Below, in pieces: positions 1 to 39,386 of a stretch of DNA of 39,386 nt. The notes below the pieces were generated by a model that did no database searches, was not told the DNA's origin, and saw nothing but the letters and a program-made list of their open reading frames with translations. A program made the position numbers and the translations under genes. The stretch is from the IMG/VR virus record IMGVR_UViG_642979322_000008. One strand, given 5' to 3'. Source of the stretch: a virus. Taxonomy: Duplodnaviria > Heunggongvirae > Uroviricota > Caudoviricetes. The number at the start of each line of letters is the position of its first letter. Within the stretch, counting starts at the first letter, position 1.

Positions 1-531
1 CTAACCCGCTTTAGATTCTACCGGATTTGATTGCCTACTTGTCTCGGTTTTTTCCAAAATCTCTCTGACGCAATCGTCTGGCATATCTACAATCATCAAC
101 GCAGCCAGGCGCTTCCTGCCTTCTAGTTGTAATAAATCCTGGTTTTCTTTATCCAGCAGTGTCAGAACCGTCTCTACACCTTTGCGAGCAAGGAGATTGG
201 TTAACTGTTCTCGTTCGTCTTTCGTAAGGAATGAAAGCATCTGTGTAAGTTGATCTCCCTTATCACCAGAACAACCAAAATTACCACAAATACCAACATC
301 GTTTGGTGATTCACCCTTGCCCTCTTTAAGCCACTCAAGACTAACTCCTTCACTTTCAGAAATTCGTATAAGGATACTTTCTCTGGGGGCTGGTTGTGTT
401 TGTCCTCCCTTGAAATAGCTGTTTAATGTGTTGATATTGATTCCCCACGCTCTGGCAGCTGCACTTCTTGAAGGGTAGCGCTTTGTAAGCATTCCAATAC
501 GTTCAATAACAGGTTCTTTTCCCTGCGACAT
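1..531 (-). CDS. c: Mu-type repressor (c-like); C-terminus runs off the window start
   Basis: Leftward ORF divergent from ner, no stop within window; start chosen at ATG 531-529 preceded by GAGGTA (alternative in-frame ATG at 606); position and composition match Mu repressor layout. Confidence 0.65.
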   Translation of the reverse strand: MSQGKEPVIERIGMLTKRYPSRSAAARAWGININTLNSYFKGGQTQPAPRESILIRISESEGVSLEWLKEGKGESPNDVGICGNFGCSGDKGDQLTQMLSFLTKDEREQLTNLLARKGVETVLTLLDKENQDLLQLEGRKRLAALMIVDMPDDCVREILEKTETSRQSNPVESKAG

Positions 532-721
532 AAAGATACCTCTTGGTGCTTTTCTAAGGAAAGGTTTCTTTCTATTTATCCAATTGAAAAATAAGGATAA
601 AAGCAAAAATTAGCCAAAATACCAAAAATACCTTGATTTGGTATTTTTGGTGATGCATTATTTACCCGTGCAGATATCCGCACGAATATCCGCGCGGGTA
701 ACTTTTTAGAATAGAGGAAGT
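532..721. promoter_or_regulatory. Early operator/promoter region between repressor and ner
   Basis: Perfect 12-bp inverted repeat ACCAAAAATACC (621-632) / GGTATTTTTGGT (640-651); direct repeat ATATCCGC at 674-681 and 686-693 inside inverted flank TACCCG...CGGGTA (663-700). Confidence 0.6.
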
Positions 722-970
722 ATGAGTAGAAGAGAAGTTTCAGATCACGATTGGCCGCCTGAAATCATCAAGGCGCGCTTACACATGGCTGGCTTATCAC
801 TGCGCTCTTTATCTTTAAAGGCTGGTTACAGCAGGGATTCGCTGAAAAGCGTATTACGTACTCCTTGCCGACCGTATCAGCAAATAATTGCTGATGCTCT
901 TGGGGTATCGCCTGAAGAAATCTGGCCCAGTAGATACCAGGTTAAGAGCTATATGAGAAAGGCGTCATGA
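722..970 (+). CDS. ner: Ner-like DNA-binding protein (negative regulator of early transcription)
   Basis: 82-aa ORF with RBS GAGGAAG; motif ...LSLSALS-like and C-terminal IWPSRYQ typical of Mu Ner/Nlp family; sits immediately upstream of transposase. Confidence 0.85.
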   Translation: MSRREVSDHDWPPEIIKARLHMAGLSLRSLSLKAGYSRDSLKSVLRTPCRPYQQIIADALGVSPEEIWPSRYQVKSYMRKAS

Positions 971-971
971 T

Positions 972-3062
972 ATGTATGTCATTGCAAAAGAACTGATTGG
1001 CGCGCCCGGAATGCCTGCTACAACAAAAGGTATTCGCCAGGCATTACAACGTTACGTACAAGGGAAAAGCTGTTGTTCCCGTCGTCGCTCAGGCTCTAAA
1101 GCAACTGAATACAGCATCGACTGTTTACCTGAAGTGACGCAGCAGGCATTACGTGAACGTTATGCCCTGCAACTGATGACGCAAAAAGCCGATGAATCAC
1201 CGGCTCCGGTGGTGACAAAGGCCAGACGCTCATCTGACGTGGTTGATGCGGTGGAGGCATATCGCGGATCACCACAACTGATGGTCGAACGCCTCAATGC
1301 CCTGACTGAAAACCAGCGCCAGGTGGCTGATGCACGAATCGCGATCGTCAGCGAAGTGATGAAAGTCGCGCAACAACCCGGTTTCAGCTGCGCGAAGGCT
1401 ATCCGGTTTATCGTTGACAACCTGGCACGTTCACAGCTGGACGAGCGCATTGTGGCAATGGTTGAGACGGCGAACGCCAAAAAGGGAAACAGCCGTGCGT
1501 TGAGTGAAATCACGCTGAAGCGATGGATTGCGGCCTTTAACAAGGCACAGAACGCCGCTGAACGCCTGCTTTTACTGGCACCGGGTAAACGCCAGGAAAT
1601 AAAAGCCGAAGATATTAACTGGCTGCCCGAATTTCTGGCGCAGTATCGCCAGTCAAACGGCCGACCAATGACCGAGGCTTACGAGGATTTTGTCGCTGAA
1701 TGGCAGCACCGGCACGCTGATGAGCCTTATATGCTCGATATCATGCCGTCTTATGACACCATTCGCCGCGCAATGAAGAAACTGCCGGAAGTGGTGAAAC
1801 AAAAAGGCCGGGTGACCGGCAGTGAATACCGCCAGCTTGAGGGATTCACGCGCCGCGACTGGTCCAGAATGCCGGTGAATTATGTCTGGATTGGTGACGG
1901 TCACGGCATGAAGCTGAAATGCGCACACCCGGTTCACGGTCGGCCATTTGCACCGGAAGTGACCTTTGTTATCGACGGTGGCACGCGCTTTGTGGTGGGC
2001 TGGAGCCTTGACCTGGCTGAAAATGTTTTCGCCGTAGCCGGTGCCATACAGCACGGCATTCGCCATCACGGCAAACCGTTTCTGTATTACTCGGATAACG
2101 GCTCCGGGGAAACCGCCGACATCCTGGATAAGGAGGTTGTGGGGATACTGCCGCGACTGGGGATTAATCACCCGACCGGGATTGCCGGTAATCCGCAGGG
2201 ACGAGGCATTATCGAACGGCTTAACCGCACATTACCGATGCGCATAGCCCGTAAATACCGCACCTATTTCGGGAAAGGTGCAGATCGCGAGACGTTACGC
2301 AAAACCAACCGCGATTTACGCTCGGCATTTACTGCCCTGCAACAGGGCAAACGGCTGAACGCCCGGCAGCAGTCAGCGATGCGTGATTTACCGTCCTGGT
2401 CTGAACTGATTGATGCCATTCGTGATGGTGTTGAGTGGTACAACAACCGGCCGCACGATGAATTACCGGTGAAGCCGAACGGCAAGCATTACAGCCCGGC
2501 GGAGTTCAGAAAAAAACGCCTGGCGGAAGAGGACACGGAAATTGAATGGCTGTCCGATGTGGAATTGCGGGACATGTTCCGGCCGATGGTGGAACGCCCT
2601 GTAAGACGCTGTGAAATACGCTGGCTGAATAATATTTACTACGCGCCCGAGCTGCGTGATGAGCATGGCCGCAAGGTGCTTATCAGCTATGACATTCATG
2701 ATGCCGAACGAATTACCGTACGTCGCCTGGATGGCAGCGTGATTTGCGAGGCGGTATGGGACGGTAATAAACGCGAAGCCTTCCCGGTTAGCGCGGAATA
2801 CTACAAACAGCAGCAACGCCTTAAAGGCATGCGTAAACGCGCAGAGGAAAAAATCCGTGATGCCGAGGATGAGGTTGTCAACGTGCTGGAGCACAAGCCG
2901 CAGGAGCCCTGGCTGGAAAACATCTATCGCCCGGTAGGTAATACGGTGGCCGTTCAGCAACCTGCCATTGATGATGAGCCTGATGAAGAATACGAGCGCA
3001 ATTTCCAGCGGGGATTGCAGTTGCTCGAAGCGAAATTAAAAGAAAATGACCCGCTGGCCTGA
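972..3062 (+). CDS. A: Mu-type DDE transposase A
   Basis: 696-aa ORF immediately after ner; size and position match MuA (663 aa); family assignment by recalled similarity. Confidence 0.88.
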   Translation: MYVIAKELIGAPGMPATTKGIRQALQRYVQGKSCCSRRRSGSKATEYSIDCLPEVTQQALRERYALQLMTQKADESPAPVVTKARRSSDVVDAVEAYRGSPQLMVERLNALTENQRQVADARIAIVSEVMKVAQQPGFSCAKAIRFIVDNLARSQLDERIVAMVETANAKKGNSRALSEITLKRWIAAFNKAQNAAERLLLLAPGKRQEIKAEDINWLPEFLAQYRQSNGRPMTEAYEDFVAEWQHRHADEPYMLDIMPSYDTIRRAMKKLPEVVKQKGRVTGSEYRQLEGFTRRDWSRMPVNYVWIGDGHGMKLKCAHPVHGRPFAPEVTFVIDGGTRFVVGWSLDLAENVFAVAGAIQHGIRHHGKPFLYYSDNGSGETADILDKEVVGILPRLGINHPTGIAGNPQGRGIIERLNRTLPMRIARKYRTYFGKGADRETLRKTNRDLRSAFTALQQGKRLNARQQSAMRDLPSWSELIDAIRDGVEWYNNRPHDELPVKPNGKHYSPAEFRKKRLAEEDTEIEWLSDVELRDMFRPMVERPVRRCEIRWLNNIYYAPELRDEHGRKVLISYDIHDAERITVRRLDGSVICEAVWDGNKREAFPVSAEYYKQQQRLKGMRKRAEEKIRDAEDEVVNVLEHKPQEPWLENIYRPVGNTVAVQQPAIDDEPDEEYERNFQRGLQLLEAKLKENDPLA

Positions 3063-3132
3063 AATAAAAAATAACCCGAGCGGCGACTCAGGTTATTTGA
3101 TTAAACAAGGTATCAAATGAGAGGTTAATAAT

Positions 3133-4065
3133 ATGACTGATATTAACGATGTAATCAAGACCATTGATGAACTTATTGATGGCGGCGTACTGACGCAGTA
3201 TGCCATCGCCAGAGAGGCGGGAATTTCCGACGGCACATTATCGGCTTTCCGCAAGGGGAAATATAAAGGCGATAACGCCGCTGTGGCTGCTTCCCTGCGT
3301 TCCTGGTATGAGAACTGGAATAAACAAAGCGCACTGCCGGAACCGCCGCAGTTTGTGGAAACGCAGACAGTTCAGGAGCTGCGCGCACTGTTTCAGGCGG
3401 TTCGCCTGATGGGCTGTATTAACGTCATTGTGGGCGTGCCGGGGGTAGGTAAAACGGCCACCGCCCGTAATTACTGCCAGGAGCAACCAAACACCTGGAT
3501 GATCACCCTGTCACCCGCGCACTCCAGCGTCACGGAGTGTCTGCTGGAGCTGGCCGATGCGCTGGGGATTGATTACACCCGCGCGAACAAAGGGGCATTA
3601 TCCCGCGCCATCCGCCGTCGCCTGATGGGAACGCGTGGACTGGTGATTGTGGATGAGGCGGATCATCTTGGTATTGACGGTCTGGAGCAACTCCGGGCAA
3701 TTCAGGACGCCACGGGGATCGGGATGGTGCTTATTGGTAACCCGCGCGGATTGTTTAAAGGTGGACGCCGCGCCTTTGATGATTTATCGCGCCTGTTCAG
3801 CCGTCTTGCCCGTACAAAACAACTTCGCAAGGCCAAAAAGGCGGATGTGCTGGCCATTGCCAGGGCATGGGGTATCAGTGGTGAGGCCGAGCTGGCCGTC
3901 ATGCAGGCTATCGCTGAAAAGCCGGGAGCGTTACGCGTTCTGACACATACGCTTAACCAGGCGTGGCTCACCGCCAGCGGTGAAGGTGCGGCGCTGACAG
4001 AAAAACATATTAATGCGGCCTTTAAAGAGGTTTATACCAACCCTGAATTACTCTCACAGGTGTGA
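3133..4065 (+). CDS. B: Mu B-like AAA+ ATPase, transposition target-DNA activator
   Basis: 310-aa ORF after A; Walker A GVPGVGKT and Walker B VIVDEAD; N-terminal HTH-like region. Confidence 0.88.
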   Translation: MTDINDVIKTIDELIDGGVLTQYAIAREAGISDGTLSAFRKGKYKGDNAAVAASLRSWYENWNKQSALPEPPQFVETQTVQELRALFQAVRLMGCINVIVGVPGVGKTATARNYCQEQPNTWMITLSPAHSSVTECLLELADALGIDYTRANKGALSRAIRRRLMGTRGLVIVDEADHLGIDGLEQLRAIQDATGIGMVLIGNPRGLFKGGRRAFDDLSRLFSRLARTKQLRKAKKADVLAIARAWGISGEAELAVMQAIAEKPGALRVLTHTLNQAWLTASGEGAALTEKHINAAFKEVYTNPELLSQV

Positions 4066-4067
4066 TT

Positions 4068-4289
4068 ATGGCGGTATTTTATATTCCTGATATTTACGGA
4101 CGCTTTTACCTGGTTAATTTCGATAACGTGAAGGTGATTTCACTGGCCGAAAATAAAGAATGTGGCGATTTACTTTTTGAATTTAATGACCGCACACGAA
4201 TGGTGATATCTGCCGGACTTGATCGCGAAGGTGCGACAGACGTTTACAGCGGAATATGCCGTTCTGTTGGTGCGAAACAAGTCAGCTAA
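4068..4289 (+). CDS. hypothetical early protein
   Basis: ORF directly after B stop; ATG at 4068 chosen over GTG at 4062. Confidence 0.45.
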   Translation: MAVFYIPDIYGRFYLVNFDNVKVISLAENKECGDLLFEFNDRTRMVISAGLDREGATDVYSGICRSVGAKQVS

Positions 4290-4301
4290 ATGAGGTGTTA
4301 T

Positions 4302-4556
4302 ATGAATATGCAATCCTGCGGTAACAAAATGAATTTATTCGACTCCCTGAACAGCGCGCGCCGTCTGACCGAACTTGCCGGTGCGGTACTGGAACGCAGT
4401 AAGCGCTACCCACAACGTTTTGCACTGAAAACCACGCCGCCGGTAGGCAACGTGCAGGGAACCGGTGAAATTGAAATCACCATACAGACCAACGGCCTGC
4501 GCCGCCGTGTGAAGGCCACCCGCATCAGCGGCTGCACGGTTTACTGGGAGGTGTGA
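4302..4556 (+). CDS. hypothetical early protein
   Basis: ORF with GAGGTG before ATG at 4302 (track start 4290). Confidence 0.45.
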   Translation: MNMQSCGNKMNLFDSLNSARRLTELAGAVLERSKRYPQRFALKTTPPVGNVQGTGEIEITIQTNGLRRRVKATRISGCTVYWEV

Positions 4557-4557
4557 G

Positions 4558-4839
4558 GTGAAAAAAAATCTCATTGCATGGGCGTGGTCGAGTGGTCTTA
4601 TTGAGTTTGGTTACGTCCTGCCGGAAGGTGCATTGCCGATAGTTGCCGGAAAGCCTGCCACGGTACGGCATGTGATTGAGGTTATGGCGCGTCATGGACG
4701 TGATGAACAGGAGCAGTTACTGGTTCCGGGGATACCGGAAGCGGTGACGGAGGAAGAAGCCTTTAATGCCATGATTCGGTTCTGCCGTGAGGTCAGACGC
4801 CGGGTCAGTTATCCAAACAGAACGAGGACCAGAGGGTGA
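4558..4839 (+). CDS. hypothetical early protein
   Basis: GTG start preceded by GGAGG; tightly packed in early operon. Confidence 0.45.
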   Translation: MKKNLIAWAWSSGLIEFGYVLPEGALPIVAGKPATVRHVIEVMARHGRDEQEQLLVPGIPEAVTEEEAFNAMIRFCREVRRRVSYPNRTRTRG

Positions 4840-5108
4840 GTAAAGTCGTACGCATTATTTTCGAATACAAGGAGCACGTTATCCATAAAAACGCTGATGG
4901 AACAGTGCGCATGGGGGTAAGTCTGGACATACGTTCAACCGGGATAAAGCAGAAAGGTGATGGACCCGCCATGATTTTTGGGGTGGTTATGCTCGCGGAA
5001 AGCAGAGACTTTGCTGAACTTGTGGCAATGAAAGCCAGTGCGCTCATGAAAGATATGAGCATGCGTTCCGGGGTTATTAAAGGTAATGAATTTAATCAGC
5101 AGGGGTAA
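4836..5108 (+). CDS. hypothetical early protein, paralog 1 (MSKVVRIIFEYK...)
   Basis: Start overlaps upstream stop; N-terminus near-identical to the next gene. Confidence 0.5.
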   Translation: MSKVVRIIFEYKEHVIHKNADGTVRMGVSLDIRSTGIKQKGDGPAMIFGVVMLAESRDFAELVAMKASALMKDMSMRSGVIKGNEFNQQG

Positions 5109-5112
5109 TTCC

Positions 5113-5406
5113 ATGAGCAAAGTACGCGTTATTTTTGAATTTAAGCATGTTTCGCATGACGAAAAACCGGCAGGCAATGACTGTGTTGAAGTGCATGAAA
5201 AGATTGGTGTGGATGTAAAAACAGAACGTGATACGAATAACAGGCCGACGTCACTCTGTGACGTTTATGCAAGTATTCTCCAGTATCACAGCCCTGAAAT
5301 TATTCAGTTTCTCTCAGCGGAATTTCAGGCATCTGTACAGGCTTTTGGGGCGGATGCCATCATTAAACGCCACCGCGTGCATAAAGCATCAGGCACACTG
5401 CAATAA
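5113..5406 (+). CDS. hypothetical early protein, paralog 2 (MSKVRVIFEFK...)
   Basis: ATG at 5113 preceded by AGGGG; N-terminal similarity to 4836-5108. Confidence 0.5.
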   Translation: MSKVRVIFEFKHVSHDEKPAGNDCVEVHEKIGVDVKTERDTNNRPTSLCDVYASILQYHSPEIIQFLSAEFQASVQAFGADAIIKRHRVHKASGTLQ

Positions 5407-5417
5407 GGAAAAACAAA

Positions 5418-5948
5418 ATGGCAAAACGCGTTACAAAATTAAAGGCCGCAGCAGAGGCGGCACCGCAGACCCGTGAAGAGGTCAGCCGCGATATCCGCAC
5501 CCTGGGCGATATTCAGCGAGAGGCGCTGCGCCTGGAAACAGCGATGAATGATGAAGTGGCAGAAATCACCGCCCGTTATACGCCGCAGATTGAAAACCTT
5601 AAAAAAGAAATCAAAGTGCTTTTTAAGGGGATTCAGGACTGGTGCAAAACCAACCGTGATGAGCTGACGAACGGCGGCAAAACCAAAACTGCCAATCTGA
5701 CCACCGGAACGGTGTCATGGCGACTGGGGAATCCATCATGCAGCGTCAGTCGTGATGTGGAAGGTGTGATTGAAATGCTGCGCCGTATGGGCCTTGAGCG
5801 TTTTATCCGCACGAAAGAGGAAGTGAACAAGGAAGCGGTCCTGGCGGAGCCGGATGCGGTGAAAGGGATTGCCGGTATTAAGGTGAATAAAGGCGCTGAA
5901 AGTTTTTATGTCGAGCCTTTTGAACAGGACGCCGGACTGAATAAATAA
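5418..5948 (+). CDS. gam: Gam-like host-nuclease inhibitor (Ku-like DNA-end binding protein)
   Basis: 176-aa ORF; motifs RLETxMND, ANRDELTNGGKxKTANL, SWR, FIRTKxEINKEA and PFEQ match Mu Gam as recalled. Confidence 0.88.
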   Translation: MAKRVTKLKAAAEAAPQTREEVSRDIRTLGDIQREALRLETAMNDEVAEITARYTPQIENLKKEIKVLFKGIQDWCKTNRDELTNGGKTKTANLTTGTVSWRLGNPSCSVSRDVEGVIEMLRRMGLERFIRTKEEVNKEAVLAEPDAVKGIAGIKVNKGAESFYVEPFEQDAGLNK

Positions 5949-6045
5949 CACCGCATTAATCAATTAAATATCACTTCGTTTTAATTATGGCGCTCGCGTC
6001 AGGGGACTGCCTGCGCCTGTAAACTGAAAATAAGGAACAGGATAT

Positions 6046-6588
6046 ATGGCATATTTTTATTTCAAATTAGACCGTGTGCAGACAAATAAATATTTCACCA
6101 AATATCAACAGACTGTTTTACCGCTACGCAACAGTATTCTTCGGGCATTACTGAAAAATACAGGCGCTGCCGGATTGCGCTTAAAGCCGTTTGCCATGGA
6201 CGTAATCAGTGAGTTTTATTTTTCTGGTGCTCTGCCTGCGGGCTGGCGTAAGCGCGATGATGTGGCTTTTATCGGGGACGGACCGTGCTTTATTGCCAGA
6301 CCTGATGAGTCATGCCCTGAAGGTCCGGCGATTGCCGCAATGATTGAAACCGCTGAACGTGAGTTAAGAAAGCGTCCTGATTTCCTTGTCTGGCTCTGTG
6401 AAAAGCTGGGGGTAATGAGAATCCCCTCCATGTTTAACACGGACTCCTGGTGGACCCCGTCGCTCTCCCGTGATGCCCTGTGCGTGGTGTTTAAAGTAGG
6501 CGCTTATGGCAGGGAAATAAAAGGGTGTATTCCTGAAGAATGCCAGGAAATTAAACATTCTGAATATGTGGCGCTGACGGAGGAATAA
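6046..6588 (+). CDS. hypothetical early protein
   Basis: 180-aa ORF after a 97-bp AT-rich spacer; no recognised motif. Confidence 0.5.
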   Translation: MAYFYFKLDRVQTNKYFTKYQQTVLPLRNSILRALLKNTGAAGLRLKPFAMDVISEFYFSGALPAGWRKRDDVAFIGDGPCFIARPDESCPEGPAIAAMIETAERELRKRPDFLVWLCEKLGVMRIPSMFNTDSWWTPSLSRDALCVVFKVGAYGREIKGCIPEECQEIKHSEYVALTEE

Positions 6589-6591
6589 TTC

Positions 6592-7125
6592 ATGATTGAT
6601 GCAAAAGTGCTTGAAGGGGTTAAAAACTGGCTGAGTATTTACGGGCGTCTGACCTGCGGCATTCTGGCTGAAAAAATGAATATGCCGCCATCCTCGATGG
6701 TTTATTTTTTGCGTGATGCGGTCGATGCCGGGGTGCTGACGGAATGTAACGGTTTTTATGATATTCCGCGTCCCCGCCCGGTGCAGCCGGTTCGTCGCAA
6801 ATGCAGCCAGGAAGGTGCGGCTGATGATGTTCAGTGGTGCAGCTTCAGAAAATCCCTGCCGTGGATTGAGGGGCATGATATTCCGTCGATGGCGTGGGAA
6901 TTTGCTCAGGGCGTACTGACCTGCGAAACCGTTTATGTGGTGGTTGAAGTTGATGAGCAGGCCATGAAAGAAGGCGTGCCCCAGTTTGTGATGGCGTATA
7001 TCGACATTCGCCTGGGTGTCATTATCTGCGGTTTAAGCGGCTGGAATATCACCGAACATGTTCTGCGTTACCTGATTGTTGACCGGACGGCTGCACCTGC
7101 CGGGATATCTGCGGAGGTGGCGTAA
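6592..7125 (+). CDS. hypothetical protein with N-terminal winged-helix-like segment
   Basis: 177-aa ORF; LTCGILAEKMNMPPSSMVYFLRDAVDAGVL resembles an HTH. Confidence 0.5.
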   Translation: MIDAKVLEGVKNWLSIYGRLTCGILAEKMNMPPSSMVYFLRDAVDAGVLTECNGFYDIPRPRPVQPVRRKCSQEGAADDVQWCSFRKSLPWIEGHDIPSMAWEFAQGVLTCETVYVVVEVDEQAMKEGVPQFVMAYIDIRLGVIICGLSGWNITEHVLRYLIVDRTAAPAGISAEVA

Positions 7126-7640
7126 TGTTCTTTAAAACATCAAACCCTTCCGCGCTGGCCGCGTGGCAAAAATATCAGCAGGACTGCCAGAAAGTTAAGG
7201 ATGAGGCAAAACGCCTTGAGGCCGTGCTGAATGTTGCGTGCCGGTCGGTATTTGTATCCGGTATCAGTGGCTTTTGTTTTAAAGGGCTGCGCTTTATGGA
7301 TGACAAATATCCTTTTCATCGCGACTTATGGCGAAAACCGACTGCGTCGAATGGCTGGAGCTGCACACCGCGCACATCACGTATTCCCAAAGCCCTGCGC
7401 GTTGCCTCTGACGAACTTAACAGTCTGTGGCGTGAATATTCGCCCGTCACGTATGCCAGAACCGATGCACTGTTGTTCTGGCTGGGTATTGACTTCTCAG
7501 CAATATTGCATGGTCCCGTGAAGTGGTTCTGCGTTGACGATGTTATTTACCTTCAGTGCGAAGATGATTCCGCAAAACGGAAAATGACCGAAATTCTGTC
7601 TGATGAGTTTTATGCTGCCGAAAAGCGAGTCGGGGGGTGA
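7125..7640 (+). CDS. hypothetical early protein
   Basis: 171-aa ORF, start overlaps upstream stop. Confidence 0.45.
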   Translation: MFFKTSNPSALAAWQKYQQDCQKVKDEAKRLEAVLNVACRSVFVSGISGFCFKGLRFMDDKYPFHRDLWRKPTASNGWSCTPRTSRIPKALRVASDELNSLWREYSPVTYARTDALLFWLGIDFSAILHGPVKWFCVDDVIYLQCEDDSAKRKMTEILSDEFYAAEKRVGG

Positions 7641-7643
7641 TGC

Positions 7644-8195
7644 ATGATGAAATTACAACCCATGGGGAGAAAAGGCCGTGCACCCGCTCATGTTCGCGCA
7701 TGGACACCTGAAGAAGATGCGCTGCTGATTGCGCTTTATCCATCCACCCCGGTTAAGGATATTGCTGTCAGGATAAAAAGAAGTTTCTGGGGTGTACATA
7801 ACCGGATTGTTTTATTACGCGGTACTTACCCGGAGTTGCTCAAATGCAAACGCCTCAGATTTAAACCTGATGAAGATAAATTTATCCGAAAAAATGCCAG
7901 GACGATGACCGGTAAGCAAATAGGAGAATATCTGGGGCGAGACCGGGATTCTGTCCACAATCGGGCGCGATATATTGGCGTAAGCATGAAAAAATACGGA
8001 GAATTACTGCCTTTTACCCGCATACCTGACGATGATGTTCATCTTATTCGTGAATTACGGGATGCTGAATCACCACGGCGTCTTACCTTTAGGGAAATCG
8101 GCGAGAAATTTGAATTATCCGAGGGCACGGTGAGTTTTATTTATCACCGTCGTCGGACTGCCGAAGATGTTGTATTACGGGAGTTAACGACATGA
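7644..8195 (+). CDS. hypothetical protein with three tandem Myb/SANT-like HTH repeats
   Basis: Three internal repeats: WTPEEDALLIALY...VHNRI, FKPDEDKFIRKNA...VHNRARYIG, IPDDDVHLIRELR...TVSFIYHRRR. Confidence 0.55.
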   Translation: MMKLQPMGRKGRAPAHVRAWTPEEDALLIALYPSTPVKDIAVRIKRSFWGVHNRIVLLRGTYPELLKCKRLRFKPDEDKFIRKNARTMTGKQIGEYLGRDRDSVHNRARYIGVSMKKYGELLPFTRIPDDDVHLIRELRDAESPRRLTFREIGEKFELSEGTVSFIYHRRRTAEDVVLRELTT

Positions 8196-8377
8196 TAAGG
8201 AGACTTGTTTTTTTCGCAATTATCGTTCCTGTGTGGGGGGTTGGTTTTATATTTGCGGTTACAGGAAATCTGTCCATGATGCCGGATATATGGTTCTTTA
8301 TCAGGATGTCGCTCTTCCTGTTTATTATGAATCTTCTTATCGACATATATATCCGTATTACTGGAAAACATAAATGA
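8192..8377 (+). CDS. small hydrophobic membrane protein (two predicted TM helices)
   Basis: 61-aa ORF, highly hydrophobic; first gene of an AT-rich block. Confidence 0.45.
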   Translation: MIRRLVFFAIIVPVWGVGFIFAVTGNLSMMPDIWFFIRMSLFLFIMNLLIDIYIRITGKHK

Positions 8378-8415
8378 GAAAAATCACGACCTTGTCAGAG
8401 TTACAGGAGATGAAT

Positions 8416-8748
8416 ATGAGTATTGAATTAAGATCGTCTTATGAATATCGTAAAATTCTCATCGCCGGAGGCATGAAACCGGAAGATGCAGAAAAAATCG
8501 TTTCTTTTATGGATAAAGAATGTGACAAACGGGATATGCCAGAAATTATTATGGATGACATGATTCTGGATTCAGCCGTGGCGTTAAGTCCGTTATGGAT
8601 TGTGCATTCTCTTGCTGAAATTGCCAAAGGCACCGATAAACAGGCAGCTGTTGCTGCCCTTCAGACGCTTAATGAAATGCGTATATCTCCACGCCCGACA
8701 TTAATACATATGATTCTGTCCAGCATGGAGGATAAAGCAAATGAATAG
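8416..8748 (+). CDS. hypothetical protein (AT-rich island)
   Basis: ATG at 8416 preceded by AGGAG (track start 8374); acidic 110-aa product. Confidence 0.45.
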   Translation: MSIELRSSYEYRKILIAGGMKPEDAEKIVSFMDKECDKRDMPEIIMDDMILDSAVALSPLWIVHSLAEIAKGTDKQAAVAALQTLNEMRISPRPTLIHMILSSMEDKANE

Positions 8749-8938
8749 TCTACCCGCTGGATGGGCGCGGCCACTAATGGCCAGGAAGCATCATTTTTTT
8801 AAAACAGGCGAAAATATCAGTATATGTGGACGGTGGTTATATCTGGCTCATAATCGCGAGCCGGATACATTTGAAAGCCCTGATGACTGTGCCGAATGCC
8901 GCAGAAGAGTGAATAAGGAGAAAGATAATGGACAATAG
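8741..8938 (+). CDS. hypothetical small protein with possible Cys zinc-ribbon (C..C / CAEC)
   Basis: 65-aa ORF, overlapping starts/stops with neighbours. Confidence 0.4.
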   Translation: MNSLPAGWARPLMARKHHFFKTGENISICGRWLYLAHNREPDTFESPDDCAECRRRVNKEKDNGQ

Positions 8939-9224
8939 TTCTCTGTTGTTCTGGTGCTTATATATCACATCCTTTTTCGGCGCATTTGTTATTACCCGGT
9001 GGTTATGTCGAAAAATCATCTGCTTTTTTGATAAAAGACATCCGGTTGAACGGGCGGCTGATGCGCTCATTCAGCAGGCCATTGTGTTATATAGCGGTGA
9101 GTTTTTCTGCCGGATAACAACCAGAGATGGCTGGCACATAATGATTATTCCACCAACACACCATGCCCGGTGGGATGAGGCAGAAAAGGCTTTCCATGTC
9201 CGTAAAAAGGTAAATACGGTATGA
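8928..9224 (+). CDS. hypothetical protein with N-terminal TM helix
   Basis: 98-aa ORF, hydrophobic N-terminus LLFWCLYITSFFGAFVI. Confidence 0.4.
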   Translation: MDNSSLLFWCLYITSFFGAFVITRWLCRKIICFFDKRHPVERAADALIQQAIVLYSGEFFCRITTRDGWHIMIIPPTHHARWDEAEKAFHVRKKVNTV

Positions 9225-9730
9225 GAGGAAAACTGATATCCGCCATTCATGTGGCAAAGCGCGAGCTTGCCCTGGATGATGAGACTTATACATCCGCGCT
9301 GCTGGCAGCCACCGGCAAAACCAGCTGCCGGGATATGTCACCGGATGAGTTATCCCGCGTGCTGGATGTTTTCAAAAAACGCGGTTTTAAAGTGCGTCAG
9401 AACCCGGTTAACCGGGCCTTAAAACCGGGTACGGTGACCGCCAAAATTCGCGCCATCTGGAAGGTGATGCACCGGCAGGGCTTTATCACCGATGGTGCGG
9501 AAACCGCCCTTAACCGCTGGGTGAAATCGCAGACGGCCGCGCAGAACGGCGGCGAAGGTGTGGCAAACTGGCAGTGGCTGGAGCAACACCCCGCCCTGGC
9601 CTCAGATGTGCTGGAGCGTCTCAAGCGATGGCACCGCCGCAAAATGCTGGCCGCGATGGGAATGCCCGAACGCACGCTGATGGGGTATGACGCCGTTTGC
9701 AGGCAGTATGAAAAATCACTTCCCCGTTAA
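9221..9730 (+). CDS. gemA: GemA-like protein (Mu gp16 family)
   Basis: 169-aa ORF; N-terminal LISAIHVAKRELALDDETY...TGKTS matches recalled Mu GemA; position before Mor/C gene. Confidence 0.75.
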   Translation: MRGKLISAIHVAKRELALDDETYTSALLAATGKTSCRDMSPDELSRVLDVFKKRGFKVRQNPVNRALKPGTVTAKIRAIWKVMHRQGFITDGAETALNRWVKSQTAAQNGGEGVANWQWLEQHPALASDVLERLKRWHRRKMLAAMGMPERTLMGYDAVCRQYEKSLPR

Positions 9731-9734
9731 CCCC

Positions 9735-9765
9735 AAATCCCGCCACAACGCGGGATTTTTATTTT
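9735..9765 (+). terminator. rho-independent terminator after gemA
   Basis: Stem AAATCCCGC / GCGGGATTT with 6-nt loop followed by TTATTTT. Confidence 0.65.
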
Positions 9766-9799
9766 AAACTTACCGGGAACGCGAGAACCGGAGGCTGAT

Positions 9800-10225
9800 A
9801 TGGCAGAAACTCAGATGAGCATGTTTGGTGGTGACAGTGAGCAACTGCACGCCCTTATCGACCGCCTTGATGACATCCCTGATGATGTTCTCAAAAAGAA
9901 CTGGCCGCGGACCCTGTCAGAACTGGTTGAAGTCACCGGCGCAGAACTTCAGCGTCAGGGGATTGAGCCGGTACTGGCCGGTAAACTGGCACGCAAGGTG
10001 GCTGCGGCTCAGGCAGCCTATATGGGCGGACGGGGTTATTACCTGCCGGTCGGGGAATCTCTCTTTGCCGAGCTGCGAAACAATGAGATATTTTCGCGCT
10101 GGGACCGGGGCGAGAAAATTGAATCCCTTCGCCGCCATTACCGGATGTCAGAAACCCAGATTTATACCGTCATACGCGAACAGCGCCGTCTGCATCTGGC
10201 AAGAACGCAACCGCCACTTTTCTGA
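9800..10225 (+). CDS. Mor/C-family transcription activator (middle/late gene activator)
   Basis: 141-aa ORF with C-terminal HTH (ETQIYTVIREQRRL); architecture like Mu Mor and C; only one such gene found. Confidence 0.75.
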   Translation: MAETQMSMFGGDSEQLHALIDRLDDIPDDVLKKNWPRTLSELVEVTGAELQRQGIEPVLAGKLARKVAAAQAAYMGGRGYYLPVGESLFAELRNNEIFSRWDRGEKIESLRRHYRMSETQIYTVIREQRRLHLARTQPPLF

Positions 10226-10296
10226 TATTCCGCAAAGCCTGCCGCCTCTCCTTCACCGTTACGCTGACTCAGAGAACATCATGAGACAGCGTAACA

Positions 10297-10797
10297 ATGC
10301 CAAAACTCCCCGCACCACTGCGTAAAAAGCTGATTGCCCTTGTTCTGGCCGGTGCCGGGACGTTCACGATTGCCACGCATTACACCGGTTACTGGGAAGG
10401 GAAAGAAAACTCCACGTATATCGATCCCACCGGTACACCCACCATCTGTTACGGCCATACCGGCCCGGATGTGAAACCGGGTATGACCCTGACAGATGAA
10501 GAATGCCTGGAACTACTGGAAAAGGACATGAAATGGGCCTTTGCGGCCATTGATCGGCGTGTTCAGGTGCCGCTTACCCGTGGTCAGACGGTGGCGCTGG
10601 CTTCGTGGATCTTCTGGGCCGGTGAAACGAACTTTCGCAACTCCACGCTTCTGCGCCTGATCAATGCCGGGCAGATGCCCGCGTCCTGTAAGCAGTATAT
10701 CCGCTGGATTTATTCAAAGGGGGTGAAACTCCCCGGCCTTGAGGCCCGCCGTTCGGCGGATGAATGGTTATGTCGCTACGACTTGCCGAAAGTCTGA
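10297..10797 (+). CDS. lys: SAR endolysin (lysozyme, T4-like glycoside hydrolase fold)
   Basis: N-terminal signal-anchor LIALVLAGAGTFTIATHY followed by E...D...T catalytic spacing (YWEGKENSTYIDPTGTPT). Confidence 0.8.
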   Translation: MPKLPAPLRKKLIALVLAGAGTFTIATHYTGYWEGKENSTYIDPTGTPTICYGHTGPDVKPGMTLTDEECLELLEKDMKWAFAAIDRRVQVPLTRGQTVALASWIFWAGETNFRNSTLLRLINAGQMPASCKQYIRWIYSKGVKLPGLEARRSADEWLCRYDLPKV

Positions 10798-10870
10798 ACC
10801 GCTTCTGGCGACCGCTCATGATAGCGCTGCTGTGTGCGGTACTGCTGTTACGGGGTGTCCTGTGGCTGCG

Positions 10871-11260
10871 GTGAATAATGCCTTACCGGCCCTGATTGCC
10901 GGGGCGTGCATGGCGGCGCTGGGGATTATCGCTGTACTGGTTGCCGCTATATGGGGAATGCACCAGAAGACGCAGCGCCTTGAAGACAATAATCAGGTGC
11001 TTGTGCGTGAGCGGGATGAGGCGCGTCAGGTGCTGGCAAATCAGCAGCACACCCTGCAACTCATTTCACAAATCAGTGAGGCGGCCACGAATGAAAAACA
11101 ACAGAACATTCAGCACAGCGAGGGGCAGCAGAGCGTTGTCCGCCGGTCGCTGGCAGCAGTGCCTGCGGCCTCTGCCCCTGTTCCTGATGATGTGGCTGAT
11201 CGGGTGCGCCGGGCCGTCTGTGAAATACGTGCCTGTGAAGCCGGTGCCGATCCCCGCTGA
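10871..11260 (+). CDS. i-spanin (Rz-like); start uncertain
   Basis: N-terminal TM segment ALIAGACMAALGIIAVLVAAIWG then charged/coiled region; GTG 10871 chosen, other in-frame starts possible. Confidence 0.45.
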   Translation: MNNALPALIAGACMAALGIIAVLVAAIWGMHQKTQRLEDNNQVLVRERDEARQVLANQQHTLQLISQISEAATNEKQQNIQHSEGQQSVVRRSLAAVPAASAPVPDDVADRVRRAVCEIRACEAGADPR

Positions 11261-11462
11261 ATGGCTGGCTGACTGCCTGGTCCCTCCTGCGCCGGAGCCG
11301 TTCACGTTTGGGGCATCGGTCACTTACAACCTGCAACTGCTGGCGGTGATCAAGAACTGCAACGTGGACAAGGCCAGTATTCGTCGTCTGGAGACGCGGC
11401 GACAACATGAATTTACTGATATGGCCGGAACGCCTGCTGTTCCGGCAGGAAAAACGAAGTAA
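11091..11462 (+). CDS. o-spanin (Rz1-like lipoprotein), overlapping i-spanin in another frame
   Basis: Lipobox-like LIGC followed by Pro-rich sequence; start uncertain. Confidence 0.45.
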   Translation: MKNNRTFSTARGSRALSAGRWQQCLRPLPLFLMMWLIGCAGPSVKYVPVKPVPIPAEWLADCLVPPAPEPFTFGASVTYNLQLLAVIKNCNVDKASIRRLETRRQHEFTDMAGTPAVPAGKTK

Positions 11463-11471
11463 GGAAAAGGT

Positions 11472-11699
11472 ATGGATGATTCAGATCGTGCTCAGGCTGT
11501 GATGGAGCGGGGATCAGAACGCGCCCTTTGTAACCGGCTGACACGTAAGCGCCAGGCAGTGGATACGCCGGGCAGACGTGTCTGCGCGGACTGTGGCGGA
11601 GAGATCCCCGCCGCACGTCTTGTTGCTGTGCCGGATGCCATCCGTTGTGTGAACTGCCAGAACATCATGGAGGCCCGTCATGTGGGTCAGCATCGTTAA
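11472..11699 (+). CDS. TraR/DksA-family C4 zinc-finger protein
   Basis: CxxC...CxxC (CADCGG...CVNCQ) in a 75-aa ORF. Confidence 0.6.
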   Translation: MDDSDRAQAVMERGSERALCNRLTRKRQAVDTPGRRVCADCGGEIPAARLVAVPDAIRCVNCQNIMEARHVGQHR

Positions 11700-11988
11700 A
11701 GATTATGTTGTGCCGATCCTTTCGGCGACGGCAACCGCTGGCGGGATATTCATGGCGCTGATGCGCAAAACGTTTGTCCCCCGCGAGGCCTTTGAAAAAC
11801 TCTCCGACCGCGTTGAGAAGGTGGAAACCCGCCTGTCGTCACTGCCGACAGAAGCCGAGGTCAACCGTCTGAATGTGGAAATCGTGACCCTGCGGGGTGA
11901 ACTGAAAACCACGAACGCCACGCTCCGCTCTGTCTCCTATCAGAACGAACTGCTGCTGGAGCAGGCTGTAAGGAAAAAAACGCAATGA
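11680..11988 (+). CDS. hypothetical membrane-anchored protein (Mu gp25-like position)
   Basis: N-terminal hydrophobic segment then coiled-coil-like region. Confidence 0.5.
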   Translation: MWVSIVKDYVVPILSATATAGGIFMALMRKTFVPREAFEKLSDRVEKVETRLSSLPTEAEVNRLNVEIVTLRGELKTTNATLRSVSYQNELLLEQAVRKKTQ

Positions 11989-12275
11989 GTGATTTCATTA
12001 CTGAAGATCAGCGTCTGGTCATTCTGCGGTCGCTGGCAGATTACAACGGTGAACTGGGTGAATCCGTGCTCCAGGACTGTCTGGATGATTACGGCCACCG
12101 CGTGTCCCGCGACACCGTTCACACCCACATTGCCTGGCTTGCCGAGCAGGGACTGGTGCGCAAACGCGTTCTGATTAACGGTTATTTCATCGCGGAACTG
12201 ACCGGTCGTGGGCAGGATGTGGCGGAAGGCCGGGTCTGCGTTCCGGGTGTGAAGAAACCACGCGCAAGGGGGTAA
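11985..12275 (+). CDS. hypothetical protein (Mu gp26-like position)
   Basis: 96-aa ORF overlapping neighbours by 4 nt. Confidence 0.5.
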   Translation: MSDFITEDQRLVILRSLADYNGELGESVLQDCLDDYGHRVSRDTVHTHIAWLAEQGLVRKRVLINGYFIAELTGRGQDVAEGRVCVPGVKKPRARG

Positions 12276-12277
12276 CG

Positions 12278-12859
12278 ATGGACAAGCCGACGCGTGGTCG
12301 TGTACGCAAGGTGGATTTGCTCCCCGACAGCATCCGTAAGCCGCTGCTGGAAATGCTGCGTGAAAAACGTCTGACGCAGGTCCAGATCCGTGAGGAAATC
12401 AACCGTCTGATCCGTGAGGCGGGCCTGCCGGAAGAGCAGCAGCTTTCACCGGCGGCCATCAGCCGGGAAGCCTCCCGTAATGAGCTGATTGCCCGTAACC
12501 TGCGTGATTTACGCGAGCAGACAAAAGCCATGATGGCCGAACTGGGGGACAAGCCGACCGGTGAAACCACAGCGCTGATTCTGGAAATGTCCCGCGCCCT
12601 GATGTACCGCCGCCTGCGTGCCGCGACCGAATCTCTGAACAGCGACAGCGACGTGGATATGCGCCTCATCAAAGACATCCTCCTGTCAGCACAGCGTGCG
12701 GAAAGTGCCGCCGAGCGCAGCATTAAGCGTGAAAAAGAAATCCGGGCCGCATTTGCTGAAGAGATGGCAAACGCGGTCACCGACGAGCTGCGCGGCGTGG
12801 ACGGGATGAGTGAACAGCTTGAGTCCCGTATTAAGGGGATTCTGTTGGGTAAAGCCTGA
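12278..12859 (+). CDS. putative terminase small subunit (Mu gp27-like)
   Basis: 193-aa ORF immediately upstream of, and overlapping, the large terminase gene. Confidence 0.55.
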   Translation: MDKPTRGRVRKVDLLPDSIRKPLLEMLREKRLTQVQIREEINRLIREAGLPEEQQLSPAAISREASRNELIARNLRDLREQTKAMMAELGDKPTGETTALILEMSRALMYRRLRAATESLNSDSDVDMRLIKDILLSAQRAESAAERSIKREKEIRAAFAEEMANAVTDELRGVDGMSEQLESRIKGILLGKA

Positions 12860-14523
12860 TGAATAACGCCGAAGAACTCTCACCCTTACTGACGAATACC
12901 GTCTCCACCCGCAAAATTGATCTGGCCGGTGAAAAAGCCCTGCTGGGCGTGGATGTGCCGGACAGCCTTGATTTGCCCGGTGATATGCCGGTGTTTCTGG
13001 ATTATCAGGCCCGCTGGTTTGAGGATGAAAGCGAGGTCTGCATCGCGGAAAAATCCCGCCGCACCGGGCTTACCTGGGCGGAAGCCGGGCGTAACGTCAT
13101 TACCGCTGCAAAACCGAAGCGGCGTGGTGGCCGCAATGTGTTTTATGTGGGGTCAAAGCAGGAGATGGCGCTGGAATATATTTCTGCCTGTGCACTGTTC
13201 TCCCGTGCCTTTAACCAGCTGGCAGATGCTGATGTGTATGAGCAGACCTTCTGGGATCGGGATAAAAAAGAAGAAATTCTGACCTACATGATCCGCTTTC
13301 CGAACAGTGGATTCAAAATTCAGGCACTGTCTTCCCGTCCGTCAAACCTGCGCGGCCTTCAGGGGGATGTGGTGATTGATGAAGCCGCGTTCCACGAGTC
13401 ACTGGATGAGCTTCTCAAGGCGGCAATGGCGCTTACCATGTGGGGCGCGCGCGTGCGTATTATCTCCACGCATAACGGCGTCGATAATCTGTTTAATCAG
13501 TACATTCAGGAAGCCCGCGAAGGGCGCAAGGATTACAGCGTCCACCGCATTACCCTGGATGATGCCATTGCGGACGGGCTGTACCGTCGTATCTGTTATG
13601 TCACCGGCCGCGAATGGTCACCGGAAAGCGAGCAGAAGTGGCGTGATGATCTCTACAAAAACGCCCCGACCCGTGAGGATGCCGACGAGGAATACGGCTG
13701 TATCCCGAAAAAATCCGGCGGTGCCTATATTCCTCACGCGCTTATTGAAATGGCGATGCTCCGCGACATCCCGATTCTGACGTTTGAAGCCCCGGACGAC
13801 TTCATCAGCCGTGCCGCATGGCTGCGTGAATCGGAAGTTTTAACCTGGTGTGAAGAACATTTAAAACCGCTTTTAGAGGCGTTAAATCCCCGTTCCCGCT
13901 TCAGCTTCGGGGAAGACTTTGCCCGCACCGGTGACCTGTCCTGCTTTGTGCTGCTGGAAATCACTGAATCCCTGGCAAAACGCGAGGTGTTTCGCGTGGA
14001 GCTGCGCAACCTGCCGTATGCCCAGCAGGAGCAGGTGATGATGTACATCCTGACCCGCGTTCCGGCGCTGGTCGGTGCGGCGTTCGACGCCACCGGTAAC
14101 GGCGGCTATCTGGCCGAAGCCGCGCTGCTGGCCTTTGGCCCGGACATCATCGACTGCGTGATGTTATCGCCGAAGTGGTACGGTGAGTGGATGCCAAAAC
14201 TGAAGGCCGAGTTTGAGGATCAGAATATCCTCGTCGCCCGCCATCAGACCACGCTTGATGATTTGCGCCATGTGAAGGTGGTGAACGGTATCCCGCAAAT
14301 CGACAAGGGGCGTACGAAGGACCAGAACGCAACGGCTGTGAACGCCCGCCGCCATGGTGATTTTGCCGTGGCGCTCTGTATGGCAAACCGGGCGTCATAC
14401 ATGGAGGGCTTCATCCTGGATGAATCAGCCTGTCAGGCGCTGCCGGAGCGGTCGCGGGCAATGGAGGGCGGTTATCGTGATGACGATGAGGCATATCATG
14501 AATTTGATCGGGGGTGCTGGTAG
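12859..14523 (+). CDS. terminase large subunit (Mu gp28-like)
   Basis: 554-aa ORF; size and position upstream of portal. Confidence 0.8.
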   Translation: MNNAEELSPLLTNTVSTRKIDLAGEKALLGVDVPDSLDLPGDMPVFLDYQARWFEDESEVCIAEKSRRTGLTWAEAGRNVITAAKPKRRGGRNVFYVGSKQEMALEYISACALFSRAFNQLADADVYEQTFWDRDKKEEILTYMIRFPNSGFKIQALSSRPSNLRGLQGDVVIDEAAFHESLDELLKAAMALTMWGARVRIISTHNGVDNLFNQYIQEAREGRKDYSVHRITLDDAIADGLYRRICYVTGREWSPESEQKWRDDLYKNAPTREDADEEYGCIPKKSGGAYIPHALIEMAMLRDIPILTFEAPDDFISRAAWLRESEVLTWCEEHLKPLLEALNPRSRFSFGEDFARTGDLSCFVLLEITESLAKREVFRVELRNLPYAQQEQVMMYILTRVPALVGAAFDATGNGGYLAEAALLAFGPDIIDCVMLSPKWYGEWMPKLKAEFEDQNILVARHQTTLDDLRHVKVVNGIPQIDKGRTKDQNATAVNARRHGDFAVALCMANRASYMEGFILDESACQALPERSRAMEGGYRDDDEAYHEFDRGCW

Positions 14524-16112
14524 TGGGACGCATAATTGATCTTGACGGAAAACCTTTCTCCTTTGACCCGGAGATGCAGAGTGCCGTGCTGGATATTCCG
14601 CAGATTGCCAGCCGTTATATTGAACATCCGGCCTCGGGTATCACCCCGAACCGGGCGGCGCAGTGCCTTCGCGGGGCTGAACGTGGCGATCTGATTGCCC
14701 AGTCCGATCTGGCGGCTGACATTGAAGAAAAGGATACCCACCTTTTTGCAGAGCTGGGCAAGCGACGTCTTGCCATTCAGAGCGTGCCCTGGAGTATTGA
14801 GCCGCCACCGAACGCCAGCGCGAATGAGAAAAAGGACGCGGAAATGCTCGACGAATATCTGCATTCCGCCGACTGGTTTGATGCCATGCTGTTTGACGCC
14901 ACGGATGCCATCCTGAAGGGCTATTCCTGCATGGAGATTGAGCACGGGATGCTCGGTAAAATGCACATCATCCGCGCCATCCGCTGGCGTGACAGCGGGC
15001 ATTTCTGCCTTAACCCGGATGATTTGAGCGAACTGCGGCTGCGTGACGGCAGCCATGCCGGGGTGGCGTTTCAGCCCTTTGGCTGGGTAGTGCATCAGTC
15101 ACGTTCACGCACCGGTTACGGTGGTGCGACGGGGCTTGTCAGAACGCTTATCTGGCCGTTCATTTTCAAAAACTATTCCGTGCGCGATCTGGCTGAATTT
15201 CTGGAGGTGTACGGCCTGCCGATGAAGGTCGGTAAATACCCGTCCGGGGCAACATCGGAGCAGAAAAGCGCCCTGATGCGGGCGGTGATGGATATCGGGC
15301 GACGTACAGGCGGGATCATCCCGGCCGGGATGTCGCTGGAGTTTCAGGTAGCCGCGAACGGTCAGGCCGATCCGTTTGAAACCATGATTTCGTGGGGGGA
15401 GCGTTCCATCTCCAAAGCTATCCTCGGCGGCACGCTGACCACGGAAGCCGGAGACAAAGGCGCGCGCTCACTGGGTGAGGTGCATAACGAGGTGCGCCGG
15501 GAAATCAGGGATTCTGATTTACGTCAGCTGGCCGCCACGCTGAACCGCGATCTGGTGTATCCGCTGTATGCCCTGAACACCGCCCACGCCATAGATATCC
15601 GTCGCCTGCCGCGTATCTGTTTCCAGACAAAAGAGCCGGGGGATATCACCAAAATCACCAGTGCGGTGATGCAGCTCAGTACGGGGATGGATATTCCTGA
15701 TCCCTGGGTACGGGACCAGACCGGTATTCCACAGCCTGCCCCCGGTGAAGCCATCTTCCGTGTCCGTCAGAGTGGCAATGAACCTGCTCAGACAGACAAA
15801 GAGATGCCACCGGAAAAACAGGAGAAGACAGAGCAGACGGCGCTGTCAGCCCGACTGCCGGAAGCGAAAAGCAGCCCCCGTGATGAACTGGACGATATGG
15901 GGGATGCGGTGCCTGCCCGCCGGTTACAGGACGCTATCGACCCGCTGCTGGAGCCGGTCATTGATGCCATCAGAACGCGGGGGCTGGCGGATGCGCTGGC
16001 AGACCTGCCTGCCCTTTACCGTGAAATGGATGATTCCCGCCTGATGACGCTGCTCAGTGATGCCATGTTTGCTGCGGAAATGAAGGGGATGCTGGATGGC
16101 ACAGGGGATTGA
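14514..16112 (+). CDS. portal protein (Mu gp29-like)
   Basis: 532-aa ORF, GTG start overlapping terminase stop. Confidence 0.8.
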   Translation: MLVVGRIIDLDGKPFSFDPEMQSAVLDIPQIASRYIEHPASGITPNRAAQCLRGAERGDLIAQSDLAADIEEKDTHLFAELGKRRLAIQSVPWSIEPPPNASANEKKDAEMLDEYLHSADWFDAMLFDATDAILKGYSCMEIEHGMLGKMHIIRAIRWRDSGHFCLNPDDLSELRLRDGSHAGVAFQPFGWVVHQSRSRTGYGGATGLVRTLIWPFIFKNYSVRDLAEFLEVYGLPMKVGKYPSGATSEQKSALMRAVMDIGRRTGGIIPAGMSLEFQVAANGQADPFETMISWGERSISKAILGGTLTTEAGDKGARSLGEVHNEVRREIRDSDLRQLAATLNRDLVYPLYALNTAHAIDIRRLPRICFQTKEPGDITKITSAVMQLSTGMDIPDPWVRDQTGIPQPAPGEAIFRVRQSGNEPAQTDKEMPPEKQEKTEQTALSARLPEAKSSPRDELDDMGDAVPARRLQDAIDPLLEPVIDAIRTRGLADALADLPALYREMDDSRLMTLLSDAMFAAEMKGMLDGTGD

Positions 16113-17421
16113 TTTAGGTTATGCCGCCACCCTTCCCTCAAAAGAGGCGGTGGCATACTTCCGCGCCAAAGGGGCGCATATCAGCTGGAACTGGTTCGAA
16201 ACAGACGCAGATGTTCATGCCCGATCGTTCACGGCGGCAAAAGCGGCACGCCTGGACGTACTGACCACACTACAGGCGGAAGTGCAACGGGCCATTGATG
16301 AGGGGATTTCACAGAAAGCATTTATCCGCACACTGACACCCCGCCTGCAAAAGCTGGGATGGTGGGGGAAGCAGATTGTGGTGGACAGCGCCGGTAACGC
16401 AGAAGAAGTACAGCTGGGCAGTCCCCGCCGTCTGGCGCTGATTTACAACGTGAACACCCGCGTGGCTTACAATGCCGGGCGTTACACGCAGATGATGAAC
16501 AACACGGACACGCATCCGTTCTGGCAGTATGTGGCGGTCATGGACAGCCGTACCCGCCCGTCGCATTCCACCCTTAACGGTCTGGTATTCCGCTATGATG
16601 ATCCGTTCTGGAAAACACACTACCCACCCAATGGCTGGAACTGCCGCTGCCGTGTGCGGCCATTGTCTCAGGCCCGTCTGGATGCAATGGGGTTATCCGT
16701 TTCATCCGGTGAGGATCATCTCTCCACCCGCAATGTTGAGGCTGGCGTGGATAAACAGACCGGAGAAGTCAGAGAAATGCCGGTGACCACATATTCAGAT
16801 GGCACCAGAACCATGACACCGGATGTGGGCTGGTCATATAACCCCGGTTCGGCGGCGTTCGGCACAGACCAGGCGCTGATCCGTAAACTGATCGAGGTGA
16901 AAAGCCCGGCGTTACGGGAAATGGTGGTTCAGGAGATGAACAACAGCCCGGAGCGGCAGCTGGCGTTCCGCATCTGGGCAAAAAATATCATGAAAACCCG
17001 GCGCGGTGGTCACGATATCCGCACGCTGGGCTTTATGACCGAAAGTATTGCGCAGGCAGTGGAAAGCCGGACAGGAACGCCACCGGCCCGCCTGCTGGCG
17101 ATGAGCGGTAAAAATGTGCTCCATGCGGACAGTGTGAAACATCAGAATGACGGTATCGCCCTGACGCCGGAGGATTTCGCGCAGCTTCCCGCCATGCTGG
17201 CTGCCCCCGATGCCGTGCTGTGGGATCATGTCCATCAGAACCTGCTTTACATCACTGAAACCCGTGACGGAACGGCAAAGATTGCCGTCAATGCGCCTTA
17301 TGGTGTGAAGCGCCAGCCGGATAAGCTGGATGTGGTAATTAATGCTTACCGGGTAAATAAATTTGATATTGAAAAAGCAATAGAGGGCGGAAAGCTGGAA
17401 CTACTGGAAGGTAAATTGTAA
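16096..17421 (+). CDS. head morphogenesis protein, Mu F (gp30)-like
   Basis: 441-aa ORF following portal, overlapping start. Confidence 0.75.
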   Translation: MAQGIDLGYAATLPSKEAVAYFRAKGAHISWNWFETDADVHARSFTAAKAARLDVLTTLQAEVQRAIDEGISQKAFIRTLTPRLQKLGWWGKQIVVDSAGNAEEVQLGSPRRLALIYNVNTRVAYNAGRYTQMMNNTDTHPFWQYVAVMDSRTRPSHSTLNGLVFRYDDPFWKTHYPPNGWNCRCRVRPLSQARLDAMGLSVSSGEDHLSTRNVEAGVDKQTGEVREMPVTTYSDGTRTMTPDVGWSYNPGSAAFGTDQALIRKLIEVKSPALREMVVQEMNNSPERQLAFRIWAKNIMKTRRGGHDIRTLGFMTESIAQAVESRTGTPPARLLAMSGKNVLHADSVKHQNDGIALTPEDFAQLPAMLAAPDAVLWDHVHQNLLYITETRDGTAKIAVNAPYGVKRQPDKLDVVINAYRVNKFDIEKAIEGGKLELLEGKL

Positions 17422-17539
17422 GCCGGTGACGGGGGTCGAACCCGCATAAACATATGACCCCTGAGGGTTTATGCCGCTTTACCAGTTAAGAGTACACCGG
17501 CCTGTATTTATTTTAATCAGATAGTTTTAAGGAGGCAAC

Positions 17540-18013
17540 ATGTCATCCATCGATGCAGCCGTGGTGGTGGACGTTGCGCGTCTCCAGCGGGTCTTTGCCC
17601 GGCTTCAGTTTGTGGGTGGTGGAAAAGACCTGGCCCGCAGTGTGGCGTCCAGCCTTCTGTCATCGTCAGAAATGGCGTTTGAACAGGAAAAAGAGCCGGA
17701 CGGCGAACGCTGGCATGACTGGTCAGATCCTTACCGCAAGTGGCGTACCCGTAAGGGAAACATGCCCGGCAAAATCCTGACGCTGAACGGCGATCTGGCC
17801 CGACGCCTGACCACGGATTATGGCGATACCTGGGCGCTGATTGGATCAAATGAGCCTTATGCGGCCATTCATCAGTGGGGTGGCCTGCCAGGTATGCCGC
17901 CTGGACCGGCGGCCATTGGTGCACGTCCGTATATGGGTTTTGATCAGGTGGCAGAGCAGGAGATCATGGACGAAATCAGAAAACGCTTTAAAAAGGCCAC
18001 AGAAACGCCTTAA
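17540..18013 (+). CDS. virion morphogenesis protein, Mu G-like
   Basis: 157-aa ORF with RBS AAGGAGG; position between F and I. Confidence 0.7.
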   Translation: MSSIDAAVVVDVARLQRVFARLQFVGGGKDLARSVASSLLSSSEMAFEQEKEPDGERWHDWSDPYRKWRTRKGNMPGKILTLNGDLARRLTTDYGDTWALIGSNEPYAAIHQWGGLPGMPPGPAAIGARPYMGFDQVAEQEIMDEIRKRFKKATETP

Positions 18014-18189
18014 TTGTTTAAGGTATGCAAATGCATTACCTTACCCCCTTCAGGCGCGTGTCGTGATTTTCTAACCTGTATTTAACGGGCTTTAAAATCT
18101 GCGTGAAGCGCCTTTGTATTTTTCCCCTGGAAGCACTTCCTGAAATCCCGCAAAACCCGCCCTGAAAATTCCCGGCCTATGCTGCCGGA

Positions 18190-19314
18190 ATGAAGACGAA
18201 AAACACGCCCAAACTTGCTTATGCCATTCTGAATGCCATCAGCCTGTCCGCAGACGGGGACGGTGACTGGTGTCAGATCATGCCAGCCGGTCGGGTAAAG
18301 GCCCGTGACGGTCGCCCGGAAAAACCGGCGGAAGGCTGGCTGATCAACCATGCAGCCGTTGAGCGCATGGTCTCCCGTGTTGTGGCGCTCAATCAGCCGG
18401 TGAAAATTGACTACAACCACCAGACCCTGATTGAGGGACATCCGGCACCGGCTGCCGGTTTTGTGATGGCCTCACCGGAGAATTTTCGCTTCAGTGAAGA
18501 GCGAGGTTTCGAGGTGCGCCCGAAGTGGAACCCTCCGGCCCTTGAACATCTGCGTAATAACGAATTCCCCTGGTTTTCACCGGTGATTGGCTATGACGAG
18601 AGCACCGGCGAACCTGTCGAACTTCGGATGCTGGCTATTACCGGTGACCCCGGTCTGACCGGCATGAATCCTGTCGCCGCACTGTCGGCGGATGACCTTT
18701 ATAACGCCTTAAACCCTCCTTTAAAGGATACCTCCATGAATGAGCAATTACGCCAGTTGCTGACGGCGCTCGGTCTGACCGTGGCTGACGGTGACGAATT
18801 TACGCCGGAGCTGGGCACGGCGGCGCTGTCTGCCCTCACCGGGATCAAAACCCGTGCGGATGCACACGACAACCTGAAAACACAGGTCGCCAGTCTGTCG
18901 GCAGAGCTGGAAACCGCAAAAGGCACACCGGCTGGCGGCATTATTGATCTGACGAAATACGTGCCCGTTGAAACGTATAACGCCCTGCGTACCGAATACG
19001 TTGCGCTGTCGGCGCAGCACGGCAGCACCACGCTGGAGCAGGTGCTGGACAAGGCTGAATCCGAAGGGCGCATCTTCAAAAGCGAACGCGGCTATCTGGA
19101 ACAACTGGGCGGGCAGATTGGCGTTGCGGCACTTTCTGCACAGCTTGACGCCCGCCAGCCGGTTGCGGCCCTGACCTCTCTTCAGACCGACACCGTGACC
19201 GTGCCGGATAAAAAGACTGCCACCGCTGCGCTGTCGGCTGAAGATATCGCGGCCGCCAAACTGCTGGGTAAAACCGAAGCCGAGTTCCTGAAAATGAAAG
19301 AGGAAATGCAATAA
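18190..19314 (+). CDS. prohead protease/scaffold, Mu I-like
   Basis: 374-aa ORF upstream of major head gene; Ala/Leu-rich C-terminal scaffold-like half. Confidence 0.75.
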   Translation: MKTKNTPKLAYAILNAISLSADGDGDWCQIMPAGRVKARDGRPEKPAEGWLINHAAVERMVSRVVALNQPVKIDYNHQTLIEGHPAPAAGFVMASPENFRFSEERGFEVRPKWNPPALEHLRNNEFPWFSPVIGYDESTGEPVELRMLAITGDPGLTGMNPVAALSADDLYNALNPPLKDTSMNEQLRQLLTALGLTVADGDEFTPELGTAALSALTGIKTRADAHDNLKTQVASLSAELETAKGTPAGGIIDLTKYVPVETYNALRTEYVALSAQHGSTTLEQVLDKAESEGRIFKSERGYLEQLGGQIGVAALSAQLDARQPVAALTSLQTDTVTVPDKKTATAALSAEDIAAAKLLGKTEAEFLKMKEEMQ

Positions 19315-20261
19315 TGCCTACCCCGATTACACCGGCGATGATCACAGCCCTGATGACGGGCTACCGTTCTGATTTTCAGGCCGGGATGTCCATGGCCCCG
19401 TCGCAGTATAAAAAAATTGCGATGACCGTGCCCTCCACATCGAAATCCAACACCTACGGCTGGCTGGGGCAGTTCCCGCAGTTCCGTGAGTGGATCGGCT
19501 CCCGCGTCATCGAGAAGATGAAAGCCTATGGCTATGCCATCGTGAACAAAACTTTTGAAGGCACTGTCGCCATTAGCCGCGATGACTTCGAAGACGACAA
19601 CCTCGGTATTTATTCCCCGTTGTTCCAGGAGATGGGGCGCGCTGCGGCGGTACAACCGGATGAGCTGGTCTTTGCTGCCCTGCGTGACGGGATCAGTGCG
19701 GCCTGCTATGACGGTCAGAACTTCTTTGATACCGAACATCCGGTTTACCCCAAAGTGGATGGCTCCGGGGATGCGCAGATGGTCAGCAATATGTTTGTGG
19801 CAAAAACCGGCTCTGTCGGCGCACAGGCTGATTACAGCGGTCCGGCCTGGTATCTGCTTGACTGCTCCCGCGCGGTAAAACCGCTGATTTATCAGGATCG
19901 CCGTAAGGCTGAACTGGTTGCCCAGACCAAAGTCGATGAAGGTCGCGCATTCACCGATAACGAATTTGTGTTTGGTGCATCCGCCCGTCGCAATGTGGGC
20001 TACGGCTTCTGGCAGATGGCCTACATGATGCAGTCACCGCTGACGCTGGATGCACTGTGGCACGGCTGGTCAGCCATGCGCGAATTTACCGCTGACGGTG
20101 GCCGCAAACTCGGCATTAAACCCACCCATATTGTTGTCCCCACCTCGCTGGAAAAACAGGCGGTGCAGCTGCTGGAGCGTGAACTGTTCGCAGACGGAAA
20201 CGCAACCGTCTCTAACGAGATGAAGGGTAAGCTGGAGCTGGTTGTCGCGGATTATCTGTAA
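19314..20261 (+). CDS. major head subunit, Mu T-like
   Basis: 315-aa ORF, start overlapping protease stop. Confidence 0.8.
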   Translation: MPTPITPAMITALMTGYRSDFQAGMSMAPSQYKKIAMTVPSTSKSNTYGWLGQFPQFREWIGSRVIEKMKAYGYAIVNKTFEGTVAISRDDFEDDNLGIYSPLFQEMGRAAAVQPDELVFAALRDGISAACYDGQNFFDTEHPVYPKVDGSGDAQMVSNMFVAKTGSVGAQADYSGPAWYLLDCSRAVKPLIYQDRRKAELVAQTKVDEGRAFTDNEFVFGASARRNVGYGFWQMAYMMQSPLTLDALWHGWSAMREFTADGGRKLGIKPTHIVVPTSLEKQAVQLLERELFADGNATVSNEMKGKLELVVADYL

Positions 20262-20304
20262 ACGGTGAGCCGGGCTTACGGCCCGGCCCCTGCGGAGGGC
20301 AAAT

Positions 20305-20733
20305 ATGAATGAACATCACACTGTGGCAGCAACAGATGATTCAGGTCTTCAGGTCAGTGGTGACAATTCTGTCACGGTGCTGGCAGAAGTGCGTTGCAGT
20401 CGTTCGGCGTTTCGTCGTGCGGGGTTCCTGTTCACGCGTGGACGTCAGCAGGTTGAGGTCACCCCGGAGCAGCTTGCCCGACTGGAGGAGGAGCCATGCC
20501 TCACTGTGCGAATACTACAGACGTCTGCTGATGATGCGGGGAGCGTGGCGGGTGTGGTTCATGCAGTGGCCGGTACAGATTTAGCCGAAGCCGAAGCCGA
20601 AGCCGAAGCCGAAGCCGAAGCCGAAGCCGAAGCCGAAGCCGAAGCCGAAGCCGAAGCCGAAGCCGAAGCCGAAGCCGGACAGGATGCTCCCCGGAAAAAG
20701 ACCGGTAACAAAGCGGAACAGGCCCGTGCATGA
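20305..20733 (+). CDS. small head-region protein with (Ala-Glu)15 tract
   Basis: 142-aa ORF with GGAGG RBS; contains in-frame (GCCGAA)15. Confidence 0.55.
   Translation: MNEHHTVAATDDSGLQVSGDNSVTVLAEVRCSRSAFRRAGFLFTRGRQQVEVTPEQLARLEEEPCLTVRILQTSADDAGSVAGVVHAVAGTDLAEAEAEAEAEAEAEAEAEAEAEAEAEAEAEAGQDAPRKKTGNKAEQARA
20584..20673 (+). repeat. perfect hexanucleotide tandem repeat (GCCGAA)x15
   Basis: Seen directly: 15 uninterrupted GCCGAA units followed by GCCGGA. Confidence 0.95.
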
Positions 20734-21149
20734 ATTACGCCACTGAAACCGATATGCGGGCGCGTTACCGCGAGGATTTGCTCAGGCCGTTACTGGCTGT
20801 GCCCCGTTCGGATGAGCCGGACACGCGCAAGCTGAACCGGGCGCTGACAGATGCGTCAGCCCTTATCGACAGCTATCTGTCCGCCCGTTACACGTTGCCG
20901 CTGGAGGTTATTCCGGCCGTTCTTGTTCAGCACTGTTGCGCGATTGCCTTTTATTACCTGTGCGATCAGCGAGCCTCCGATCAGGCGCGTGACCGTTACC
21001 GTGAAGCGCTGGCCTGGCTGAAAGATGTCATGAACGGCAATGTGCCGGTCGGTGTGGATACGAACGGTGCGGCCCCTGAATCCGGGGATTTACCACAGGT
21101 TCAGTCTGATGCAGCGGTATTCGGGCGCAACCAGAAGGGCTTCATATGA
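20730..21149 (+). CDS. head-tail connector/neck protein, Mu gp36-like
   Basis: 139-aa ORF downstream of major head gene. Confidence 0.6.
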   Translation: MNYATETDMRARYREDLLRPLLAVPRSDEPDTRKLNRALTDASALIDSYLSARYTLPLEVIPAVLVQHCCAIAFYYLCDQRASDQARDRYREALAWLKDVMNGNVPVGVDTNGAAPESGDLPQVQSDAAVFGRNQKGFI

Positions 21150-21706
21150 TTACGGAAACCGAACAGGCATACATCGCCCGTATCCGTGAGTATTTCGGGA
21201 ATGAACTGGTGTCTGTTGACACGCATCCCGGCGACTGGAGCGACAGCGTACTGCGCACCATGCTGATTAACGCCCCGGCGATCTACGTTGCCTGGCTGGG
21301 TGCCGGTGAAGGCCGTACCCGTGGTCGCCTGGTCAGTCACTGGGTGTTCTACGTCATCGGCGACATGCTCAACGGGCGTGAGGCCAGCCGTCCCGGACTG
21401 TATCAGATTGTGGCCCGGCTGATTGCCGTGCTTAACGGCTTCAGAACAGAAAAAACCTCACCGCTTTACTTTGAAAAGGCGGTCAACGGTTACACCGAAA
21501 CCCAGGCGGACAGTGGTGCGGTGATGTATGCGCTTTATTTCTCCTGCGAGGAAATGATCGCACCGCTGACCGATACCAGCTCGCTGGACGACTTCCTGCG
21601 TCATTACGAAACCTTTGTGGAGCCGCCCGGTACGCCGCCGTTTGAGGCACATATTGATTTGCCGGGGAACACGACAACGGCGGTCGAACCGCCGGAGGAA
21701 CTGTAA
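21146..21706 (+). CDS. neck/tail completion protein, Mu gp37-like
   Basis: 186-aa ORF overlapping neighbours. Confidence 0.6.
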   Translation: MITETEQAYIARIREYFGNELVSVDTHPGDWSDSVLRTMLINAPAIYVAWLGAGEGRTRGRLVSHWVFYVIGDMLNGREASRPGLYQIVARLIAVLNGFRTEKTSPLYFEKAVNGYTETQADSGAVMYALYFSCEEMIAPLTDTSSLDDFLRHYETFVEPPGTPPFEAHIDLPGNTTTAVEPPEEL

Positions 21707-21952
21707 ATGAAAACCATCTTTATCAAACCCGCGCCGGGACGCCTGATTCGTGATCCCGACACAATGCGCCCGCTGGCACAGGAGGGGGAGGAAAAGCCCT
21801 TTACGCCGTTCTGGTGTCGGCGTCTTGATGACGGCGATGTCATTCAGGCTGAAAAAGCCGCTGAAGAGGCTCCGGCTGTATCTGCGGATGCAACGACTGC
21901 GACAGAAAAACCGGTCGCCCAACCGGCATCCGATAAGGAGAAACCGCAATGA
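21707..21952 (+). CDS. small protein upstream of sheath (Mu gp38-like position)
   Basis: 81-aa ORF, acidic Ala-rich C-terminus. Confidence 0.5.
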   Translation: MKTIFIKPAPGRLIRDPDTMRPLAQEGEEKPFTPFWCRRLDDGDVIQAEKAAEEAPAVSADATTATEKPVAQPASDKEKPQ

Positions 21953-23451
21953 TTAATTTTGACGGGATCGGTAATGACCGCCGTATACCGCTGATTGAGG
22001 TTGAGTTTAATAACTCCATGGCTGTCACCGGCACTCCGGCACAGCGTCAGTGTGTGCTGCTGTTTGGTCAGGCGAGAATGAAAGAGAATGCCGTGGACGG
22101 TGCCGGTGTTCTGGATGTTCCGGTCAGGATCACCCGTGCGTCTCAGGCAACAGAACTCTGGGGGCGCGGCTCCATGATTGCCCTGATGGTGGCGGAATTT
22201 ATCGCCATCAATCCTGATGCTGAACTGTATGCCATTGCTCAGGGGAACGGCACCGGACAGGCAACGGCTGCGGCCATGAATCTGACCGGAACGGTCACCC
22301 GTGACGGGATTGTTTATGCCTGCGTGGGGGGGCGGCGTTATACACTCCCGGCACCAAAAGGTAAGAAAGGCAAAGAACTGACCGACGAGCTGGCCGCGCT
22401 GATCAATGCCGATCCTGACGCGCCCTTCACGGCCTCCTCTGGTGCAGGAAGTGGTGATAATGGCGCAGGTCTGAAAGGGTCTCTGGGGATCACCGCCCGC
22501 TTTACCGGTGAATGCTCCGTTCATGATGTGCGCCTGAACTATCACGACGGGGAAGCAACCCCGGAAGGAATACAGGTCGCTATAGCCTATCCGAAACAAA
22601 AAGCGGCTAACCCGGATATCACCCGAAGCGTGGCGGGTATGGGCGATCGCCAGTACAACTATGTCGTCATGCCCTATAAGGATGATGCAAACCTGAAAAT
22701 CATCAGTGATGAGCTTCTGAAACGCTGGGGACCGGCCAAAATGTCTGACGGCGTGCTGTGGCTGGCACATACCGGCACGTTTGGTGAGGTGCAGGCATTC
22801 GGGGCAAAACGCAATGATTTTCTGGCGACCTGCACATCCATTCCCAAAGCCCCTGAACCGGATTACCTCTGGGCAGCGGCGGTCTGTGCCACCTGTGCAC
22901 CCTCTCTGGGAGCAGATCCTGCGCGTCCGCTTCAGACGCTGGCGCTTCCGTCACGCATGGCCCCGGCTCCGGCCGATCGTCTGACGCGTGAAGAGCGTAA
23001 CAGTCTGCTGTGGGGAGGGATTGCCACGGTCAGTGTGGCTGCCGGTGATGTGGTTCAGATCGAACGTCAGGTGACCATGTATCGCCAGAACGTGTACGGC
23101 GAAAGTGATCCCAGCTATCTGGATGTGGAAACCATCTACACCCTCTCCTGGCTGCGTTATTCCCTGCGTACTTTTATCACACAACGTTTTCCGCGCCATA
23201 AACTGGCTGATGACGGGACGCCCGTTCGTGCCGGTCAGAATATCGTGACGCCGGAGATCATGAAGCTTCAGTTAATTTCGCTGGGTGAAGAGTGGGTGGA
23301 ACTCGGGCTGGTCGAAAATCTGGACACCTTTAAAAAGAATCTGCTTGTGGAGCGTAATGCGTCAGATCGAAACCGTCTTGACGTGTTATGCACGCCGGAT
23401 CTGGTTAACCAGTTCCGCTTCCTGGCAGCACAGATCCGTTTCATTTTGTGA
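21949..23451 (+). CDS. contractile tail sheath protein (Mu L-like)
   Basis: 500-aa ORF directly upstream of tail tube gene. Confidence 0.8.
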   Translation: MINFDGIGNDRRIPLIEVEFNNSMAVTGTPAQRQCVLLFGQARMKENAVDGAGVLDVPVRITRASQATELWGRGSMIALMVAEFIAINPDAELYAIAQGNGTGQATAAAMNLTGTVTRDGIVYACVGGRRYTLPAPKGKKGKELTDELAALINADPDAPFTASSGAGSGDNGAGLKGSLGITARFTGECSVHDVRLNYHDGEATPEGIQVAIAYPKQKAANPDITRSVAGMGDRQYNYVVMPYKDDANLKIISDELLKRWGPAKMSDGVLWLAHTGTFGEVQAFGAKRNDFLATCTSIPKAPEPDYLWAAAVCATCAPSLGADPARPLQTLALPSRMAPAPADRLTREERNSLLWGGIATVSVAAGDVVQIERQVTMYRQNVYGESDPSYLDVETIYTLSWLRYSLRTFITQRFPRHKLADDGTPVRAGQNIVTPEIMKLQLISLGEEWVELGLVENLDTFKKNLLVERNASDRNRLDVLCTPDLVNQFRFLAAQIRFIL

Positions 23452-23459
23452 GGTAAGGC

Positions 23460-23825
23460 ATGAGCGGAAAACAGTATCAGGGTACGGCCACTATCCGTGT
23501 GAACGGTCAGGAATACGAGACGCTTGAGGGGGCTACATTTTCTCCGTCTGGTTTTGAACGTGAAGTGGTGAAAGGCGCGAAAGTCTATGGTTACCGCCAG
23601 AAACCACGTGAAGCGACGCTGGACTGCAAATTTCCGGCAGGCGGAGAAGGTTCACCAGCCGCCGATGAAATCAACAACTGGACTGCGGTCACTATCGAGT
23701 TTGTGGCGGATACCGGCGAAGTCCACATGATGACGAAGGCCTGGAGCAGTGAACCGGCCTCGCTTGACGGTGGCGGGGAGATCTCCGTGAAGTTCGCCAG
23801 CGCCTCCAGTACCCGTGTTCAGTGA
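23460..23825 (+). CDS. tail tube protein (Mu M-like)
   Basis: 121-aa ORF after sheath. Confidence 0.75.
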   Translation: MSGKQYQGTATIRVNGQEYETLEGATFSPSGFEREVVKGAKVYGYRQKPREATLDCKFPAGGEGSPAADEINNWTAVTIEFVADTGEVHMMTKAWSSEPASLDGGGEISVKFASASSTRVQ

Positions 23826-24316
23826 TCAGGAAAAATAAAATGACCACACGTAAGAAAAAAACGGCAGTTTCCGAGGCAGCCGTGATGGAGGCAATCCGGG
23901 AAGCACTTGAGGGGGCTGATCCACGCACTGCCGGGCTGACAGAGCAACTGGCAAAGGGATATGTGGATCTGCTTGATGGTCTGCCGTTTGGTGAGACCCG
24001 TGAATATCGTGTCACGTTCCGGGAACTGACAGCGAAAGACAGTATTGACGCAGAAGCAGAAGCCGAGCGCGTGGTGGAGACAAACAATGGCCCGATGCTG
24101 ATAGCGTCTCCGTCGTTACGCGGTGTTGCACTGCTGCGCCGTCAGATTGCCGCAGTGGGAGACATTGAAGGTCCGTTGTCACCCCGTCAGATTGGACAGT
24201 TAAGCGAGCGCGATCTCTCCCGCCTGATGGCAGCGGTCAGCCTGCTGGATACCGCGCTTGCCGGAAAGCTGGCAGCTGACCGGGGGCGATCAGGCGCAGT
24301 GTCGGGATCAGATTGA
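23822..24316 (+). CDS. tail assembly chaperone; possible frameshift extension to 24440
   Basis: 164-aa ORF between tube and tape measure; overlapping out-of-frame ORF 24258-24440 fills the gap to the tape measure start. Confidence 0.55.
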   Translation: MIRKNKMTTRKKKTAVSEAAVMEAIREALEGADPRTAGLTEQLAKGYVDLLDGLPFGETREYRVTFRELTAKDSIDAEAEAERVVETNNGPMLIASPSLRGVALLRRQIAAVGDIEGPLSPRQIGQLSERDLSRLMAAVSLLDTALAGKLAADRGRSGAVSGSD

Positions 24317-24442
24317 AGAAGCGGCAATTATCCTGGGGATGGTGACAAAAAGCGGTCCGGAATGGGCGCTTAACCTCCCCCTGTCGCAACTTTACCGGCA
24401 CTGCCGACAGACAGAAAAAATCATCAGAACGAAGCAGTAAGT

Positions 24443-26518
24443 ATGGCCCGAAATCTCAGAGCATCTCTGATAGTTGATTTGCTCGGCAATATCTCAGCCA
24501 AATCCCGCCAGTGGTCACAGGAGCTGGGGGCATTCTCACGCTCCGGCCAGGCGGGGCTGGGTGGCCTGGGAAATGCTGCCCGCCGTGCCGGGCAGGAAAC
24601 AGATGTACTCGGAAGCAGGATGCAGCGCACGCTGGCCGGGGTGCGGGGCAGTATCCGCCATGTCACTTCTGATTTTGACCGTCTTCAGGGCAGTATTACC
24701 GGCACCATCGGGCGGATCAGCAATCTTTACGGAATGCTGGCCGGTGGTGCTGCTGTATATGGCTTTAACCGGGGATTTATTCGCCCGGCAGCGGAGATGG
24801 AAACCTATATGATTCGCCTGAACTCCCTTTACAAAGGGGATCGGGCGAAAACTGATGATGTCCGCAGGTGGGCAATACAGAATGCGAAGGAAACCACCTG
24901 GGGGCTGGCTGGCGTCATGCAGGAATATACGTCCAGTCTGGGCTTTGGTATGAGTGACAGGGAGGCCCGAAATTTTGTCACCATGCTTCAGGATCAGGGT
25001 GCCGTGGGCGGCTGGTCACTGTCCGATGCACAGGGGGCATCCCTGCAACTGAAACAGATGTATGCAAGAGGCAGTATTCAGGCGGCGGATGCAAATATTC
25101 TTGCCACCTACGGCATTAATGCCTACCGCGTGCTGGCTGATCGTCTGGGTGTGGACCAGAAAGTGGTCAGAAAACTTGGTGAAAAAGGGCTGCTTGGGCC
25201 GGACAGTATTCGCCTGTTATTTCAGACGCTGGCGGAACAGGCCAGGGGAGCACAAAAGGACGCAATGAATTCCTGGAGTGGCCTGACGGCCATGATGGGT
25301 GACGTCTGGGACCAGTTTGCCCGGGATGTGATGGACAGTGGGCCATTTGAAAAACTGAAGGGTAATCTCAGGGGATTTCTTTCATGGGTTGACAGTGCCA
25401 AATCTGATGGCAGTTACCATTCCCTGGCGGAAAGCACGGCATCAGCCATGAACCAGGGCTTTGAGTATGCCCGTGATGCAGTGACTGGGTTTTATCAGGC
25501 GATCAGAAAGGTACGCGACACGCTTCAGGCTCTGCGGGATGCGGGCTATGGTGATGCGCTGGATCGCATTGGTCAGGGGGCACAGACCGCCGCGAAATAC
25601 CTGCTGTACATGTATCTCGCCACCCGTGCCCTGAAAATGGCGCGGGCTGTCGGAACGGGGATTATACGTCCGGGTGCTGCATTGCTGGGATACGGATTAT
25701 CAGCGGCGGCCTTCCTGACCTCACCTTTCCGGCGCTCTCCTCCGGCCGGAACACCACCAGGCACATATCAGGGACGAGGGCAACGTTTTATAAACTTTCT
25801 TACCGGGGTAAATCCGGCAGCCGTTCAGCCAGTACTTGTAACAAACTGGCCCACAGGAGGACTGTCCGGCACCGGCGCGACCGATACATCCTCAGGCGGA
25901 CGTCAGGGGCGGGGCCGCAGGAAACGCGGACCGGGGCGCGGAAGACCGGTCACGCCTCCCCTGCCACCGTCCCCAGTGCCACCGTCTCCCTCTTCTGGTG
26001 GGGCAGGGTTCTGGGGGCGCATGATGGGGCGCGCCGGTGGGTTACTTTCGTCTGTCGGTAGCCGCATGGGGCTGGGGCGTTTCTCCGGCTTTTTCCGCAG
26101 TGCCGGTGGACTGGCCGGCCGGCTGGGTGGAGGTGCCCTGTGGGCTGGCGCGATGGCAGCCCCGGTTCTGCTGGATGGCAGCGCCAGTGCCACAGACAAG
26201 GGAGAAGCGGTCGGCTCTCTTGCAGGCAGTATTGCCGGTGGTGCGCTGGGGGCGGCAGCCGGACCTGTGGGGATTGCCATTGGTTCTACGGTGGGCAGCT
26301 ATCTCGGTAACTATCTGGGGGGATGGCTGACTGAAGCCTGGCAGAAATTACGGGGCAGTGATGATGAAAGCAGTGGACAGGCGGTACAAAAAGCCTCTGC
26401 CCGTGTGGAGCTGGTTGCCCCGGAAGGGTGGCAGGCTCGCAGTATTGATATTGATGACACGTCCGGTCACGGACTGGATGTGAATGTCTGGAACGGAGGG
26501 AATTATGGCCTCTGGTGA
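24443..26518 (+). CDS. tail tape measure protein
   Basis: 691-aa ORF, Ala/Gly-rich with a Pro/Arg-rich low-complexity segment and a Gly-rich C-terminal part. Confidence 0.75.
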   Translation: MARNLRASLIVDLLGNISAKSRQWSQELGAFSRSGQAGLGGLGNAARRAGQETDVLGSRMQRTLAGVRGSIRHVTSDFDRLQGSITGTIGRISNLYGMLAGGAAVYGFNRGFIRPAAEMETYMIRLNSLYKGDRAKTDDVRRWAIQNAKETTWGLAGVMQEYTSSLGFGMSDREARNFVTMLQDQGAVGGWSLSDAQGASLQLKQMYARGSIQAADANILATYGINAYRVLADRLGVDQKVVRKLGEKGLLGPDSIRLLFQTLAEQARGAQKDAMNSWSGLTAMMGDVWDQFARDVMDSGPFEKLKGNLRGFLSWVDSAKSDGSYHSLAESTASAMNQGFEYARDAVTGFYQAIRKVRDTLQALRDAGYGDALDRIGQGAQTAAKYLLYMYLATRALKMARAVGTGIIRPGAALLGYGLSAAAFLTSPFRRSPPAGTPPGTYQGRGQRFINFLTGVNPAAVQPVLVTNWPTGGLSGTGATDTSSGGRQGRGRRKRGPGRGRPVTPPLPPSPVPPSPSSGGAGFWGRMMGRAGGLLSSVGSRMGLGRFSGFFRSAGGLAGRLGGGALWAGAMAAPVLLDGSASATDKGEAVGSLAGSIAGGALGAAAGPVGIAIGSTVGSYLGNYLGGWLTEAWQKLRGSDDESSGQAVQKASARVELVAPEGWQARSIDIDDTSGHGLDVNVWNGGNYGLW

Positions 26519-27854
26519 CGGTCGTGGTGCGTTCCGTGGTGTGCCGTTCCTCGTCTGGCGTGAGCAGCGCGAACGTGGCGGGCGAAACATTGTCCGTCGG
26601 GAATATCCGTTACGGGAAACCGGTGGTGCAGACGATCTGGGACCTAAACTGGCTGAATTTACGTTCAGTGTACTTGTGATGGGGGATGATGTTCAGACAC
26701 AGCGAAATCGTCTGCGTGATGCCCTTCGTGCTCCCGGTGCCGGGGAGCTGCTTCACCCGGATTACGGCACGTTAAATGTGCTGATAAACAGCTTTGAAAG
26801 TCGTTATAACGCTGCTGAACAGGGCGTGGTTGAGTTCACCATTAATGTCACGCCGGTAAGTGATGATACCGCACCTGCTGTCACACAGGACACGGCCGCC
26901 ATTCTGGAGCAGAAGAGTACCACCGCGCTCGGGAAGGTTTTTGAAACCCTGGAAGCGGGCTGGACGGTGATTTCTGACGGAATGCACGATGTCCAGGCAA
27001 TGACCGAAACCATCAGCGATAAGGTGTCCGCCCTGGAAAATGCCGTTTCCGGCATGGGGATTGTACAGGATATCAGTGCCTTTACTGCCACGTTCACGGC
27101 GCTGAAAGGGAATGCCACGGCATTACTGACAGCACCTTCCCGCATGGCCTCATCTTTTGCGGGGCTTTTCAGTGCCCTGATCACCCTGCCATCGCTGCCG
27201 TCACTGTCTTCAGGAGGCCTGAATACCCGGCCCGGTGGCAGTATCGGCCGGACGACATCCGCCTTCTCTCAGGGAATGCCGCAACTGTACAGGACATTAT
27301 CTTCCCTGCGTTACGTGCTGGATGAGCAGGATAATCCGCAGACTCTCATCGGTCTGACACCGGCAGCACAAAAGAATATTCGTCTGATACGGGCGGTAAT
27401 GCAGAGTGCTGCCGTGGTGGCCCAGGCACAGACCGTGGGAAAACTGCTGGATCAGGTTCTCAGTCAGGAAACCCTGCCGGACAGTGACGCAGCCCACCGT
27501 ACCTGGCCTGTCTGGCTGGAAAGTTCAGTTGATCTTCAGCGCATTAACCGTGACTTAAGCGAAGCGCTCGAACGGCAGGTGATGACACTGTCCGGGCAGG
27601 GGTATACCGCCACGGCGCTGACGCTTCGTGATGCCAGACTGGCACTGACAGAGGATCTGAATACACGGGGAGTTCAGCTACCCGGTGCAACAGTAGTGAC
27701 TGTACGTACCACCGAGCCTGCACTGGTGACCCTGTACCGTGCCACCGGGAACAGTACCGGCTGGCAACGTTTTGTGCGCCGTAACGGTATTGTTGATCCG
27801 CTGTTCATTCCCGGAGGCCATTCAGTGGAGGTGATTAGTGAGCAGCAGGGTTGA
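26505..27854 (+). CDS. DNA circulation protein (Mu N-like)
   Basis: ATG at 26505 after GGAGGG; 450-aa product; position after tape measure. Confidence 0.7.
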   Translation: MASGDGRGAFRGVPFLVWREQRERGGRNIVRREYPLRETGGADDLGPKLAEFTFSVLVMGDDVQTQRNRLRDALRAPGAGELLHPDYGTLNVLINSFESRYNAAEQGVVEFTINVTPVSDDTAPAVTQDTAAILEQKSTTALGKVFETLEAGWTVISDGMHDVQAMTETISDKVSALENAVSGMGIVQDISAFTATFTALKGNATALLTAPSRMASSFAGLFSALITLPSLPSLSSGGLNTRPGGSIGRTTSAFSQGMPQLYRTLSSLRYVLDEQDNPQTLIGLTPAAQKNIRLIRAVMQSAAVVAQAQTVGKLLDQVLSQETLPDSDAAHRTWPVWLESSVDLQRINRDLSEALERQVMTLSGQGYTATALTLRDARLALTEDLNTRGVQLPGATVVTVRTTEPALVTLYRATGNSTGWQRFVRRNGIVDPLFIPGGHSVEVISEQQG

Positions 27855-28962
27855 ACTGTATCTGGGCGGTGAGATTTTTTCCGGCTGGCTGACGGTGAGT
27901 GTTCGTCGCTCTCTTGAACATCTGGCGGGCTCCTTTGAACTGGGGGTAATGATGCCCGGTGTACGCCTTCCGTCATCCGTCCGTGCCGGTCAGTCTCTGG
28001 AATTGCGCATTGACGGTCAGCCTGTGATCACTGGCTGGCTGGATCAGGTCCGGCAGCGCATCAGCGCCACGCGTTTTCAGATCACGCTCAGCGGACGGGA
28101 TAAAACCGGTGACCTGGTGGACTGTTCAGCCATTCATCCGGGCAGCCAGTGGAGGAACCGCACGCTGGAGCACATTGCTTCAGATTTGTGTGCTCCGTTC
28201 GGGGTCACGGTGCGCTGGCAGGTAAATGATGCAACGGCAGCCCGGCCCTTTTCCACCTTCACACTGGAAAACTCAGAAACCGTGGCAGATGCGCTGACAC
28301 GGGCCGCGAGACACAGAGGCGTCCTGGTAACCAGTAATGCCGCCGGTGAACTGGTTTTCACTCAGGCCGGCAGTCAGCGTGGCGACACGCTGACGCTGGG
28401 CGAAAATCTGCTGGATTTGGATCACAACGTGGATCACCGTCTGCGCCACAGTGAATACCGTGTACGGGGGCACGGGCGTGGTGGTGGTCATGCCGGGGAT
28501 GCACTGACAGCCGGAACGCTGGCCGCACCCGTTGGTACGGTGACAGACAGTGCCATCCACCGTTACAGACCGAAAATTGTGCTGGCGGATCATGCTGTTG
28601 ATGCAGACGGTGCACGCCAGAGGGCTGTCCGGGAAATGCGCCGGGCGGTTGCCCGCTCTGTGCGCCTGACAGCCACCGTGCGGCACTGGTTTCGGGAGAA
28701 CGGCCAGTTGTGGGATATCAACCTGCTGACGGCTGTCACGGCTCCCCGCACCGGAGTGGAAGAGCGTGATCTTCTTGTCTGTCAGGTGGAGTTTTCGCTG
28801 GATGCAAATCACGGCGAAACCACCCGTCTGATTCTGGCACCCCGTGACGGCTTTATTGTTCCGGCAGAGCCGGGAAACAGCGGAAGCGGAAATGCGGGTG
28901 ACGTGGACGCCTTCGTGCGGGCACAGATGAAAAAACAGGGGATTAAATTCAATGATGAATGA
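27838..28962 (+). CDS. baseplate hub protein (Mu P-like)
   Basis: GTG start after GGAGGTGA; 374 aa. Confidence 0.75.
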   Translation: MSSRVELYLGGEIFSGWLTVSVRRSLEHLAGSFELGVMMPGVRLPSSVRAGQSLELRIDGQPVITGWLDQVRQRISATRFQITLSGRDKTGDLVDCSAIHPGSQWRNRTLEHIASDLCAPFGVTVRWQVNDATAARPFSTFTLENSETVADALTRAARHRGVLVTSNAAGELVFTQAGSQRGDTLTLGENLLDLDHNVDHRLRHSEYRVRGHGRGGGHAGDALTAGTLAAPVGTVTDSAIHRYRPKIVLADHAVDADGARQRAVREMRRAVARSVRLTATVRHWFRENGQLWDINLLTAVTAPRTGVEERDLLVCQVEFSLDANHGETTRLILAPRDGFIVPAEPGNSGSGNAGDVDAFVRAQMKKQGIKFNDE

Positions 28963-29566
28963 CGAAGTCATCAGCCGCCTTCTGGCCCCCGTGATGCGGG
29001 GTGTTCGTCTGCTGTTCGGGCGTGGTGTACTGACCGGCACAACGGACACGCTGAAAATCCAGAATGTGCAAATCACCGGTATGGATGGTGAAACCTTTGA
29101 TGACGTTGAACGCCCCCAGCAGTACGGGCAAATCAGCGTCCCCCTGCCTGGTGCGGAAGTTTTTCTGGCCTGTGCTGGCGGACAACGGGATCAGGCCGTG
29201 GTGCTTGTGGTGGAAGACCGCCGCAGTCGCCCGACCGGACTTACCGCCGGAGATACCGGCGTGTATCACCATGAGGGGCACCGTATACGTCTGACAAAGA
29301 ACGGCCGGATCATTGTGACCTGTAAGACGCTGGAGATTTACGCCGATGAAGGTGTTCAGGTGGATACACCGGAGGCTCACTTTACCGGTAATGTCACAGT
29401 GGATAAGAACCTGCATGTCAAAGGCAATGTGTCCATTGACGGCACCGGAAGATCACAGGGGACGTTCACGATGTCCGAAGCGGTTATTGCCGGGATCACC
29501 TATTCAGGTCATGTGCATCACGATAACGGTGAAGGCAGCAAAACGGGAGGACCAGAGAATGGCTGA
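28952..29566 (+). CDS. baseplate assembly/spike protein (Mu gp45-like)
   Basis: 204-aa ORF. Confidence 0.7.
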   Translation: MMNDEVISRLLAPVMRGVRLLFGRGVLTGTTDTLKIQNVQITGMDGETFDDVERPQQYGQISVPLPGAEVFLACAGGQRDQAVVLVVEDRRSRPTGLTAGDTGVYHHEGHRIRLTKNGRIIVTCKTLEIYADEGVQVDTPEAHFTGNVTVDKNLHVKGNVSIDGTGRSQGTFTMSEAVIAGITYSGHVHHDNGEGSKTGGPENG

Positions 29567-29996
29567 TATTGCTGTCGTCTGGGATCAGGGTTGCGGTTCC
29601 CTGCAACTGAACGGCGCAGATCTTCTGACGGATAACAGCCTGCTGACTGCGGTCATTATTTCACTGTTTACGGACAGGCGGGCGCTGGATTCCGATGAAA
29701 TCCCTGACGGCACCCGTGACCGTCGGGGATGGTGGGGAGACAGTTTCCGGGAGCGCCCCGTTGGCTCCCGTCTCTGGCTGTTAAGCCGTGAAAAGACGCT
29801 GTCCTCCGTGGTCAGCCGTGCACAGGCCTATGCTGATGAAGCGCTGGCGTGGCTGCATAAAAGCGGTGCTGCCACATCCGTGGTATGTCATGCCATGCGT
29901 GTGGGGCATGCTCGCCTTTCGCTTTCCGTGAAAATCACCCTGCCGGACGGAAGCAGACATCCGATGATTTTTTATGCTGATATGAAGGGGGAATGA
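29559..29996 (+). CDS. baseplate protein, GP46-like
   Basis: Internal ATG at 29559 (MADIAVVWDQ...) chosen; upstream part of the track ORF overlaps the preceding gene. Confidence 0.65.
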   Translation: MADIAVVWDQGCGSLQLNGADLLTDNSLLTAVIISLFTDRRALDSDEIPDGTRDRRGWWGDSFRERPVGSRLWLLSREKTLSSVVSRAQAYADEALAWLHKSGAATSVVCHAMRVGHARLSLSVKITLPDGSRHPMIFYADMKGE

Positions 29997-31078
29997 TGCC
30001 TTATCAGCCCTTACCACTGGCGCAACTGATCACACAGACACAACAGGATATCAGCCAGCGCCTGCCCGGTTCGCAGCCGGGCGTGAATGAAACCACCCTG
30101 AATGCCATTGCGTATGCACTGGCGGGTCTGTCAGCACAGGAGCATGAACATCTGGCCTGGATCTCCCGGCAGATAATTCCGACAGAAGCTGATGAAGCCG
30201 AACTCCTGAAACACTGCGCATTCTGGGGTGTCATCCGTAAACCGGCTTCCCGCGCTGACGGACCGGTACAACTGATGCTGACCACGGATGCAGGGATCAC
30301 GGAAGGCGTACTCCTTCAGCGAAGCGATGGGGTTGTGTACCGCATCACCGGCTCTGCGACCGGAAAAGCCGGAACACTGAATGTTAATGTGGAGGCGGAA
30401 AGTGCGGGGCGCGCTGGAAATACCCCGACCGGAACCCGCCTGTCCTTTATCACGCCACAGGCGGGCATCAACCAGACAGCCACGGTCACCGGCACGGGAC
30501 TCACCGGTGGTGCGGATGTGGAAACGGTGCCGGAGTTGCTGTCCAGGCTGGTATTCCGGGTACAGAACCCGCCATCAGGGGGAACACAGTATGATTTTGA
30601 ACGCTGGGCACGGGAAGTACCGGGCGTGACGCGGGCATGGTGTAAGCCTGAATGGCCTGAGGCGGGTAGTGTTGGTGTGACTTTTGTTCAGGATAATAAC
30701 CCTGACATTTTCCCCGGAGAAGGTGATGTGAAGCGGGTGGCGGATTATATCCGCAGTCATGATGATCCGGCGACGGGCCAGCCCGTTGGTCAGCCACTTG
30801 GGCCGACAATCAGCGTGTTTAAGCTGACCAATAAGCCGGTGGCGTTTGAGATCAGGATTGTACCCAAAACGCCGGAAAATCAGGCTGCCGTAAAACAGGC
30901 ATTAACAGACCTGCTTTATAACGAATCGCGGCCGGGTGGACTTGTATTGCCTTCATCATTCTGGCGGGCTGTTGCAGGGGTGAAAGGACTGGAGGATTTT
31001 GAAGTTCGCAGCCCGCTGAAGTCCGTGATGGCCGGAGATACAGAGTTGCTGACCGTGGGGGAAATCACATGGCTGTAA
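29993..31078 (+). CDS. baseplate J-like protein (Mu gp47-like)
   Basis: 361-aa ORF, start overlapping upstream stop. Confidence 0.75.
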   Translation: MMPYQPLPLAQLITQTQQDISQRLPGSQPGVNETTLNAIAYALAGLSAQEHEHLAWISRQIIPTEADEAELLKHCAFWGVIRKPASRADGPVQLMLTTDAGITEGVLLQRSDGVVYRITGSATGKAGTLNVNVEAESAGRAGNTPTGTRLSFITPQAGINQTATVTGTGLTGGADVETVPELLSRLVFRVQNPPSGGTQYDFERWAREVPGVTRAWCKPEWPEAGSVGVTFVQDNNPDIFPGEGDVKRVADYIRSHDDPATGQPVGQPLGPTISVFKLTNKPVAFEIRIVPKTPENQAAVKQALTDLLYNESRPGGLVLPSSFWRAVAGVKGLEDFEVRSPLKSVMAGDTELLTVGEITWL

Positions 31079-31629
31079 CCCTGACCCCGCATCAGCGTGC
31101 CCTGTTGCAGTTGCTGCCTGACGGGCTGGCATGGGATAAGCGGCCGTCATCCGTTCTTGCGGCTTTGTGCCTGGGCCTCAGTCATTCCACGGAGCGTGTT
31201 TCCTGGACCGGTAACCAGATGCTGGCAGAACGTTTTCCTGATTCATCCCGTCTGCTGCTGGAAGACTGGGAGCGTTATCTGGGGTTACCGGAATGTGATA
31301 TGACCGGCGCAACCATTCAGGAGCGTCAGCGTTATGCCGGGAATAAATACCGGATGAAACCCTCTCTTAACCGTGAATTTTATATCCGGTTTGCGGCAGA
31401 GTTTGGTTATGAAATAGATATTCAGCCATCACCGGATTCACAGTGGGTCAGTATTGTCACGATTAACAGTGAAACCGGCTACCGGAATATGAATGTGCTG
31501 GATGATATTCTCACGCCGCTGCGTATTTATGAAGGCGGTGCGCTGGAATGTATTCTGAACCGTTATAAGCCTGCATGGCAGACGTTTATTTACGTATATG
31601 CAAACAGTCACGAAGAGGAGAATATTTAA
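31069..31629 (+). CDS. tail protein (Mu gp48-like)
   Basis: 186-aa ORF. Confidence 0.65.
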   Translation: MAVTLTPHQRALLQLLPDGLAWDKRPSSVLAALCLGLSHSTERVSWTGNQMLAERFPDSSRLLLEDWERYLGLPECDMTGATIQERQRYAGNKYRMKPSLNREFYIRFAAEFGYEIDIQPSPDSQWVSIVTINSETGYRNMNVLDDILTPLRIYEGGALECILNRYKPAWQTFIYVYANSHEEENI

Positions 31630-32540
31630 TGTTCCATGTTGATAATAATTCCGGCGTGGCGAATATGCCTGCGCTGGCACCGGCGCAGAGTAATACCACC
31701 ACCTGGTTTACCGAAGGTGACGGACAAAAAGGTATCAGCTGGATTGGTCAGGACTGGCTGAATATTCTCCAGGCCGAACTGCTGAATATTCTGGCTGAAG
31801 CCAGTATTCAGCCGGATAAGGCGCAGTTAAACCAGCTTACGCTGTCCATTAAAGCCATTATCGCTGCGAATGCCTTTTCCCGGAAAAACAACCTGAAAGA
31901 AATTGCTGATGCCGGTGCGGAAGCCCAGCGTCTTGCCCGTGGTTATCTTGGTCTTGGGGCGCTTGCCACAAAAAACAGTCTTGGTCCCGGTGACGTTAAT
32001 GCTCTGGCGAAGGATCAGAACCTTGCCGACCTGGAGAATGCGGGAACCGCCCGTAATAATCTGGATGTTTACAGCAAAAGCGAAGGTGATAACCGTTACC
32101 TGCGCAGGGAGCAGAACGGCGCAGACATTCCGGATAAAGGCGCTTTTATCGATAACGTTGGTTTACGGGAAACGGTAAATAAGGCTGCTGATGCCCTGCC
32201 ATCGGGTGGAACCGCCGTGGCAGCAAACAGACTCGCCACCCCAAGAAATATTAATGGTGTTCCTTTTGACGGAACGCTGGATATCAACATCACGTCAGGA
32301 ATGACGCAGTCAACCGCAGATGGCCGGTATGTACAGAATGTTCAGCTTGGAGCACAGAGCTATCATTCACCCGGAGGCAATGAAATGTCATGGAATTACA
32401 GCGCACCTTCCGGTTGTATGCTTTCCGGAATTAACGTGCAGGAAACCGGCTCCCGGTCTGCGGACAATATCGGTGGGGTCTATTATCGCCCGGTTCAGAT
32501 TTATATTAATAATGCCTGGAGAACGGTAAGTTCAGTGTAA
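31629..32540 (+). CDS. tail fibre protein; constant N-terminal part plus variable C-terminal part inside the invertible segment
   Basis: ATG 31629 (MFHVDNNSG...); the C-terminal ~125 aa lie downstream of the left crossover site and have a diverged inverted copy on the minus strand. Confidence 0.8.
   Translation: MFHVDNNSGVANMPALAPAQSNTTTWFTEGDGQKGISWIGQDWLNILQAELLNILAEASIQPDKAQLNQLTLSIKAIIAANAFSRKNNLKEIADAGAEAQRLARGYLGLGALATKNSLGPGDVNALAKDQNLADLENAGTARNNLDVYSKSEGDNRYLRREQNGADIPDKGAFIDNVGLRETVNKAADALPSGGTAVAANRLATPRNINGVPFDGTLDINITSGMTQSTADGRYVQNVQLGAQSYHSPGGNEMSWNYSAPSGCMLSGINVQETGSRSADNIGGVYYRPVQIYINNAWRTVSSV
32146..32171. repeat. left invertase crossover site (gix-like)
   Basis: TTATCGATAACGTTGGTTTACGGGAA; inverted partner at 33521-33546; shares GGTTTAC(A/G)GGAA core with Mu gix as recalled. 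Confidence 0.55.
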
Positions 32541-32574
32541 ACCACAGAAAAGGGTGCTGAATGCACCCTCTGAA

Positions 32575-33096
32575 TTATTCCGGTTTTTCCGGCCAGGGAA
32601 TCGCCTGGTAATGCCCCTCACTGGCAATATCATTAAAGTGCATTTCTTTAAGCTGTCGGATATACGCCATCCAGCGCGTCAGCTGTAATTTATTTTCATC
32701 GCTAATCATGTCCAGTTTTAATTCCGTTTTCCAGTCATCCACAGTTTCGTTGGCTTCCTGGAGCAGCGATGAGCGGCGCTTTTCAGCAACCGTCTTCCAG
32801 TTTACCGGCACCTTTGATATCAGGCCATCAGAAAACTGCCAGTTACCGTCAATATTCACACCTTCCGGCAGTTCGTCCACTTCAACAACAGTAAAACCTG
32901 CCGGATATAAAGCAGAGACATCTTCAGCAACAGAGCAGATAATACCCGTTACAGGCGAAATACAGAGTTTGTATTTCTTTGTGAAAAGCGGGATAGATTC
33001 ATAAAAATCCCTTCCGTCCTCACTCTGGAAATACTGAACATCCTCACCATAGGGTTTGTGTTCCGGGTAATATCGTTTTACGTTAATAAGCTCCAT
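32575..33096 (-). CDS. tail fibre assembly protein (Mu U/U'-like)
   Basis: ATG at 33096 preceded by AAGGTGA; 173 aa; inside the invertible segment. Confidence 0.7.
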   Translation of the reverse strand: MELINVKRYYPEHKPYGEDVQYFQSEDGRDFYESIPLFTKKYKLCISPVTGIICSVAEDVSALYPAGFTVVEVDELPEGVNIDGNWQFSDGLISKVPVNWKTVAEKRRSSLLQEANETVDDWKTELKLDMISDENKLQLTRWMAYIRQLKEMHFNDIASEGHYQAIPWPEKPE

Positions 33097-33175
33097 TATT
33101 TCACCTTGTTTTTGTTGAAAAGACAAAATCATCATATATTTATTCAGATAATCTGTTTTTTGAACTACTGCACTT

Positions 33176-33520
33176 TTATGCGCTGGAAGCTGTTTTCCAC
33201 GAACCATCTATCAGAAACTGAACAGGTCGATAATATGCGGTTACCGTTGCATTACCATCACCAGCGACATCAAGCCCTGTAAGTACGCATCCGTCAGGAA
33301 CCTCAAAAATATTATATTGCATTCCAATCGTTGACCTTGAACCTCTTCGAATGCTTTGAACATAACGTGAGTCAGCCACAGACTGCGTCATCCCCGATGT
33401 AATATTTATATCCTGCGTTCCGTCAAATGGGACACCATTAATATTTCTTGGAGTGGCGAGTTTATTCGCTGCAACAGCCGCTCCGTTCGATGGCAGGGCA
33501 TTCGCGGCCCTGTTTACAGT
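33176..33520 (-). CDS. alternative tail-fibre C-terminal cassette (Sv'-like), start-less
   Basis: Minus-strand frame reads GLRDTVNRAANALPSNGAAVAANKLATPRNINGVPFDGTQDINITSGMTQSVADSRYVQ..., a diverged copy of the forward tail-fibre C-terminal region; open up to the right crossover site. Confidence 0.6.
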   Translation of the reverse strand, partial: TVNRAANALPSNGAAVAANKLATPRNINGVPFDGTQDINITSGMTQSVADSRYVQSIRRGSRSTIGMQYNIFEVPDGCVLTGLDVAGDGNATVTAYYRPVQFLIDGSWKTASSA

Positions 33521-33546
33521 ATCCCGTAAACCGAAGGTTTCAGGGA
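33521..33546. repeat. right invertase crossover site (gix-like), inverted relative to 32146-32171
   Basis: ATCCCGTAAACCGAAGGTTTCAGGGA; reverse complement carries CGGTTTACGGGA as at the left site. Confidence 0.55.
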
Positions 33547-33601
33547 TGCCGTATATCTGCTTTAAAAGGCCTTTCCACCTCTTTTTAAGGAAGGTAAATA
33601 C

Positions 33602-34162
33602 ATGCTGATTGGCTATATACGCGTATCAACAAATGACCAGAACACAGGTTTACAAAGAAATGCGCTGGAATGTGCAGGATGTGAGCAGATTTTTGAAGAT
33701 AAAATGAGTGGTAAAACGACACAGCGGCCGGGACTGAAGCGGGCACTGAAGAAACTAAAACCCGGTGACACACTGATGGTCTGGAAACTGGACAGGCTGG
33801 GGCGCAGTATGCGCCACCTTGTTGCGCTGACAGATGAATTACAGCAACAGGGGATAAATTTTCGTAGTCTTACTGACAACATTGATACGTCAACCCCCAT
33901 GGGGCGCTTCTTTTTTCACATAATGGGTGCGCTGGCAGAAATGGAGCGTGAATTAATTGTCGAACGGACACGGGCTGGTCTTGCAGCTGCCCGTGAAAGG
34001 GGACGAACCGGCGGCAGACCCCGTCGTCTCACGCAGGAACAATACGAGCAGGTCGGGCGTTTACTGGCCGGGGGTGTCAGTCGAAGACAGGTGGCACTTA
34101 TTTTTGATATCGGCCTTTCAACCCTTTATCGTTATTATCCTGCGAGCGTTTCGGAAAAATAA
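33602..34162 (+). CDS. gin: serine-recombinase DNA invertase (Gin/Pin/Cin/Hin family)
   Basis: 186 aa; MLIGYIRVSTNDQ with catalytic Ser, RSLTDxIDTSxPMGRFFFHxMGALAEMERELIxERT and C-terminal HTH match Mu Gin almost throughout, as recalled. Confidence 0.93.
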   Translation: MLIGYIRVSTNDQNTGLQRNALECAGCEQIFEDKMSGKTTQRPGLKRALKKLKPGDTLMVWKLDRLGRSMRHLVALTDELQQQGINFRSLTDNIDTSTPMGRFFFHIMGALAEMERELIVERTRAGLAAARERGRTGGRPRRLTQEQYEQVGRLLAGGVSRRQVALIFDIGLSTLYRYYPASVSEK

Positions 34163-34261
34163 GACGCTCTCTTTGTTGGGCCTTTACTGAATTAACGCAA
34201 AATGGCGTTTATCGGTCTGTGGATATGATAATTCAGTTTATTCAGGAACAGGCTGATTATT

Positions 34262-36301
34262 ATGACGTCCAAATGGGTTCAACTATCATCAATGCCCGGA
34301 AACTTTACTGTTAAAGTTTCCGGTGGTACAGCGGCATTTCTTGAGGCTCCCTTTCCTCCGGCCGAAACAAAAGGAGGAATGACATTTGCTGACTGTCTCA
34401 TCAGTTTTAATACACGGGATTGCCTGTGGGTAAGGCCAGTATCCGGTGATCCGAGTGTGGAAATTACCGGAGCGGGTATTGGTGCGGTCATTCCGTTAAG
34501 TGCTGATGTTGCCGGTACTGCTGAACCGTCAGACTGGGATAATGCTGAAACACATACCCGTCCGTCAGGAAATGAAACTGCTTCCAGCTCCCCTTCCTGG
34601 TATTACGTGGTGGTTCTTGCTGGTCAGTCAAACGGTATGGCTTACGGTGAAGGTCTGCCACTGCCGGAGACATATGACCGCCCCGAACCGCGTATTATGC
34701 AGTTAGCCCGTCGCAGTACAGTCACGCCGGGAGGTAAAGCCTGTCAGTATAACGACATCATTCTGGCCGACCACTGTCTGCATGATGTGCAGGATATGAG
34801 TGGAAAAAATCACCCGAAAGCGGATGTGGCTAAAGGGCAATATGGCACCGTGGGTCAGGGGCTTCACATTGCCAAAAAACTGCTGCCGTTTATTCCGGCA
34901 GATGCGGGGATTCTGCTGGTTCCCTGCTGCCGTGGTGGTTCTGCATTCACGGCGGGTGCTGACGGCACGTACAGTGACAGCACGGGTGCTTCAGAGGACT
35001 CAGCCCGCTGGGGTGTGGATAAGCCGCTGTATAAGGACTTAATCAGCCGGACAAAAGCGGCACTGGCGAAGAACCCGAAAAACCGCCTGCTTGCTGTGGT
35101 GTGGATGCAGGGCGAGTTTGATATTGATGCGAAGCCGACGGAGCATTCCGCGCTGTTTCTGGCGATGGTGGAAAAATTCCGCGCAGACCTGGCTGAACAG
35201 GCGGAACAGTGTACCGGTGGCAGTGCTGCTGGCGTTCCGTGGATTTGTGGCGATACCACGTATTTCTGGAAACAGAAAAATGAACCGGCATACCAGGCAA
35301 TCTATGGCGGCTACAAAAACAAAACAGATAAAAACATTCATTTCGTTCCATTAATGACAGATGAAAATGACGCGAATGTACCCACCAACAATCCGGCAGA
35401 AGACCCGGATATTGAATCCATTGGTTATTACGGCTCAACGTGGCGTAACAGTGCCGCCACCTGGACATCTGCGGACCGGGCCAGCCATTTCAGTTCATGG
35501 GCACGTCGTGGGATTATTTCCGACCGTCTGGCCACGGCAGTTCTGACTCATGCGGGGCGAACCACAGTAAAAGCCGATGTTCCATCTTCTGAAACTGAAG
35601 CACCAGTGCCGTCACCTTCAGAAACTGAAGCAGTAACCACAACACTGCTGTCTTATCGTGTCAGTGAGTCAGAAGGAAATCTGAAAGCCCAGGGCTGGGA
35701 GCCGGCTGGCGGTAAAGCTGAAATTATCAGTGATGCAGGAGGCACAGGTGGTAAGGCAATGAAACTGACCAAGGAAACAGGTAAATCATCCTGGTATCTG
35801 GATCATGATGCCGGTACTGGTGCTGAACTGCTGAAAAATGGTGGTTTAATCAGTTGTCGTTTTAAAGTACCTGGCGACCTGGTGGCAAACCAGTATGTCA
35901 TGGGGCTTTACTGGCCGGTTTCCTCTCTGCCGCAGGGTGTCACCCTGACAGGGGATGCAGGGAATAATCTGCTGGCATCGTTCTACATCCAGACAGACGC
36001 AAAAGACCTGAATGTGATGTACCACAATGCAAAAGTGGCAACAAATAACCAGAAACTGGGAACCTTTGGTGCATTTGATAATGAATGGCATACGCTGGCC
36101 TTCCGTTTTGCAGGAAATAACAGCCTTCAGGTTATTCCGGTTATTGATGGTCAGGATGGTGCCGCGTTTACCCTGACGCAGTCACCAGTAGGAACTTTCC
36201 CGGTGGACAAACTCCGCGTAACGGATATCACAAAAAATGCAACTTACCCGGTGCTGATTGACAGCATTGTGGTGGAAGTGAAAAAAGCGGTAACAGAATA
36301 A
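34262..36301 (+). CDS. SGNH/SASA-family carbohydrate O-acetylesterase-like protein (prophage NanS-p-like) with additional N- and C-terminal domains
   Basis: 679 aa; GQSN motif (VVVLAGQSNGMAYGEG) typical of sialate O-acetylesterase-type SGNH hydrolases; Ser/Thr/Pro/Glu linker (SETEAPVPSPSETEA) before a C-terminal beta-rich domain. Confidence 0.55.
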   Translation: MTSKWVQLSSMPGNFTVKVSGGTAAFLEAPFPPAETKGGMTFADCLISFNTRDCLWVRPVSGDPSVEITGAGIGAVIPLSADVAGTAEPSDWDNAETHTRPSGNETASSSPSWYYVVVLAGQSNGMAYGEGLPLPETYDRPEPRIMQLARRSTVTPGGKACQYNDIILADHCLHDVQDMSGKNHPKADVAKGQYGTVGQGLHIAKKLLPFIPADAGILLVPCCRGGSAFTAGADGTYSDSTGASEDSARWGVDKPLYKDLISRTKAALAKNPKNRLLAVVWMQGEFDIDAKPTEHSALFLAMVEKFRADLAEQAEQCTGGSAAGVPWICGDTTYFWKQKNEPAYQAIYGGYKNKTDKNIHFVPLMTDENDANVPTNNPAEDPDIESIGYYGSTWRNSAATWTSADRASHFSSWARRGIISDRLATAVLTHAGRTTVKADVPSSETEAPVPSPSETEAVTTTLLSYRVSESEGNLKAQGWEPAGGKAEIISDAGGTGGKAMKLTKETGKSSWYLDHDAGTGAELLKNGGLISCRFKVPGDLVANQYVMGLYWPVSSLPQGVTLTGDAGNNLLASFYIQTDAKDLNVMYHNAKVATNNQKLGTFGAFDNEWHTLAFRFAGNNSLQVIPVIDGQDGAAFTLTQSPVGTFPVDKLRVTDITKNATYPVLIDSIVVEVKKAVTE

Positions 36302-36307
36302 AAAAAT

Positions 36308-36334
36308 CCCGCCGGTCATGATATGGCTGGCGGG
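36308..36334 (-). terminator. GC-rich hairpin after the esterase gene with U-tract on the minus-strand side
   Basis: Stem CCCGCCGG / CTGGCGGG; A7 precedes it on the plus strand, which gives T7 after it on the minus strand. Confidence 0.35.
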
Positions 36335-36447
36335 AGCTACCTAACCCATAAAGGAAAATAAAAATACTCCCGAAGGAGTGGTTATCAGTCGCTTCGATGT
36401 TTTTACCCGATAACGAATTATGTAGTCAATATCAAAGGTAAGGTTAT

Positions 36448-36630
36448 ATGACATTCGTTCATACAATGCTGCTTTATTTCTGCGCTGTGGTCAGTGCGTT
36501 ATATCTGGTGAGCGGTGGTTATAAGGTCATCAGAAATTATATTCGCCGTAAAATTGATGATGCGGCAGCTGAAAAACTCAGTAAAACAGCACAGGCACCG
36601 TCATCCCCAAACGACCCGACCCCGCTCTGA
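36448..36630 (+). CDS. small membrane protein (one TM helix)
   Basis: 60-aa ORF, RBS AAGGTAAGG; hydrophobic N-terminus MLLYFCAVVSALYLVSGG. Confidence 0.4.
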   Translation: MTFVHTMLLYFCAVVSALYLVSGGYKVIRNYIRRKIDDAAAEKLSKTAQAPSSPNDPTPL

Positions 36631-36665
36631 TAACGGGGCAATATACCTGCAAAAGGAGAATATTC

Positions 36666-36911
36666 ATGCCAGAGATTAAAGGCACGGTTACTGAAGAGCT
36701 TGTCAAACAGGCACTTTATTCTGAAGAAGTGAACCGCGTGCTGAAGGCGCAGGTTCGCAAGGATTTTGAGGCACAAATCGACGCATATGTTGATGAAGTG
36801 CTGGCCCGAATGGTTGGCCGTTCTCCGGCTGAAAACAGCACGGAAAATGATCCTCAACCCGTAGAGCAACCAGAGCCGGTTCAGCCCGGAACTGACGGTA
36901 CTATGATGTAA
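36666..36911 (+). CDS. hypothetical acidic small protein
   Basis: 81-aa ORF, RBS AAAGGAG 7 nt upstream of ATG. Confidence 0.45.
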   Translation: MPEIKGTVTEELVKQALYSEEVNRVLKAQVRKDFEAQIDAYVDEVLARMVGRSPAENSTENDPQPVEQPEPVQPGTDGTMM

Positions 36912-36920
36912 CAATACCGA

Positions 36921-36940
36921 CCGGCAGGTTTCCCTGCCGG
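36921..36940 (+). terminator. hairpin terminator candidate after small gene
   Basis: Stem CCGGCAGG / CCTGCCGG, loop TTTC, followed by GTGAGTTTGTT. Confidence 0.45.
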
Positions 36941-37229
36941 GTGAGTTTGTTAATGCACGTTTTGTGTATTTTCCCTCCTGGGAGAACAGGCAGGACATAT
37001 CAGCATCCTGAAACAGGAAGCATTTTTGGGTTTGTATGTCTTGCCATTTTGAGATCGAGAACGGCGATAGATGAGCTGTAAGGGAGTCTTACAGGCAGGG
37101 CAAACAGGCTCTTTCATCCATGATAAAGATCTCCTTTTTATGCATCTCTGCTTTACAGGAGACCGGGGAATATCATAGGATACGCCACGAGCTCGAAGTA
37201 AAGCATTGATGCAAGTTTTTACAGATTGA

Positions 37230-37262
37230 CCCAGCATAGTTCCAGCTATGCTGGGTTTCACT
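37230..37262 (+). terminator. rho-independent terminator
   Basis: Perfect 10-bp stem CCCAGCATAG / CTATGCTGGG with loop TTCCAG followed by TTTCACTTTT. Confidence 0.6.
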
Positions 37263-37299
37263 TTTATGTAGTATCCTGTTGATTTGAAACATACTACAT

Positions 37300-37528
37300 A
37301 TACGCGTGATCCTACCTTCACTGTATAAAAAGTCAATAAAATGATCATTTTATGATCGTTTTCACCACCTAACTCTTCGTTTTCTTTAAGTAAATAATCA
37401 CCTCCCTGAATCATTGTTGATGACTTTTCAATCTATTTGTTGTATCAATTAAACAAATCGAATCGATCGTTTTTGTCGATCGATTGCATGAGAAAGGCAT
37501 CAACAACAAAGCAGGAGGTTATGCGGTC
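37300..37528. promoter_or_regulatory. com-mom upstream control region with GATC cluster
   Basis: GATC at about 37309, 37343, 37354, 37459 and 37473; palindrome CGATCG-N-CGATCG; RBS AGGAGG before com ATG. Confidence 0.5.
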
Positions 37529-37729
37529 ATGTATCGAAACATACGGTGCCGACACTGCAATAAGCTACTGGCACGGGCCAGTTTCAGTTATCTGGAAGTA
37601 AAATGTCCGCGCTGTAAAACCCTCAATCAAATCACATCTCCGAGCGCCACAGAGCACCCCACATACACAAGGAAATCCTGTCGTGGGGAACAGAAAGCAA
37701 GTCACATCCCGAATCATCAGCACGCCTGA
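37529..37729 (+). CDS. com: Com zinc-finger translational activator of mom
   Basis: [17 protein letters not shown]...EVKCPRCK matches Mu Com Cys4 pattern (IRCKNCNKLL...EIRCPRCK) as recalled; overlaps the mom start. Confidence 0.8.
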
Positions 37730-38420
37730 ACTTATTCGCTATAACGACAATATCGTTGGTTATGGCTCCCGTGAGTTGCGGGTTGAGACAATAAGTTGCT
37801 GGCTGGCCAGACTGGTCATCGTCAATAAACATTACAGCCACCGTTTCGTAAATAACTCCTACCTTCATCTGGGCATATTTTCAGAACGGGAACTTGTTGG
37901 CGTAATGCAATGGGGTTACGCCCTTAACCCAAACAGTGGTGCACGCGTCGTAACGGGTACGCAGAACCGAGAATATATGGAGCTTAACCGGCTATGGCTG
38001 CATGACTGTATGCCGAGAAACTCCGAATCAAGGGCAATCAGTTACGCGCTCAAGCTAATCAGGCAGCTTTATCCGCAGGTACAGTGGGTTCAGTCGTTTG
38101 CAGATGAGCGTTGTGGCTGTCTTGGTGTCGTGTATCAGGCAAGCAATTTTGATTATGTAGGCAGCCATGAATCAATATTCTATGAACTTGATGGCGAGTG
38201 GTATCACGAGATTTGCAGGAATGCCATTAAACGAGGCGGACAACGAGGTGAACATCTGAGGGCTAATATTGACAGAGCCAGTGTTCATAAGTTCCGACAG
38301 TTTCGTTACATCCGGTTTCTGAACAAGAGGGCCAGAAAACGCCTCAACACAAAGCTATTCAAAGTCCAGCCTTACCCAAAACCACAAACAGTTAAAACTG
38401 GTTTGAAAGAGAGTGAATGA
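37683..38420 (+). CDS. mom: Mom DNA-modification enzyme (adenine N6-carbamoylmethylation)
   Basis: 245-aa ORF directly after and overlapping com, last gene before the prophage right end; start codon uncertain. Confidence 0.8.
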
Positions 38421-38439
38421 GCGCTTAAAAACTCATTCT

Positions 38440-38550
38440 AAAACTCAAAAGAAAAGCGCCGATTTAGTATCAAATAAGTTGCGTATCGGCGTTTTTCAGC
38501 GGTATCAAATGAAATGCAAATCGGTATCAAAAAAATCGCCGCGCTATACA
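38440..38550. repeat. prophage right end (attR) with candidate transposase-binding repeats
   Basis: Three GTATCAAA-type repeats (about 38467, 38502, 38524); element ends ...CTATACA, whose complement reads 5'-TGTAT like the Mu left-end start. Confidence 0.55.
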
Positions 38551-39386
38551 CGCATCGTTCCATTCAGCAGCGCGATATCTGCATGGTGTTTCAGTCATAC
38601 GCTCTGTTCCCGCATATGTCGCTGGGCGAAAACGTCGGCTACGGGTTAAAGATGCTCGGCGTGTCGCGTAGCGAAGTAAAGCAGCGGGTGAAAGAGGCGC
38701 TGGCAATGGTGGATCTGGAAGGGTTCGAGGACCGCTATGTCGACCAGATTTCCGGTGGTCAGCAACAGCGCGTGGCGCTGGCCCGCGCGTTGATCCTCAA
38801 ACCAAAGGTGCTGCTGTTTGATGAGCCGTTAAGTAACCTCGATGCCAACCTGCGCCGCAGCATGCGCGATAAGATCCGCGAGCTGCAAAAGCAGTTTAAT
38901 ATCACGTCGCTCTACGTGACTCACGATCAAAGTGAGGCCTTCGCGGTTTCCGACACTGTGCTGGTGATGAATAAAGGTCACATCATGCAGATTGGCTCAC
39001 CGCAGGATCTCTATCGTCAGCCAGCCTCCCGCTTTATGGCAAGTTTTATGGGCGACGCCAACCTGTTCCCGGCGAACTTTAGCGAAGAGTATGTCGATAT
39101 CTACGGTTATCGCCTGCCGCGCGCGGCGCATTTCCCGGTGCAAGGTAGCGGCACCGTCGGCATTCGCCCGGAAGCCATCACCTTAAGCAATCACGGCGAA
39201 GAGAGTCAGCGTTGTGTTATTCGCCATGTCGCCTACATGGGGCCGCAGTACGAAGTGACCGTAGAGTGGCATGGACAGGAGATTTTATTACAAGTAAACG
39301 CCACCCGTTTACAGCCCGATATTGGTGAGCACTATTACCTCGAAATCCATCCTTACGGGATGTTTGTTTTAGCGGATGCGGCATAA
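38551..39386 (+). pseudogene. fbpC: host ABC-transporter ATP-binding protein gene (ferric-uptake FbpC/AfuC-like), 5' part missing due to prophage insertion
   Basis: Frame reads ...[23 protein letters not shown] (Q-loop), LSGGQQQRV signature, Walker B LLFDEP, H-loop VTHDQ and C-terminal regulatory domain; Walker A absent, so the N-terminal ~60 codons lie elsewhere. Gene name from recalled similarity only. Confidence 0.6.

Follow-up and report, generated by a model that had tools for sequence, protein, structure and literature searches.

A compact invertible segment with a single assembly gene

Here, we report a 1,402-bp invertible segment (positions 32146-33547 of the window, i.e., the whole analyzed stretch of 39,386 nucleotides) that is best explained as a G-segment equivalent and minimal host-range switch in an Sp18-type Mu-like prophage. 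The segment is flanked by inverted gix-like sites, adjoins a Gin-type invertase gene, and contains the expressed fiber tip Sv on the plus strand and, on the minus strand, the alternative tip Sv' and one tail-fiber assembly gene of the Caudo_TAP family, tfa. From the sequences of the window and its relatives we infer that one Tfa would serve both tips and would be expressed independently of segment orientation, and that this copy, which carries an extra base (+1) in its right crossover site, would be locked in the orientation found here; we give this combined reading a probability of roughly 55%.

The element itself is already known. Judged by its sequence, the window is an Sp18-type Mu-like prophage, with 99.98% identity to Sp18 of E. 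coli O157:H7 strain Sakai in an alignment that covers the fiber, tfa, Sv', and invertase genes (ECs_4989-4992), and the invertible host-specificity region of Sp18 is on record (PMC2669165). The two prophages differ in insertion site (fbpC in the window, sorM in Sakai) and in the right crossover site, which has a normal 2-nt TT core in Sakai and TTC in the window. In a non-exhaustive literature search, we met no discussion of the single assembly gene of the Sp18 region. The features of the locus are as follows.

31069-31629, plus strand: Mu gp48/YmfQ-like baseplate wedge gene, directly upstream of the fiber gene (Pfam Phage_Mu_Gp48, E=2e-22; PGAP 'YmfQ family protein')
31629-32540, plus strand: tail fiber gene S, whole gene, 303 aa
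31629-32159, plus strand: constant N-terminal part of S, 177 aa, outside the segment and ending at the crossover
32146-32171, plus strand: left gix-like site, TTATCGATAACG - TT - GGTTTACGGGAA, core at 32158-32159
32160-32540, plus strand: variable C-terminus Sv, 126 aa, currently expressed; a 50-aa linker from the inverted repeat, then a receptor-binding tip of ~75 aa
32549-32571, minus strand only: hairpin followed by a T-run (terminator scan and sequence), resembling a terminator of the Sv'-tfa unit but not of the Sv unit
32575-33096, minus strand: tfa, the sole tail-fiber assembly (chaperone) gene, 173 aa (Pfam Caudo_TAP; PGAP protein WP_000420351)
33097-33175, minus strand: 79-nt spacer from the Sv' stop to the tfa start; A+T 74.7% (whole window, 46.5%); candidate site of an orientation-independent promoter
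33176-33532, minus strand: silent alternative C-terminus Sv', 118 aa, with no start codon of its own; joined to constant S after inversion
33521-33547, minus strand: right gix-like site, 27 bp; its reverse complement reads ATCCCTGAAACC - TTC - GGTTTACGGGAT
33602-34162, plus strand: Gin-type serine DNA invertase, 186 aa (Pfam Resolvase, E=1.4e-51; HTH_7, E=1.7e-14)

Inversion within the family

The initial annotation described a Gin-type segment that swaps the fiber C-terminus, and this structural reading holds. The left site is the window's only match to the Gin/Hin-type consensus (0 expected from 100 shuffles) and, compared by eye, has 21 of its 26 positions in common with Mu gix. Over 181 aa the invertase shows 75% identity to Mu Gin, and the N-terminal motif with the serine, YIRVSTNDQN, is conserved; within its gene, the opening 240 nt align with Mu gin free of gaps and with many identical positions. 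In Mu, the Fis-dependent recombinational enhancer sits inside the 5' part of the invertase gene. Inverted repeat arms of 185 nt (32151-32335 and 33357-33541), 77% complementary, lie at the two ends of the segment. On the fiber side, the first 198 residues of S can be aligned with the first 191 of Mu S (PDB 5YVQ_A, E=4e-49), with 46% identity for the constant N-terminus over that stretch. The tip of Sv matches residues 435-503 at the tip of Mu S and shares 56-60% identity with the tips of SfMu_52 and P2-like H proteins. Sv' is 57% identical to Sv overall, with only ~40% identity between its tip and related tips. The Gin-type serine invertase would recombine the two inverted gix-like sites, regularly of 26 bp, and inversion would swap the last ~120 fiber residues between these homologous, diverged Mu S-type tips.

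The segment inverts within the family. Both fusions, S-Sv and S-Sv', are in frame as predicted from the sequence, and S-Sv' is annotated as an intact protein of 295 aa (WP_032213164) in flipped genomes. Searching complete E. coli genomes at ≥95% identity with an artificially inverted junction gave 15 flipped genomes, against ~171 with a near-identical prophage in the present orientation; the flipped loci encode identical proteins and show a clean exchange exactly at the core of the left site. Among Gin-bearing IMG/VR loci the orientations split 18:7. The present orientation makes up about 90% of the copies in complete genomes and 72% in IMG/VR. A segment that never inverts is thus not what the family shows, both orientations being found in genomes, and the +1 allele of this copy has been seen in one orientation.

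One chaperone gene in a conserved layout

Tfa matches PF02413 (Caudo_TAP; E=1.9e-18, 67 bits against a cut-off of 22), phrog_136 (E=1e-57), and Mu U (PDB 5YVQ_B, E=2e-15). The gene is co-oriented with Sv' and antisense to Sv, and the Sv and tfa stop codons are 34 nt apart with the hairpin in between. A tblastn search of the whole window with four diverse Tfa proteins (window Tfa, Mu U, Mu U', and P2-like G) hit one region only and no second assembly gene. The claim of a single assembly gene that is co-oriented only with the silent cassette is therefore upheld by tblastn, PHROG, and the 34-nt gap, and a search of the window for a second assembly frame on the plus strand returned none: the three open reading frames of that strand inside the segment, at 32554-32688, 32708-33004, and 33058-33282, match no PHROG family. 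The 3' ends of the tips (32481-32524 and 33192-33235) make up a further inverted repeat, of 44 nt at 70%, and a nested inversion of tfa alone through this repeat was rejected: no gix-like sequence is found there, and none of ~30 family loci has tfa co-oriented with the Sv-type tip. A Tfa search of genome contigs gave no confirmed relative.

The one-tfa layout is conserved across diverged relatives. It is kept where Tfa is 61-64% and the tips are 33-93% identical, and it recurs, in both orientations, in three classes that have diverged from each other in tip, spacer, and Tfa. Because of this conservation, the layout is not a chance deletion or a recent accident. Simple decay, i.e., loss of a second tfa in a defective prophage with no functional meaning left in the arrangement, is in our opinion barely credible: EHEC prophages are often defective and some relatives do carry cassette-exchange scars (vestigial tip ends past the tip stop codon), but the layout holds across the three classes in both orientations, all genes are intact, the Sv and tfa stops meet cleanly at the common hairpin with no gene remnant between them, and Sp18 has been judged intact and is packaged (PMC2669165).

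When other Gin-type segments were surveyed for the same layout, most held two convergent tfa genes. Three loci (L155, L147, and L168) with one Caudo_TAP gene were rejected as clean parallels; the other cassette of each holds a small unknown ORF (phrog_5400).

Which tip the chaperone fits

The Tfa subfamily of the window (53-59% identical) is carried by ~48 phage loci outside the Mu-like group, where tfa follows a co-oriented tip at a median distance of ~17 nt and where the tips have a median identity of 62% to Sv and 36% to Sv'; by this pattern the chaperone fits Sv. In SfMu and P2-like phages, every Sv-like tip has a tfa behind it. That this subfamily elsewhere stands directly behind Sv-like tips is a new point, as read from these sequences. 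Its co-occurrence with such tips is circumstantial evidence that Tfa may be needed to fold the fiber tip that it binds.

If Sv folds without a chaperone, then tfa would serve only Sv' and would be made only in the flipped state, co-transcribed with S-Sv'. We regard this as unlikely, although several observations agree with it: all family members examined have tfa pointing the same way as Sv' or its counterparts, scans and motif searches detected no independent tfa promoter, and the hairpin with its T-run closes the Sv'-tfa unit like a normal operon end. It is opposed by the Sv-like tips elsewhere, which always have a tfa behind them and specifically one of this subfamily, and by locus L017, where a Tfa 98% identical to that of the window lies beside a quite different co-oriented tip, which argues that Tfa is not tied to Sv'. 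A lineage that has lost gin, described below, has no means of transcribing tfa together with S and no longer has Sv', and still keeps tfa intact.

With one chaperone for both tips, as we favor, the single Tfa would fold the Sv and the Sv' tip alike and would be made whichever way the segment points, transcribed from a putative promoter of its own, located within the long A+T-rich spacer or upstream of it. Functional fibers would then be made in the present orientation, which is the most frequent one in nature. The initial annotation had left two alternatives, one chaperone for both variants or chaperone-less fibers in the present orientation; the former is the one to which our evidence points, and the latter is disfavored.

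The spacer and the search for a tfa promoter

The gap between tip and tfa is 60-125 nt in the one-tfa family against a median of ~17 nt in non-invertible relatives. A scan of the minus strand from 33546 to 33097 gave no match to a sigma-70-like promoter for tfa, and nothing convincing of this type was found in class-2 and class-3 relatives. By eye, the best candidate in the window is TATGAT with a poor -35. A gin-less locus (L019) offers ATGATA-17-TATAAT, on the same strand as tfa and 125-175 nt ahead of it, but matches of this kind are no more numerous than chance predicts. As for late transcription, Mu's four late promoters have CATAACCCC in common, and the lys and I promoters of this phage, its two recognizable late promoters, have CTGAWATYCCGCAAARCC in common; neither the strict nor the relaxed form of the motif is present upstream of tfa. 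Equivalents of the P and mom promoters were not found in this phage, so the late motif is poorly defined.

A 1-bp insertion in the right crossover core

Both half-sites of the right site are present, and the spacer between them is 3 nt rather than 2 (GAA, 33533-33535 on the plus strand), whereas in Sakai Sp18 and all ~40 related loci the right site is a regular 26 bp with a 2-nt core. As a result of this 1-bp insertion the two cores of the copy, TT on the left and TTC on the right, do not match in any register; relatives have TC/TC or TT/TT. The requirement for identical core dinucleotides in ligation of the inverted product is drawn from Hin, where altering one core base at one of the two sites blocks ligation in the inverted orientation (PMC4817059), and what a 3-nt spacer would do to a Gin-type site is expected from how serine invertases work. 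Joining via the TT of the right site would bring an extra base into S and truncate the fiber after about 20 out-of-frame codons.

The +1 allele occurs in 36 genomes of at least four serogroups, all in the present orientation, and no genome was found with it in the flipped state; only three genomes have the same insertion site as the window's prophage. Comparison of the flipped counts (0/36 for the +1 allele, 15/137 otherwise) gives p=0.025, with the caveat that the genomes are not independent. Since all 36 genomes share this orientation and none is flipped, the insertion probably locks the segment of this copy as it now stands. The +1 allele in the right crossover core is a new point.

These counts also bear on whether the present orientation is a non-productive 'off' state, in which particles are fiberless or have misfolded fibers and only the flipped phage is infectious. 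The lack of a co-oriented chaperone and of a detectable promoter would fit such a state. We nevertheless consider it very improbable: about 90% of the copies in complete genomes and 72% in IMG/VR point this way, both kinds of locked variant are fixed in this orientation, the +1 allele has spread over serogroups and insertion sites, and Sp18 DNA is packaged efficiently (PMC2669165).

A lineage without gin keeps tfa

Seven loci without gin share one deletion junction and have tfa intact and antisense to the fiber gene, with Sv' reduced to a vestige of ~100 nt. The natural locked cases, gin-less and +1 allele, are all in the tfa-antisense orientation. That this lineage keeps an intact antisense tfa is a new point. 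The dN/dS of tfa in the lineage is 0.10-0.18, which we rejected as proof of purifying selection after the loss of gin: dS is 0.2-0.4 and appears by eye to be far above the small divergence of the adjacent non-coding DNA, so the test is confounded by recombination.

One may ask whether the tfa genes of other resident prophages provide the chaperone in trans while the segment is in the present orientation. EHEC genomes hold many prophages, lambdoid and P2-like, complementation between prophages is documented in O157 Sakai (PMC2669165), and a conserved C-terminal domain is common to Tfa proteins. However, the late genes of other prophages would not normally be induced in Mu-type lytic growth, related prophages are found in many different host backgrounds, and the intact antisense tfa of the gin-less relatives would be left unexplained; we judge such supply very improbable.

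A further, doubtful possibility is that inversion may also set whether the fiber receives abundant co-expressed Tfa, i.e., a Tfa-capped Sv' fiber in one state and a bare or Tfa-poor Sv fiber in the other. In Mu, Tfa reportedly stays bound to the fiber tip, and PDB 5YVQ holds fiber and Tfa chains together. If this were true, the chaperone would be part of the host-range decision, and the gin-less and +1-core locked variants would represent commitment to the bare-tip mode.

Comparison with known invertible and non-invertible fiber loci

The gene order gp48, S, segment, and gin, and the position of com/mom, are alike here and in the Mu G segment (also SfMu and D108), and in Mu, too, the constant N-terminus of S lies outside the segment. 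Mu gix and the present sites have the half-site GGTTTAC(A/G)GGAA in common, and relatives have the TC core of Mu; the tips share the Mu S tip domain and Tfa is homologous to U/U'. The Mu segment is, however, ~3.06 kb long, not 1.4 kb, with variable parts of ~320-335 aa rather than ~120 aa, so that the middle of the Mu fiber is absent here. Its inverted repeats are 34 bp (185 nt at 77% here), its gap before the assembly gene is 2-3 nt (a 79-nt A+T-rich spacer here), and it lacks the extra esterase-like gene (DUF6645) that lies here between the invertase and com/mom. In the classical Mu-type G segment each C-terminus has an assembly gene of its own behind it, pointing the same way (S-U and S'-U'); Mu with U and U' and SfMu with two tfa genes differ in this from the one tfa here, and so does P1.

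The P segment of e14, a cryptic prophage of E. coli K-12 with the invertase PinE, resembles the present locus in its short fiber gene behind a YmfQ-family gene and in its compact invertible segment with an adjacent Pin/Gin-type invertase; there, however, each cassette has a tfa gene of its own, and the pair (tfaP and tfaE) is convergent. P2-like phages with fiber H and chaperone G (e.g., phage D8 and fiAA91-ss) have tips 47-57% identical to Sv, and their Caudo_TAP chaperone gene is directly downstream of the tip, always co-oriented and tightly coupled. Unlike the segment here, these loci are not invertible.

Biological meaning

Invertible tail-fiber segments are the textbook example of a programmed switch of host range, and classically each tip comes with its own chaperone. 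A conserved family with one chaperone, antisense to the fiber gene in the commonest orientation, poses a testable question on Tfa expression and specificity, for which the natural locked variants (deletion of gin and Sv'; 1-bp core insertion) are ready-made genetic material. Should a single Tfa fold tips with just ~40% identity, this would bear on host-range engineering by tip swapping. The element is found in major Shiga-toxin-producing E. coli lineages (O157, O26, O103, O111, and O145) and transposes like Mu, and for these reasons genome plasticity in these pathogens also depends on how infective the element is and on which hosts it can enter.

Genomic context and gene map

A complete Mu-like prophage from enterohaemorrhagic E. 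coli makes up the window; it is 99.98% identical to Sp18 of O157:H7 Sakai. The 2.6 kb studied here is 100% identical to prophages in O157:H7, O26, O103 and O145:H28 genomes, and the insertion site of the window prophage, fbpC, was found in just three O157:H7 genomes. The only length differences from Sakai Sp18 are 42 nt (7 units, longer in the window) at a perfect hexanucleotide tandem repeat, (AGCCGA) x 15.8, located in frame at 20583-20677 (+) inside ORF 20305-20733 of the head-tail connector region, and a 1-bp insertion in the right gix-like site.

Genes in and around the invertible tail-fibre segment
31069-31629, plus: gp48/YmfQ-like wedge protein
31629-32540, plus: tail fibre S
32575-33096, minus: tail-fibre assembly (chaperone) gene tfa
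33176-33532, minus: fibre C-terminal cassette Sv', without start codon
33602-34162, plus: serine invertase
34262-36301, plus: DUF6645/esterase-like gene
Further downstream, plus: com and mom

The invertase shares 75% identity with Mu Gin. In S, residues 1-198 align to residues 1-191 of Mu S; the final ~75 residues of Sv (expressed C-terminus) and of Sv' (silent alternative) each align to the tip domain of Mu S (PDB 5YVQ_A, residues 435-504), and Tfa aligns to Mu U (PDB 5YVQ_B). By these alignments, the fibre is in effect Mu S minus its ~245-residue middle part. The DUF6645 gene is directly 3' of the invertase, a position kept in all family members and empty in Mu, and it directly adjoins tfa in derivatives lacking gin. 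Its 679-aa product, with a sialate-O-acetylesterase-like domain (Pfam SASA), DUF6645 and a match to phrog_143 (function unassigned), may act as a receptor-modifying enzyme associated with the virion, or represent a moron.

The invertible segment spans 1,402 bp, compared with ~3.06 kb for the Mu G segment. Its inverted repeat arms (32151-32335 and 33357-33541; 185 nt, 77% complementary) encode the same ~50-aa linker in both cassettes, and each carries a gix-like site at its outer end. The left site, 32146-32171, is TTATCGATAACG-TT-GGTTTACGGGAA, the sole consensus match within the window, where none is expected by chance; the right site, 33521-33547, reads ATCCCTGAAACC-TTC-GGTTTACGGGAT on the complement. 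In the identical E2865 prophage, PGAP calls a "frameshifted hypothetical protein" at 33402-33588 (+), antisense to the Sv' linker and spanning the right site, which seems to be an annotation artefact arising from the inverted repeat rather than a real gene.

A single, conserved assembly gene

The initial annotation had described a single assembly-protein gene, and this is confirmed in every particular by tblastn, ORF and gap checks: only 34 nt, containing a hairpin, separate the Sv stop from the tfa stop; four diverse Tfa queries match a single region across the whole window; and the three plus-strand ORFs within the segment have no family match. Mu, SfMu and e14, by comparison, carry a convergent pair of tfa genes each.

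We mapped 80 IMG/VR loci that encode relatives of Tfa. The layout is identical in all Mu-like members: an orphan tip and a tfa with its linked tip, adjoining gin. Three classes are set apart by the tip-tfa spacer and the linked tip, with Tfa 98-100% identical to that of the window in one class and 61-64% identical in both of the others. Linked tips extend from those with 33% identity to the Mu S tip to full (100%) identity with Sv'; orphan tips are 42-100% identical to Sv. One recombinant (L017) combines a window-type Tfa (98%) with a different linked tip, the tip and spacer being those of class 2. These comparisons indicate that the one-chaperone layout is not an accident, and it is very improbable that it represents meaningless decay. 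In class-2 spacers (L027, L029, L030, about 4874-5000; L017), the linked-tip stop is followed by the vestigial end of another tip (ending LINGSWRTAGSA and a stop), a scar of cassette replacement by recombination.

In a quick survey, other Gin-linked fibre segments mostly have two convergent tfa genes, and a few combine a single Caudo_TAP gene with a small unassigned ORF in the other cassette. Three P2-like phages (L155 at 4249-5946, L147, L168) have a ~1.65-kb Gin-type segment with 27-nt inverted repeats at its ends and a single Caudo_TAP gene co-oriented with the expressed tip; their opposite strand carries the alternative tip and then a 90-aa ORF (phrog_5400, function unassigned), perhaps encoding an accessory or chaperone protein of another type. 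For L150 (3812-5903), a multi-cassette fibre switch resembling that of p15B Min is suggested by a ~235-nt repeat that occurs three times upstream of a Gin-type invertase, once forward and twice inverted, at 86-92% identity.

Inversion in nature and the aberrant right site

The inverted left junction was built in silico and searched against 5,426 complete E. coli genomes. Of these, 15 contain it at ≥95% identity, three of the 15 at 100%, versus ~171 with the present junction at the same threshold, so that the segment, proposed earlier to be invertible, is so in the family, with near-identical prophages in both orientations. Four flipped loci encode the same proteins, the S-Sv' fusion being annotated as an intact 295-aa protein, and their exchange point is confined to the core of both sites. 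The gin-bearing IMG/VR relatives split into 18 with the present orientation and 7 flipped ones; one genome (IMG genome 2617271340) carries two related Mu-like prophages, L016 and L076, in opposite orientations. Inversion does occur in the family, and copies with tfa antisense to the fibre gene are in the majority.

Nearly all relatives have TC cores at both sites, as in Mu, and one sub-lineage, Sakai included, has TT at both. In the window the left core is TT and the right one TTC, the latter, to judge by Sakai, being a derived 1-bp insertion. The exact 81-nt allele with the extra base (+1 allele) is present in 36 complete genomes, covering several serogroups and many insertion sites, always in the present orientation; 122 further genomes have that orientation in the 95-99% identity band, where the regular 80-nt version is found in 36/36 sampled rows at 98.8%. 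Flipped copies number 0/36 for the +1 allele versus 15/137 (one-sided Fisher p = 0.025, the genomes being related), and in no genome do the junctions of a flipped segment show the extra base.

Serine invertases make a 2-bp staggered cut at the site centre. The matched cores required are lacking in the window copy, where left and right match in no register. For Hin, changing one base in one of the cores is enough to block ligation in the inverted orientation (PMC4817059). Recombination at the TT beside the outer half-site would bring the extra C into S and truncate the fibre after ~20 out-of-frame codons. From this mechanism and the modest population signal, we infer that the window copy is probably locked, or nearly so.

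Seven loci from at least six genomes (L019-L024, L028) have lost gin and almost all of Sv'. All have the same deletion junction and the order S-Sv, convergent tfa, DUF6645, and retain a ~100-nt decayed remnant of the Sv' end. Their tfa is intact in 3/3 haplotypes with dN/dS of 0.10-0.18; please note that its synonymous divergence appears to exceed the by-eye divergence of adjacent non-coding DNA, pointing to tfa alleles imported by recombination, so that dN/dS after gin deletion is not a clean measure of selection. Together with the +1 allele, these loci argue that phages fixed with tfa antisense to S are viable, and therefore either tfa is expressed independently or Sv does not require it. 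That the present orientation is a non-productive state is quite improbable.

Chaperone-tip pairing and tfa expression

In ~48 loci outside the Mu-like group, a Tfa of the window subfamily (53-59% identical) follows a co-oriented tip at a median distance of ~17 nt, and these tips have a median identity of 62% to Sv and only 36% to Sv'. Sv-like tips in SfMu and P2-like phages are always followed by a tfa. By association, the window chaperone would be the natural partner of the opposite-strand tip Sv, and Sv-type tips seem not normally chaperone-free. A chaperone-independent Sv, which would also explain the viable fixed phages, is unlikely, and supply of Tfa in trans by other prophages is improbable.

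The tip-to-tfa gap is 60-125 nt in the Mu-like family of the window versus ~17 nt elsewhere and 2-3 nt in Mu. In the window it is 79 nt with 74.7% A+T (46.5% overall), and tfa has its own Shine-Dalgarno sequence, AAGGTG. This is what an internal promoter region would look like, a candidate only, with none located: a scan for sigma-70-like promoters on the tfa strand gave no match, nor did the motif common to the lys and I late promoters of this phage match for tfa. In gin-less L019, a promoter-like ATGATA-17-TATAAT lies in the vestigial tip upstream of tfa, where such hits are no commoner than chance; TATAAT after A(T/C)GATA with 17-nt spacing, ~314 nt upstream of tfa in the gin-less remnant, is conserved in three haplotypes. 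A hairpin at 32549-32571, followed by a T-run on the minus strand only, would end the Sv'-tfa unit and would not stop read-through from Sv.

The 18-nt motif CTGAWATYCCGCAAARCC, at 10222-10239 and 18140-18157 (+), is just upstream of the lysis gene and the protease/scaffold gene, positions corresponding to Mu's Plys and PI. It is probably the late-activator site of this phage and differs from the Mu late-promoter motif CATAACCCC; equivalents of PP and Pmom were not found in the window phage.

Discussion

The best-supported model, to which we assign a probability of roughly 0.55, is that one chaperone serves both tips and is expressed independently of orientation. In its working the system resembles the Mu G segment, and its invertase, sites and observed inversion place it in the Gin/Pin family, but it lacks one defining feature of a Mu-type segment, a tfa for each cassette. 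The element itself is already known as Sp18, with its invertible host-specificity region (Asadulghani et al.); in a non-exhaustive literature search, neither the single chaperone nor the gin-less derivatives nor the +1 site was seen discussed. The host-range switch is real and ordinary in kind; what is unusual is the conserved economy of one, probably shared, chaperone, and the window copy probably carries a natural lock. Chaperone specificity and expression thereby become a directly testable question using existing natural variants.

Follow-up and report, generated by a model that had tools for sequence, protein, structure and literature searches.

A predicted sialic acid O-acetylesterase module of the Shiga toxin phage type with a different N-terminal domain between gin and com-mom of a Mu-like prophage

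Genes located between gin and com-mom

The window, i.e., the whole stretch of 39,386 nucleotides that was analyzed (IMGVR_UViG_642979322_000008), contains additional DNA between the gene of a gin-type DNA invertase and com-mom. In a comparison over this block, it shares 100% identity with ECs_4993 to ECs_4996 of the E. coli O157:H7 Sakai prophage Sp18. The following features were identified, with coordinates counted from the first nucleotide of the window:

33602-34162, plus strand: gin-type DNA invertase (ECs_4992 in Sakai; Pfam Resolvase, 1.4e-51, and HTH_7), left border of the cargo
34262-36301, plus strand: 679-aa NanS-p-type protein, predicted sialate O-acetylesterase (ECs_4993; SASA and DUF6645; phrog_143), stop codon included
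34262-34516, plus strand: N-terminal domain "Nnew", aa 1-85, in the place of DUF1737
34517-34600, plus strand: linker 1, aa 86-113, of low complexity, marking the recombination boundary of N-terminal domain and esterase core
34601-35566, plus strand: SGNH/SASA catalytic domain, aa 114-435, with GQSN block (Ser123) and RASH block (His409)
35567-35641, plus strand: linker 2, aa 436-460, rich in Ser/Thr/Pro/Glu, with an internal 20-nt duplication; sequence PSSETEAPVPSPSETEA
35642-36298, plus strand: C-terminal lectin-like jelly-roll domain, aa 461-679, DUF6645 (PF20350, E 2.4e-69)
36307-36335, no strand assigned: GC-rich 13-bp hairpin just after the esterase stop codon (-23.2 kcal/mol, z -5.6)
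36448-36630, plus strand: DUF1378 small membrane protein, 60 aa (ECs_4994; PF07125, E 1.2e-38; phrog_494)
36666-36911, plus strand: DUF826 acidic protein, 81 aa (ECs_4995; PF05696, E 2.8e-15; phrog_311)
36921-36940, no strand assigned: hairpin between the convergent DUF826 gene and 154-aa ORF (-22.1 kcal/mol, z about -4.9)
36950-37414, minus strand: 154-aa ORF (ECs_4996) with a zinc-ribbon-like CPAC...CPAC motif at its C-terminus (phrog_26524, function not annotated)
37529-37729, plus strand: com (ECs_4997; Pfam Zn_ribbon_Com), part of the right border of the cargo
37683-38420, plus strand: mom (ECs_4998; Pfam Mom), part of the right border of the cargo

The gap between gin and com spans 3366 bp with four ORFs, compared to 94 bp in phage Mu (gin end 35673, com start 35768), which shows that the extra DNA relative to Mu is real. 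The original prediction of an insert absent from canonical Mu is thereby confirmed, and its three ORFs for proteins of 679, 60, and 81 amino acids were all found between gin and com-mom. The proposed size of about 2.7 kb had to be corrected to about 3.3 kb, since the fourth ORF on the minus strand had been overlooked.

The order and orientation of gin, com, and mom as well as the invertible fibre segment upstream of gin, here delimited by inverted repeats of 185 nt (32151-32335 and 33357-33541), are shared with the phages Mu, D108, and SfMu. At the gin-com junction, all three lack the block, and the same block with an unrelated function was not encountered among them. The prophage belongs to the Mu-like phages according to its baseplate genes with a Phage_Mu_Gp48 match, the invertible fibre segment, gin, and com-mom. 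Sp18 itself is annotated in Sakai as "prophage Sp18, Mu-like phage," and the insertion sites of Sp18-type and other Mu-like prophages differ between genomes, as is expected for random insertion. Sp18 was described as intact, spontaneously induced, and efficiently packaged (PMC2669165). The DNA similarity to Mu is confined to gin (76%) and mom (73%), and the Mom protein is 79.5% identical to that of Mu. As backbones of only 73-76% identity leave the intergenic DNA unalignable, exact insertion breakpoints relative to Mu cannot be drawn. No direct repeats flanking the insert were found in a repeat search.

In 50,697 phage records, the block is present in no more than two Mu-like inserts. The suggestion that its pairing with a Mu-like backbone might be uncharacterized agrees with the searchable literature, where no paper was found for ECs4993 or for "nanS-p" together with "Mu-like," the key NanS-p papers lying outside its reach.

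The two small genes downstream of the esterase gene encode a membrane protein with one N-terminal hydrophobic helix (pI 9.3) and an acidic protein (pI 4.3), just as had been proposed. The 154-aa ORF lies in AT-rich DNA (GC 0.375-0.395), was found in Mu-like inserts only, is frameshifted in three loci (L003, L004, and L005) and is replaced by an 86-aa ORF in the strains M1 and JKHS016. It is a separate, variable slot outside of the module described below. None of the four cargo proteins gave a PADLOC or NCBIfam match that would point to a role in defence.

Of the expression signals assumed in the original prediction, only a part could be retained. Hairpins are present after the esterase gene and after the 81-aa gene, but not upstream of the esterase gene, where nothing significant was detected (z -1.75), so that the genes are not bracketed by hairpins on both sides. 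In the hairpin behind the esterase gene, a run of seven adenines lies on the 5′ side, so that the uridine tract is on the minus strand, the wrong one for a plus-strand terminator. Of the three genes, the 81-aa gene alone has a strong ribosome binding site (AAGGAG), and the one of the esterase gene is weak. In a sigma-70 scan, sites were no commoner than in shuffled sequence, and no RNA element was found in the region by an Rfam search at E ≤ 0.1. A late promoter of the Mu type in front of the esterase gene was considered and set aside as uninformative: the Mu C-box pattern TTAT-N6-ATAA, which is present at Pmom of Mu, has no match in the whole window. Read-through from gin would lead to expression in the lysogen of a protein that stays cytoplasmic.

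The esterase and its domains

The 679-aa protein matches phrog_143 over residues 62-677 and contains a SASA domain (PF03629, E 6.5e-12). Its catalytic domain aligns with the crystal structure of the chromosomal esterase NanS (3PT5, E 2e-118) over residues 104-428, and Ser123 and His409 fall on chain residues 30 and 312. Given the 11-residue tag of the crystallized protein, we take these to be Ser19 and His301, the catalytic residues of the native enzyme. Both the catalytic serine and the histidine thus have their counterparts in NanS, and Ser123 would act as the nucleophile and His409 as the base. The RASH block fits the family pattern R[AS]SH and has been described for NanS-p (PMC10462455). 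Linker 2 contains a direct repeat (35583-35602 and 35613-35632, 90% identical). The C-terminal domain aligns with the NanS-p structure 6YP6 (E 1e-111), and the four conserved aromatic residues of the proposed sugar site, with positions taken from the literature (PMC10462455), correspond to Y545, Y550, Y575, and F646 in an alignment to phage 1717. These matches establish the family membership as well as the catalytic and sugar-site residues, and they bear out what had been read from the sequence, i.e., a GQSN-type SGNH/SASA core, a Ser/Thr/Pro/Glu linker with a beta-rich domain behind it, and a likeness to the NanS-p esterases.

The esterase of the Stx2 phage 1717 (gp44) is 78% identical (449/579, residues 102-673), which is no proof of an equal substrate range. 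By domain, the identity is 82% for SASA and 79% for the C-terminal domain, and the N-terminal domains are unrelated. The chromosomal E. coli NanS (YjhS) has the catalytic fold and residues in common with the 679-aa protein, but with about 326 aa it consists of this one domain, belongs to the nan regulon, and lacks both the N-terminal and the lectin-like domain. Stand-alone forms of this kind are represented by the loci L018-L020.

The module and its N-terminal domain

In lambdoid phages, NanS-p proteins such as L0105/z1466 of 933W and vb_24B_21/gp84 of phi24B share the SASA domain with GQSN and RASH blocks, the Ser/Thr/Pro-rich linker, and the DUF6645 lectin-like domain, and their genes are likewise followed by DUF1378 and DUF826. 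The three genes have the same order on one strand in the window and in PhiR12, where they precede the holin gene S. In 309 records of lambdoid or Stx phages, nanS-p is followed at a distance of about 150 bp by a DUF1378 homolog with about 53% identity, and both DUFs are known to lie between nanS-p and S (PMC10462455). By this synteny, the two small genes belong to the conserved lambdoid nanS-p module. The lambdoid copies are located downstream of Q/stx and upstream of S, whereas the copy in the window lies between gin and com-mom and has no lysis cassette behind it. The extra DNA can thus be read as the sialic acid O-acetylesterase module known from Shiga toxin phages with a different N-terminal domain.

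This N-terminal domain is the uncharacterized and new element in an otherwise known module. DUF1737, which had been proposed for an HMM search, is absent from the 679-aa protein (PF08410, no Pfam match at E ≤ 0.1), and another domain, together with a longer linker, takes its place. Residues 1-101 do not align with the N-terminus of the phage 1717 esterase, the DNA similarity to lambdoid nanS-p begins at about position 34607, and the N-terminus is unique among the 50,697 phage records save for two Mu-like inserts. Nnew belongs to no Pfam family. It is modeled as an all-beta, six-stranded barrel of about 85 aa that is unrelated to DUF1737, and a fold search returned generic cupin-like matches only. 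Its dN/dS is well below 1, and the domain is a folded unit under purifying selection.

Of 5426 complete E. coli genomes, 233 contain the Sp18-type com-mom, and 205 of these the N-domain DNA as well. The trio is also carried by the diverged Mu-like prophages of strains M1 and JKHS016, and all 22 loci with an M1-type N-domain in IMG/VR adjoin Mu Gp47, Gp48, or gin, or precede com-mom. The module is therefore a fixed feature and a near-constant part of the Sp18-type Mu-like lineage. In E. coli, Nnew was found in Mu-like prophages only (about 30 loci), and DUF1737 in all lambdoid loci examined. In Salmonella, the Nnew family occurs in lambdoid prophages as well, and a Mu-like prophage has a homolog at the same position with an N-domain identity of only 29%, which indicates that the arrangement is old. 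The N-domain of the Salmonella locus P0008 found nothing as a query against IMG/VR. In every case examined, the Nnew gene lies a short way behind tail-fibre genes.

In a Salmonella prophage, the parts are encoded by two separate, overlapping ORFs without an esterase domain. The 81-aa protein of this pair belongs to the Nnew family (profile E 5e-12 to 6e-17), and the DUF6645 domain of the 343-aa protein is 30% identical to residues 461-664. The pair directly follows fibre and fibre-assembly genes in a lambdoid prophage whose tail genes are of the lambda type and which has an ArtA-like toxin gene close by.

Mosaicism is seen within the gene as well. Compared with the FORC_028 allele, the identity is 96-98% up to linker 1 and 67% beyond it; by domain, the identity amounts to 98% for the N-domain, 67% for SASA, and 41% for the C-terminal domain. 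The loci L026 and L031 show crossovers between Mu-like and lambdoid sequences inside DUF1378. As these alignments show, the esterase and lectin parts are shuffled between phage backbones. Synteny, domain swap, and mosaicism of the module are established. DUF1737 has been swapped for the unrelated beta-barrel, and the N-domain stays with its local context behind the tail-fibre genes, whereas free recombination between Mu-like and lambdoid prophages affects the parts for esterase and lectin.

Function and site of action

The block is probably a NanS-p accessory module, made up of the genes for the esterase, DUF1378, and DUF826, on a Mu-like backbone of the Sakai Sp18 lineage, with the 679-aa protein acting as a sialate O-acetylesterase. 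We infer the substrate, the timing of expression, the release route, and the roles of the N-domain and the two small proteins. Lambdoid NanS-p alleles of EDL933 and O104:H4 are reported to be active on Neu5,9Ac2 and mucin O-glycans, and a growth benefit has been described for the family (PMC8065619). Accordingly placed in this family, the protein may de-O-acetylate Neu5,9Ac2 and O-acetylated mucin sialoglycans, while the C-terminal lectin-like domain would keep it on the glycans. Since the 679-aa protein has no signal peptide, the mucus would be reached only through lytic growth of the prophage, with the esterase arriving either as a free protein of the lysate or borne on particles. Surviving lysogens could then feed on O-acetylated sialic acid, and phages might be retained in the mucus.

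It is possible, though rather unlikely, that Nnew docks the esterase-lectin cassette on the Mu-like particle. Selection would then act on the adherence of the particle to mucus or its processing of glycans instead of on lysogenic conversion. Such a reading has much in common with the preferred explanation and differs from it solely in the site of action of the protein. A 2026 preprint on phi24B reports, from cryo-EM and proteomics, that DUF1737 of the NanS-p homolog is a hexameric capsid decoration from which the enzyme is later cleaved off (bioRxiv 10.64898/2026.04.10.717836). In gp84, the same esterase-lectin cassette is preceded by a small N-terminal domain with a flexible linker; its anchor of one helix and three strands sits on the hexons of a T=9 capsid, whereas the six-stranded barrel, known here from sequence and model, has no detectable relation to DUF1737. 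That exactly this decoration domain is replaced, that the replacement is a folded domain under purifying selection always encoded just after the tail-fibre module, and that a constant N-terminus with exchanged enzyme and lectin parts recalls the modularity of tailspikes all fit a docking function, as does the production of particles by Sp18. The N-domain type follows the backbone in E. coli, but plain linkage predicts this correlation too: the N-domain type co-varies with the adjacent gin, and recombination within the homologous esterase core would leave the non-homologous 5′ part with this neighbor. A co-variation with the fibre type or the baseplate proteins was not found. The fibre of locus L003 is unrelated, yet its N-domain is 98% identical, and between E. 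coli Mu-like sublineages the N-domain is conserved to 55-60% while baseplate proteins are 93-95% identical. In Salmonella, the domain family occurs together with lambda-type tail genes and beside a phi24B gp47-like gene, and it is thus not tied to one virion architecture. That the fold search gave generic matches only likewise argues against docking, and neither a second copy of the N-domain nor a partner is evident in the window.

A wider and quite speculative version treats esterase-lectin cassettes as plug-in particle enzymes with an exchangeable N-domain as docking adaptor. DUF1737 would serve phi24B-type capsids. In Mu-like, lambda-like, and phi24B-like prophages, Nnew would serve a site connected with the structural module at its tail-fibre end, with DUF1378 and DUF826 as accompanying helpers of assembly or release. 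If this holds, unrelated architectures of temperate phages of gut Enterobacteriaceae would have independently gained particle-borne binding and de-O-acetylation of mucus glycans.

Improbable to us is that the esterase de-O-acetylates a bacterial surface polysaccharide, such as O-antigen, capsule, or polysialic acid, and so aids adsorption or blocks superinfection. An SGNH esterase tailspike, gp63.1 of phage G7C, reportedly works by receptor de-O-acetylation. The gene adjoins the host-range module of tail fibre and invertase in every Mu-like and Salmonella locus examined, the Salmonella N-domain directly follows tail-fibre genes in the company of a lectin-like domain without esterase, and a review has raised this possibility for NanS-p (PMC8065619). 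The catalytic domain, however, can be aligned from end to end with NanS, which is specific for sialate, and has 82% identity to lambdoid NanS-p, and NanS-like, lectin-like, and small barrel domains do not make up the trimeric beta-helix or fibre architecture of a tailspike. Sialic acid is not known to be displayed by STEC hosts of the serogroups O157, O26, O103, and O111. Far less credible still is a functionless block, caught from a co-resident lambdoid prophage as a passive hitchhiker or decaying remnant. Such an origin would suit the shared module as a substrate of inter-prophage recombination (the crossovers of L026 and L031), the frameshifts of the adjacent 154-aa ORF in several genomes, and the high redundancy in STEC genomes, which have a median of 3 and a maximum of 12 sites with a match to the cargo block, most of them further nanS-p copies. 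Against it stand the low dN/dS of the N-domain, the age of the arrangement, and the intact ORF with its catalytic residues, which is preserved in diverged sublineages and in the large majority of over 200 genomes.

With respect to the NanS-p accessory module in the Sp18 lineage, NanS-p esterases are thought to let Shiga toxin-producing E. coli use O-acetylated sialic acids of the gut mucus. The Mu-like lineage bearing the cassette is present in about 4% of the complete genomes of E. coli, for the most part STEC, and nanS-p counts via lambdoid prophages or DUF1737 alone therefore miss one allele. The swapped N-terminal domain is a clean natural experiment: if Nnew serves as a particle anchor of the enzyme as well, the targeting of mucus would be a general phage trait, and if it does not, the enzyme would be a plain fitness factor of the lysogen. 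The shared module is also a recombination site between unrelated prophages, which bears on the rearrangement of STEC genomes.

The gin-com interval and its host junction

The window is a Mu-like prophage. Its region 34163-37480 shows 100% identity to Sp18 of E. coli O157:H7 Sakai and to many other STEC genomes; in the Sakai annotation, ECs_4993 to ECs_4996 are listed as hypothetical proteins, flanked by the DNA invertase ECs_4992 and by com/mom (ECs_4997, ECs_4998). The distance between gin and com is 94 bp in phage Mu, whereas it is 3366 bp in this Sp18-type prophage and holds four ORFs. Three of them had been predicted from the sequence and were found again at the same positions, and the fourth, on the minus strand, was additionally identified:

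34262-36301, plus strand, 679-aa esterase (ECs_4993)
36448-36630, plus strand, 60-aa DUF1378 protein
36666-36911, plus strand, 81-aa DUF826 protein
36950-37414, minus strand, 154-aa basic protein (ECs_4996, pI 9.9) in AT-rich DNA (GC 0.38-0.40)

ECs_4996 has a C-terminal zinc-ribbon-like motif (CPAC...CPAC) and a promoter-like site at 37336-37309. Only Mu-like prophages of the Sp18 type contain the gene, which carries a frameshift in several genomes, and an unrelated 86-aa ORF is located in its place in prophages of the type found in E. coli M1. The locus resembles a variable slot of its own, adjoining Pmom.

In the right host flank, a truncated ORF for an ABC-transporter ATPase begins at 38514, whereas Sakai has sorM there. 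The window is thus derived from a different strain, as is expected of a transposing phage. The right end of the prophage lies apparently at about 38507 (...CGGTATCA; region 38500-38520), where it interrupts the host ATPase gene, leaving the ORF 38514-39386; this insertion site is not shared by any of the other genomes examined either. On the left, the window begins already within the prophage (minus-strand ORF 1-606). Inverted repeats at 32151-32335 and 33357-33541 (185 nt, 77% complementary) bound an invertible host-range segment. One of its strands carries the fibre C-terminus and an assembly gene; the opposite strand carries a fibre fragment of 71 aa and a Caudo_TAP assembly gene. These fibre and assembly genes are unlike those of Mu and are strongly variable among otherwise similar prophages.

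The 679-aa esterase and its accompanying genes

The original prediction of a NanS-p-like GQSN esterase was right. Residues 104-428 match the NanS/YjhS structure 3PT5 (E 2e-118), and the crystal structure of the NanS-p C-terminal domain, 6YP6, is matched by residues 459-674 (E 1e-111). With the Stx2 phage 1717 esterase, residues 102-673 share 78% identity (449/579). Ser123 (GQSN) and His409 (RASHFS), both confirmed in the translation, align to 3PT5 chain residues 30 and 312. After subtraction of an 11-residue tag, these correspond to Ser19 and His301, which we take to be the catalytic dyad of NanS. Based on the three matches and the catalytic residues, the protein can be assigned by sequence to the NanS-p family in its catalytic and lectin domains. 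Of the two Pfam domains proposed for it, SASA was found (residues 116-312), together with DUF6645 (residues 524-642), whereas DUF1737, which forms the N-terminus of lambdoid NanS-p, is absent. No hydrophobic N-terminal signal sequence was found in the 679-aa protein. Two variants of the block around His409 have been described in NanS-p, of which RASH is one (PMC10462455).

Linker 1 of the esterase contains SSSP; autoprocessing at SSP-containing linker motifs was proposed in a preprint on phage phi24B (bioRxiv 10.64898/2026.04.10.717836). Linker 2, which is rich in Ser, Thr, Pro and Glu, contains a 20-nt direct repeat (35583-35602 and 35613-35632, 90% identical) encoding PSSETEA and PSPSETEA, which reflects a small duplication.

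By analogy, the best-supported reading is that the protein acts like other NanS-p, as a Ser-His SGNH esterase that would de-O-acetylate sialic acids while its lectin-like domain keeps it on the glycans. The enzyme would be released, free or particle-bound, upon lytic growth of the prophage. Sp18 was described as an intact prophage that is induced spontaneously, but not by mitomycin, and that is packaged with high efficiency (PMC2669165). A sigma-70 scan gave no convincing promoter for the esterase gene, as sites were no more frequent than in shuffled sequence, and no match to the Mu C-box was found anywhere in the window. The esterase stop codon is followed by a strong 13-bp hairpin (region 36299-36345) with A7 on its 5' side and no U-run after it; it is thus shaped like a minus-strand intrinsic terminator, with the U-run on that strand, although 600 bp separate it from the end of the closest gene on the minus strand (36950).

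The two small proteins were assigned by Pfam to DUF1378 (E 1e-38) and DUF826 (E 3e-15). Homologues of DUF1378 with about 53% identity are located about 150 bp 3' of nanS-p in 309 phage records, which is nearly equal to the 301 records matching nanS-p. In PhiR12-type lambdoid phages the gene order is Q, nanS-p homologue, DUF1378, DUF826 and holin S, and the presence of both small genes between nanS-p and S has been mentioned before (PMC10462455). This shared order makes the trio a conserved lambdoid late-region module. In the Mu-like genome, DUF1378 and DUF826 accompany the esterase without the lysis cassette, which suggests that they may work with the esterase.

The N-terminal domain

The esterase gene has long been present in the Sakai genome, under the RefSeq name DUF6645 protein or sialate O-acetylesterase, and NanS-p in 'non-Stx prophages' is already acknowledged in the literature. 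That a further prophage of this host contains the esterase module is no surprise. The suggestion that its pairing with a Mu-like backbone had not been characterised held for the searchable literature, outside of which three central NanS-p papers lie: neither a link of the gene to a Mu-like phage nor the exchange of its N-terminus was found there. The new part of the esterase is its N-terminus. DNA similarity to lambdoid nanS-p starts at about 34607 (residue 115), and the N-terminal approximately 85 residues (N-domain), which are followed by a 28-residue low-complexity linker, were not matched by any model in Pfam, NCBIfam or PADLOC. Only two of 50,697 phage records, both from Stx phages with an inserted Mu-like phage, contain the N-domain, and five hits were obtained when 1.84 billion representative proteins were searched exhaustively with HMMER. 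One of these, the Salmonella protein P0008 (29% identity), has the same layout of domain, Pro/Thr linker and GQSN esterase, and its gene is located in a Mu-like prophage 3' of Gp45-48, an invertible fibre segment and an invertase.

Sp18-type com-mom DNA is present in 233 of 5426 complete E. coli genomes, 205 of which (205/233) carry N-domain DNA at an identity of at least 90%. The non-STEC strains M1 and JKHS016 contain more diverged Mu-like prophages with the same trio and a second N-domain type, 59-60% identical; in IMG/VR, all 22 loci found with this second type (22/22) adjoin Mu Gp47, Gp48 or gin, or precede com-mom. Three further arrangements were observed in Salmonella enterica:

L009:8001-9274 (also L010-L012), stop of an 81-aa N-domain gene overlapping the start of a 343-aa DUF6645 gene, directly 3' of lambda-type tail-fibre and DUF4376 genes
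L045:10001-10323, fused N-domain form, 3' of lambda-type tail genes
L047:8001-8246, free N-domain, 3' of a phi24B gp47-like protein of >3000 aa

A Pertussis_S1 (ArtA-like) toxin gene is likewise found in the prophages of L009-L012.

According to a 2026 preprint, the DUF1737 of phi24B gp84 (NanS-p) is a hexameric capsid-decoration domain, from which the enzyme is cleaved off later (bioRxiv 10.64898/2026.04.10.717836). That exactly this domain was swapped out in a different virion type would be in line with the N-domain being a Mu-specific particle anchor for the esterase in the stead of DUF1737, but such a role appears rather unlikely. Since the N-domain co-varies with the adjacent gin, its correlation with the backbone is expected from linkage alone; furthermore, no co-variation with fibre type was seen, and its divergence is far above that of the baseplate proteins. 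Members of the same family are also found in Salmonella prophages that have lambda-type tail genes, as an esterase fusion in L045 and as a free protein beside a DUF6645 protein that lacks the esterase domain in L009-L012; a further member adjoins a giant protein in L047. The sole constant across the N-domain loci is their position directly 3' of the last tail or host-range gene, whereas DUF1737-type esterases are located in the Q-(stx)-holin region. This position fits a tail-fibre-linked accessory protein or, equally, the place where morons are usually located, at the end of a late operon.

Mosaic structure of the esterase genes

At the sequence level, the identities per domain show that the esterase genes are mosaic.

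Table. Identity of esterase domains to those of the window
Esterase; N-domain; SASA; C-domain
FORC_028 (Mu-like); 98%; 67%; 41%
M1 type (Mu-like); 60%; 71%; 73%
Phage 1717 (lambdoid); unrelated; 82%; 79%

The mirror pattern is seen in the esterases of PhiR12 and 1717, in which DUF1737 is nearly identical, whereas overall identity between the two proteins is only 60%. The modules join at the linker directly 5' of YY[VF]V..AGQSN. Together, the swapped N-domain, the separate Salmonella genes for N-domain and DUF6645, and the shuffling across backbones turn the phi24B result into a testable question.

A second allele of the esterase gene is found in E. coli FORC_028 (L005:6100-8148), whose Mu-like prophage is nearly identical otherwise. 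The GQSN and RATH blocks of this allele are intact, and it may have a different glycan specificity.

Finally, two IMG/VR loci contain crossovers between Mu-like and lambdoid sequence within the DUF1378 gene (L026:2957-3015 and L031:5768-5801), which is due either to recombination or inversion between prophages via the shared module, or else to chimeric assembly. Both switch from gin or Gp47/48 and the esterase to DUF1378, DUF826, holin S and lysozyme, and in L031 the Mu right end is found inverted about 5 kb further downstream (10700-12742).

What the first reader, a model, noticed from the sequence alone, without database searches (positions are those of the whole stretch)
36943..37528. Structured non-coding stretch upstream of com: terminator-bounded block, direct repeats, GATC cluster
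About 590 bp without a convincing plus-strand ORF lies between the cargo genes and com. It contains a strong intrinsic terminator (37230-37262), direct repeats AACAGGCAGG (near 36985 and 37095), an inverted repeat GTAGTAT...ATACTAC (37270-37300) and at least five GATC sites, two in a CGATCG-N-CGATCG palindrome just before the com RBS. In Mu, mom transcription is gated by Dam methylation of upstream GATC sites and by the late activator C; this region looks like an expanded version and could also encode a ~300-nt sRNA ending at the terminator.
Basis: partly seen in the sequence, partly recalled or inferred. Interest (0 to 1): 0.55.

Follow-up and report, generated by a model that had tools for sequence, protein, structure and literature searches.

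The report
Hidden small gene beside mom switch
The "non-coding" stretch upstream of com in this Mu-like prophage is really two ordinary things side by side: an overlooked small zinc-ribbon gene on the opposite strand, with its own promoter and a folded leader, and a short Mu-type Dam/OxyR control region for com-mom.

Summary
The sequence features are all real, but they do not form one enlarged mom control region or a 300-nt sRNA. The window is an Sp18-type Mu-like prophage of E. coli.

**Leftward gene.** 36950-37117 on the minus strand encodes a 55-aa zinc-ribbon protein.
- The ORF is intact in all 12 sequence variants.
- Substitutions run 7 synonymous to 4 non-synonymous, against 2-3 to 8-9 in every other frame.
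- A 43-46% identical homologue sits in Salmonella Mu-like prophages at the same place, divergent from com.

**Its promoter and leader.**
- A sigma-70 promoter (TTGACT-16-TAnGAT, 37336-37309) is conserved in three lineages and carries a GATC in its -10.
- A ~185-nt leader of three hairpins follows.
- This leader is better conserved between E. coli and Salmonella (75-82%) than com, mom or the zinc-ribbon coding sequence.

**mom control region.**
- Only about 37413-37528 is mom control DNA, homologous to Mu's GATC/OxyR module.
- The Mu C box is not found.

**Annotated ORF.** The 154-aa ORF on record (ECs_4996) is probably spurious.

Interest is moderate.

The parts
36921..36940 (.). Hairpin CCGGCAGG-TTTC-CCTGCCGG between the stop of the DUF826 gene (36911, + strand) and the stop of the zinc-ribbon gene (36950, - strand). 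Likely a shared bidirectional terminator.
   Evidence: Inverted repeat I2. The equivalent hairpin in L004 is flagged as a minus-strand terminator. The Salmonella homologue also has a terminator directly after its CDS.
36950..37117 (-). Small zinc-ribbon gene: 55 aa, MKEPVCPACKTPLQ...CPACSPRRENTQNVH. Most relatives have a 56-aa form starting MDKEP.
   Evidence: Translation. Intact in 12 of 12 unique variants. 7 synonymous to 4 non-synonymous changes in this frame against 2-3 to 8-9 in the five others, binomial p = 0.0095. Salmonella homologue family at 43-46% identity with both CPxC knuckles and GKTY-P conserved, in the same position relative to com.
37130..37136 (-). Shine-Dalgarno AAGGAGA of the zinc-ribbon gene. 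It overlaps GATC 37128-37131. An extra C at 37115 in this window shifts the usable ATG from 37121 to 37117 and fuses the ORF to an upstream frame.
   Evidence: Sequence. Upstream context printed for all variants. SD block conserved in Salmonella. The indel is polymorphic.
37141..37213 (-). Hairpin 1: a 73-nt extended stem-loop ending 5 nt before the SD in the leftward leader.
   Evidence: Plus-strand fold of 37138-37266: -52.9 kcal/mol, z = -7.5. Same hairpin in the leader folds of window and Salmonella. 94% of cells paired, but only 2 compensatory pairs, reached by 54 of 500 shuffles.
37228..37257 (+). With tail 37258-37267 TTCACTTTTA it fits a plus-strand intrinsic terminator in this allele. 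It is also the middle hairpin of the leftward leader.
   Evidence: Four alleles keep a 10-13 bp stem with changes on both arms: A ACCCAGCATAG/CTATGCTGGGT, B CCCAG(A)ATAG/CTATCTGGG, C GGTCCAGATAG/CTATCTGGACC, D GACCCGGTAG/CTACCGGGTC. Only A has a U tract. The stem is absent in L004.
37265..37300 (-). It is a 5'-terminal stem-loop of the leftward transcript.
   Evidence: I13. Stem kept and loop fully diverged in Salmonella. Deleted in L004.
37309..37336 (-). Sigma-70 promoter for the leftward gene: -35 TTGACT (37336-37331), 16-bp spacer, -10 TAGGAT (37314-37309). Predicted start near 37302. GATC 37308-37311 overlaps the -10.
   Evidence: One of only two promoter-like sites in 36200-38600. The orthologous site is flagged in L004 (TTGACT-16-TACGAT) and in Salmonella L170 (TTGACT-16-TAAGAT), with diverged spacers.
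37336..37353 (.). Perfect 18-bp palindrome ATAAAATGATCATTTTAT centred on GATC 37343, directly upstream of the leftward -35. Candidate regulator or Dam-sensitive site. GATC 37354 follows.
   Evidence: Sequence and repeats I5/I14. GATC 37343 is conserved in L004 and Salmonella. GATC 37354 is not.
37413..37485 (+). com-mom control module. It holds OxyR-consensus-like repeats, a TATC (37443-37446) where Mu has GATC I, and GATC II and III (37465, 37478) inside the palindrome AATCGATCG-N7-CGATCGATT (37461-37485).
   Evidence: Invariant across all E. coli variants. Homology to Mu and other genera. OxyR consensus scan.
37486..37528 (+). Short segment between GATC III and com, with the SD AGGAGG at 37514-37519. 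Any -10 must lie here or in the palindrome. It is poor in this window (AAAGGC/CATCAA) and better in relatives (AAAGAT/TATCAT; Salmonella TATACT).
   Evidence: Alignments. Inference only; no promoter passes the scan.
36950..37414 (-). Annotated 154-aa hypothetical ORF (ECs_4996 / WP_115801860). Judged not to be a real gene.
   Evidence: annotation. PGAP marks it frameshifted or with an internal stop in L008-L011. Frame switches are visible in the protein alignment. Two stops in L004. It spans three mosaic modules. No gene is called there in Salmonella.

Best explanation
The stretch is a composite of two back-to-back transcription units.

**Unit 1, leftward (minus strand).**
- A sigma-70 promoter at 37336-37309, whose -10 (TAGGAT-C) contains a Dam site, starts an mRNA near 37302.
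- Its ~185-nt leader folds into three hairpins: 37300-37265, 37257-37228 and 37213-37141.
- The leader runs into a strong SD and a 55/56-aa basic zinc-ribbon protein gene (37117-36950).
- The unit ends at the hairpin shared with the convergent DUF826 gene.
- In this hairpin-2 allele the plus-strand side of the stem, followed by a T run, probably also stops rightward read-through before it reaches the toxic com-mom operon.

**Unit 2, rightward.**
- The ~110 bp next to com is this lineage's version of the Mu mom control region.
- A GATC pair sits in a palindrome inside OxyR-like repeats. Unmethylated DNA would be bound by OxyR and repressed, and Dam methylation would relieve this.
- Unlike Mu, the GATC module lies where Mu has its C box and -35. 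Methylation control and promoter recognition therefore overlap.

**Shown versus inferred.**
- Shown: the gene, its conservation and synteny, the promoter footprint, the hairpins and the homology to Mu.
- Inferred: transcript ends, terminator activity, Dam/OxyR/C dependence, and the function of the protein. My guess for the protein is a small nucleic-acid-binding regulator.
For: **The gene**
- ORF intact in 12 of 12 variants.
- Synonymous excess only in its own frame.
- Salmonella family at 43-46% identity with conserved CPxC...GKTY-P...CPxCSP.
- Same divergent position, 390-410 bp from com, in com-mom and com-Dcm prophages.

**The promoter**
- Flagged independently in the window, L004 and L170. 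Hexamers are conserved and spacers diverged.

**The leader**
- Same three-hairpin fold in window (-65.7 kcal/mol, z = -4.7) and Salmonella (-65.0, z = -5.7).
- 75-82% identity over 37118-37313, against 60% for the zinc-ribbon CDS, 72% for com and 74% for mom.
- Four hairpin-2 alleles all keep the stem.
- Hairpin-3 stem is kept while its loop diverged.

**Variable cargo**
- In L004 and L006, different leftward ORFs begin 20-30 nt from the left edge of the same conserved block.

**mom module**
- Homology to Mu and other genera.
- OxyR consensus maxima.
- GATC density.
- Dam/OxyR/C control of Mu mom is from the literature (PMC3378877, PMC2909390).
Against: - There are no transcript data, so the start near 37302 and termination at about 37262 are predictions.
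- Covariation for hairpin 1 is weak: 2 compensatory pairs, reached by 54 of 500 shuffles.
- Single-sided changes in hairpin 1 fit G-U pairing slightly better on the plus strand (6 versus 3).
- L004 lacks hairpins 2 and 3 and has 7 of 25 hairpin-1 pairs broken.
- The U tract exists only in allele A.
- One variant (L038) has Cys5 changed to Tyr in the first knuckle.
- The synonymous excess rests on only 11 sites.
- No C box was found upstream of com. The box shared by the lys and I promoters is absent.
- No -10 passes the promoter scan.
- The protein matches no Pfam, PHROG or PDB family.
Confidence: 0.68

Rival explanations
1. One reading: the whole 590 bp is an enlarged Dam- and C-gated mom regulatory region that also produces a ~300-nt plus-strand sRNA ending at the 37230-37262 terminator.
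For: - GATC enrichment over the whole stretch.
- Terminator-like hairpin with a T run on the plus strand.
- Very stable plus-strand fold of 37138-37266, z = -7.5.
- G-U-compatible changes slightly favour the plus strand.
Against: - Only 37420-37528 is shared by all com-mom loci.
- 36950-37140 is the antisense of a conserved coding sequence and is replaced by unrelated DNA in sister prophages.
- No plus-strand promoter in 36900-37150.
- No Rfam match.
- U tract missing in three of four hairpin alleles.
- The mom module is shorter than in Mu, not longer.
Confidence: 0.07
2. Cis-antisense pair. The plus-strand promoter-like site TTTACA-18-TAGGAT (37152-37181) makes a ~75-nt sRNA ending at hairpin 2. 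This sRNA is fully complementary to the leader of the leftward mRNA and controls the zinc-ribbon gene. The hypervariable hairpin 2 plus linker (37214-37258) would set specificity so that co-resident Mu-like prophages do not cross-talk, as in plasmid copy-control and type I toxin-antitoxin RNAs.
For: - The site is flagged in the window and again in Salmonella.
- Hairpin plus T run in allele A.
- A ~45-nt block with four alleles sits in flanks that are 95-100% identical. Linker and hairpin recombine independently in L005.
- Up to four copies of this region occur per E. coli genome.
Against: - The promoter lies inside the conserved hairpin 1 and may be conserved for that reason alone.
- It is degraded in L004 (TCGGAT, 17-bp spacer).
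- Alleles B, C and D lack a U tract, so the sRNA would have no defined 3' end.
- The downstream protein is not toxin-like (basic, not hydrophobic), and the cargo gene differs between prophages.
Confidence: 0.13
3. The public annotation is right: 36950-37414 (minus) encodes a 154-aa protein (ECs_4996 / WP_115801860; PHROG 26524), and the structures are incidental.
For: - Open frame of 154 codons in this window, identical in Sakai and many O157 genomes. The cluster has 205 member sequences.
- PHROG 26524 matches residues 1-104.
- A mild, non-significant excess of third-position differences against L004: 8, 9 and 17 at codon positions 1, 2 and 3.
Against: - PGAP calls it frameshifted or internally stopped in L008-L011.
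- Relatives read the C-terminal third in another frame.
- The window's long frame exists only because of one extra C at 37115.
- Two stops in L004.
- A 15-nt gap, about 50% identity and no gene call in Salmonella.
- No SD before ATG 37414.
- The ORF runs across a conserved promoter and three mosaic modules.
Confidence: 0.05

Closest known systems
Bacteriophage Mu mom operon control region (Pmom: Dam sites, OxyR repression, activator C, divergent momP2)
   Same: - Sits directly upstream of com-mom.
- Shares the sequence blocks ATCAATTAAA, TCGATCG-N8-GATCGATT with Mu.
- GATC pair spaced 13-14 bp.
- OxyR-consensus score equal to or above that of Mu's own GATC region.
- A leftward promoter exists nearby, as momP2 does in Mu.
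   Different: - Only two GATCs; the site I position reads TATC.
- GATC III is 51 nt from the com ATG (77 nt in Mu).
- The Mu C box (TTATgccccaATAA), poor -35, T6 run and TAAGAT -10 have no counterpart.
- The leftward promoter is about 170 bp away, not overlapping, and drives a real gene.
OxyR/Dam epigenetic switches of agn43 (E. coli) and gtr (phage P22, Salmonella)
   Same: - GATC pairs 13 bp apart inside OxyR half-sites, as in gtr (PMC2909390).
- Several overlapping OxyR-like half-sites (37413, 37435, 37453, 37466) could allow alternative occupancy.
   Different: - No evidence of phase variation here.
- Only one of the candidate full sites contains GATCs.
- Binding is untested.
Dam-sensitive promoters with GATC in the -10 hexamer (for example IS10 transposase pIN; from general knowledge)
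   Same: The leftward promoter keeps TAnGAT-C, with GATC overlapping the -10, in three diverged lineages. A second conserved GATC lies just upstream of the -35.
   Different: - No experimental link to methylation.
- The promoter drives a prophage accessory gene, not a transposase.
Com, the zinc-finger translational activator of mom
   Same: Both are about 55-65 aa, basic, with four cysteines in two CxxC knuckles. They are encoded next to each other in the same prophage module.
   Different: - No sequence similarity above background. Pfam Zn_ribbon_Com matches Com only.
- The knuckle spacing differs.
- Function is unknown.
Long structured 5' leaders with antisense control (type I toxin-antitoxin loci such as hok/sok and zorO/orzO; from general knowledge)
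   Same: - Small ORF behind a leader of more than 170 nt made of stable hairpins.
- An opposite-strand promoter-like site plus hairpin lies within the leader.
- A hypervariable stem-loop is present.
   Different: - The protein is basic and cysteine-rich, not a hydrophobic toxin.
- The antisense RNA is hypothetical.
- The downstream ORF is interchangeable among prophages.

Membership tests
Mu-type mom control region (Dam/OxyR module) | Lies immediately upstream of a com-mom operon | tested here: met
   Com (PF10122) and Mom (PF25680) follow at 37529 and 37683.
Mu-type mom control region (Dam/OxyR module) | Sequence homology to the Mu GATC region | tested here: met
   AATCGATCG...GATCGATT aligns with Mu. 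The multi-genus alignment shows the same blocks.
Mu-type mom control region (Dam/OxyR module) | Three clustered GATC sites | tested here: not met
   Two GATCs (37465, 37478). The site I position reads TATC (37443-37446). Mu and other genera have three, spaced 18 and 13-14 bp.
Mu-type mom control region (Dam/OxyR module) | OxyR binding site overlapping the GATCs | tested here: inconclusive
   Consensus scan only: 13 of 20 at 37444-37480 (includes both GATCs) and 14 of 20 at 37413-37449. These are the best positions in the window. Mu's own GATC region scores 13 of 20. No binding data.
Mu-type mom control region (Dam/OxyR module) | C-activator box and poor -35 / 19-bp spacer / -10 between the GATC sites and com | tested here: not met
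   About 26-32 nt are missing relative to Mu. The box shared by this prophage's lys and I promoters (CTGAWATYCCGCAAARCCYGCC, 10222 and 18140) has no match within 3 mismatches near com.
Mu-type mom control region (Dam/OxyR module) | mom expression depends on Dam, OxyR and C | not testable with these tools
   Needs fusions in dam, oxyR and C backgrounds.
Rho-independent terminator (plus strand, 37228-37267) | GC-rich stem-loop followed by a U tract | tested here: met
   13-pair stem with tail TCACTTTTAT. Hairpin fold of 37186-37266: -25.8 kcal/mol, z = -4.2.
Rho-independent terminator (plus strand, 37228-37267) | Terminator features conserved in relatives | tested here: not met
   Alleles B, C and D keep the stem, but the tails are CCCTTTATG-like and fail the scan. 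L004 has no stem.
Independent sRNA gene (~300 nt, plus strand) | Own promoter, conserved body, defined 3' end, or a known RNA family | tested here: not met
   No promoter in 36900-37150. The body overlaps a coding sequence and a mosaic segment. No Rfam hit reaches E < 0.2, and all fall far below their gathering scores.
Protein-coding gene ECs_4996 (154 aa, PHROG 26524) | Reading frame maintained among relatives | tested here: not met
   Frameshifts and stops. Not called in Salmonella.
Small zinc-ribbon protein family (E. coli 55/56 aa; Salmonella 52/53 aa hypothetical proteins) | Intact ORF with conserved CPxC...CPxC and purifying selection | tested here: met
   Invariant residues include C6, P7, C9, G25-K26-T27-Y28, P30, F36, C44, S45 and P46; C41 is nearly invariant.
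Small zinc-ribbon protein family (E. coli 55/56 aa; Salmonella 52/53 aa hypothetical proteins) | Conserved genomic position with SD, promoter and terminator | tested here: met
   divergent from com, promoter TTGACT-16-TAAGAT, terminator after the CDS.
Small zinc-ribbon protein family (E. coli 55/56 aa; Salmonella 52/53 aa hypothetical proteins) | Protein is made and binds zinc | not testable with these tools
   Needs tagging, proteomics or metal analysis.

The most novel reading that the evidence does not exclude
The block between the zinc-ribbon gene and com would be a bidirectional, Dam-read epigenetic and RNA control unit.
- Both divergent promoters carry conserved GATCs: one in the leftward -10 and one just upstream of its -35, and two in the com-proximal OxyR-like palindrome.
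- The unusually conserved three-hairpin leader, or a short antisense RNA made from within it, would act as a regulatory RNA.
- Its hypervariable middle hairpin would set element specificity.
- The small basic zinc-ribbon protein would be a second Com-like RNA- or DNA-binding regulator of the modification operon.
Probability: 0.15. Interest if true: 0.6.

Novelty: new variant of a known kind. Interest (0 to 1): 0.38.

Why it matters
**Annotation.** A widely copied hypothetical ORF (ECs_4996, also a PHROG family) appears to mask a real 55/56-aa gene in E. coli O157-type Mu-like prophages. Its Salmonella counterpart is annotated but uncharacterised.

**mom control.**
- The classic Mu arrangement (Dam sites, then C box, then promoter) is not universal. 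In this lineage the Dam/OxyR palindrome sits where the activator box should be.
- The same control region serves either mom or a cytosine methyltransferase.

**The leader.**
- It is more conserved than the neighbouring coding sequences and holds a four-allele hairpin.
- That makes it a compact candidate for a new cis-regulatory RNA next to a toxic DNA-modification operon.

None of this overturns known principles.

Tried and rejected
- **Rfam.** E-value scan of 36200-38600: only noise (tsr24 E = 0.23, mir-246, IS102).
- **Covariance model of hairpin 1.** Searched Mu, 21 loci of other genera and L007-type loci. Only the training lineages were found.
- **C-box search.** The box shared by the lys and I upstream regions is absent near com. 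Word matching of 37400-37528 against the rest of the window gave nothing useful.
- **Zinc-ribbon protein.** Pfam, PHROGs and a PDB profile search found nothing above threshold.
- **Literature.** No paper mentions ECs4995-4997. The one sRNA paper that mentions Sp18 only reports loss of the prophage. Two Mu OxyR papers (PMC401183, PMC147061) are not held.
- **Viral-contig pattern scans.** TCTGYTTTACAGGAG was too unspecific. AAAAGTCAAYAAAATGATCA added one useful locus, L065, and two chance hits.
- **Small conserved peptide in the leader.** Rejected. The 39-aa ORF 37173-37292 and the N-terminal part of the long ORF are broken by indels or stops in other alleles and in L004.
- **Long-range pairing 37400-37429 with 37491-37519.** It would mask the com SD on read-through RNA (z = -4.6). 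It is not conserved: the anti-SD is mutated in L004, L008 and L011 and absent in L007.
- **Hairpin-2 allele against downstream gene (mom or dcm-like).** No consistent association.
Full report
**Context**

The window is a Mu-like prophage of the Sp18 type of E. coli O157:H7 Sakai.
- Positions 36900-37700 are 100% identical to NC_002695.2 5078076-5078876 and to many other STEC genomes. They match 233 of 5426 complete E. coli genomes, with up to four copies per genome.
- The local gene order is gin, a DUF6645/SASA-esterase gene, DUF1378, DUF826, the stretch in question, then com and mom.
- In Mu itself gin is followed after only about 95 bp by com.

**Checking the observation**

- Hairpin 37228-37257 (13 pairs, tail TCACTTTTAT) is the best terminator-like site in 36200-38600.
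- The 10-nt inverted repeat lies at 37265-37274 and 37291-37300. The palindrome AATCGATCG-N7-CGATCGATT lies at 37461-37485.
- There are seven GATCs against 1.9 expected (P = 0.004). The stretch 37292-37481 is the GATC-densest 190 bp of the whole 39-kb window.
- The "direct repeat" is only a 9-mer, ACAGGCAGG. On its own that is no more than chance.
- The claim of a non-coding stretch considered the plus strand only. Both the original Sakai annotation and PGAP place a 154-aa minus-strand ORF over 36950-37414.

**The annotated long ORF is probably not a gene**
- Homologues occur only in close E. coli relatives. They read the C-terminal third in a different frame: KEPVCPACKTPLQ against KSLFALPVRLPYSS, which is the same DNA shifted by one base.
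- PGAP marks the ORF as frameshifted, or with an internal stop, in four variants of 95-98.5% identity.
- The 154-codon frame in this window exists only because of one extra C at 37115.
- A 74%-identical relative (L004) has two stop codons in it.
- The ORF also runs across three separately inherited segments:
  - 37420-37531 is present in all com loci.
  - 37142-37420 is present in some.
  - 36950-37140 is present only in the Sp18 type.

**A real small gene on the minus strand**
- 36950-37117 encodes MKEPVCPACKTPLQLIYRRSRSQNGKTYKPKNASCFRMLICPACSPRRENTQNVH. The two ACAGGCAGG repeats are the reverse complement of its two Pro-Ala-Cys blocks.
- The ORF is intact in all 12 unique variants, as a 55-aa or 56-aa form. 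Both states of the C indel keep an in-frame ATG behind the SD AAGGAGA.
- Of 11 variable sites, 7 are synonymous in this frame. Only 2-3 are synonymous in each of the five other frames (binomial p = 0.0095).
- An exhaustive profile-free search found one distant relative, a 53-aa protein at 43-46% identity. It belongs to a Salmonella enterica family of 52-53-aa hypothetical proteins. The listed members of that family are counted on roughly a thousand contigs in total.
- The family keeps both CPxC knuckles and a GKTY-P motif.
- In two Salmonella Mu-like prophages the gene sits in the same place, divergent from com and 390 bp away. In one, com is followed by mom. In the other it is followed by a cytosine methyltransferase.
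- The protein matches no Pfam, PHROG or PDB family.

**Promoter and leader of that gene**
- The scan finds only two sigma-70-like sites in 36200-38600. One is minus-strand TTGACT-16-TAGGAT at 37336-37309.
- The orthologous site is flagged independently in L004 (TTGACT-16-TACGAT) and in Salmonella (TTGACT-16-TAAGAT). The 16-bp spacers have diverged.
- The -10 always reads TAnGAT-C, so a Dam site overlaps it. A second GATC (37343), at the centre of the perfect palindrome ATAAAATGATCATTTTAT, lies just upstream of the -35 and is also conserved.
- A start near 37302 gives a leader of about 185 nt that folds into three hairpins: 37300-37265, 37257-37228 and 37213-37141. The fold energy is -65.7 kcal/mol (z = -4.7). 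The Salmonella leader folds the same way at -65.0 kcal/mol (z = -5.7).
- Between E. coli and Salmonella the block 37118-37313 is 75-82% identical. That exceeds com (72%), mom (74%) and the zinc-ribbon coding sequence (60%).
- In L004 and L006, different leftward ORFs start 20-30 nt from the left edge of the same conserved block. The block therefore behaves as a promoter-plus-leader cassette in front of exchangeable cargo.

**The hairpins in detail**
The four alleles are:
  - A: ACCCAGCATAG/CTATGCTGGGT.
  - B: CCCAG(A)ATAG/CTATCTGGG.
  - C: GGTCCAGATAG/CTATCTGGACC.
  - D (Salmonella): GACCCGGTAG/CTACCGGGTC.
- Only allele A, the one in this window, has a T-rich tail. The others fail the terminator rule (for allele D). 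What is conserved is the hairpin, not termination.
- In this window the hairpin probably also stops rightward read-through from the cargo genes before com-mom. That step is an inference.
- *Hairpin 3* keeps its stem in Salmonella while its loop is completely different.
- *Hairpin 1* is very stable (z = -7.5 together with hairpin 2) but mostly invariant. It has two compensatory pairs, which is not significant (54 of 500 shuffles).
- Single-sided changes in hairpin 1 fit G-U pairing slightly better on the plus strand. L004 has lost hairpins 2 and 3. The strand on which these structures act is therefore not settled by sequence alone.

**The com-proximal module**
- 37420-37528 is 88-92% conserved in every E. 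coli com locus examined, and the palindrome is invariant.
- It aligns with Mu's GATC region.
- Related prophages in Symbiopectobacterium, Pantoea, Apirhabdus and an unnamed enterobacterial genome have three GATCs spaced 18-19 and 13 bp, as Mu does at 18 and 14 bp.
- Here the first site reads TATC.
- A scan with the OxyR consensus ATAGnTnnnAnCTAT-N7-ATAGnTnnnAnCTAT places the four best positions of the entire window (13-14 of 20) at 37413, 37431, 37435 and 37444. The best position in Mu's own GATC region scores 13 of 20.
- The GATC pair spacing of 13 bp equals that of the OxyR half-sites of the P22 gtr switch (PMC2909390).
- The distance from GATC III to the com ATG is 51 nt, against 77 nt in Mu. 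The segment that holds Mu's C box, -35 and T run is missing.
- The motif shared by this prophage's lys and I upstream regions is absent near com.
- The promoter must therefore overlap or adjoin the palindrome. Relatives have better -10 candidates there: AAAGAT/TATCAT in L006, and TATACT in Salmonella.
- Relative to Mu this is a compressed arrangement, not an expanded one. Dam, OxyR and C dependence remain inferred from Mu (PMC3378877).

**Verdict**

- A conserved small zinc-ribbon gene has its own Dam-site-bearing promoter, a strongly conserved structured leader and a shared terminator.
- It lies back to back with a short Mu-type Dam/OxyR control region for com-mom.
- Two things remain unexplained and mildly interesting: why the leader is more conserved than the genes around it, and why its middle hairpin exists in four stem-preserving alleles.
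- A cis-antisense or other RNA-based control is possible (about 0.15) but not demonstrated.

Noticed in passing
L009 1831-3037; L010 1831-3037; also L038, L040, L043, L059; L170 1398-2610: In several E. coli and Salmonella Mu-like prophages the same control region and com are followed by a DNA cytosine methyltransferase (PF00145) instead of mom. Com-dependent control therefore appears to be reused for a different DNA-modification enzyme.
   Followed up: partly
window 34262-36911: The cargo between gin and this region is a DUF6645/SASA sialate-O-acetylesterase-like gene, then DUF1378 and DUF826. From general knowledge this trio is typical of the late region of lambdoid Stx phages (nanS-p type). 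Here it sits in a Mu-like prophage.
   Followed up: no
window 10222-10243 and 18140-18161: A 22-nt box, CTGAWATYCCGCAAARCCYGCC, occurs exactly twice in the window (0.01 expected). One copy is upstream of the endolysin gene and one is upstream of the protease/scaffold gene, at the positions of Mu Plys and PI. It is a likely binding box for this prophage's late activator C, and it is absent upstream of com.
   Followed up: partly
window 37400-37429 with 37491-37519: A long-range inverted repeat includes ACCUCC opposite the com SD GGAGGU (fold z = -4.6). It could mask com translation on transcripts that start upstream of the true promoter. It is not conserved in L004, L007, L008 or L011.
   Followed up: partly
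L005 about 2590-2670 (also L053, L057, L058, L065): A tandem ~80-bp duplication covers the end of hairpin 1, the linker and hairpin 2. The two copies carry different linker and hairpin alleles, which shows recombination among alleles.
   Followed up: partly
window 37115: A one-base (C) insertion polymorphism is found in the window, L039, L054 and L056. It moves the zinc-ribbon start codon 4 nt further from its SD. In this window it creates the 154-aa ORF that annotation pipelines pick up, and PHROG 26524 appears to be built on that ORF.
   Followed up: yes
L004 1943-2470 (minus); L006 2273-2479 (minus) and 2110-2310 (plus); L007 2060-2320 (minus): Sister prophages carry other small leftward genes in the same slot. 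They include a 175-aa zinc-ribbon plus transmembrane protein (PHROG 13160, unknown function), a 68-aa ORF and an 86-aa ORF. The position next to com is a hotspot for exchangeable accessory genes.
   Followed up: partly
window 38514-39386 compared with L001 5145-5342: The prophage is inserted in a different host gene here (an ABC-transporter ATPase gene, truncated at its 5' end) than in Sakai (sorM). Other copies sit in puuB, melA, paa and cit loci, as expected for a transposing Mu-like phage.
   Followed up: no

Follow-up and report, generated by a model that had tools for sequence, protein, structure and literature searches.

A com–mom module of the Mu type with a GUG start codon for mom in a Mu-like prophage

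The com and mom genes of bacteriophage Mu, like those of the phages D108 and SfMu, occupy, in this order, the right end of the genome of a transposable phage. The Mu mom promoter Pmom is controlled by the late activator C, which acts at a TTAT-N6-ATAA site, and the GATC cluster upstream of com is treated as the Dam/OxyR control region of this promoter. The start codon of Mu mom is a GUG located in the stem of a translation inhibition structure (TIS), and the Com protein recognizes the SELEX-defined motif 5'-CC(N)2-3GAG-3', with GAAUGCCUGCGAGCAUCCCACGGAG as its target in Mu (PMC6483171). [quoted passage not shown] The residues R111, S124, D149, R151, H58, Y59, W48, Y159 and W181 of Mu Mom, in the numbering of that study, are required or important for this activity.

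Related modules have been described in other Mu-like phages. Sp18 has been described as an intact Mu-like prophage of E. coli O157 (PMC2669165), and homologs of Mom and of its regulators are encoded in it at the equivalent position (PMC3299994). Moreover, com genes are paired with DNA methyltransferase genes in B3, FluMu and Pnm1, and the methyltransferase gene has been reported to carry possible Com sites at its 5' end (PMC3299994). The genetic composition of the com–mom module in a phage DNA stretch of 39,386 nucleotides, referred to as the window, was compared with these systems.

Genes of the module and prophage context

The module comprises the following genes and translation signals:

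37515 to 37520, plus strand: AGGAGG, ribosome-binding site of com as read from the sequence, 8 nt 5' of the ATG at 37529
37529 to 37729, plus strand: com, 66 aa, ATG start, Cys4 zinc ribbon C7/C10/C26/C29, predicted activator of mom translation
37683 to 38420, plus strand: mom, 245 aa, GUG start, predicted GNAT-fold DNA adenine-modifying enzyme
37683 to 37729, plus strand: com/mom overlap of 47 nt, mom being read in the +1 frame with respect to com

The initial annotation had recognized both genes, and this assignment was confirmed by matches of the com product to the Pfam family Zn_ribbon_Com (PF10122; E 1.9e-12, 46.9 bits at a cutoff of 22.9) and of the mom product to the Mom family (PF25680; E 4e-77). 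The cysteines C7, C10, C26 and C29 of Com are invariant among 14 aligned homologs, and the ribosome-binding site column of com contains an invariant GAG in seven aligned relatives, with the complete AGGAGG in most of them. The zinc ribbon of Mu Com is formed by Cys6, 9, 26 and 29. As the identity between Com and its Mu counterpart is only about 43–46%, the binding specificity of Com is assumed. Mom shares ~80% identity with Mu Mom in a 10-sequence alignment, and the residues R103, S116, D141, R143, H50, Y51, W40, Y151 and W173 correspond, in this order, to the nine residues of Mu Mom listed above. All nine are invariant in the alignment, and by homology the chemistry of the enzyme would be that of Mu Mom. 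The ORF of 244–245 aa is intact in each of the 25 closely related viral contigs that contain a complete mom gene. Additionally, RefSeq places com and mom at identical coordinates in E. coli O157:H7 strain M1300706002 and names them 'Com family' and 'protein mom'. The com–mom module of the window is real, intact and ordinary. Two minus-strand ORFs within the com–mom region (37565-37723 and 37632-37868) were considered as well, and nothing supports either of them.

A mom gene lacking a detectable ORF for a Com zinc finger within 1.5 kb upstream was observed in the contigs L005, L008, L013-L016, L020, L096-L099 and L101-L104. These include contigs of Yersinia, Serratia and Sphingomonas, and candidate ATG start codons are present in most. 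Apparently, Mom proteins that are not under the control of Com exist.

The module is preceded by genes encoding a Mu-type transposase, an AAA ATPase in the position of Mu B, Gam, a Mor-family activator, Mu-type head and tail proteins and an invertase. The last position of mom is 38420, and the sequence of the disrupted host gene fbpC starts at 38550. This ferric-ion ABC transporter gene is interrupted by the phage, and only its C-terminal part follows the phage right end (window 38550-39386). The com–mom region was detected in 233 of 5426 complete E. coli genomes, with 226 containing most of the region, and it occupies many different insertion sites, in line with a phage that transposes.

Between the invertase gene (33602-34162) and com the window contains about 3.3 kb of cargo (34262-37414). 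This cargo includes a gene for a 679-aa protein with a sialic-acid acetylesterase domain (PF03629) and DUF6645, a DUF1378 gene, a DUF826 gene and a 154-aa minus-strand ORF (36950-37414). The latter may be no real gene, since it is not conserved in the sister prophage L002 and contains a strong terminator-like hairpin (37228-37257). A perfect tandem repeat of the hexanucleotide AGCCGA with 15.8 copies (20583-20677) is located within a gene of the head region. The sole difference between the window and strain M1300706002 over the whole 39 kb is one extra AGCCGA unit, which indicates that the copy number of this repeat varies between strains. A search of the whole window with ARAGORN yielded no tRNA or tmRNA, including no match to the 'tRNA-OTHER' feature that RefSeq lists on the minus strand of the matching genome at about 17421-17501.

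The com/mom overlap and the start codon of mom

The stop codon of com ends at 37729 and the mom ORF begins at 37683, which yields the 47-nt overlap reported in the initial annotation. The codon at 37683, given there as ATG, reads GTG. Nor did the view that the overlap is longer than in Mu hold, since com of Mu (NC_000929, 35768..35956) overlaps mom by 50 nt from the literature GUG at 35907, or by 80 nt from the RefSeq ATG at 35877. The frame relation is identical, as mom of Mu is likewise in the +1 frame relative to com. The RefSeq start codon of Mu mom is located 30 nt 5' of the literature GUG (NC_000929 35877-35907; L001 878-908), resulting in deduced proteins of 241 aa versus 231 aa, and the residue numbers in recent Mom papers refer to the longer ATG form.

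Among 39 distinct com–mom junctions drawn from one-genome-per-species contigs and viral contigs, the intact pairs have overlaps of 32–68 nt, with 50 nt in all Mu-type copies and 47 nt in all window-type copies. The overlap is thus a conserved design feature of the module and not a quirk of the window copy; it exists because the 3' end of com accommodates the predicted Com site and the inhibitory hairpin described below.

Apart from GTG 37683, the reading frame of mom contains no ATG, GTG or TTG codon between the upstream stop (just before 37602) and TTG 37776. The latter is the next in-frame candidate and corresponds to Leu32, which is located within the conserved Pfam Mom domain. The alignment of Mom homologs of other genera begins at residues 1–9 of the 37683 ORF, and in the 10-sequence alignment the N-terminus reads Met-Gly in eight sequences and the residues S9 and P15 are invariant. 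Moreover, a GUG homologous to 37683 was found in each of the 19 GUG-start relatives examined. The start codon of mom is the GUG at 37683, itself occluded by a hairpin, and as far as can be judged from these alignments a start further downstream is effectively excluded.

The initial annotation had raised the possibility that translation of mom truly begins further downstream, at a non-ATG codon hidden in an mRNA hairpin that is opened by Com. A non-ATG codon, occlusion by a predicted mRNA hairpin and an adjoining site of the Com type were all recovered; the downstream position was not, as 37683 itself is the start. The alignment of Mom homologs from residue 1 of the 37683 ORF stands against that proposal, yet a structure does occlude this codon, in its favour. 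The notion of an unusually long overlap that hides a different start is not correct.

In some of the close E. coli relatives L030 and L040-L048, the in-frame stop equivalent to window positions 37599-37601 is lost. The mom frame is then open across all of com, with ORFs of 310–361 aa, and gene callers could mis-annotate a long Mom protein that swallows com in such genomes.

Predicted RNA elements and the upstream control region

The following elements were identified at the junction of both genes and upstream of com:

37644 to 37657, plus strand: predicted Com-binding hairpin GCGCCACAGAGCAC, stem GCGC/GCAC, loop CACAGA, inside the com coding sequence
37657 to 37688, plus strand: TIS hairpin as a predicted fold, 5' arm CCCCAC (37657-62), 3' arm GUGGGG (37683-88) with the mom start codon
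37461 to 37485, no strand assigned: GATC inverted repeat, perfect 9-bp AATCGATCG-N7-CGATCGATT with two GATC (Dam) sites, putative control element by analogy to Mu

According to the folding model, GUG 37683 is part of the TIS stem. The ribosome-binding site of mom, AAGGA (37669-73), is located in the 20-nt loop (37663-82) and would be partly paired, its GG included, in an inner helix formed by 37667-72 and 37677-81. The stem is present in both the MFE and the centroid fold, with an energy of -14.3 kcal/mol and z = -1.65 relative to shuffled sequences. The z-scores of the single-sequence hairpins are modest (-1.0 to -3.2 versus shuffles), so that the case rests mainly on the comparison with relatives; the fold of the 141 nt from 37620 to 37760 as a whole is no more stable than that of shuffled sequences (z = 0.15). 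All 19 GUG-start relatives examined possess a perfect 5–6-nt arm that is complementary to the region of the start codon, and the loops measure 11–43 nt. Since the stem is nearly invariant, it offers little covariation; a compensatory pair, GCCAC/GUGGC, was found in one relative (L011). The RNAs of the window and of Mu fold alike into two adjacent hairpins. A search of Rfam revealed no matching family, and matches to a snoRNA and to a group II intron fragment were far below the thresholds and are attributed to chance. A direct repeat flanking the hairpins (AATCAAATCACATC and AAGCAAGTCACATC, two copies with 86% identity) was treated as chance as well, because its codon register differs from that of a similar sequence in Mu.

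The predicted Com-binding hairpin adjoins the TIS on its 5' side and contains CC-ACA-GAG, an instance of the CC-N3-GAG motif, with a C at the first loop position and GA closing the loop as in the Mu target. When the two are aligned, each base of the window sequence GCGC-CACAGA-GCAC has its counterpart in AUGC-CUGCGA-GCAU, the Com target of Mu. In an alignment of 14 distinct homologous sites, 94.6% of the stem cells form standard pairs and compensatory changes occur in three of the four pairs (A-U / G-C / G-U; U-A / C-G; G-C / A-U), which argues for selection on RNA structure at this position. The covariation score was reached by none of 500 shuffles, and all shifted registers scored far lower. 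Unpaired cells are confined to the window and its two nearest clade members, every other lineage examined being fully paired. In the window, the second pair of the 4-bp stem is a C·A mismatch (C37645·A37656), and in the E. coli variant L044 a synonymous C-to-U change restores this pair. Taken alone, the window hairpin is weak, with about -0.4 kcal/mol versus -2.4 for Mu; this energy was calculated with a 1x1 mismatch, as a forced 4-bp value is meaningless with one pair being C·A. The nucleotide C37657 is common to the Com hairpin and the TIS, as is the corresponding U in Mu, and the two hairpins accordingly compete. The conserved RNA segment GAGCA(U/C)CCCAC encodes the E-H-P-T stretch of Com tails, and E-H-P-T is conserved in many of these tails because the RNA elements are written into the 3' end of com. 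The comparative covariation support for the Com-binding hairpin, an element that is not represented by an Rfam family, is of modest use.

A further comparison was provided by sister Mu-like prophages in which mom is replaced by a gene for a 350-aa cytosine-5 DNA methyltransferase of the family PF00145 (L002 3230-4436, LC727881; L119-L125). This variant was detected in 10 of 5426 complete E. coli genomes, where it is annotated as DNA cytosine methyltransferase. Relative to window positions 37529-37700, these prophages have retained com, both hairpins and the sequence GUG-GGG-AAC-A in nearly identical form, and the homology stops about 10–17 nt past the GUG. The replacement therefore preserved exactly the start codon proposed for mom, which represents independent support for this assignment. 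On the viral contigs with Com homologs (L106-L185), these homologs overlap the 5' end of four classes of modification genes, encoding Mom or methyltransferases of the C5, N6/N4 and D12/Dam classes. Judged from these gene arrangements, Com looks like a general switch for DNA-modification genes, and the com–cytosine-methyltransferase relatives are a clean and modestly useful natural example of the re-use of this switch.

The GATC sites upstream of com are located at 37465 and 37478 within a dyad that is unique in the window and aligns with the GATC cluster of Mu. Their distances to the com ATG are 47 and 60 nt, compared with 74, 87 and 105 nt in Mu, which places them about 27 nt closer. This short layout recurs in the more distant relatives L004 and L050–L052 and thus represents a conserved variant and not a recent deletion. 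It is kept in relatives with a Mom protein of only 79–82% identity. A scan for sigma-70 promoters from 37337 to com found nothing, and no match to the Mu C box TTAT-N6-ATAA within one mismatch was detected in the region upstream of com. The intergenic regions before the lysozyme and protease genes, inspected by eye, contain no shared motif. A gene of the Mor/C family is present at 9800-10225. Since the C box of Mu is missing, the Mu model cannot simply be carried over to the transcription of this module. If the 5' untranslated region has a length similar to that in Mu, the GATC dyad would cover the -35 and spacer region, where Mu has its C box, and the methylation state or a dyad-binding protein could then gate the core promoter directly. 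We consider it a tentative idea, more doubtful than probable, that the transcription of com–mom in the clade comprising the window, L004 and L050–L052 is wired differently from that in Mu and that, as a separate matter, com, the hairpins and the GUG form a portable translational switch. A second conserved layout of the GATC control region is a modestly useful by-product of this comparison.

Proposed mechanism, alternatives and relation to known systems

With a probability of roughly 85%, the module represents a canonical Mu-type com–mom operon, in which Com opens the inhibitory hairpin, mom is translated, adenines are modified and restriction is resisted. The genes, the assignment of the start codon, the conservation and covariation of the RNA elements and the conservation of the catalytic residues were observed or computed, and the binding of Com, the opening of the hairpin, the chemistry of the enzyme and the transcriptional control would follow Mu by homology. 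The com–mom mRNA would be made late in infection, and com would be translated from ATG 37529 behind AGGAGG. On the same mRNA, mom would be silent, with AAGGA (37669-73) and GUG 37683 locked in the hairpin 37657-37688. Com would bind the predicted hairpin 37644-37657 just upstream of the TIS, and it is proposed that this binding opens the TIS because both hairpins use nucleotide C37657. From the opened TIS mom would be translated, and Mom would modify adenines of the phage DNA, which would then resist restriction enzymes.

The same arrangement of genes might also permit a coupling in cis, in which ribosomes translating com unfold the TIS and this unfolding, not the Com protein, mainly switches mom on. 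In every intact pair, the com ORF spans the hairpin and terminates after 32–68 nt of mom, and in the window its end lies 41 nt past the TIS, so that translation of com must melt the hairpin transiently. A Com hairpin with the SELEX-defined motif and compensatory changes is nevertheless an RNA structure for which a ribosome-only mechanism has no need, the zinc finger of Com is invariant, and for Mu, Com has been described to bind RNA and to activate the translation of mom (PMC6483171). The covariation of the Com hairpin and the invariance of the zinc finger favour a protein-dependent mechanism as in Mu; control mainly by ribosomes is improbable on this comparative evidence, and cis coupling and the binding of Com could act together. 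Still less credit is given to the view that the module is a silent relic, with an operon or prophage that is no longer expressed and with intact-looking genes lacking a current function. Such a view would fit with the lack of a recognizable sigma-70 promoter upstream of com, the missing Mu C box, the mismatched Com hairpin and the finding that Sp18 is not inducible by mitomycin C (PMC2669165). However, Sp18 is an intact prophage by prediction, and induction by the SOS response is not to be expected of Mu-type phages (PMC2669165). The ORFs of com and mom are intact in all close relatives examined, the catalytic residues of Mom are all kept, and the occurrence of the region at many chromosomal sites in 233 E. 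coli genomes is the mark of an actively transposing phage. The GATC layout and the C·A mismatch are conserved even in relatives with a Mom protein of only 80–82% identity, which argues for a functional variant rather than decay.

The least probable explanation, to which we attach almost no weight, is that the start of mom at 37683 is an annotation artefact, with the real start at a downstream non-ATG codon and a smaller overlap with com or none at all. Suspecting a mis-called start was reasonable, because the RefSeq record of Mu mom is itself over-annotated by 30 nt (ATG 35877) relative to the literature GUG, and the long form of Mu Mom tolerates the loss of 10 N-terminal residues (PMC13219725). 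Removal of 20 residues from this long form, only 10 of them beyond the GUG, already lowers the activity (PMC13219725), whereas a start at TTG 37776 would delete 31 conserved residues of Mom. Furthermore, 37683 is already the equivalent of the Mu GUG, and the relatives with an exchanged modification gene keep the sequence exactly to GUG-GGG-AAC-A. A downstream start is thus already contradicted by the sequence, and the canonical Mu-type operon starting mom at GUG 37683 remains the preferred reading.

The closest described counterpart of the module is the com–mom operon of Mu, also present in D108 and SfMu, which encodes members of both protein families in an identical gene order and likewise occupies the right end of a transposable phage genome. 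In both Mu and the window, mom is in the +1 frame with a nearly equal overlap (50 versus 47 nt), the GUG start is located in the 3' arm of a CCCAC/GUGGG hairpin, and a Com hairpin with a C....GA loop and CC-N3-GAG is located directly 5' of the TIS, with a GATC cluster upstream of com. The catalytic residues of Mu Mom are all present in the window. Sequence divergence is apparent, with identities to the Mu proteins of about 43–46% for Com and ~80% for Mom. In the window, the TIS consists of a stem of 6 bp and a loop of 20 nt, in which an inner helix covers the ribosome-binding site, in contrast to the 11-nt loop of Mu, and a C·A mismatch distinguishes the Com hairpin stem of the window from that of Mu. 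Upstream of com, the window contains two GATC sites (47 and 60 nt) versus three in Mu (74, 87 and 105 nt) and is devoid of the Mu C box TTAT-N6-ATAA. In Mu, com directly follows the invertase gene, whereas about 3.3 kb of cargo separates these genes in the window.

Among the other described systems, the B3, FluMu and Pnm1 modules and the E. coli C5 modules share with the window the overlap of the 3' end of com with the start of a DNA-modification gene. They differ from it in that this gene encodes a methyltransferase (PF00145, PF01555 or PF02086) and not Mom. Sp18 of strain Sakai is, like the phage of the window, a Mu-like prophage of O157:H7 with Mom. Set beside Sp18 by its published description, the phage of the window, which is inserted in fbpC, is presumably of the Sp18 type. 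The significance of the module beyond annotation is small: a widespread O157:H7 prophage carries an apparently functional anti-restriction modification with control of the Mu type, and its mom gene should be annotated from GUG 37683. The module itself is already known, as it represents a diverged yet fully recognizable version of the com–mom operon of Mu, with nothing new in kind.

Follow-up and report, generated by a model that had tools for sequence, protein, structure and literature searches.

The window, by which we mean the whole stretch of 39,386 nucleotides analysed here, very probably comprises a Sp18-type, Mu-like transposable prophage (positions 1-38548) followed by the distal part of afuC (fbpC in the PGAP annotation; 38549-39386) of Escherichia coli O157:H7 (Table 1). 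The leftmost 250 bp of the prophage, with the left terminus and the end repeats L1-L3, lie outside the window, as do the left junction and the 5' 213 nt of afuC. Window base 1 corresponds to position 4466 of the locus record L001, at the stop codon of the gene in the repressor position. The 176-aa product of this gene had no match in Pfam; from its position and its orientation, which is divergent to the ner-like gene as in Mu, it would be the repressor.

Near the left end, the gene for a DDE transposase with a Mu-type C-terminal domain adjoins that for a MuB-type AAA+ ATPase. The Mu-like late region, as annotated by RefSeq in the sister copies, carries com and mom at its right end, where mom is the last phage gene and is also recognised by Pfam. 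The sister copies possess a complete Mu-like set of genes, including Gam, Mor, lysis genes, a DUF935 portal, a protease and a gpT head protein, and further carry sheath and tube genes, baseplate genes, an invertible tail-fibre segment with its recombinase (invertase), Com and Mom. The transposase, B, Mom and tail proteins of the window have RefSeq accessions identical to those of sister Sp18-type copies. When the right 2.2 kb was searched by megablast against 50,697 phage records, only two Stx phages with inserted Sp18-like elements were returned (LC727881 and LC727895), and no isolated phage genome in this collection matched it closely.

Table 1. Features of the prophage, its right end and the adjoining host gene, in window coordinates unless a locus record is named.
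Feature	Position	Strand	Basis or remark
Repressor-position gene, c-like, 176 aa (WP_000077537.1)	1-531	-	RefSeq CDS, L001 4466-4996
Ner-like early regulator, 82 aa	722-970	+	Pfam HTH_35, E = 2.5e-19
Transposase A, 696 aa; DDE enzyme with Mu N-terminal DNA-binding domain and Mu-transpos_C domain	972-3062	+	Pfam Mu-transpos_C, 1.5e-17; HTH_Tnp_Mu_1, 1.9e-6
MuB-like AAA+ target-capture ATPase, 310 aa	3133-4065	+	Pfam Phage-MuB_C, 2.5e-25; AAA_22
com, translational activator of mom	37529-37729	+	RefSeq 'Com family DNA-binding transcriptional regulator', L009 430-630, converted to window coordinates
mom, DNA adenine modification	37683-38420	+	Pfam Mom, E = 4e-77; RefSeq 'protein mom'
R3, putative transposase-binding repeat TTTGATACT	38466-38474	-	75-83 bp from right terminus
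R2, putative repeat TTTGATACC	38501-38509	-	40-48 bp from right terminus
R1, putative repeat TTTGATACC	38523-38531	-	18-26 bp from right terminus; offset same as L1 at left
Chimeric ORF, 290 aa; ATG and 12 first codons of phage right-end DNA, fused in frame to afuC	38514-39386	+	Not a native gene
Right terminus, ...TATA-3'	38545-38548	+	Sequence identical up to 38548 and divergent beyond in 10 independent insertions
Right copy of the 4-bp target-site duplication CACG	38549-38552	+	Empty site in PA20 compared with left and right junctions
Left copy of the CACG duplication	L001 4212-4215, outside the window		Left junction
3' fragment of fbpC/afuC; codon 71 (duplicated copy), codons 72-348 and stop	38550-39386	+	RefSeq pseudogene 'missing N-terminus', record 4445508-4446344

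Several further features of the prophage were observed. A gene for a 679-aa, cargo-like protein (34262-36301, + strand) is located between the invertible tail-fibre region and com/mom, and its product contains a SASA (sialate O-acetylesterase-type) domain and DUF6645. This protein resembles the NanS-p esterases of Stx phages. Another DUF6645 gene is found in the lambdoid prophage that adjoins the insertion in locus record L006. ARAGORN predicted no tRNA in the window, and no Rfam family scored above threshold there. RefSeq annotates a 'tRNA-OTHER' in sister prophages (L005 21506-21586 and L007 19420-19500), between the head-morphogenesis and virion-morphogenesis genes.

A perfect tandem array of the hexanucleotide AGCCGA (15.8 copies, 20583-20677) lies inside the gene for an 'HI1506-related protein', the length of which varies among sister prophages (375, 387, 393 and 411 nt). 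The window is 6 bases longer than NZ_CP089270.1 within positions 1-38300, and this array is the likely place of the excess. The array thus looks like a slippage-prone coding repeat, and the window may stem from a different assembly closely related to NZ_CP089270.1.

The right junction and the target-site duplication

Genomes with an uninterrupted fbpC (~650) align to the window only from position 38549 onward, under the intact gene. The last phage base is 38548 (...GCGCTATA), and the prophage-host junction is 38548/38549. The segment from 38300 to 39386 is 100% identical in three complete O157:H7 genomes (M1300706002, 6535WT and 6535NalR). An earlier sequence-only reading of this DNA had placed the end of the prophage at about 38550. 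The junction it described is real, and the host alignment puts it within 2 bp of that place; the end that it quoted, ...GCGCTATACA, contains two host bases, and the true right terminus is ...TATA-3' rather than ...CA-3'. The same reading had the host frame resuming after the phage end, which agrees with what we found: from 38550 the translation THRSIQQ... exactly matches codons 71-348 of FbpC (348 aa) in O157:H7 genomes where the gene is uninterrupted.

The left junction was read in NZ_CP089270.1 and the empty site in strain PA20. At the left, host DNA ...GAAGATGTCACG is joined to phage DNA TGTAACCAGG (also read as TGTAACCAGGTGAATCATTTGATACC...), with ...GTCACG / TGTAACC at the boundary, and the right junction in the window reads ...CGCGCTATA / CACGCATCGT. 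The empty site in PA20 is GATGTCACGCATCG, which in the context of the intact fbpC reads ...GAAGATGTCACGCATCGT.... CACG is the only sequence present at both junctions of the afuC insertion. The 'CA' at 38549-38550 thus comes from the host, where it opens the duplicated CACG, and it mimics the terminal CA of Mu by coincidence. The sequence-only reading had predicted a 5-bp duplication, CGCAT, which is absent from the left junction; comparison of the empty site with both junctions leaves only the 4 bp of CACG duplicated.

Both junctions were also read for nine further independent insertions of the same phage, to exclude a peculiarity of the afuC site. All ten insertions are flanked by perfect 4-bp direct repeats that directly abut 5'-TGTA...TATA-3', with a variant left terminus in strain M3. 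The repeats are CACG in afuC (the window), CATC in a Stx2c phage, ATTA in dcuC, CGCA in a terB-like gene, TTCT in ydhR, ATAG in comR, CGCA in flgL, TTCG in citF, ATCA in tagO/vasI and TAAA in sorM (Sp18 of strain Sakai). A fifth base agreed upstream in only 3/10 insertions and downstream in 4/10, which is the chance expectation. Three empty sites were verified (afuC, dcuC and ydhR); those of dcuC and ydhR, rebuilt with one copy of the 4 bp, gave 100% full-length matches to other genomes. As a control, the same analysis of a genuine Mu in E. coli W returned TG...CA ends and a 5-bp duplication, GCCGC.

These junctions bear on two other placements of the right end. A canonical Mu-type end, with the phage finishing in ...TACA at 38550 and flanked by the 5-bp CGCAT, is extremely improbable. 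The region 38547-38550 does read ACA, in imitation of the conserved terminal CA of Mu, and the insertion in the Stx2c phage likewise has CA after CTATA, but the left junction ends in ...TCACG rather than CGCAT, the empty site shows the CA to be host sequence, and in the eight other insertions CTATA is followed by AT, CG, TT, AT, CG, TT, AT and TA. Since the bases following CTATA vary among the insertions, they belong to the target DNA and not to the phage. A 5-bp duplication, whether of CGCAT or of any other 5-mer, is ruled out by the empty site and the ten insertions.

It is barely credible, too, that the termini are TG...CA with a duplication of just 2 bp (CG). The arithmetic of such a duplication fits the afuC and Stx2c-phage insertions taken alone; it needs an invariant CA after CTATA, however, at a position that varies in 8/10 insertions, and it would make the distance of R1 from its terminus 2 bp greater than that of L1. 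The variable bases rule it out. L1 and R1 are equidistant (18-26) from their termini only with the right terminus at 38548, which provides independent support for that position.

A junction made by site-specific (integrase/att) integration, or by a chimeric assembly, has almost no chance of being the explanation. Nothing speaks for it except that lambdoid prophages are generally frequent in O157 genomes, while the same element is found at 10 or more sites whose 4-bp flanks differ, no integrase is present at either end, and Sp18 is not circularised (PMC2669165). A chimeric assembly is opposed by the identity of the junction in three complete genomes. The transpositional insertion of the phage is contradicted by none of the data.

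The flanking duplication is thus 4 bp rather than 5 or 6 in every insertion, and the termini are not 5'-TG...CA-3': the right end is ...TATA-3' in 10/10 insertions, and the left end begins with TG, or with TA in M3. The M3 element (the flgL insertion, L011) is a variant of ~97% identity whose left terminus is TATA instead of TGTA, which gives it TA...TA ends with a perfect CGCA duplication. In the reference annotation of Sp18 in Sakai (NC_002695.2, 5040971..5079729; L017/L018), the left boundary is placed 1 bp too far in (at GTAACC) and the right boundary 5 bp past TATA. The true Sakai unit is 5040970..5079724, flanked by TAAA.

According to a recent survey, Mu generates 5-bp and B3 6-bp duplications, and all Mu- and B3-like phages described before it have TG-CA ends, the exception being the Leptospira TA-TA prophages that it reports (PMC8705779). 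Our search found no statement of the Sp18 footprint, a 4-bp duplication or a TA terminus in the searchable literature. GenBank record LC727881 annotates a 4-bp duplication for its inserted Mu-like phage, without comment. The 4-bp duplication and the TA terminus are solid as sequence facts (10/10 insertions), but given this annotation they may not be truly undescribed. Relative to Mu, the 4-bp footprint and the TG...TA ends are a modest deviation.

End repeats, transposition proteins and related phages

The three repeats that had been noticed ahead of the right end were found again: TTTGATACY, the reverse complement of GTATCAAA, occurs there at three sites on the minus strand. The whole window contains 5 matches to TTTGATACY against 0.38 expected, and 0/100 shuffles reach 5. 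Three inverted copies of TTTGATACC/T are located at 18-26, 113-121 and 165-173 from the left terminus, so that multiple putative transposase sites occur in inverted orientation at both ends, at offsets of 18/113/165 on the left and 18/40/75 on the right. The left terminal site stands apart from the two further in, and the three right-end sites are packed together. In Mu, L1 is set apart from L2/L3 and R1-R3 are close together. The layout in the prophage resembles that of Mu, and by analogy with the L1-L3/R1-R3 sites the transposase may bind the TTTGATACC repeats. Two more exact copies of TTTGATACC are found inside the phage, at 3109-3117 (- strand) in the intergenic gap between A and B and at 19725-19733 (+ strand). 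They could be chance matches or internal transposase sites.

Transposase A shares 22% amino acid identity with MuA, and the B protein 48% with MuB. Compared by phmmer with PDB sequences, the transposase matched no MuA chain and only retroviral integrase cores, weakly (E about 1e-4), with the alignment extending across the ...DNGS...GNPQG..IER... motifs. Alignments to MuA and to integrase cores point to D309, D375 and E415 as the probable catalytic residues. The last two would be separated by ~40 residues, an integrase-like spacing. In MuA this D-to-E spacing is 56 residues (D336-E392). Among phages, the most similar transposases belong to Pseudomonas phage VW-6B (47%) and Mannheimia phage 3927AP2 (45%), followed by the D3112/DMS3 group at about 30%.

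Sp18 of Sakai and its relatives in Shiga-toxin-producing E. coli (STEC) share with the window prophage the ends, repeats, gene order, proteins, termini and 4-bp footprint. They differ in site (sorM in Sakai, afuC here) and by small indels, such as that in the AGCCGA repeat. Sp18, for which O157:H7 Sakai provided the original description, is reported to be intact, packaged and found at strain-specific sites (PMC2669165; PMC7430833; PMC10132054). Mu is similar in its overall plan, having c/ner followed by A and B at the left, com-mom at the right, an invertible tail-fibre segment, three transposase-site repeats per end and insertion sites that appear near-random. Unlike Mu, the prophage has a 4-bp rather than a 5-bp duplication, a right terminus in TA rather than CA, a divergent transposase and a repeat consensus, TTTGATACC, that is unrelated to Mu's. 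Neither the similarity of its A and B proteins to those of Mu nor the length of its duplication in the ten insertions fits membership in the genus Muvirus.

The transposable phages of Pseudomonas and Mannheimia (VW-6B, 3927AP2 and the D3112/DMS3 and B3 types) include the closest phage transposases, but they have other hosts and other late genes, and B3 is reported to produce 6-bp duplications, with TG-CA ends, whereas the duplication here is 4 bp and the ends are TG...TA (PMC8705779). That transposable phages can have non-canonical TA termini has a precedent in the Leptospira prophages. Both of their ends are TA, as are those of one E. coli variant (strain M3), and they have 6-bp duplications and B3/Tn552-type transposases, in contrast to the TG left end, TA right end and 4-bp duplication described here (PMC8705779).

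Insertion took place after nt 213 (codon 71/348) of afuC, through DDE transposition, and probably ran as follows. Transposase A would bind the three TTTGATACC repeats at each end (R1-R3 at the right), and the MuB-like ATPase would deliver the target DNA. Target phosphates 4 bp apart would then be attacked by the two 3'-OH ends, ...TACA-3' of the bottom strand at the left and ...TATA-3' of the top strand at the right, so that strand transfer would be staggered by 4 bp, and repair would duplicate CACG. The insertion parts Walker A from the rest of the ATPase. The phage may have arrived by infection or by intragenomic transposition.

The chances seem about even that the Sp18-type phages of STEC form a distinct lineage, and the first 4-bp group of transposable phages, which pairs a MuB-like ATPase with a divergent, integrase-like DDE transposase and accepts 4-bp joining and a TA 3' terminus. 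If true, this footprint contrasts with the published generalisation of 5 or 6 bp and TG-CA ends.

The interrupted afuC gene and the spread of the phage

The interrupted gene had been called fbpC-like, a name that agrees with PGAP ('ferric'), but its locus context identifies it as afuC of O-island 20 (PMC4546632). In the carrier the gene order is tauABCD, a response regulator, a MASE1 sensor kinase, a uhpC-like gene, the binding protein, the permease, fbpC and frmR-frmA, and in the intact locus of PA20 the full frmRAB follows fbpC. This places it in the AfuABC operon of EHEC OI-20, between tauABCD and frmRAB, in keeping with the published description of the locus (PMC4546632). As in other AfuABC/FbpABC-type importers, a binding protein, a permease and an ATPase with ABC_tran and TOBE_2 domains are encoded in one operon; here, however, the ATPase gene is split. 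AfuABC imports hexose and heptose phosphates (glucose-6-P, fructose-6-P and sedoheptulose-7-P), not iron, as established for the Actinobacillus and Citrobacter systems rather than for this EHEC copy. Transport requires all three components, and in the Citrobacter rodentium model the system plays a part in colonising the gut and in transmission (PMC4546632).

That the insertion splits an ABC ATPase gene, as the sequence-only reading had proposed, is borne out by the position of the missing 5' part, the Pfam coverage and the RefSeq annotation. The insertion follows nt 213, with Walker A (GPSGCGKT, residues 39-46) on one side and the Q-loop on the other, and ~38.8 kb separate the first 213 nt of afuC, beyond the far end of the prophage, from the remainder. 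The 3' fragment is 100% identical to intact fbpC and retains the Q-loop, signature motif, Walker B, H-loop and TOBE domain; it lacks Walker A. In Pfam, the window ORF covers only positions 52-136 of the ABC_tran profile, plus TOBE, compared with 2-136 for the intact protein, and the window copy therefore contains no complete nucleotide-binding domain (Walker A through H-loop) in one frame. RefSeq marks both halves of afuC as pseudogenes in three O157:H7 genomes.

It is very unlikely that the ORF at 38514-39386 represents a shorter but complete ABC ATPase gene that has a start of its own, in which case nothing would be disrupted. The in-frame ATG at 38514 does open a 290-aa ORF with matches to ABC_tran and TOBE_2, but its first 12 codons are phage end DNA that overlaps R1 and is common to phage copies at unrelated sites, the intact allele is 348 aa long in about 650 genomes, and the ORF lacks ABC_tran positions 1-51, including Walker A, and is a pseudogene in RefSeq. 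In intact alleles, the native start of afuC precedes the insertion point by 213 nt. With its start and 12 codons in phage DNA and Walker A missing, the ORF at 38514 was rejected as a native gene, and the sequence-only reading's split of the gene is not overturned by a start of its own near 38514.

Because the cut falls between Walker A and the Q-loop, the split AfuC ATPase is, judging from its lost domains, almost certainly dead, and AfuABC transport should be abolished in the carrier strains. Polar effects on other genes are unlikely, since the operon ends with afuC and a gap of 160 bp separates it from frmR.

The afuC junction is common to only 3/5426 complete E. coli genomes. Each of these has a single phage right end, which suggests one event in one lineage, and the three genomes may be one clone. 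The phage right end occurs in 232/5426 E. coli genomes, in up to 4 places per genome and under many different genes, twice on plasmids and often within other prophages. The same element is therefore present at many unrelated chromosomal sites, ten of which have been read at both junctions. This distribution, together with the Mu-type A, MuB-like ATPase, Ner-like and Com/Mom proteins, is in line with the suggestion of a Mu-like phage that inserts at random.

One right-end copy was located on an 88.9-kb plasmid of strain SMN152SH1 (H63, NZ_CP024617.1), others under tail and head genes of lambdoid prophages in several genomes (H34, H39, H40 and H57), and others again in the records of the two Stx-converting phages LC727881 and LC727895. 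As copies sit on a plasmid and inside other prophages, the Sp18-type element could hitch-hike on other mobile elements or inactivate them.

The junction is genuine but ordinary, and is already annotated in public genomes. The main point of the sequence-only reading, that a Mu-like phage has split an ABC ATPase gene, holds, and the details that it derived from Mu fail. The rules of Mu (a CA terminus and a 5-bp duplication) are unusable for delimiting Sp18-type prophages; here they misplaced the boundary by 2 bp and predicted the wrong duplication. One point has broader significance: transposition throughout the Sp18 family involves a 4-bp footprint and a right terminus in TA. A MuB-like partner and a distant transposase with a 4-bp stagger offer a useful comparison for the determinants of stagger length in DDE transpososomes. 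The afuC knockout in the three O157:H7 genomes would be a natural loss-of-function allele in a nutrient transporter linked to colonisation, and it was produced by an active transposable phage for which Stx phages and plasmids are targets as well.
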